27,827 nucleotides of DNA from a virus (IMGVR_UViG_3300044513_004019:1-27827); one strand, 5' to 3'. Positions 1-27,827 are shown, counted from the first letter of the stretch. Notes: generated by a model from the sequence alone, not told the origin. Made by a program: numbers and translations.

Positions 1-1527
1 AACGTGGGTAGCACGACTCACGTTCTATTTAATTCAATTAAGGACGAAAACTATTATCCTAATTTTACAATAGCTAACAAAGGAGCAGATCCTCTAGATA
101 TTGAATACCTATCAGGTAGACATTACGACGAAACTCATCCCTTTGGATTATCAGTTAAAGCTTATTACGACCTAGATGATGCCAGTGTTTATAGCGAAAT
201 TGCAAGTACTTATGGAGGCACAGCTACCGCTGGAAACTGGTTTACTCAAACAGTTAATAATTCGTATTACACAGATAACGTAGATGCAACTGGAGAATAT
301 AATGTAGCTAAAAATCAGTATATAACTAAACAGCTAGGTTCTAACACAGTAGAATATGTTAGAAGTACCCTAGATGGTATATCCATTGACTTTGATTTAG
401 ACAATTATAAGCTAGCTTCGGAAAATCCTGAGATTAAAGTATTTTCTCAATTTAACGATTATATTGCAAATAAGGATTTTCAATTCAACGCGATCTTAGT
501 TTACTATGATACCTATGATCCTAACAACTTAGATTCTTCAGGTAATCCAATTGATTCTCAAACTAATCTATATGGAGTTTTATTCCTAGATAAGGTAGAA
601 CAAGATGGCCTTGAATTTAGCATTCCATTTATAACCAAATATAAGCCGGATCCTCTAAATAAGACCAACGGAAACTCATTCGCATACAAGCTAAATCTAA
701 AATTAGATACTTCCATAGAGAATGTGCTTGTTGAAAAATCTATCAACGACTTCTCAACATTCTCGATGGATCTATTTGTAGATGTTTTAACAGAGTTTAG
801 GCAAATACAAACTAAATTAAATGATAAGCTTCTAGAGTTAGAACAACTTACTCAAGATGTTGAAGGATTGAAAGATCTACTAATTAACTCTGAAGATCAA
901 AACGAGCTAACTCTAAGAATTGAAAACCTAGAAACCTCAATAACTGAGAATCAGGCAATTTTCAATAACACTGGAGAATTAGTTAAGATGATTGAAAATA
1001 ACTCAGTTAAGCTTAATGATATTGCCAATGGTAATTCAAACATCGAAATATCATATAATGCAGATGTAATTAGACCTGGTGTTGGTATCAAATTGGATCG
1101 AAGAACTCCTAATAGGATTAGAATTGAAAATTCAAATGAAGAATATAACATCTCTAATAACTCGATCGTCAATATATTTGAGAGTAACGTTATAGCGCTG
1201 TCTAACTTTACTAATTATGTTCGACATGAAGCTGGAGGCTCTGCCGTTACTCTAATTAGAGACTTTGAATTATTAATTGACGACTCAGTTAATAAGTGGA
1301 AGAAGGGACAGACAATGAGGCTAGTGTTTAGTGACGAATTTATTCCTAGTGTATATGATATCAAGATCAAGACTGACTCTCTAAACTTGAAAAATGCTGG
1401 AGTTTACGGAAAAATAGTAGGGATATTAAACGACTTAGATTTTACACCATCATCTAACACTCCTATATTTGAGATCATATGTATTGATGCTGAAAATCTA
1501 ACATTCAAAATAGATAAAATAAGATAA
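1..1527 (+). CDS. Uncharacterised probable virion structural protein, 5'-truncated by the window
   Basis: The frame is open from base 1 (AAC GTG...), so the GTG at 4 is probably not the true start. It contains a beta-rich block (DFQFNAILVYYD...TNLYGVLFLD...NGNSFAYKLNLKLD) and a heptad coiled coil (LTEFRQIQTKLNDKLLELEQLTQDVEGLKDLL). It is co-oriented with the tail fibre gene. Confidence 0.6.
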   Translation, partial: NVGSTTHVLFNSIKDENYYPNFTIANKGADPLDIEYLSGRHYDETHPFGLSVKAYYDLDDASVYSEIASTYGGTATAGNWFTQTVNNSYYTDNVDATGEYNVAKNQYITKQLGSNTVEYVRSTLDGISIDFDLDNYKLASENPEIKVFSQFNDYIANKDFQFNAILVYYDTYDPNNLDSSGNPIDSQTNLYGVLFLDKVEQDGLEFSIPFITKYKPDPLNKTNGNSFAYKLNLKLDTSIENVLVEKSINDFSTFSMDLFVDVLTEFRQIQTKLNDKLLELEQLTQDVEGLKDLLINSEDQNELTLRIENLETSITENQAIFNNTGELVKMIENNSVKLNDIANGNSNIEISYNADVIRPGVGIKLDRRTPNRIRIENSNEEYNISNNSIVNIFESNVIALSNFTNYVRHEAGGSAVTLIRDFELLIDDSVNKWKKGQTMRLVFSDEFIPSVYDIKIKTDSLNLKNAGVYGKIVGILNDLDFTPSSNTPIFEIICIDAENLTFKIDKIR

Positions 1528-1532
1528 AAATA

Positions 1533-4500
1533 ATGGCTGGAACTAAAAATACAATTTCTGATCTATTAAGTAGACTTGTTGTCGACGTTGACAACATGAA
1601 TTCCTTTCTATATAGTTTAGAAAAGATGCTAGAATCTCAGTCTGAGAACATTTCGATTACTCAGAAATTAGATGACGGGACAACTAGAACAATTAACGTC
1701 CCCTCTTTTGGATACCTAAAGGGAAAAATAGACGATGTAAATACCAAGTTTGACACGTTGATATCAGCCAACGACGATGTGATAGGTATCAAGTCTTCTA
1801 ATGGGGATGTTAGAAAGTTTCAGCTAAAGAAAGTATCTAAGCTCATACAGGAGCTAGAGGGAATAAAAGACGCAAACGTCGCAATACCGACCTCGTTTGG
1901 AGTAAAGAACAACTGGTTCTTTGAGTCCTTTCTAAATCCTTTGCTTTTTATAGGAGTTGATGTATCATCAGTTTTAACAGATGACATCGATCAATTCAAC
2001 GTGAAGAGGATAATAATAAACTCGACTGATGACGATCAACTAGCTTTCTTTGATGACAACTATAAAGAAAACAACGATATTGACTTAGACAATCTTTTAT
2101 CAGAGTTAGATAATCAAGGAATAGACTATTTTGAAGACGACAATGTTATATCAATGCCAACTGCTATCAACAGATATAAAGGATCGTTTGATGTAACTAA
2201 GATATTTGAAGAATCTGTTCCACAAACCCTAACATCAACGGGTGAAACAGTATCCGTAACTAGAAGAAGATACAGATTAAACGCCCTAACTTACACGGAT
2301 ATTCTAGACGAAAATGATAACACTAGAATACTGTCTGCTGGGGACGTTCTTATAACTGACAATGATTCTGAATACAGAGTAAGCTCAGTTGATAAGACAA
2401 ACAGCGAGGTAGTCTTAGAGAGAATATTCGGAATTGAGCCGATAACCATCGGAGCAAACATCCTAAGGATTAAGCCAGTGCCTTATAGACTCCCAGAATT
2501 ACAAGTCAATGTTGGATACAACGAGAGACAGATAGTCTTCTTTAGACCTGTAAGCACTTCAAATAATCTAACAATTGATGATTACTCTAAAGGGTTCGGA
2601 GTATTTACAAACGAGTTGACTACTACCCTAGAGGATAATAGTACTTCAACTCTTGAAGATTATTACAACAATTTCGTTGCAGATTTTGGACTCATACTCC
2701 TAAACTCTGCAAAGGAAAAGAAATTACCAGCAATAGTTGCCGAAACTCCAGATGCCCCTACTTTAACTGCAACAGATTTTGAAGTAGTTCAAATAGATCA
2801 GCATATTAAAGAGGACGAGGACGCGGCAGCTATTAGCAATCAAATTGCAGAAAAAGAGAACATTAAAACCCAGATCAAGGAGAACTTAAAGGAAATAGAC
2901 TCCTTAAAATCTCAGTTAAATGATTCTCAAAAGACCCAATCTGAAAAACAGAGAATTGAAAAGAAGATAGATTCTTCAATTAAGAAGAAATCAACTCTTC
3001 AAACTCAGCTCGGAGCAACAGTTAGACAAATAACCACATCTATTGCAACTACCCCTGCTTTCGTTAGAACTCCTAAATATAGAGTTAGAGGATTTTGGCC
3101 AATTCCAGGATCTAAATCAAGTAGATATGGAAATCAAGAAGTAGTTCAGTTTAAAATTAGATATAGATATCTAAGCAAGAAAGGAACTGCCCCTAATGCA
3201 AAACAGAGTGCTATAAACGAAAATGGAAGCACTAAGTTTGCCACATTCTCTCCATGGACTGAAGTTTTAACTAAGCCTAGAACTAGAGAATTAAATGAGG
3301 AAACCGGACTTTACTCATGGGTAGTAGAGGATGTATCAAATGCTGATTTAATAAATATCAACCAGCTTGATATACCTATCAGAAAGGGAGAAACTCTTGA
3401 GTTTCAAGTAAAATCTCTATCTGAGGCAGGATGGCCAGATAACCCAGCTGAGTCTGATTGGTCAGATTCAATTCAAGTTGCTTTTCCATCTGATGTTGAA
3501 TCGGCTGAAGAGGCAACCATAGTAAGCCAAAAAACTTTTGCTGAAGAAGCCAGACTAGATTTTGAAGATGAGCTAACAGCAAGAGGATTAGACCTTCACT
3601 TAGGTACTCAGTTTACAACTGGTGAAAGATTTTTCTCACACAGAACCAAGGACATCGCAAGCGGATTCTTTACAACCGAAGGAAACATTATAGATCTATT
3701 TGAACAGCTGCAGTCTTTCAAAACTCAAATCGAGAGTCTGCAACAGTCAATATCTGAAGATAAAGGAGTTATTAAAGTTTCTATTATTGATCCTCTAGGT
3801 AACACATCTGAGGTAAAAAGAGGAGACACTCTAAAGCTATTCTCAGGTTATTATAGAGATGAGATTAAAGATACCACAGGTGGATCTGTCGTATACAATG
3901 AAGGTAGAATTATAACAAAACAATATGTTTTATCAATTGAGAATACGTCTGCTTCTGCTCTTGAGCTTGTTTCTTTCCTAAGAGGAGGAATTGATCAGGT
4001 CGCTACTGCATCTAGTCCAACTGGATTTCCAGACTCAGACTACCATGTTAATCGAAGATATGATCTTATTCCAATGTCAATAAGTACTGGAACTGAGGGG
4101 GATATCGACGCATATACAAGCATACCAAGTAGACAATCTTCTCAAGTTCAAAGCCAATTTGTATACGCGAGATATAAGAACTACGGTCTGTCTCAGGATT
4201 TAAATTCTGCGTATCCTATCGGAGGATCTTACTCCACATCCGCAGCTAGTTTAACGTATGACGGTCAGGGACAAGTTATTGGTAGCGAGTCCACTCCTAA
4301 TTATTGGGGACACATGTTACCGTTTAAACCTGAAGACAATAGTCCGCTTTACACTAACGGCGGGATAAATTCATCAGTATGGAATGGAACTACCCCAGCG
4401 ACTGGAATTCCAAACGGAGGCGGAATTATTAGTGAATTCTGTATTCATAAAGATCACCCTGATATTCAAAATCTTGGAGCCGGATATGACGTTAGCGTCG

Positions 4501-5129
4501 GATCTAATCTGCTTGACTTAGTTCTTCCTAAGTTTAAAGAAGTAGCAGCTCCACCTGCGATTGACAGTGATGCCACACAAGTATCTCTGCCATTTGCCCA
4601 TGCACTGTTTATGGAAACATCAGTCAATGAAAAAACTGGCAAGTTTGGAAACTCACACTATCAACAAGCAGAATATGATAGACCTGTTAATGTTACCGAT
4701 AATTCTCTTAGAGGGACTAATAACTATCCTATAAAATTAGGATTTGACCCAAATGATGAGTACCTAATTGGTAAGTATACTTGTGGAGCATACTTATACC
4801 TGTTCCCTAATTCTTATCAATCAATATCAGTGGATGGAAATCATCCATCCCTATCAGTGAAGTCAGTCCAGCTTGGATCTGAGAACGCAATAAACGTGCC
4901 TATTTTATTCCAGTATAGAGCATCAGATATTCTTGGAAACATTGGAGGTTGGAGATCTACTGGATCTTTGAACAATATAAAATACTCAAAGAAAATCGGG
5001 ATAGATGTTATAGTTAAGGACGAAGCACCATTCTCGTTTGACGTTGAAATAAGTGCACAGTATAAGAAGGAAACGACTCTAGATTCTCCAGTAGTTTCTT
5101 CAGTCGGTACCGTTAGAACAAGCTTTTAA
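1533..5129 (+). CDS. Large uncharacterised probable virion (baseplate/tail-associated) protein, 1198 aa
   Basis: Long ORF starting 5 nt after the previous stop. It has a central coiled coil (ISNQIAEKENIKTQIKENLKEIDSLKSQL...) followed by a fibronectin-III-like beta segment (QFKIRYRY...FSPWTEV...LEFQVKSLSEAGWP...SDWSD). Function is inferred from context only. Confidence 0.6.
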   Translation: MAGTKNTISDLLSRLVVDVDNMNSFLYSLEKMLESQSENISITQKLDDGTTRTINVPSFGYLKGKIDDVNTKFDTLISANDDVIGIKSSNGDVRKFQLKKVSKLIQELEGIKDANVAIPTSFGVKNNWFFESFLNPLLFIGVDVSSVLTDDIDQFNVKRIIINSTDDDQLAFFDDNYKENNDIDLDNLLSELDNQGIDYFEDDNVISMPTAINRYKGSFDVTKIFEESVPQTLTSTGETVSVTRRRYRLNALTYTDILDENDNTRILSAGDVLITDNDSEYRVSSVDKTNSEVVLERIFGIEPITIGANILRIKPVPYRLPELQVNVGYNERQIVFFRPVSTSNNLTIDDYSKGFGVFTNELTTTLEDNSTSTLEDYYNNFVADFGLILLNSAKEKKLPAIVAETPDAPTLTATDFEVVQIDQHIKEDEDAAAISNQIAEKENIKTQIKENLKEIDSLKSQLNDSQKTQSEKQRIEKKIDSSIKKKSTLQTQLGATVRQITTSIATTPAFVRTPKYRVRGFWPIPGSKSSRYGNQEVVQFKIRYRYLSKKGTAPNAKQSAINENGSTKFATFSPWTEVLTKPRTRELNEETGLYSWVVEDVSNADLININQLDIPIRKGETLEFQVKSLSEAGWPDNPAESDWSDSIQVAFPSDVESAEEATIVSQKTFAEEARLDFEDELTARGLDLHLGTQFTTGERFFSHRTKDIASGFFTTEGNIIDLFEQLQSFKTQIESLQQSISEDKGVIKVSIIDPLGNTSEVKRGDTLKLFSGYYRDEIKDTTGGSVVYNEGRIITKQYVLSIENTSASALELVSFLRGGIDQVATASSPTGFPDSDYHVNRRYDLIPMSISTGTEGDIDAYTSIPSRQSSQVQSQFVYARYKNYGLSQDLNSAYPIGGSYSTSAASLTYDGQGQVIGSESTPNYWGHMLPFKPEDNSPLYTNGGINSSVWNGTTPATGIPNGGGIISEFCIHKDHPDIQNLGAGYDVSVGSNLLDLVLPKFKEVAAPPAIDSDATQVSLPFAHALFMETSVNEKTGKFGNSHYQQAEYDRPVNVTDNSLRGTNNYPIKLGFDPNDEYLIGKYTCGAYLYLFPNSYQSISVDGNHPSLSVKSVQLGSENAINVPILFQYRASDILGNIGGWRSTGSLNNIKYSKKIGIDVIVKDEAPFSFDVEISAQYKKETTLDSPVVSSVGTVRTSF

Positions 5130-5132
5130 TAA

Positions 5133-8100
5133 ATGGCAAGAGAACTAGAATATTCTAAAATATTAGAAGATGAATCGAGCTTTCAATTAGTTAGAACAAA
5201 TCCAAAATTAACAGGTAACGTTAAATTTACGGTAGATTCTAATGATCAAATGTGGCTTAACTCTATTGATGTAAACGAGGAGTTATCTAAGGATCAATAC
5301 AAGAGGGTTTCAATAGATCCCGAGCTTTCGCTTGCTTCTAATATGTATAGATTTTTTGCAGATGGAACAACTCCCAGCGAAATAGTATTCGATCTAAATG
5401 AATCCTTTGAGCCGATTAGAACTTCTAAAGACTTTAAAGATCAGTTTGATTTTTCTGACTATTTTAGTGGAGCCAAATATTTGCCTAGTAGAAGATACAC
5501 AGAAAAACTTTCCTATTTTGCACCCTTATATCTAAAACAAGATATACCGGATTACTTTGTGATATTCAAAGTTGATGATCCGCTAAACAAGCCCATAGAT
5601 CAAATAACACTAGACTATCCTTATGATAGGGTTCAATATATCAAGGACATGTTCAATAAATCGTCCTTAATTAAGACATTTAAAATTGGACCTGGAACTA
5701 AAGTAGGCGACTATATTAGGAAATATGTAGAAGATGAAAGATATCCAACATCTTCCCTTGAAGTATCATTCGACCAAGACAGCTTAACAAACTGGAATGG
5801 AATTCTATATAATTCTGGAGTTCTTGGAAAGAGGGGAGAAAATCTGTCTGAATTATATTCTCAGTCAAATCCTCTTAAATATTTCGAAGAATTCATAACT
5901 CTAGGATACGAAAGAAACGGAGTAATATTTCCTAATATATTAAATTTTGAATTCATATTCGATGATGATACTTCTGATGTGTATGAGTTTAACAGGTACA
6001 TAGGTTTTTATGTTAACACTATTGAATTGAGCCGAGCTAACATCGATCTCGATCGAGCCTATTATCAAAGGCTAAACTGGGAAAATACTCCTAGATTTAG
6101 AAGACAAATCAGGGAATACGAAAAAGTATCTGTTATTCAAGAAAACGAGAACGGAGTAATAGTTCCAGTAAAGGATCTAGAAGTTAAGCTATCAGATTTT
6201 GAAACGGCATTCTCAGGTTCTTCCGATTTATACTTTAATTATTTAAAGGACAGAAACCAAGACTTATATTCAATTAAAATATCTAACCCATATGAGATAG
6301 GGTACGATAGCCTTGGATCTGAAGAGTCTTCCGCAATCATTCGAGTTTCAGATAATACGGTGGATTTTGGAAAGTTTTTTGGACCGGATAATCTATTCTT
6401 ACAGGACACTGGAAACTCAGAATTAGATAGAGGTTATTCCACTCAATACATAAAGGTTTCATCTATAAATCACTTGGATGAAATTAAGATATATCACCCC
6501 AGGGGAACCAGATCTGATTCTAACGGAAAATATGACCTCTTGACTGCCGCTATTGGATACACTGAAGTTCCAGATGCAGGAGATTTCTATTCTTATATAG
6601 ATAGAGACCAGATTATCGGTCACGATGTATACTATTTTAATCCAACTGGACTTTTATCTGAAGTTACATCAGCCATCTCTGGATGTATAAACAAGATGAA
6701 CAATTCCGGGCTTATCGCGTATTCTCATGAAGAATATGTGTTTATCAAAGCTAGAGTAGCGGGATCACATGATAACCTGTATAAAATTGAATTTAAGTCC
6801 CTTACTTCTAATTACAGTGGAGTTGAAATTGATAGTAAGACTGGAACCGATTTAAACGGGACTCTAGTGTCTTTTAGTGGAGGATCTAAAATTGGAAGAG
6901 GAAGATTATCTTTAAGTTCAGATCACTTAGAAAAACTGAAGACAAACCAGAAAAACCTACTAGTACAAACTGCTAACGGGTGGGCTAATATTGAAAGCAT
7001 ATCCAGATATCAAGATTCAATAACTGAGATCAATATGTTGGATCCTAATAAGGCAGGAGTCGCGATAGCTGAATATTTCTCAAAGATAGTAATATCCTTA
7101 GAAATAGAGGATTCACCTGAAATCAATTATAAAAACGCAGTAATATATAATAAGACTAGGCCTGAATTCGGACTATTATCATTCTTTCCTATTAAGGACT
7201 TTGATTTTGACTTCTATTCAAGTGAGTATGCTAATTTCCCGATCCTAGATTTATATAAGGATTACTTTATACCTGAAGGTGTAGAATTATTGAATCACGA
7301 TTATGAATACCAAGTAGTTGGAAGAGGAACCGTTTTAATCGATGGAGTCGAATATTCAACCGGAGATGTGATAACTCTTTCTCCCTCGTCTTCAAACTAT
7401 TCGTATTCAATTGTTGCTGGAAATCCATTCGTAACCTTTAATGGAGACATTAGTACAATAGGATCTCGATTAGATGTCCCGATAAACGACGAGAATAAAG
7501 AGCTTAAGGATTTCTCAGGATTTTTCTTACTAAAAGATCCATCAAGTGTTACTCCAGAAGCAATAGGAAATGTTTTCGAACTTAGGGATAAACACTTAAA
7601 TGGCATAACAAATTCCGAGTATAATTACTTTAAAGAAAATGAGTCTCTTGATTTTGCTATTAAATCAAAGATGATTCCGTATATAACAAAATGGGCAATA
7701 CCAGATAGCTTAGATGCTAGGAGTAATCCTTATCGTCTCAATACTGAGCTTGCTTTTGGTTTCAATAACTTTTCTCCGGATCACGAGGATAGAACACAAA
7801 ATCCTTCGAATTTTACTCATGAATGGTTCTATGTGGAGTCTAATTTCAATTATGTTGAGGATAGACAAACCGCATCTCTAAATAATTCTTATTTTGACGT
7901 TCCATTTGATCTAGATCGTGCTCTAACTGAGGAAGGATACTTTATTGACTATTTCACTTATACACCAATCTTTAACGGTGAAGAAATAGCTAAGACTCAA
8001 ACTAGATATTCTCCAATATTGAAGAACAATCAAGGAGTTTACGAGGCATTCATTAAGGGATTTAAAATAAACTTTAAAGATTACATAGATCCAGATAATA

Positions 8101-10121
8101 TAGATGTATCAGGTAGGCCTATATTCAATCCTAATTCGGATCGATTTGAGGACTATAAATTTACGGTTCTACTTAAAACGGTAAAGGGGGATATTAATGA
8201 CGACACTATTCCACCAATCAGGTATAGAATGATCGAACAACAAACATTTAAGTTTATCATCCTTCTAATAGAACTTACTATACCTGGAAACGAATCAATT
8301 GACGGATATTGGAAAAATCTAAGTCTTGGAGTATCTCCATCAGAAGATTCAGTGAATACCTTAAACTTCCTAGATCAAAATCCAAACCTGATATCATCAG
8401 ACAGAATATTTGACTCGATCAATGGAGACTACCGAATAGAGTTTAAGAATATAGGAGGACTTGAAACCTCGAATATGACCTATTCGGTCTTATATTCGCT
8501 TAAAAGTGCTAAGTTTAATAATTTACTGGACAACTATTCTAATATTAAGTTGTCTAGCAAGCTCAACTTAAGTACATCCGGAGCATTCCAGTCTGGGAGC
8601 AATACAATTGAGATACTTGAGAATCCTAATTATTCTACTTACCCTTTAAATTTAAAGGATGAAATTCATTTTTCTGAATCTGATAATTTTATCATTGCAT
8701 ACAATAAAGTTTTAGACTCTAATGAATTTGTAGACCACGCTCCGGGATTAATTCCCCTAAACGATAGCCCTTTGATTTCTGCAAACGCTAAGGAGGCGGT
8801 TCTTTCTGATAATTCAGATATCTATCTGATAAACGTACTTAATTCACCTACTTTTTCTATACCTACTGGACTAAATGCTAATTTCTTTAGGGATAACTAT
8901 GTATTTAAGATAATGGCAGGTGGAGAAGGATATATGGAGTCACTATTTAGAAAATTGTCATTTGCTGAATTTAAAAACAGAACAAATACACTAGATTCAT
9001 TTATCGAGTACGAATCATATGAAATCCAGGCTGGCTCTCTGGTGGCTAGTGGAGATCTTAATTGGTATTCTGAAATACCTCAAGTATCTTCTATTTCTAA
9101 AAAAGAAGCAATTTTACCCGGAGAAGATGACGATAAGCCATCCCAAGTTTCATCTCAAAAAAGAATTGGATATAGATATTATAAATCTTCTCTCGATAAT
9201 TCTTACGAAATCAACAGATACGAAGGAGGATATGCTCCTCTCTTTAGGAACGTTTTTCCGTTCATGTCTAAATTCAACTTCACAAATAACGATATAGAAA
9301 GCATCGACTCTGGAAACATAAGATTTAATCTTAATGTGGATGACTTTTTAAAGATAAAGAATTTTAGTCACATAAAAATATCGGACACTAAGATACTCAC
9401 CCTTGAATCAAGTGAAGCATATGAGCCTAAATACGAGTCATCTGGAGAAATAGCAATCGGTAGAAACGACTACGATCTATTAATGTCAAATTGGGATCAT
9501 GGATTCCATTTTAAATATGGAACAAAAACCGAAAGTAAGCCAGTTGCCGGATCTTTAAGAATTGAAGAAGACAGCTCGTTCGTCGCTAAGTTAATTCAAC
9601 TAAGGGACGTGATTGAGCTTGAGAATTTTTCAACTGCAAAGGTTGACAAACTTAAAACGATAAACCCTAGAGACTTTGAAATCGTATATACTGAAAATAA
9701 AGGTGATATCGAGGGATATATTAATTTGTCAAAAGCAATTACATCATACCTAATAAGCGACGGAATTGCCGAAAAATTCAATGAATATCTAGTAAACGAA
9801 ACTAAATACATAGGAAATAATAAAACGATTGAGGATTATGTTGTAAAATACATAGAATCTAATATAACTAAATTGTACGACACTTCCGATATTGAGTTCT
9901 ATACGCTTGAGGACAGATCAGCAATAAGCAGTCAAGACGGAAATATAAACGACGTCAAATTTAGTTTCCTCAATGATTCTCAGAGAAACGAGGCAGGCTA
10001 TAAACGTGACAATAGTCTTCAAATAAATAAAACAAATAGACTACTTCTTAAATTCAAGTTCTCTAAGAAGGTGAACAGTGGATTATTAGTGAGTCCTAAG
10101 ATAAAAATTAAATTCATATAA
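5133..10121 (+). CDS. Very large uncharacterised probable virion structural protein, 1662 aa
   Basis: Long ORF, 3 nt after the previous stop and 2 nt before the tail fibre gene. It is acidic and aromatic-rich, with no enzymatic motif recognised. Confidence 0.6.
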   Translation: MARELEYSKILEDESSFQLVRTNPKLTGNVKFTVDSNDQMWLNSIDVNEELSKDQYKRVSIDPELSLASNMYRFFADGTTPSEIVFDLNESFEPIRTSKDFKDQFDFSDYFSGAKYLPSRRYTEKLSYFAPLYLKQDIPDYFVIFKVDDPLNKPIDQITLDYPYDRVQYIKDMFNKSSLIKTFKIGPGTKVGDYIRKYVEDERYPTSSLEVSFDQDSLTNWNGILYNSGVLGKRGENLSELYSQSNPLKYFEEFITLGYERNGVIFPNILNFEFIFDDDTSDVYEFNRYIGFYVNTIELSRANIDLDRAYYQRLNWENTPRFRRQIREYEKVSVIQENENGVIVPVKDLEVKLSDFETAFSGSSDLYFNYLKDRNQDLYSIKISNPYEIGYDSLGSEESSAIIRVSDNTVDFGKFFGPDNLFLQDTGNSELDRGYSTQYIKVSSINHLDEIKIYHPRGTRSDSNGKYDLLTAAIGYTEVPDAGDFYSYIDRDQIIGHDVYYFNPTGLLSEVTSAISGCINKMNNSGLIAYSHEEYVFIKARVAGSHDNLYKIEFKSLTSNYSGVEIDSKTGTDLNGTLVSFSGGSKIGRGRLSLSSDHLEKLKTNQKNLLVQTANGWANIESISRYQDSITEINMLDPNKAGVAIAEYFSKIVISLEIEDSPEINYKNAVIYNKTRPEFGLLSFFPIKDFDFDFYSSEYANFPILDLYKDYFIPEGVELLNHDYEYQVVGRGTVLIDGVEYSTGDVITLSPSSSNYSYSIVAGNPFVTFNGDISTIGSRLDVPINDENKELKDFSGFFLLKDPSSVTPEAIGNVFELRDKHLNGITNSEYNYFKENESLDFAIKSKMIPYITKWAIPDSLDARSNPYRLNTELAFGFNNFSPDHEDRTQNPSNFTHEWFYVESNFNYVEDRQTASLNNSYFDVPFDLDRALTEEGYFIDYFTYTPIFNGEEIAKTQTRYSPILKNNQGVYEAFIKGFKINFKDYIDPDNIDVSGRPIFNPNSDRFEDYKFTVLLKTVKGDINDDTIPPIRYRMIEQQTFKFIILLIELTIPGNESIDGYWKNLSLGVSPSEDSVNTLNFLDQNPNLISSDRIFDSINGDYRIEFKNIGGLETSNMTYSVLYSLKSAKFNNLLDNYSNIKLSSKLNLSTSGAFQSGSNTIEILENPNYSTYPLNLKDEIHFSESDNFIIAYNKVLDSNEFVDHAPGLIPLNDSPLISANAKEAVLSDNSDIYLINVLNSPTFSIPTGLNANFFRDNYVFKIMAGGEGYMESLFRKLSFAEFKNRTNTLDSFIEYESYEIQAGSLVASGDLNWYSEIPQVSSISKKEAILPGEDDDKPSQVSSQKRIGYRYYKSSLDNSYEINRYEGGYAPLFRNVFPFMSKFNFTNNDIESIDSGNIRFNLNVDDFLKIKNFSHIKISDTKILTLESSEAYEPKYESSGEIAIGRNDYDLLMSNWDHGFHFKYGTKTESKPVAGSLRIEEDSSFVAKLIQLRDVIELENFSTAKVDKLKTINPRDFEIVYTENKGDIEGYINLSKAITSYLISDGIAEKFNEYLVNETKYIGNNKTIEDYVVKYIESNITKLYDTSDIEFYTLEDRSAISSQDGNINDVKFSFLNDSQRNEAGYKRDNSLQINKTNRLLLKFKFSKKVNSGLLVSPKIKIKFI
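10022..10030 (+). promoter_or_regulatory. Possible internal late promoter AATAAATAA for the tail fibre gene
   Basis: Exact copy of the motif found in the intergenic regions, lying 93 nt upstream of ATG 10124. It is inside coding sequence, so it could be chance. Confidence 0.35.
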
Positions 10122-10123
10122 TA

Positions 10124-13100
10124 ATGCCAATTAGAATAAATCTAAAGGAGCTATTTGGAAGCGACTCTCAAAACATCACAGCAGATAAGTTAAATTATAA
10201 CTTTAACAAGCTTTTGGAACTTGGAGTCGGTTTACCCGGCGAAAGGGGACTAACTGGTATACAGGGGCCTGCCGGACCTGCCGGGCCAACTGGTCCAACC
10301 GGGCCTGGGGGTAACAAATGGTTTGTCGGCTCTGGAGATCCAAATACTCAAACCTTTACTGGGCTAATCGACGGAGATTTCTTCCTAAATAGTGATAATA
10401 GCGAAATTTGGCAATATGATGAAGGAACTGATTCATGGACTTTATTAGTTGATTTAGAGGGTGTCGTTACAGATTACTTGACCTTAGCTGGAGTAACATT
10501 TGTTAGAGGAGTTGGAGACTCTAGTCCTGACGATGAAAGATATATAGTTTTTCCTAATCGAGGAAATGATACTACTGCAGTAACTACTGACGCAATCGGT
10601 GGGTCATCTGAAAATGACATTCTATTCCTAAATAACTTTAACGAGAAATTTTCAGTAGTTGATATTGCTAACTTTCCTGCAAACACCAACGATTTGTATA
10701 CTGCACTTGAAAAAATATTTGTAGACGGCACAAGTGGAGTTCCTGGAAGATATCATCTAGAACTAGGTAGCCTTTTTGCCGATACTCAAGGACCTGACAC
10801 GAATCTACTCAGCTCTCTTAAACATAATATAAAACTAAGACACGTAGTAGACGATTTAGGGGGATCATATCAGTATCCAAGCTCAAATGAATATCTGTAC
10901 ATAGGAAAATTTAGTTTGTCTAAAACCGAGGCACAACCAACCAGCGAACTTGATTTCAATTCCTTATTTGAATTTAACACCGCTAAATTTAATGCTGAAG
11001 GTGCATCTATAGTAAGAGAAGAAATCGCAGTTAAGTTTGGATCAACTGAAGCCCTTGGGGAATACCATACAGGTGCAATCGCAGACGGAATTAACATAGT
11101 AAATGGATCAAAAGTATTCGAGCTCGGTCTAGCTAGTGATTTTTCAAGTAATAATCAGGACATTGACGGAAACGATTACGCAATAATTACACAAAGTGGA
11201 TTGGATGGAATAATGTCGATTGGAGATTCCTTCTTTGAAGGAGGGAATATTAGACAGCTGGGATCTACTGGATGTACGACTCTAGGATCCCTATACGTCA
11301 GTAATTCCACTCAGAGTAATACTGCTGTAAATATATATGGCAATCTAGGAATCGCCGCACATGGAAATACCCTATATATGGTAGCTGGAAATTCTCCAGT
11401 TTTTGATCCCCTTTTTAGCTTTGGCCTTGGAGCAGGCCAGGAATTAAATTCAACAGGCTTAACTGGAACTGTAAGTTCTTGGAATACTCAGGAGGATCTT
11501 CCAGAGCTTATGCACTCCCAGAAAAACTCTGCATCTAACGGTAATACATTTTCAGGAGCTGGATTATGTGACGTTGAAGTATCCGGCAGATATCTGTATT
11601 TACTAAATAACCAAGTTTACTCTCAACTTACGGAATCATACGGATATTACCAGGCGAACCTTCAAATAATTAGACACGATTCTTCCCTTGGAAATTATTC
11701 CAGATTATATAGTTATCCTAGCTACACTAGTGGCTTAGAATTAGACGCAGCATGGAGAGTTAAGGCCCTAGGAAATCACTTGATTGTTGGATCAAATAGC
11801 CTAAGATACTTCGGCCATCCGACTCTTCCTAATGGGAACACCATCTCGACAACGCCAAGAAATACTTTACACATAGTAAATGTGTCTGATCCTAGCTCAC
11901 CATTTACAACCGATCAAAGGGGCATGTTGAATACTCATATCTTAGACATGTGTGCGATATCTAACAGATGGATTGCTGCCCTAGAATTTCAATGGACTGG
12001 AGTCACTTCCTCACTGACGAGTGCACCAACTGCGACCGGATATGTAGTAAGGTTAACTGTATATGAAATTCGCACCGATCCTTCCACTGGACAAGATATT
12101 TTCTACACCGCATACAGTCAGACCTTAGACACTTATACGACTACTATAAATGGTAGCACCTTCTATAATGAGTCAATCAGTAAGGTAGGTACTGTATGTA
12201 CTGATGGAAAATACATATACGCTTCCTATGAAGATAAAACCTGGGTTCTTGAAGAGGACGATGCTAGCGGCGCTCCACAGATATTAACAAGTATTATACA
12301 CACTAGTGGAGCAACATATCCAAAGTCTTATGACTCTAAAGTTGTTGGCAAATCCTTGTATCTGATATCAGGCGGAAACGCAGGTAGTGGAGTCTCGGAC
12401 AAACAATACACATCTACTGACACTTATCTTAAAAAGATTGATATCTCAGATGCTCTAAGTCCAGTAGTTGAATGGTCAGTTGAAACAGGGCATGCGGGTA
12501 CTAAATTTGAGATCGTAGGAAATAAGGCATATATTGCTCATCAATTCCTGTATATTACAGGATCTCCAAATCTTGGCATAGAGACTATTGAACTTGATGG
12601 AATCATAACCGATCATGCTAATATCGGAAGCTTAAAGTCAACCGACATTCATTCGACTGGAGAAATTAATGCAGCTAGAAACGTAAACGTTGGAAGATCT
12701 ATAAGTGTCGGAGAATCAGCCCTAGTTCAGGGAACTCTTGGAGTAGAAGGAATAGTAGACGTTGGTGACTCAATGAGAATTGGAAGAGGACTCAATATTG
12801 GAACTGGTGTTAACAGTAGTTTAGATATAAATAACGGCAAGATAACTCTAGGCACATCCGGCACCACATCAAGAATTGATGTACACGATAATAGCAGCAA
12901 CGACAGGATAAACCTGATCTCAACTACCTCGCAATCATATATTAATATAAACGACGGTAGTGGCAATAGAATAGTTCACGTATCTCAATCATCTGGCGGT
13001 GGCGGCCCATATGCGGTAATCGCCTTAGGAGAAGATGATCCCGCGTTTGATGGGGACGGCCATTATATATTAGCCGCAAACCCAAATCAAAAACTACTTT

Positions 13101-13663
13101 TTGGATCTCTAAACAACCCCTCCGGTAGTGGAGGTATTAATTACGAGTTAGTTCTACATAATGCAGGCAGCAACCTACCTTCCCCACTAACTGCAGATAA
13201 TGGATTACAGATAGTAAACAGCCTCCATGTTGGAGGAAATTTACGCACAAACGGTACAGTAAGCGTCGGAACTGTTACAGGAACTGGAGCTGCTCTATAT
13301 AGAAACACTGGAAACGGTCTTCTTGCGGCGGCGTCCTCTGATGAAAGATTAAAGCAGAATATCGAGCAAATTGAAGGTGCCCTAGATAAAGTTCTCAACA
13401 TGAGAGGAGTATACTTCAACTGGAAGGACGCTGATGACTTTTCGGCAGATGATGACTCTAGACAAATCGGTATGATTGCTCAAGAGGTTGAAGAAATCTT
13501 ACCGGAAGCCGTTATATTAAATGGAGTAAGGGATTATAAAACTATTCGATACTCTGAAATGATAGCGGTACTTGTAGAGGCAATCAAAGAACAGCAGGAA
13601 CAGATTGAGATTATGAAGGACGAGATCGCTGTTTTAAAAGGAACTTCACCCGAAGGATATTAA
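10124..13663 (+). CDS. Tail fibre/spike protein with short collagen segment, LVIVD-like repeats and C-terminal peptidase S74 intramolecular chaperone
   Basis: Nine Gly-X-Y triplets lie at 10229-10309, followed by a WFVGSGDP...GDFFLN fibre motif. Propeller-like repeats include VSGRYLYL, LHIVNVSDPSSP, LKKIDISDALSP and IVGNKAYIA. The C-terminal SDERLKQNI...IGMIAQEVEEILPEAV...LVEAIKEQQEQIE is the S74 autocleavage signature. Confidence 0.88.
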   Translation: MPIRINLKELFGSDSQNITADKLNYNFNKLLELGVGLPGERGLTGIQGPAGPAGPTGPTGPGGNKWFVGSGDPNTQTFTGLIDGDFFLNSDNSEIWQYDEGTDSWTLLVDLEGVVTDYLTLAGVTFVRGVGDSSPDDERYIVFPNRGNDTTAVTTDAIGGSSENDILFLNNFNEKFSVVDIANFPANTNDLYTALEKIFVDGTSGVPGRYHLELGSLFADTQGPDTNLLSSLKHNIKLRHVVDDLGGSYQYPSSNEYLYIGKFSLSKTEAQPTSELDFNSLFEFNTAKFNAEGASIVREEIAVKFGSTEALGEYHTGAIADGINIVNGSKVFELGLASDFSSNNQDIDGNDYAIITQSGLDGIMSIGDSFFEGGNIRQLGSTGCTTLGSLYVSNSTQSNTAVNIYGNLGIAAHGNTLYMVAGNSPVFDPLFSFGLGAGQELNSTGLTGTVSSWNTQEDLPELMHSQKNSASNGNTFSGAGLCDVEVSGRYLYLLNNQVYSQLTESYGYYQANLQIIRHDSSLGNYSRLYSYPSYTSGLELDAAWRVKALGNHLIVGSNSLRYFGHPTLPNGNTISTTPRNTLHIVNVSDPSSPFTTDQRGMLNTHILDMCAISNRWIAALEFQWTGVTSSLTSAPTATGYVVRLTVYEIRTDPSTGQDIFYTAYSQTLDTYTTTINGSTFYNESISKVGTVCTDGKYIYASYEDKTWVLEEDDASGAPQILTSIIHTSGATYPKSYDSKVVGKSLYLISGGNAGSGVSDKQYTSTDTYLKKIDISDALSPVVEWSVETGHAGTKFEIVGNKAYIAHQFLYITGSPNLGIETIELDGIITDHANIGSLKSTDIHSTGEINAARNVNVGRSISVGESALVQGTLGVEGIVDVGDSMRIGRGLNIGTGVNSSLDINNGKITLGTSGTTSRIDVHDNSSNDRINLISTTSQSYININDGSGNRIVHVSQSSGGGGPYAVIALGEDDPAFDGDGHYILAANPNQKLLFGSLNNPSGSGGINYELVLHNAGSNLPSPLTADNGLQIVNSLHVGGNLRTNGTVSVGTVTGTGAALYRNTGNGLLAAASSDERLKQNIEQIEGALDKVLNMRGVYFNWKDADDFSADDDSRQIGMIAQEVEEILPEAVILNGVRDYKTIRYSEMIAVLVEAIKEQQEQIEIMKDEIAVLKGTSPEGY

Positions 13664-13666
13664 TGA

Positions 13667-14473
13667 CTAGATCCAGGTCCTAATCGTAAACGGCAAAACC
13701 TGCTCGTCTACTAAGATATCGTATAGCTCCTCCATTATTGGAATGCTGAATGGCATACCCATTGAAATTCCCTTGGTAAAGGATATTGTGCATGCTATAG
13801 AATTTGCAATTACATGAGTGTTTTCTTTGCGGCTCATAGATGCAAAGATCACATTTCGATCTGGATCCAATCCTTTCATTTTTTGATCCTGATCGGTCTT
13901 CACAAATTCCTTTAGGGCCCCGCTCTCTGATTTATCTAATTGAATTGTTTTGACCTTCTCCAATCTGCTTCCCATCTTAAGTCGGTTATCAAACCGGAGC
14001 TTCCAAATCTCATAATCATCTGACTTTTTATAGTTAATGAGAATAAAGATTGTCTTCTCAGTATATACGTAATCGTTAGAAAAGTAAGTCTTACACTTTG
14101 ATAAACCTTCGATCATTCGATCCAGGTAATCAATCAGAAGTCTAACAAATAGGTAATTAGCACTTTTAAACACCTCTGAAACTTCCTCAGGTATCTGGTA
14201 GATTTTTCTTAGACTTTCTCTAATCTCAGCTAACCTAGGATCGTCCCAGACTGGCCTCAAATTAAAATCATGCACCATTCCTTCGACGGCTAAATTGTTC
14301 AGATTTAAGGCATGAAAAATCACCTCATTAAAACCTGAGACGTCCCCAGCTTTTAAATTTTCTCTAAATTTCTTATTTGCCGCAAGGAGAACATACTTCA
14401 TGTATTCGGCATCAATATCTCCTGCTCCCTTTGTGATCCATAGGGGATCAAGTATGTAAGATTGTTTACCCAT
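13667..14473 (-). CDS. Hypothetical protein, 268 aa
   Basis: Clean ORF that fills the gap between two plus-strand genes, preceded by GAATAAATAA. The N-terminal WIT..G.ID.EY.KY.LLA motif is reminiscent of an uncharacterised Bacteroidota family (from memory, unverified). Confidence 0.75.
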   Translation of the reverse strand: MGKQSYILDPLWITKGAGDIDAEYMKYVLLAANKKFRENLKAGDVSGFNEVIFHALNLNNLAVEGMVHDFNLRPVWDDPRLAEIRESLRKIYQIPEEVSEVFKSANYLFVRLLIDYLDRMIEGLSKCKTYFSNDYVYTEKTIFILINYKKSDDYEIWKLRFDNRLKMGSRLEKVKTIQLDKSESGALKEFVKTDQDQKMKGLDPDRNVIFASMSRKENTHVIANSIACTISFTKGISMGMPFSIPIMEELYDILVDEQVLPFTIRTWI

Positions 14474-14481
14474 GTATATTA

Positions 14482-14491
14482 TTATTTATTC
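14482..14491 (-). promoter_or_regulatory. Putative late promoter GAATAAATAA
   Basis: Intergenic, 8 nt upstream of ATG 14473. Its core AATAAATA differs by one base from the T4 gp55 late promoter TATAAATA. Confidence 0.6.
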
Positions 14492-14529
14492 TACCGAAAA
14501 AACGGGTTCAGTTTACCTAAATCTTGCCA

Positions 14530-14538
14530 AATAAATAA
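14530..14538 (+). promoter_or_regulatory. Putative late promoter AATAAATAA
   Basis: Intergenic, divergent from the 14482-14491 copy, and 24 nt upstream of the neck gene ATG. Confidence 0.6.
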
Positions 14539-14562
14539 TAAAAATGCAGATGCTTATACCTG

Positions 14563-16719
14563 ATGGCTAATATAACGCTAAAATTACTCATAAATCCTGA
14601 AAGAAATTCAATATCATTTAGTAAGAATTACAGGATATTTTCAACAGAAGATCCAGTGTGCGGAATCACGGGTTTTACTGAAATGGTAGAAGATGTTGTT
14701 CTGAATCCCTCAGGTGCACTCGATCTTTCCTATCTAAAAAGATATTTTAGGTACTCTAGAAATTCACTAGATTGGTCCCTATGGTACGAGGTTGAACCTG
14801 GTAACTTAGGATCAGCTGATGATATAATCCTAGAAGAATCCTCAGACTTCTACTTCGAAATAAAGTATGAATACGATGACGGATCTAGCGACGAAATGTC
14901 TTCTACTATTGAGATAAATGAGGTCAAACTTAGGTTTGCTAAAGGTACTTCGTGCACTATGCCAAATACCTTTGCTCCGAAGACCCTGTGTTCTGATGAA
15001 AAATGTAGCTCGATTATTACTACAACTGATCCTAGTTTTAGGCCATATCAAGTTGATAGTGCGATCGGTATGTTCAAAGAACTTTCTCTGTACACAAATA
15101 AGATATACGGTCATGAAGTTGTATATTTTAGGACGGTGCCGGAATCTGACAGTGGAGATTACCTGTTTAAGGAATGGACTCTTTTCAAGAACGTGGACCG
15201 AAAGTGTATAAAGATCCTGGTTCCTGGTAACAAATTTCCAAGCAACGATCCAAAATTCTCTGAATTCGAATTGGACTTTCAGCTGCCTTTTGAAATTCAC
15301 GTAGATAACAGATATTTCCAATCTATATTCGGTAAGAATTCTCACCCTAGACACAGAGATTTTCTATACTTTCCTTTGATGAATAGAATGTATGAGGTGC
15401 AAGGAAGTTATTTGCATAGAGGAATGATGCTCGAGCCTGTTTACTGGAAGGTCAGTCTTAAGAAGTACAACCCGAACATCGACACTGTTCTTACGGACGA
15501 CTCAAGGCAATTCTTGGATAATGTCATTCAAAGCGCAGAAGATCTATTTGGAGCACAAGTTCAAGAAGACATCAAGGACGGAACCATGCCTCAGCAGTAT
15601 GATACCATTAGCCGAAGATTTGATTCGTCAAGAAGCGCAATTCATCCCGATCTGACTTTAAGACCGATCAAATATACATTTAACCACGCTAACTTGATAG
15701 AAAATTACTATGACTTAAGTTCTATCCCTGCTGTAGATCGAATCTATAAAATAACCGGAGATTCTCCAGCAGTTAGTAATACCGTTAACTTAGAAAACCT
15801 ACCGAGCATAAATCCAGGTGATCAAGCCTCTTATAAGACCATTTTAGCATATCAAGGATCAGATGCTTTTGCATCCTGGTTAAATAACGCTCTTATTACA
15901 AGTGATAAGAATGTAAAAGGAAACGACTCTAGATTTATTAGAGTTCGAGCCCCATTTGATACCATTGAAAATCACAAAGGACAGTCAGATTCTGGTAGAT
16001 ATGTCAGAATAGAATCATATACTGATCTGTCTTATAAAAAACAAAGATCTGTGTTAACATCAATAGATTCAAACGGGGACACAGTTGTTAAGTTTAAGAC
16101 CAAGGAATCAGCTATCATATACAACGCTGAGCCCGTCTTTAACACGACTGACGTCAAGAATTTATCCTATACTGCCCTGTTCAATATAAGTTCAGGCAAT
16201 AATTCGGTTCAATTTCTGAACGGATACGATAATGAAACATCTAAAGGTCTTAGAATAACAGGTCAATTTGTTAGATATACTGGAACTTCTCCCGAAGGGG
16301 ATCTTACTATTACGGTAGAAATTAATAATACTAGTGAGTCTCACATAATCAATAATCTTAATTCTGGGGATTGGCATGCTATCGTAGTATCAGCATCAAA
16401 CGAGTTCAAACAAAAAGGGGTCTACATATATTCTATAAATGAGGATCCAGCCGATATAATAAACCATAATGACTTTATTAAGATTTATGAAAGTACCTCA
16501 GAAATGTCAGTTGCCGAGTTTGCACTTACAAATAGCAAATACTATATACCTTCGTCTAACATGTCACTTGCAAATATCAGACTCTTTAATACAATGCTTA
16601 AGGAGGATGACCATGATTTTATTCTAAGTCAGCAGTACATAAAGGACGAATCTAAACTAATCATCATAGATAACTGTAAGCCTCAGTTAAATCTGCCTTA
16701 CATCTCTAAAAACAGATAA
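14563..16719 (+). CDS. T4 gp14-like neck (head completion) protein with N-terminal extension and C-terminal LamG/ConA-like domain
   Basis: The central KIYGHEVVYF...FSEFELDF...PRHRDFLYFPLMNRMYEV...YWKVSLKKY matches the gp14 pattern (YG.dvyY...P..gDliyFP...lfEi). The C-terminal GDWHAIVVS...LANIRLFNTML is LamG-like. It lies directly before a gp15-like gene. Confidence 0.72.
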   Translation: MANITLKLLINPERNSISFSKNYRIFSTEDPVCGITGFTEMVEDVVLNPSGALDLSYLKRYFRYSRNSLDWSLWYEVEPGNLGSADDIILEESSDFYFEIKYEYDDGSSDEMSSTIEINEVKLRFAKGTSCTMPNTFAPKTLCSDEKCSSIITTTDPSFRPYQVDSAIGMFKELSLYTNKIYGHEVVYFRTVPESDSGDYLFKEWTLFKNVDRKCIKILVPGNKFPSNDPKFSEFELDFQLPFEIHVDNRYFQSIFGKNSHPRHRDFLYFPLMNRMYEVQGSYLHRGMMLEPVYWKVSLKKYNPNIDTVLTDDSRQFLDNVIQSAEDLFGAQVQEDIKDGTMPQQYDTISRRFDSSRSAIHPDLTLRPIKYTFNHANLIENYYDLSSIPAVDRIYKITGDSPAVSNTVNLENLPSINPGDQASYKTILAYQGSDAFASWLNNALITSDKNVKGNDSRFIRVRAPFDTIENHKGQSDSGRYVRIESYTDLSYKKQRSVLTSIDSNGDTVVKFKTKESAIIYNAEPVFNTTDVKNLSYTALFNISSGNNSVQFLNGYDNETSKGLRITGQFVRYTGTSPEGDLTITVEINNTSESHIINNLNSGDWHAIVVSASNEFKQKGVYIYSINEDPADIINHNDFIKIYESTSEMSVAEFALTNSKYYIPSSNMSLANIRLFNTMLKEDDHDFILSQQYIKDESKLIIIDNCKPQLNLPYISKNR

Positions 16720-16722
16720 AAT

Positions 16723-17508
16723 ATGCAAAGTACTAATCACGAAAATATCACCAATAAAAATACTCAAGACATATTTTTGAGGAATGCCACTCTTTCCTTA
16801 TTAGATGTTTTGAATAGAAAGATCATAATCGATCTAGTTAGAAATGGAAAGATAGAGAAGCACGAGGTACCATTCTTCTATAACTTTGCTGGAACTGGTG
16901 GATTTATGCAGGATTTCTTCATAGATCTTCCAGACGATTGTAAGTATCCTGAATTTGCAGAAGGAAACTATGACGTTGTGCCGAGAGGGATAGTCACGAT
17001 TAACAGTTTTGCGATTAAACCTGGGGATATAACTAACAAATTTGTTAGAGGAACATTTACGCAAGAAGAAAGAAATATTAACGATGAAAAAATTATGAAG
17101 GCCTATTCATCTAGGCTTTATAGTCTCCCTATGGATATTAAGTTCGACCTAAAAATCAAAACCGATAACCTAAACAAGACCTTTAAAATCATAGAGAAAA
17201 TATTTGACTTTTATTATAAGAACGAGGTTGTCTATTTTCAATACCGAGGAATAAGAATACCGGCACAAATAAGATTTCCAGACTCAATAACTAACGATAA
17301 GAAGTATAACTTTGCATATACTGATGACACCTATGTTAATACTTCTTTTTCGATAGATATGGAAACATATTATCCATCATTTGATGACTCTTCTACCATG
17401 TATAAGGGTAATGTGATCAGACAGTGGGGAGCTGGCACTAAAATAGATGGATCTGATACTAGAATAAGCATGGATTGGATTGATCAAGATCACCCAGAAA
17501 AAGAATAA
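16723..17508 (+). CDS. T4 gp15-like tail terminator / sheath stabiliser
   Basis: FLRNATLSLLDVLN...VPFFY...VPRGIVTI...PMDIKFDLKIKTDNLNKTFKIIEKIFDFY parallels T4 gp15 motifs (R.....f...VPi.Y...lPR...P....yeLsI......fQIvEQIlpyF). Size and synteny after gp14 agree. Confidence 0.78.
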   Translation: MQSTNHENITNKNTQDIFLRNATLSLLDVLNRKIIIDLVRNGKIEKHEVPFFYNFAGTGGFMQDFFIDLPDDCKYPEFAEGNYDVVPRGIVTINSFAIKPGDITNKFVRGTFTQEERNINDEKIMKAYSSRLYSLPMDIKFDLKIKTDNLNKTFKIIEKIFDFYYKNEVVYFQYRGIRIPAQIRFPDSITNDKKYNFAYTDDTYVNTSFSIDMETYYPSFDDSSTMYKGNVIRQWGAGTKIDGSDTRISMDWIDQDHPEKE

Positions 17509-17514
17509 TTTATA

Positions 17515-18114
17515 ATGATATCTAGAATAAAAAGCTTTTCAGAATATGTAGGAGACGGAATAATATCCGAGAACCTAAAGTATCATATTGATAACGATAT
17601 ATCAATCACAGAGTCTGTATTTAGACCTGGAAGCTCTGCACATATTAAACTCTTATCCGAGGCTAGATCATTATATGAAAGTAAGGAGATCAACCTATCT
17701 CAGATTGATTCCGGGCTACTTGAGGGGACTGATCTTGGTTTAACTGATACATATAATGGATTGGAGGTTCCGTTAGACCTGCCAATCGAGGATGCATCCT
17801 TGAATGAGGCTAAATATCAAGGCAGAAAGGTAGACTTAAATAAGCCTAAAAGAAATCCGAGCTCAGGAGCAAAGTATGTTGTTTACGTCAGAGATCCTAA
17901 AAAGAAAGGTAAAAACAAGGTTAAAAAGATAACCTTCGGGGATCAAAAAGGAGGTCTGACCGCAAAGGTTAGTAATCCAAAGGCCAGAAAAAGTTTCGCT
18001 GCTCGCCATAGATGTTCCGAAAAGAAAGATAAAACTAAAGCAGGATACTGGGCATGTAGAATTAATCGATACGCTCATCTCTGGGGAGGTAAAACATATC
18101 CTGGATATTGGTAA
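17515..18114 (+). CDS. Phage protein with acidic N-terminal half and basic DUF6321-like C-terminal domain; candidate head internal protein
   Basis: The C-terminal domain reads AKYQGRKVDLNKPKR...KYVVYVRDP...KKITFGD...ARKSFAARHRC...AGYWACR. The N-terminus is MISRIKSFSEY, and an internal SLNE immediately precedes the basic domain. Confidence 0.7.
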   Translation: MISRIKSFSEYVGDGIISENLKYHIDNDISITESVFRPGSSAHIKLLSEARSLYESKEINLSQIDSGLLEGTDLGLTDTYNGLEVPLDLPIEDASLNEAKYQGRKVDLNKPKRNPSSGAKYVVYVRDPKKKGKNKVKKITFGDQKGGLTAKVSNPKARKSFAARHRCSEKKDKTKAGYWACRINRYAHLWGGKTYPGYW

Positions 18115-18401
18115 TGGACTTACCGTTCGACAAAATAGAATCAGGTAAGGACTGGCAAATTAGAGAATTTAAATCAGACGTTACACTAGAAGATCTGAAG
18201 TGGCATCGAGATCTAGAGGATCGCTGGGTAAAGTCTACTCACAATTCAGACTGGATGATACAGCTAGAAAATTCTCTTCCAATATCTATACAGGAGGAGA
18301 CGTTTATTCCAGCTAAAAGTTGGCATAGACTGATCAAAGGAACTGGAGATTTAAAGGTCCTGGTTAAAATAAATAATATAGATGAAGACTCACGTTCATA
18401 A
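18114..18401 (+). CDS. Small cupin-like phage protein (~95 aa)
   Basis: WHRDLEDR and FIPAKSWHRLIKG resemble the two cupin motifs. The start is placed at ATG 18114 (TAATG overlap with the upstream stop) rather than TTG 18108. Confidence 0.65.
   Translation: MDLPFDKIESGKDWQIREFKSDVTLEDLKWHRDLEDRWVKSTHNSDWMIQLENSLPISIQEETFIPAKSWHRLIKGTGDLKVLVKINNIDEDSRS
18368..18376 (+). promoter_or_regulatory. Putative late promoter AATAAATAA
   Basis: Exact motif ending 5 nt before ATG 18382, inside the tail of the preceding gene. Confidence 0.5.
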
Positions 18402-18651
18402 TTATCAACAGTTTCTACTTCTAGAGAAAAAGAAGAGAAAGAAAATCAATCCAGGTTACTTAACTAGAGATGCTAAGGCCATGAAGGATGAGATTAAAAA
18501 GCATGCTGATAAGGAAGATGATGACGCATCTGCATATACTAGTGATCCCAAGGGAGGCTGGAAGGCTGACTATAATCAGAAGACTGGTAAGAAGTGGAAA
18601 ACTAAGAAGAGCAAACACACTAAGAAATTTGAAAAAATGTTTGGCAAATGA
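18382..18651 (+). CDS. Small Lys-rich protein, candidate head internal protein (resembles the N-terminal part of DUF5824-type proteins)
   Basis: N-terminal MKTHVHNYQQFLLLE is followed by KKKRKK. It also has DDDASAY and KTKKSKHTKKFEKMFG motifs. Confidence 0.7.
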   Translation: MKTHVHNYQQFLLLEKKKRKKINPGYLTRDAKAMKDEIKKHADKEDDDASAYTSDPKGGWKADYNQKTGKKWKTKKSKHTKKFEKMFGK

Positions 18652-18956
18652 TACTAAGCTTTGAAGAATACATATTGAATGAGGCTAGAAAAAATACTAA
18701 GAGACCTAAAGGTGCTCCTAAGTGGCATGATTCAGACGCGCCAGACGCAAATGGTAAATTCAAGGAATTAGGTATTCGTGCCCTAGCTAAATGGTTAATT
18801 AGAACCAGAGGCGGAGACATGAGAAAGATAACAGGTAGCTTAAATCAACAAGTTGTATTCAATAGAAAGAAAAACCCTAGTTACGCTAAGAAGATGGAAA
18901 AAGTAAGAGAAGAAGTCAAAAGACAGCTAGATAAAAAGAAAGGTAAAAAGAAATGA
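18648..18956 (+). CDS. Small Lys/Arg-rich protein, candidate head internal protein
   Basis: N-terminal MILSFEEYILNE, core WHDSDAPDANGKF...LAKWLIRTR...GSLNQQVVFNR, C-terminal KKKGKKK. It has ATGA overlaps at both ends. Confidence 0.72.
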   Translation: MILSFEEYILNEARKNTKRPKGAPKWHDSDAPDANGKFKELGIRALAKWLIRTRGGDMRKITGSLNQQVVFNRKKNPSYAKKMEKVREEVKRQLDKKKGKKK

Positions 18957-19252
18957 AGCTACTAGGATTTTTAGAATACATTAACGAGTCTTCGAAAACA
19001 GACACAGCTCTAAAGAATAAATCAGATAAAACTGGGATTCCTAAAGGCATCCTTAAACAAGTATATAATAGAGGACTTGCTGCTTGGAAAACTGGACACC
19101 GACCTGGAGTAAGCCAACATCAGTGGGCAATGGGTAGAGTTAACTCTTTTGCCACAAAAGGTTCAGGTACTTGGGGAGGAGCTGATAAAGATCTTGCGGC
19201 TAAGGCCAGAAAGTCAAAAAAGAAAAAGAAAGGCAAATCTAAGAAGAAATGA
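18953..19252 (+). CDS. DUF5824-like small basic protein, candidate head internal protein
   Basis: KTGIPKGILKQVYNRGLAAWKTGHRPGVSQHQWAMGRVNSF is the DUF5824-type motif. The N-terminus is MKLLGFLEYINE and the C-terminus is a poly-Lys tail. Confidence 0.78.
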   Translation: MKLLGFLEYINESSKTDTALKNKSDKTGIPKGILKQVYNRGLAAWKTGHRPGVSQHQWAMGRVNSFATKGSGTWGGADKDLAAKARKSKKKKKGKSKKK

Positions 19253-19665
19253 GATTAGAGAGGTTTGACATGCGGAGCGAACTGTTCCCGGGAGATTCAC
19301 AAATTGCTCGCTCTGAGATGGGCCAAAATTCTTATGAATACCAGATTCGCTGGGTAGATTCTCCTTTATATTATAAGCGAGAAATAGGAACAGAGTTATG
19401 GTCTTTCTGTACTGATAAAGAATTTGCTGAGGGAGTAAGGCCAGATAACTTAATTATATGGAATCCTGAAGAATATTCAAATAGAATACCTGGAGGGGTA
19501 GCAGATCAAATGGTTCCATCTCAATTTGAAGAGTCAGATCTAATAGACGGAATAAGGATAGAAATGGAACACACCAATGATCTTTATATCGCTAGAGAAA
19601 TAGCAATGGATCACCTGGCAGAAGATCCAGATTATTATAAAAAGCTTAAGAGAATACATAGATGA
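19249..19665 (+). CDS. Protein with C-terminal DUF5661-like domain
   Basis: Contains the IPGGVAD...[31 protein letters not shown] motif and has ATGA overlaps at both ends. Confidence 0.72.
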
Positions 19666-20210
19666 TTTTAAACGCTAGAAATAATGGGTTTGTATTCCTA
19701 TTTCCTCCTGATTTTTTCTCAGAGGAAATAAAGGAGAAGTATAAGAAATATTATCAGAGTTTAATACTTCCATATGATACTATTGAAGATTTTATGTCTT
19801 CTACTATTCAATCAGTAGATTTTCCAGGCTGGAACATGAATCTTGTGTCGCAAACTAGAACTAGAGGTAAGAAACAAGAATATAAAAATTCTAAACCGGT
19901 TGAAGATCTATTTACTAGAGAATTCACCCTTACTTTTAAGATGACTGATGCATTCTTAAATTATTGGATCTTCGTAGACAACGCCTTAAATTATGTCAAT
20001 TTCGATAATAGAGAACAAACTCTTTCTCCGATGAGATTGTCAATGGTAGATAATCAAGGATATCTTGTTTCTACTGTAAGATTTAATAGCCCAATTCTAA
20101 AGGGTCAAGACGGAATTAAACTATCTTATAGCTCAGTTACTCCAGAATTTAGAACGTTTAACGCTAAATTCCAATATATCGATTTTGATCTAGATATTCA
20201 ATTCAATTAA
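19662..20210 (+). CDS. T4 gp3-like tail tube terminator (tail-tube fold protein)
   Basis: IQSVDFPG...[13 protein letters not shown]...MRLSMVDNQ...VRFNSP...IKLSYS...[10 protein letters not shown] parallels gp3/gp19-family motifs (QSVPIPG...LyIlDN...F..P....eFsY). The 182 aa size fits. Confidence 0.68.
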
Positions 20211-23200
20211 GGAGTTGCGGTTTGGAACCATGCTTTCCATGAAATAGCAGAAGATTGTTGATGTAAGCTTGAATTTACCCCATTTGTTTGAAACCCAAAA
20301 AACAGTCTATCAGTACTTGATGTGATAACAGTGCTTAGAGTCCAATAGAAAGTAGCAACATTATGGAAGTAACTTGTTCCTTGCTGGAGTAAACTCACAG
20401 TTCGATCCGATCCTATAGCAACCATATTCAAGTCAGATCCATTTAAATCTTGGTGAGTGTGAATAAACGGTCTAACAATTAACGAAGTCGATGTGCTTGT
20501 ATTATACGTTGCGAGAGCCGTAACCCTCATTACCAAAACAGTTGTATCTTGAGTATTATCAATAATTGGTATACCACAATGCAATGCTTCCCATGGAAGT
20601 AAGTTAGACCCAGTTATTGTACTATTTGCTGATGCAGCCCATTCACTCGCGGCCCATCCACCGGCAGTATTATTTCCAACTAAATATTCTCCGGAAGTAT
20701 AAGGAATGGCAAATCTAGAGGCATTAAATGAGGTTTCTGCAATTGGGTTTTCATTAGCCCAGGTTGATCCGGTGCCAATTGGCCCTTGTGGTCCAGTAGA
20801 ACCTTGTGCTCCAGCAGAACCTGCGGCTCCAGTTGCTCCAGTTGCTCCAGTTGCTCCTTGTGTTCCTAGTCCCTTGGCTCCTTGTGCTCCAGTGCTTCCA
20901 GTGGCTCCAATAGAACCTTGTGCTCCAACCGCTCCAGTGGCTCCGGTTGATCCTTGAGCTCCAGCAGAACCTGCAGCTCCAGTGGCTCCGGTTGATCCTT
21001 GAGCTCCAGCAGAACCTGTAGCTCCAGTAGAACCTTGTGCTCCAACGGCTCCGGTTGATCCTTGAGCTCCAGCAGAACCTGTAGCTCCAGTGGCTCCAGT
21101 TGAACCCGTCGCTCCTGTGCTTCCAGTAGCTCCAGTAGAACCTTGTGCTCCAACAGCTCCAACAGCTCCGGTTGATCCTTGAGCTCCAGCAGAACCTGTA
21201 GCTCCAGTGGCTCCAGTTGAACCCGTCGCTCCTGTGCTTCCAGTAGCTCCTGTAGAACCTTGTGCTCCAACGGCTCCAGTGGCTCCGGTTGATCCTTGAG
21301 CTCCAACGGCTCCGGTTGCTCCGGTTGATCCTTGAGCTCCAACGGCTCCAGTGGCTCCGGTTGATCCTTGAGCTCCAACGGCTCCAGTGGCTCCGGTTGA
21401 TCCTTGAGCTCCAGCAGAACCTTGTGCTCCAACGGCTCCGGTTGCTCCGGTTGATCCTTGAGCTCCAGCAGAACCTTGTGCTCCAACGGCTCCGGTTGCT
21501 CCGGTTGATCCTTGAGCTCCAGCAGAACCTGCAGCTCCAGTGGCTCCGGTTGAACCTTGGGCTCCAACGGCTCCAGTTGCTCCAGTAGAACCCTGTGCTC
21601 CAACAGCTCCAGTAGCTCCAGTTGCTCCTAGAAGAGTATTAGTAATTTGGTGAACTCCACAGATGATAGAAGGTATAGCAGGTTCAGTAGAAGTAGCTGC
21701 AGTGTATTGCAAGCTTACATCAGTTGAATCTGAATCCCACCATATTTCAATGTAATCATTAGTATTTTGACTGGTTCCTATATAGTCAATCGTGATTAAA
21801 TCTGTATATGGCTCAGTGGAACTTTTTCTAGGTTGAAGTAGAACATTAGTTCCACTATTGGCATAATCAACGCCATTTAATCTCAACCAAAATGTAGCAT
21901 ACTGAGTTGCATTAGATACACTTGAAACTTGAAGTACTGCAGTAAACTTATACGTTCCTACAACCGGTAATGTTACTTCAGTTCCGTTTTGAACGGAAAT
22001 TCCATTCGCTCCAAATGAAGATCCTATATCCACAACTTGAGCCGTATTTACGCTTGATATAGGTTGATCTGTAGTATCATAAAAAGATCCCCACTGTGCA
22101 ACAACTCCTCCAGGTCCCTGTGGTCCTACCGGTCCTGTCGCACCTTGAGCTCCGGCCCCAGCGGGTCCAGTCGCTCCTTGAGCTCCAGCAGAACCTGCGG
22201 CCCCAGTTGCTCCAGTCGATCCTTGGGCTCCAGCAGAACCTGCGGCTCCAGTTGCTCCAGTCGATCCTTGGGCTCCAGCAGAACCTGCGGCCCCAGTTGC
22301 TCCAGTCGATCCTTGGGCTCCAGCAGAACCTGCGGCTCCAGTTGCTCCAGTCGATCCTTGGGCTCCAGCAGAACCTGCGGCTCCAGTTGCTCCTTGGGCT
22401 CCAGTTGCTCCGGCTCCTGTACTAGGCGAGTTTTGCCAGATACCAAGACTAGAGTTATACATCAATATATCCTGATCAGCTAATGGAGAACTTAAGTAAA
22501 CATCTGCTAGTTCCTCTAGCAATAAATCGATATCTATATTAATTTGCTGATTAGGAGACTCGGTTAACGTAAACTTATCTAAAAAGTTTAGAGTAATTAT
22601 ATCAGCGTCCCCTATTTGAACTCCAGCTGATAAGACATTGTTCAAAGTTCCAGTGCCCCCAGGTAGGGAAGCATTAACCGTCACGTTAACCCTAGAGTTA
22701 ACACTATCATCTACAATAGTTAAACTAACATTTGATCCCTCAATAAAATTAATAGTATCTCTGGACCCTACCAGGCTTCCACCTTTTTCTATGTTAACCA
22801 CAGAAACGGCATTTGCCTCTAATGTTCCTGATCCATCAATATATGTCCATGTGACGGTGGAAGTATCTTGAACTAGAGCAGCGACTCTGTCGTCTACTCG
22901 CTCGTCAGTGTAATATAAGTTTGTTGACCCCTCGGTTAAATCATCAGTATCAAATGGCGCCAGGGTGATAGTCGGAGTTAGCCTATTGGCTATATCATTA
23001 TATAGCCAAGTGATTCCTGTACCATTCTGGATCATCCCTGCGACCGTGTCCTGAGCTCTCTCGTCAGTGTAATATAGGTTTGTAGAACCTTCGCTTAAAT
23101 CATCAGTATCAAACGGGGCTAATGTGACTGTAGGAGTTAATGTACCTGCAGAAGCTCCATTATCAGAGTAAGTCCACGATATACCCGTACCGTTCTGAAT

Positions 23201-23611
23201 TAAGCTAAGAGATACTCGATCGTCAACTCTTTCACCTGTAAAATATAAACGAGATCCTTCTGCTAAATCTGATGTGCTAAAAGGAGAAAGGGTTACGTTT
23301 CCAGTAAACGTATTTGAAGGGTCATTGTATGTCCAATTTAAACCTGTACCGTCCTGGATCATCGTAGAAATTGTGTCCTGGGCGCGCTCATCAGTATAAT
23401 AAAGATTAGACCCTTCTGAAATATCGTCTGTTGTTAAAGAAAGTGATCCAACTCCCTGCCAAGTAACATTACCAGCGCCATCAGTAGTTAAAACCTGGCC
23501 GCTAGTACCGTCTGTTGTTGGCAGAGTAAACTGTTCATTTACAGTGATTGTTTTAGCATCTAAAGATCCTAATATGTATACATTCTGATATAATTGAGAA
23601 GTTTTCTTCAT
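20207..23611 (-). CDS. Collagen-like fibre protein (~1134 aa): N-terminal fibre repeats, two Gly-X-Y blocks separated by a C1q/BclA-CTD-like domain, C-terminal globular domain
   Basis: Begins with the [24 protein letters not shown] fibre motif and four [17 protein letters not shown] repeats, followed by Gly-X-Y blocks. ATG 23611 is preferred to TTG 23614, and two GAATAAATAA motifs lie upstream. Confidence 0.88.
20777..21628 (-). repeat. Collagen Gly-X-Y block (~94 triplets; [15 protein letters not shown])
   Basis: 9-nt periodicity, with a near-identical 117-nt duplication around 21048-21251 and one G-X-G interruption (GAKGLGTQ). Confidence 0.95.
22109..22417 (-). repeat. Collagen Gly-X-Y block built on a 45-nt tandem repeat ([15 protein letters not shown])
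   Basis: About 4-5 near-perfect copies of ccagcagaacctgcggc(t/c)ccagttgctccagtcgatccttgggct. Confidence 0.95.
22810..23434 (-). repeat. Four ~53-aa protein repeats ([17 protein letters not shown]...GTGIxWxY...TLxPF)
   Basis: Visible directly in the translation, aa ~61-270. Confidence 0.9.
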
Positions 23612-23633
23612 CAAGTCCTAGTATTTTATATGA

Positions 23634-23643
23634 TTATTTATTC
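23634..23643 (-). promoter_or_regulatory. Putative late promoter GAATAAATAA (proximal)
   Basis: Intergenic, 22 nt upstream of ATG 23611. Identical 10-mer to 14482-14491. Confidence 0.6.
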
Positions 23644-23668
23644 TGAAGAGCTAACTAATCATCTATTA

Positions 23669-23678
23669 TTATTTATTC
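23669..23678 (-). promoter_or_regulatory. Putative late promoter GAATAAATAA (distal tandem copy)
   Basis: Second identical 10-mer, offset 35 nt upstream of the first. Confidence 0.55.
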
Positions 23679-23694
23679 GATCAAACTTGAATTA

Positions 23695-23725
23695 TTGAAA
23701 CCTCGGTCAATATAGGTGATATAAT
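23695..23725 (+). promoter_or_regulatory. Sigma70-like (early/middle) promoter TTGAAA-N19-TATAAT with extended -10 TG
   Basis: TTGAAA lies at 23695-23700 and TGaTATAAT at 23717-23725, with a second TATAAT at 23725-23730. It ends 18 nt upstream of ATG 23744. The spacer is longer than the canonical 17 nt. Confidence 0.5.
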
Positions 23726-23743
23726 ATAATCAAAGAACTTAGT

Positions 23744-24985
23744 ATGAAGTTAAGCATAATTACACCTTCCCATAAAGCAGATTATCTAAAGGAATTATAT
23801 GATTCAATTGTTGATCAGACTTACGAAAATTGGGAGTGGGTATTATACATAAATGGAGGCCTTAAAAAGAAGGATTTACCCTCTGAAATAATTGAAAATC
23901 CAAAAGTAAGAATTATATCATACGATGGACCTAATACTAATGTAGGATACATAAAACATCATGCATTTCTTCTTGGACAAGGCGATGCTTTGTTAGAAGT
24001 AGATCACGATGACATAATAACTCCAGACTGTCTAGAAGAAGTAGCAAAGGCATTCAAAGATAATCCAGATGTTGGGTTTGTGTTTAGTGATAACGCTAAA
24101 ATAGACGACGATTTTATACCCTATAACCCAGAACATGGCTGGATCTATGAGCCATTTGAATGGAAGGGAAAGGAACTTATCTCCATGAACACATTTGAAG
24201 CTGATGCAGCTTCGGTTTCTTTGATATTCTATGCACCTGATCACATCAGAGCATGGAGAAAATCAGTTTACGTTGAAATTGGTGGACATAATGTAGATCT
24301 TAGTATTTTGGATGACCAAGAACTGATGATTAGGACCTACATGGTCACTAAGTTCAAAAAGATACCAAAGACTCTGTACTTATATCGAATTCACGGAGAT
24401 AATACTTGGATTGAAAGAAACCAGGCAATTCAAGATGGAACATTTGCAATGTTTAGAGAATGGCAACAGAGGTTAGCTGAAAGAGATGCAGATCTAAGAG
24501 GTTTAAGAAAGATAGACATCGGAGGCGGCATTTTAGGTCGAGAAGGATATGAGACTGTTGATATTCGAAATGGAATGATCCAGGCAGACCTGAATGAACC
24601 CTGGCCATTCAAGGACGGCGAAGTTGGAGTGATAAATGCATCACACATCATAAGTCATTTAAAGGATAAACAATTTACAATGTCAGAAATTCATCGAGTC
24701 CTTGCAGACGGAGGTTGGGTATTCATAGAAGTTCCGTCAACAGATGGTCGAGGAGCCTTTCAAGATCCTACCCATGTCACTTATTGGAATGAGAATAGTT
24801 TCTTGTATTATACTAGATCTGCTCAAGCTAGATTTATTTACAATGATTCAATAAAATTCCAAGATCGATTACTAGAAACAGGCTTCTTCGATCCTTGGAT
24901 GGAAGAGATGAATATTCCCTGTACTAGAGCCTGGTTAAGGGCAATCAAAAGCGATGCCAGAATCCCAGGACAAGTTCAGATTTAA
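23744..24985 (+). CDS. Family 2 glycosyltransferase fused to a class I SAM-dependent methyltransferase-like domain
   Basis: The N-terminal LSIITPSH...[17 protein letters not shown]...EVDHDD (DxD)...DDQELMIR indicates a GT-A/GT2 fold. The C-terminal IDIGGG...DLNEPWPF...ASHIISHL...[17 protein letters not shown]...DPTH is Methyltransf_11-like. Confidence 0.9.
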
Positions 24986-27825
24986 CCAATTTTGAGAATC
25001 CAAGTAACTTGAGCCGTACCGAAAGATCCTCCGTTTCCTTTAAATCCAACTACTATAAAATCCTCACATTCATCTAAGTCTACTCCAGTAGTTGCAGCAA
25101 GTGTAAAGCACGCGGTCCCGGTACCCGTGAGAACCGTGTTTGATTGGCCAATTGAAGTTAAAGTAACTGCTGAACTTCCAGTACCTATATCACTACAGCT
25201 TCCCCTCCACAGTCCAATATCGACACTAGCACTTCTTGATCCAACAGCAGAAGAATCGTGATAATTACCACATAATGTCAGCTTTGTTGCACCTGTGATG
25301 TTAATTGGTAAGTAAATAGCGCATGCAAATTCGTGAGGGCTTGATAAGTCTGTTATGCTGGAACCTTTACTAATATTCCAATCGTTTCCTCCCCATCCAT
25401 ATGGGTCTTGTCCAATATACCAAGTTCCATCTGACATAAATGTATTACTGCTAGACGCAACAGGAACAACCGAAGATCCTCCTCCTCCAGAAGCTCCCTG
25501 TGCTCCAGTCGCTCCTTGTGCTCCATTAGTTCCGTTAGTTCCTGCAGCTCCTTGAGCTCCATTAGTTCCATTTGATCCAGCAGCTCCCTGTGCTCCGGTA
25601 GCTCCTTTAGCTCCTTGTGCTCCATTAGTTCCGTTAGTTCCAGCAGCTCCTTGAGCTCCAGTTCCTCCTTTAGCACCTTGGGCTCCATTAGTTCCGTTAG
25701 TTCCAGCAGCTCCTTGAGCTCCAGTTCCTCCTTTGGCTCCTTGAGCTCCTGTAGCACCTTGGGCTCCATTGGATCCAGCATCTCCTTGAGCTCCAGTTGC
25801 ACCTTGGGCTCCATTGGATCCAGCATCTCCTTGAGCTCCAGTTCCTCCTTTGGCTCCTTGAGCTCCATTGGATCCAGCATCTCCTTGAGCTCCAGTTCCT
25901 CCTTTGGCTCCTTGAGCTCCTGTAGCACCTTGGGCTCCATTTGATCCAGCATCTCCTTGAGCTCCAGTTCCTCCTTTGGCTCCTTGAGCTCCATTTGATC
26001 CAGCAGCTCCTTGTGCCCCAGTTCCTCCTTTGGCTCCTTGGGCTCCATTTGATCCAGCAGCTCCTTGAGCTCCATTTGATCCGGCGGCTCCTTGTGCCCC
26101 GGTAGCTCCTTGGGCTCCATTTGATCCTGCAGCTCCTTGGGCTCCGGTAGCTCCCTGTATTCCCTGTTCTAACTCAAAGTTAAATACGGCTGCGTTAGCT
26201 GTACCTGAATTAGTCACAGTAGGAGGAGTACCTGCTGGTACTGGAACGACTGTTCCGATTGATATAGTGGCTGAGTTGCCTTGAGCTCCATTTCCTCCTT
26301 TAGCTCCTTGAGCTCCATTAGATCCTGTAGCTCCTTGGGCTCCATTAGATCCTGCAGCTCCTTGAGAACCAGTTGCTCCTTTAGCTCCTTGTGCTCCTGT
26401 TGCACCTTGGGCTCCATTAGATCCTGCAGATCCTTGAGAACCTGTAGCTCCTTTGGCTCCTTGTGCTCCAGTTGCTCCCTGAGCTCCATTAGATCCTGCA
26501 GCTCCTTGTGCTCCTTGATCTCCCTGGGCTCCAGTTGCTCCCTTGGCTCCTTGTGCTCCTTGATCTCCCTGGGCTCCAGTTGCTCCTTTGGCTCCCTGTG
26601 CTCCAGTGTTTCCTTGTGCTCCATTAGATCCTGCAGCACCTTGAGAACCTGTAGCTCCCTTGGCTCCTTGAGCTCCAGTTGCTCCCTGAGCTCCTTGTAT
26701 TCCTTGCTCTAACTCAAAGTCAAATACTGCTGCGTTAGCAGTACCTGAGTTAGTCACAGTAGGAGGAGTACCTGCGGGTACTGGAAGTACTGTTCCGACA
26801 TTTATAGTAGCTGCATTTCCTTGAGAACCGGTAGCTCCTTTGGCTCCTTGTGCTCCTGTTGCTCCCTGTGCTCCATTAGATCCTGCAGCTCCTTGAGAAC
26901 CGGTAGCTCCTTTGGCTCCTTGTGCTCCTGTTGCTCCCTGTGCTCCATTAGATCCTGCAGCTCCTTGAGAACCGGTAGCTCCTTTAGCTCCTTGTGCTCC
27001 TTGTATTCCCTGCTCTAACTCAAAGTCAAATACTGCTGCGTTAGCCGTACCTGAGTTAGTCACAGTAGGAGGAGTACCTGCGGGTACTGGCAGTACTGTT
27101 CCGACATTTATAGTAGCTGAGTTACCTTGAGCTCCTGTATTTCCTTGAGAACCCGTTGCTCCCTGAGAACCTGTATTTCCTTGAGAACCTGTTGCACCTT
27201 TAGCTCCCTGAGCTCCAGTGTCTCCTTGGGCTCCAGTTGCTCCCTTGGCTCCCTGAGCTCCAGTGTCTCCTTGTGCTCCAGTTGCTCCCTTGGCTCCTTG
27301 GGCTCCAGTTGCTCCTTGATCTCCTTGTGCTCCAGTTGCTCCCTTGGCTCCCTGGGCTCCAGTTGCTCCTTGAGCTCCTTGATCTCCCTGGGCTCCAGTG
27401 TCTCCCTGAGCTCCAGTGTCTCCTTGTGCTCCTTGATCTCCCTGGGCTCCAGTTGCTCCTTTGGCTCCTTGAGCTCCTTGATCTCCCTGGGCTCCAGTTG
27501 CTCCTTTGGCTCCCTGTGCTCCAGTTGCTCCTTGAGCTCCAGTTGCTCCTTGAGCTCCGGTTAGACTCAAATTACTTCTAGTTTTTATAGTACCGCTAGA
27601 TTCTAAAACTAAGATGTCGTTTGCAACACCGCCCGATTGTATATTAGGTGCGATTATATCAGATTGGAATCTTACATCGTCTCCTATCTTAGATATAACC
27701 TTAGTCATATCATTTGCAGTATATCCAGAGTCTACTGATGATTGTTCACTACTTACGTTGTTATTTATGGATACAGCTGATTTTAGAGAACTGCTTCTTG
27801 GTACTACATCAATATCACAAGTTAC
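24982..27825 (-). CDS. Collagen-like fibre protein, probably 5'-truncated by the window (>=947 aa)
   Basis: The frame stays open upstream of ATG 27708 to the window edge ([43 protein letters not shown]). It has about 190 Gly-X-Y triplets, three globular spacers and a Cys-containing C-terminal domain. Confidence 0.88.
25489..27558 (-). repeat. Long collagen Gly-X-Y region ([18 protein letters not shown]) in four blocks
   Basis: 9-nt periodicity, including an exact 72-nt tandem repeat at ~26819-26985. Confidence 0.95.
26161..27117 (-). repeat. Three copies of a 37-aa spacer [37 protein letters not shown] (27007-27117, 26701-26811, 26161-26271)
   Basis: Near-identical at the protein and DNA level, with offsets of 306 and 540 nt. 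Confidence 0.93.
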
Positions 27826-27827
27826 AT

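Follow-up and report, generated by a model that had tools for sequence, protein, structure and literature searches.

The closest described parallel to a phage glycosyltransferase gene lying among collagen genes is the SgtA/BclA3 pair of Clostridioides difficile, in which a soluble GT-A enzyme is encoded beside a collagen-like fibre that is glycosylated in its collagen region; as described in PMC7157674, SgtA carries four TPRs and targets Thr/Ser of GPT repeats. Among viruses, the chlorovirus PBCV-1 protein A064R is a glycosyltransferase-methyltransferase fusion that builds and methylates the glycan of a virion glycoprotein, its three domains extending an Asn-linked glycan on the capsid protein, and the same source presents mimivirus L230, the counterpart here of animal LH3, as a bifunctional viral enzyme that hydroxylates and then glucosylates Lys of viral collagen (PMC9614988). 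Mycobacteriophages also encode glycosyltransferases that glycosylate virion proteins (Freeman et al. 2023, cited in PMC12619734), although what is modified there is the C-terminus of capsid and tail-tube proteins rather than a collagen fibre. When glycosyltransferase genes lie beside phage fibre genes, their products are usually read as modifiers of DNA or host LPS, and such enzymes appear as O-chain or DNA modifiers in the published accounts that bear on them (PMC7029224, PMC12619734, PMC12801897, PMC10202952). The phage gene analysed here resembles sgtA in adjoining collagen genes and A064R in joining a glycosyltransferase to a methyltransferase. However, it encodes a methyltransferase in place of the TPRs, its product differs from the three-domain A064R and, unlike L230, has no oxygenase and has partners whose Y-position Lys is mostly low. 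Furthermore, at the level of the family, the partners are not dominated by G-X-Thr: the enzyme accompanies G-X-Gln collagens and, unlike SgtA, was not found at the Thr-only collagens sampled.

The window, i.e. the whole stretch of DNA that was analysed, comprises 27,827 bases and covers structural genes of a T4-like jumbo phage, with a gp15-like tail sheath stabiliser, an S74-chaperone fibre and a weak head-closure match. A 1198-aa protein encoded in it gives 25-32% matches to proteins of Sphingomonas phage PAU, Tenacibaculum phages pT24/PTm1, Flavobacterium phage MaF61, Chryseobacterium phage MA9V and the Lak megaphages, and, because of this resemblance, the host is likely to belong to the Bacteroidota. 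The runs that contained at least half of the sampled window words were estuary and salt-marsh metagenomes. Near its N-terminus, the S74 fibre carries a conserved mini-collagen of 10 triplets (window 10229-10318) that is present in six relatives too. Between gp15 and the variable slot lies a series of small genes (17515-19665), several of them Lys-rich (DUF5824, DUF5661, phrog_7595), whose number and identity differ between relatives. Based on a comparison of 12 related-phage loci, the slot that follows gene 19662 is hypervariable, and neither the long collagen nor the enzyme was found in four related phage contigs that are 19-54% complete. In two of the relatives (L086:10599-14215 and L088:10595-14198), the slot contains, by eye, plus-strand kinase-, nucleotidyltransferase-, glycosyltransferase- and sulfotransferase-like genes, which adjoin minus-strand fibre genes without collagen. 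The features of the window that concern the collagen locus are as follows.

20207..23611, minus strand: collagen-like fibre A, 1134 aa from its ATG, its 129 G-X-Y triplets divided among four runs; phage-fibre shaft repeats at the N-terminus and a tip of 186 aa at the C-terminus, with collagen runs and a middle domain of 157 aa
22100..22411, minus strand: first G-X-Y region of collagen A, 34 triplets
20768..21628, minus strand: second G-X-Y region of collagen A, 95 triplets
23744..24985, plus strand: soluble GT2 (GT-A) and class I SAM-methyltransferase fusion, 413 aa, model pLDDT 95
23744..24493, plus strand: GT2 domain, aa 1-250, the part that tracks collagen
24506..24982, plus strand: methyltransferase domain, aa 255-413, with DIGGG motif I at 258-262 and DPTH
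24982..27825, minus strand: collagen-like fibre B, 908 aa from an ATG at 27708, with 196 triplets in four runs
24985..25470, minus strand: Cys-containing 162-aa C-terminal domain of collagen B, with 25 relatives and no Pfam family
14481-14539, 18369-18377 and 23633-23676: the five copies of the ATAAATAAT motif in the window
23633..23676, minus strand: two of these copies, lying before collagen A; putative late-promoter element

The enzyme gene is antisense to both fibre genes, divergent from collagen A across a gap of 132 nt and convergent with collagen B, which it overlaps by 4 nt; because its strand is opposite to that of both, the locus is not an operon. The first-pass annotation had described it as the sole gene between two collagen genes, and this layout is confirmed: no additional credible gene was found between the enzyme and either collagen, and both junctions are spanned in independent assemblies (the X2 piece, 23313-25225; the X7 piece, 22382-25361; and locus L750). 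The five matches to ATAAATAAT compare with 1.05 expected, and five were reached in 0 of 100 shuffles. Four of the five are intergenic, one lies immediately upstream of the gene at 18382, and the motif is kept 5' of structural genes in related phages, making it a candidate late-promoter element of the PAU/Lak-like lineage. A scan of the window found none on the enzyme's strand, leaving the enzyme gene without the upstream motif of the fibre type.

Both fibre proteins show long unbroken Gly-X-Y runs with what are predicted to be flanking globular domains, the pattern of prokaryotic collagen-like proteins; the longest runs, at 85 and 77 triplets, exceed the shuffle maxima of 6 and 10 (500 shuffles). 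The first-pass annotation had called the Y positions Thr-rich, which holds for collagen A (Thr 45%; Gln 28/129, or 22%) but not for collagen B, where Gln reaches 41%, Thr 23% and Lys 11%; pooled, the two have 33.5% Gln and 31.7% Thr at Y, and proline is confined to X positions, where it reaches 1.8%. Homologues of the N-terminal part of collagen A are phage fibre proteins, with collagen in just two of the best 120, and its shaft recurs without collagen in the variable slot of related phages. The C-terminal tip of fibre A (window 20207-20770) differs between near-identical strains (compared with L750:3-2936 and L083:5331-5672), which suggests that tips are swapped. Collagen B has three 37-aa interruptions in addition to its C-terminal tip. 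The interruption (ATI...ELEQG), whose three copies break the protein at about window 26160-27120, possibly forms small folded knuckle domains. Relatives of the 162-aa tip domain are mostly C-terminal in other proteins, several of them phage-fibre-like. Since the frame stays open to the contig end, the start of collagen B is uncertain, its first ATG being at 27708, and the gene is probably cut by that end.

The enzyme matches PF00535 at 45.4 bits and PF08241 at 31.7 bits (cut-off 21.2 for the latter), both above cut-off, and no hydrophobic stretch was found in it. The predicted fold of the first domain is canonical GT2/GT-A. E85-x-D87-H-D89-D90, P165-x-H167-x-R169, D190-D191 and Y212 are kept in 116-117 of 117 representatives, with H88 in 111, and in a second comparison, D87-H-D89-D90 and D190-D191, aligned to the motifs of K4CP, are kept in 86-87 of 87 homologues. 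By analogy with GT2 enzymes, we take these to be the metal-binding DxD motif and the acidic base. Judged by PF00535, the modelled GT-A fold and the intact motifs, the window enzyme is classed as a GT2/GT-A glycosyltransferase. Neither Pfam nor the structure model reveals a TPR, and the model contains GT-A and class I methyltransferase domains only, without a 2OG-Fe(II) hydroxylase domain. Comparisons of sequence and fold with the PDB place it closest to glycan or teichoic-acid transferases, among them the GT2 enzymes SpsA, TarS/TarP, RmlT, WrtF and the C-terminal domain of the chondroitin polymerase K4CP, at about 20% identity and none with a fused methyltransferase; A064R is not among the matches listed. 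Where the acceptor is known, these enzymes act on sugar or polyol hydroxyls.

The methyltransferase domain has Ser304 at a position of the H-x-x-E-H motif that is Glu in 82 of 87 homologues, a substitution common to the window enzyme and strain L750. The domain shows 16 synonymous and three non-synonymous changes, and both domains of the enzyme are, from such sequence comparisons, under purifying selection. In a cyanophage-like clade (L756, L757, L758 and L766) the motif is degenerate, reading SH-x-x-S-Y-I against SH-x-x-E-H-L, a second loss of the Glu. Pro occupies the conserved Glu position in the Streptomyces homologues L403, L404 and L411; these three and L414 have no collagen in the flanks analysed.

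The first-pass annotation had proposed co-localisation with collagen genes as a check, and the association held in phages, and in bacteria it was stronger still. Among viral contigs, 40 of 80 enzyme loci (the best 80 of 102 confirmed, on redundant and often truncated contigs) contain a collagen frame. Viral cassettes with both usually include GT2(-TPR), DUF6445, 2OG-Fe(II) oxygenases and methyltransferases, and sometimes UDP-galactopyranose mutase. In GTDB, the best 80 of 565 confirmed loci were taken; 77 passed a 150-bit filter, and 61 of those have collagen, and the 80 collapse to 35 clusters at 70% identity, of which 29 have collagen, 26 of them within 1.5 kb. The homologues span Actinomycetota, Planctomycetota, Bacteroidota, Proteobacteria, Myxococcota and one archaeal bin. 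No globular domain is common to the partner collagens in the 23 GTDB loci with long collagen frames that were inspected by eye, which include BclA-like, Kelch-like, phage-tail and signal-peptide forms. Because oxygenase and GT2-TPR partners are rare across the 80 GTDB loci (6, 1, 2 and 3 loci), collagen plus glycosyltransferase is the core pairing. Additionally, of 250 actinobacterial genomes drawn at random, four have the family, each with an adjacent collagen (4/4). When all enzyme loci are pooled, 264 loci give 120 clusters at 85%; after Gly-rich frames were filtered out and one locus kept per cluster, 83 have collagen of at least 20 triplets, in GT-only and GT-MT clades alike, and the remaining 37, many on short contigs, have none within the flanking DNA analysed.

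Some phage copies have other neighbours: in five loci (L013, L058, L067, L068 and L812) the enzyme adjoins ribonucleotide reductase or thymidylate synthase genes. Together with the existence of DNA-modifying phage glycosyltransferases (cited in PMC12619734), such neighbours would suit an enzyme that hypermodifies phage DNA by glycosylating and then methylating a hydroxymethyl base. Yet no TET/JBP or base hydroxymethylase Pfam match occurs in the window, which is a genome fragment, or in 100 hand-picked neighbours (of 1434 ORFs), a phage with nucleotide-gene neighbours (G002) still has a Gln-rich collagen, and the bacterial homologues are accompanied by collagen genes rather than by those of DNA metabolism; we rate a role on DNA as very unlikely.

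Across the 83 enzyme-linked sets, Gln at Y ranges from 0.19 to 0.97 (median 0.50) and Thr from 0 to 0.63 (median 0.21), with Gln exceeding Thr in 73. The lowest Gln values are 0.19 (L831), 0.20 (L754) and 0.20 (L421); L761, outside the 83, has 0.05 on 20 triplets. The methyltransferase domain is missing in 16 of the 83, whose median Y-Gln is also 0.50, and the glycosyltransferase domain is on this account the part that tracks collagen. The residues at X are very varied (GFQ, GHQ, GYQ, GPQ, GAQ), and, in 67 hand-picked linked sets, Y-Lys is below 5% in 64 and no universal Ser/Thr-plus-Gln motif was found. Based on these compositions, the constant feature of enzyme-linked collagens is Gln at Y, not Thr.

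The same bias appears when collagens instead of enzymes serve as the starting point. Four pattern scans of viral contigs returned at least 290 loci (each at least 4 kb, with collagen), in 235 clusters among the matches listed. Among these, the glycosyltransferase domain accompanies 10/59 clusters anchored on GAQGAT, 4/59 on (GXQ)6, 0/59 on (G[APS]T)5 and 0/62 on GPKGD, the last being a control that differs in lineage and probably habitat, so that the Thr-anchored set is the fairer one. By composition, again among the matches listed, 14/137 clusters with Y-Gln of at least 0.25 have the domain against 0/98 below (Fisher p=4.5e-4, with lineage and habitat only partly controlled), and it is found in 0/90 of those with Y-Thr of at least 0.4.

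These counts bear on the first-pass model, in which, as in BclA, the enzyme would O-glycosylate Thr at Y of G-X-T and cap the glycan with methyl, Gln being incidental. That model draws on the high Y-Thr of collagen A, on the presence of some Ser/Thr in all 67 hand-picked sets (minimum 0.05 per triplet) and on the precedent of SgtA, which is described as placing O-GlcNAc on Thr of an adjacently encoded GPT collagen (PMC7157674). Against it, besides the Thr-anchored and Thr-rich classes, which are empty among the matches listed, stand Y-Thr below 0.10 in 16 of the 83 linked sets, Y-Thr of zero in five (L388, L389, L477, L723 and L757), and an enzyme that has no TPRs and shows no similarity to the single phage protein of the GT2-TPR family with which it was compared. 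BclA-like Thr O-glycosylation is not supported and is unlikely. Where cassettes do include GT2-TPR, the collagens are more Thr-rich (median Y-Thr 0.31 vs 0.17 without; n=12 and 71, p=0.044), a hint that this family and SgtA-like enzymes divide the work between them.

Gln-rich collagens are also found where the enzyme has no collagen in its analysed flanks. In a prospective search of whole records of this kind, eight from viruses and two from bacteria, distant collagens turned up in five of the eight virus records (S-CRM01, G001, G002, G006 and G007) with Y-Gln of 0.60-0.93 and Y-Thr of 0-0.17, figures that cover eight frames, three others being left out and one short frame lying under threshold. 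In cultured phage S-CRM01, gp020 and gp023, both collagen tail fibres by annotation, lie about 50 kb from the enzyme, gp090. No collagen above cut-off occurs in the phage fragments G003-G005 (19-31% complete), and no Gln-rich collagen in the bacteria G008 and G009, where hits were Thr-rich, mixed or off-frame only. In the 735-kb phage LR756501, a GT-only member occurs with a single GPQ/GPT segment some 330 kb from it, and the collagen sampled from this phage is mostly Gln-free GTS/GSS. The GT-only member (78645-79403) lies directly behind an apparent major capsid gene, and very long Gly-Thr-Ser/Gly-Ser-Ser collagens occupy about 394000-422000.

The distant collagens weigh on a further alternative, that the enzyme modifies host LPS or capsule and lies near fibres because both fill a variable island. 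Glycosyltransferases in the host-recognition cluster of pelagimyophages are read as O-chain modifiers (PMC7029224), the hypervariable slot holds other modifying enzymes without collagen in L086, L088 and L090 (by eye), and the enzyme is structurally nearest to polysaccharide and teichoic-acid glycosyltransferases. A host-surface role nevertheless leaves unexplained both the adjacency to collagen in bacterial chromosomes of many phyla and the Gln bias of S-CRM01 collagens some 50 kb away, and is improbable.

Most Gln-rich collagens have no enzyme nearby: 123 of the 137 viral clusters among the matches listed, and 20 of 23 genomes with the (GXQ)4 pattern, in which no enzyme match reaches E <= 1e-40 and many of the pattern matches are off-frame or GGQ repeats. 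This majority, along with the reported commonness of Gln in Firmicutes collagens (PMC8968730), would fit a gene and a GAQ-type repeat that travel together without any chemistry between them, Y-Gln simply mirroring the helix propensity of uncharged collagens. However, the link holds across about 35% identity, in both orientations, between unlinked genes and with varied X residues, and the enzyme is conserved in both domains by purifying selection; mere co-travel is extremely unlikely.

The reading preferred here, to which we assign a probability of roughly 0.68, is that the soluble GT2 enzyme glycosylates the Gly-X-Gln-rich regions of neighbouring fibres and that the sugar so attached is then, in all likelihood, methylated by the methyltransferase domain. 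The enzyme would act in the infected cytoplasm with nucleotide sugars and SAM of the host; host donors are proposed because nucleotide-sugar genes, for which the first-pass annotation had suggested looking nearby, are absent from the window. Collagen chains would be glycosylated before or during trimer assembly, with Y-position Gln read by the enzyme as a specificity element, and the methyltransferase domain may, by analogy with A064R, methylate the sugar. The resulting coat could stabilise or shield helices that are nearly free of proline and sparsely charged, serving helix stability, protection from proteases or the host, or adhesion. The earlier idea that the phage decorates its own collagen fibres is supported by the co-occurrence with collagens, but its BclA-like targeting of Y-position Thr is not, and a methyl cap is plausible yet optional, given that family members without the methyltransferase adjoin collagens of the same kind.

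Within the glycosylation model, we give about 40% to Ser/Thr in the vicinity as the acceptor, about 35% to the Gln amide and about 25% to a sugar that another enzyme has primed. The Gln amide is the simplest reading for the GFQ/GHQ/GNQ collagens, because these have 5-8% Ser/Thr, and total Ser+Thr is below 0.10 per triplet in four of the 83 sets; it is disfavoured because the closest structures use hydroxyls. We know of no GT2 that glycosylates a Gln amide. Glycosylation of Gln is reported, as a rarity, for antibodies and mycoplasmas (PMC13738210, PMC4657876). More specifically, the family might be a dedicated Gln N-glycosyltransferase acting on the side-chain amide of Y-Gln, with an optional fused methyltransferase that caps the sugar, a tentative proposal that we hold possible though doubtful. 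Equally tentatively, such glycosylation could take the place of hydroxyproline/hydroxylysine chemistry in phage and bacterial collagens.

The pairing of enzyme and collagen is real and widespread, and it is apparently undescribed; no description of this GT2(-MT) family or of its link to Gln-collagen was found in the openly readable literature. If Gln is the acceptor, the family would provide a dedicated enzyme for a rarely reported linkage as well as a tool for the glyco-engineering of recombinant collagens, and, as cultured phage S-CRM01 has both the enzyme and Gln-rich collagens, the question is directly testable. Gly-X-Gln collagen is a putative sequence-level substrate signature common to jumbo phages and cyanophages as well as to many bacterial phyla, and it points to glycosylation of virion fibres and to a general prokaryotic maturation route for proline-poor collagen.
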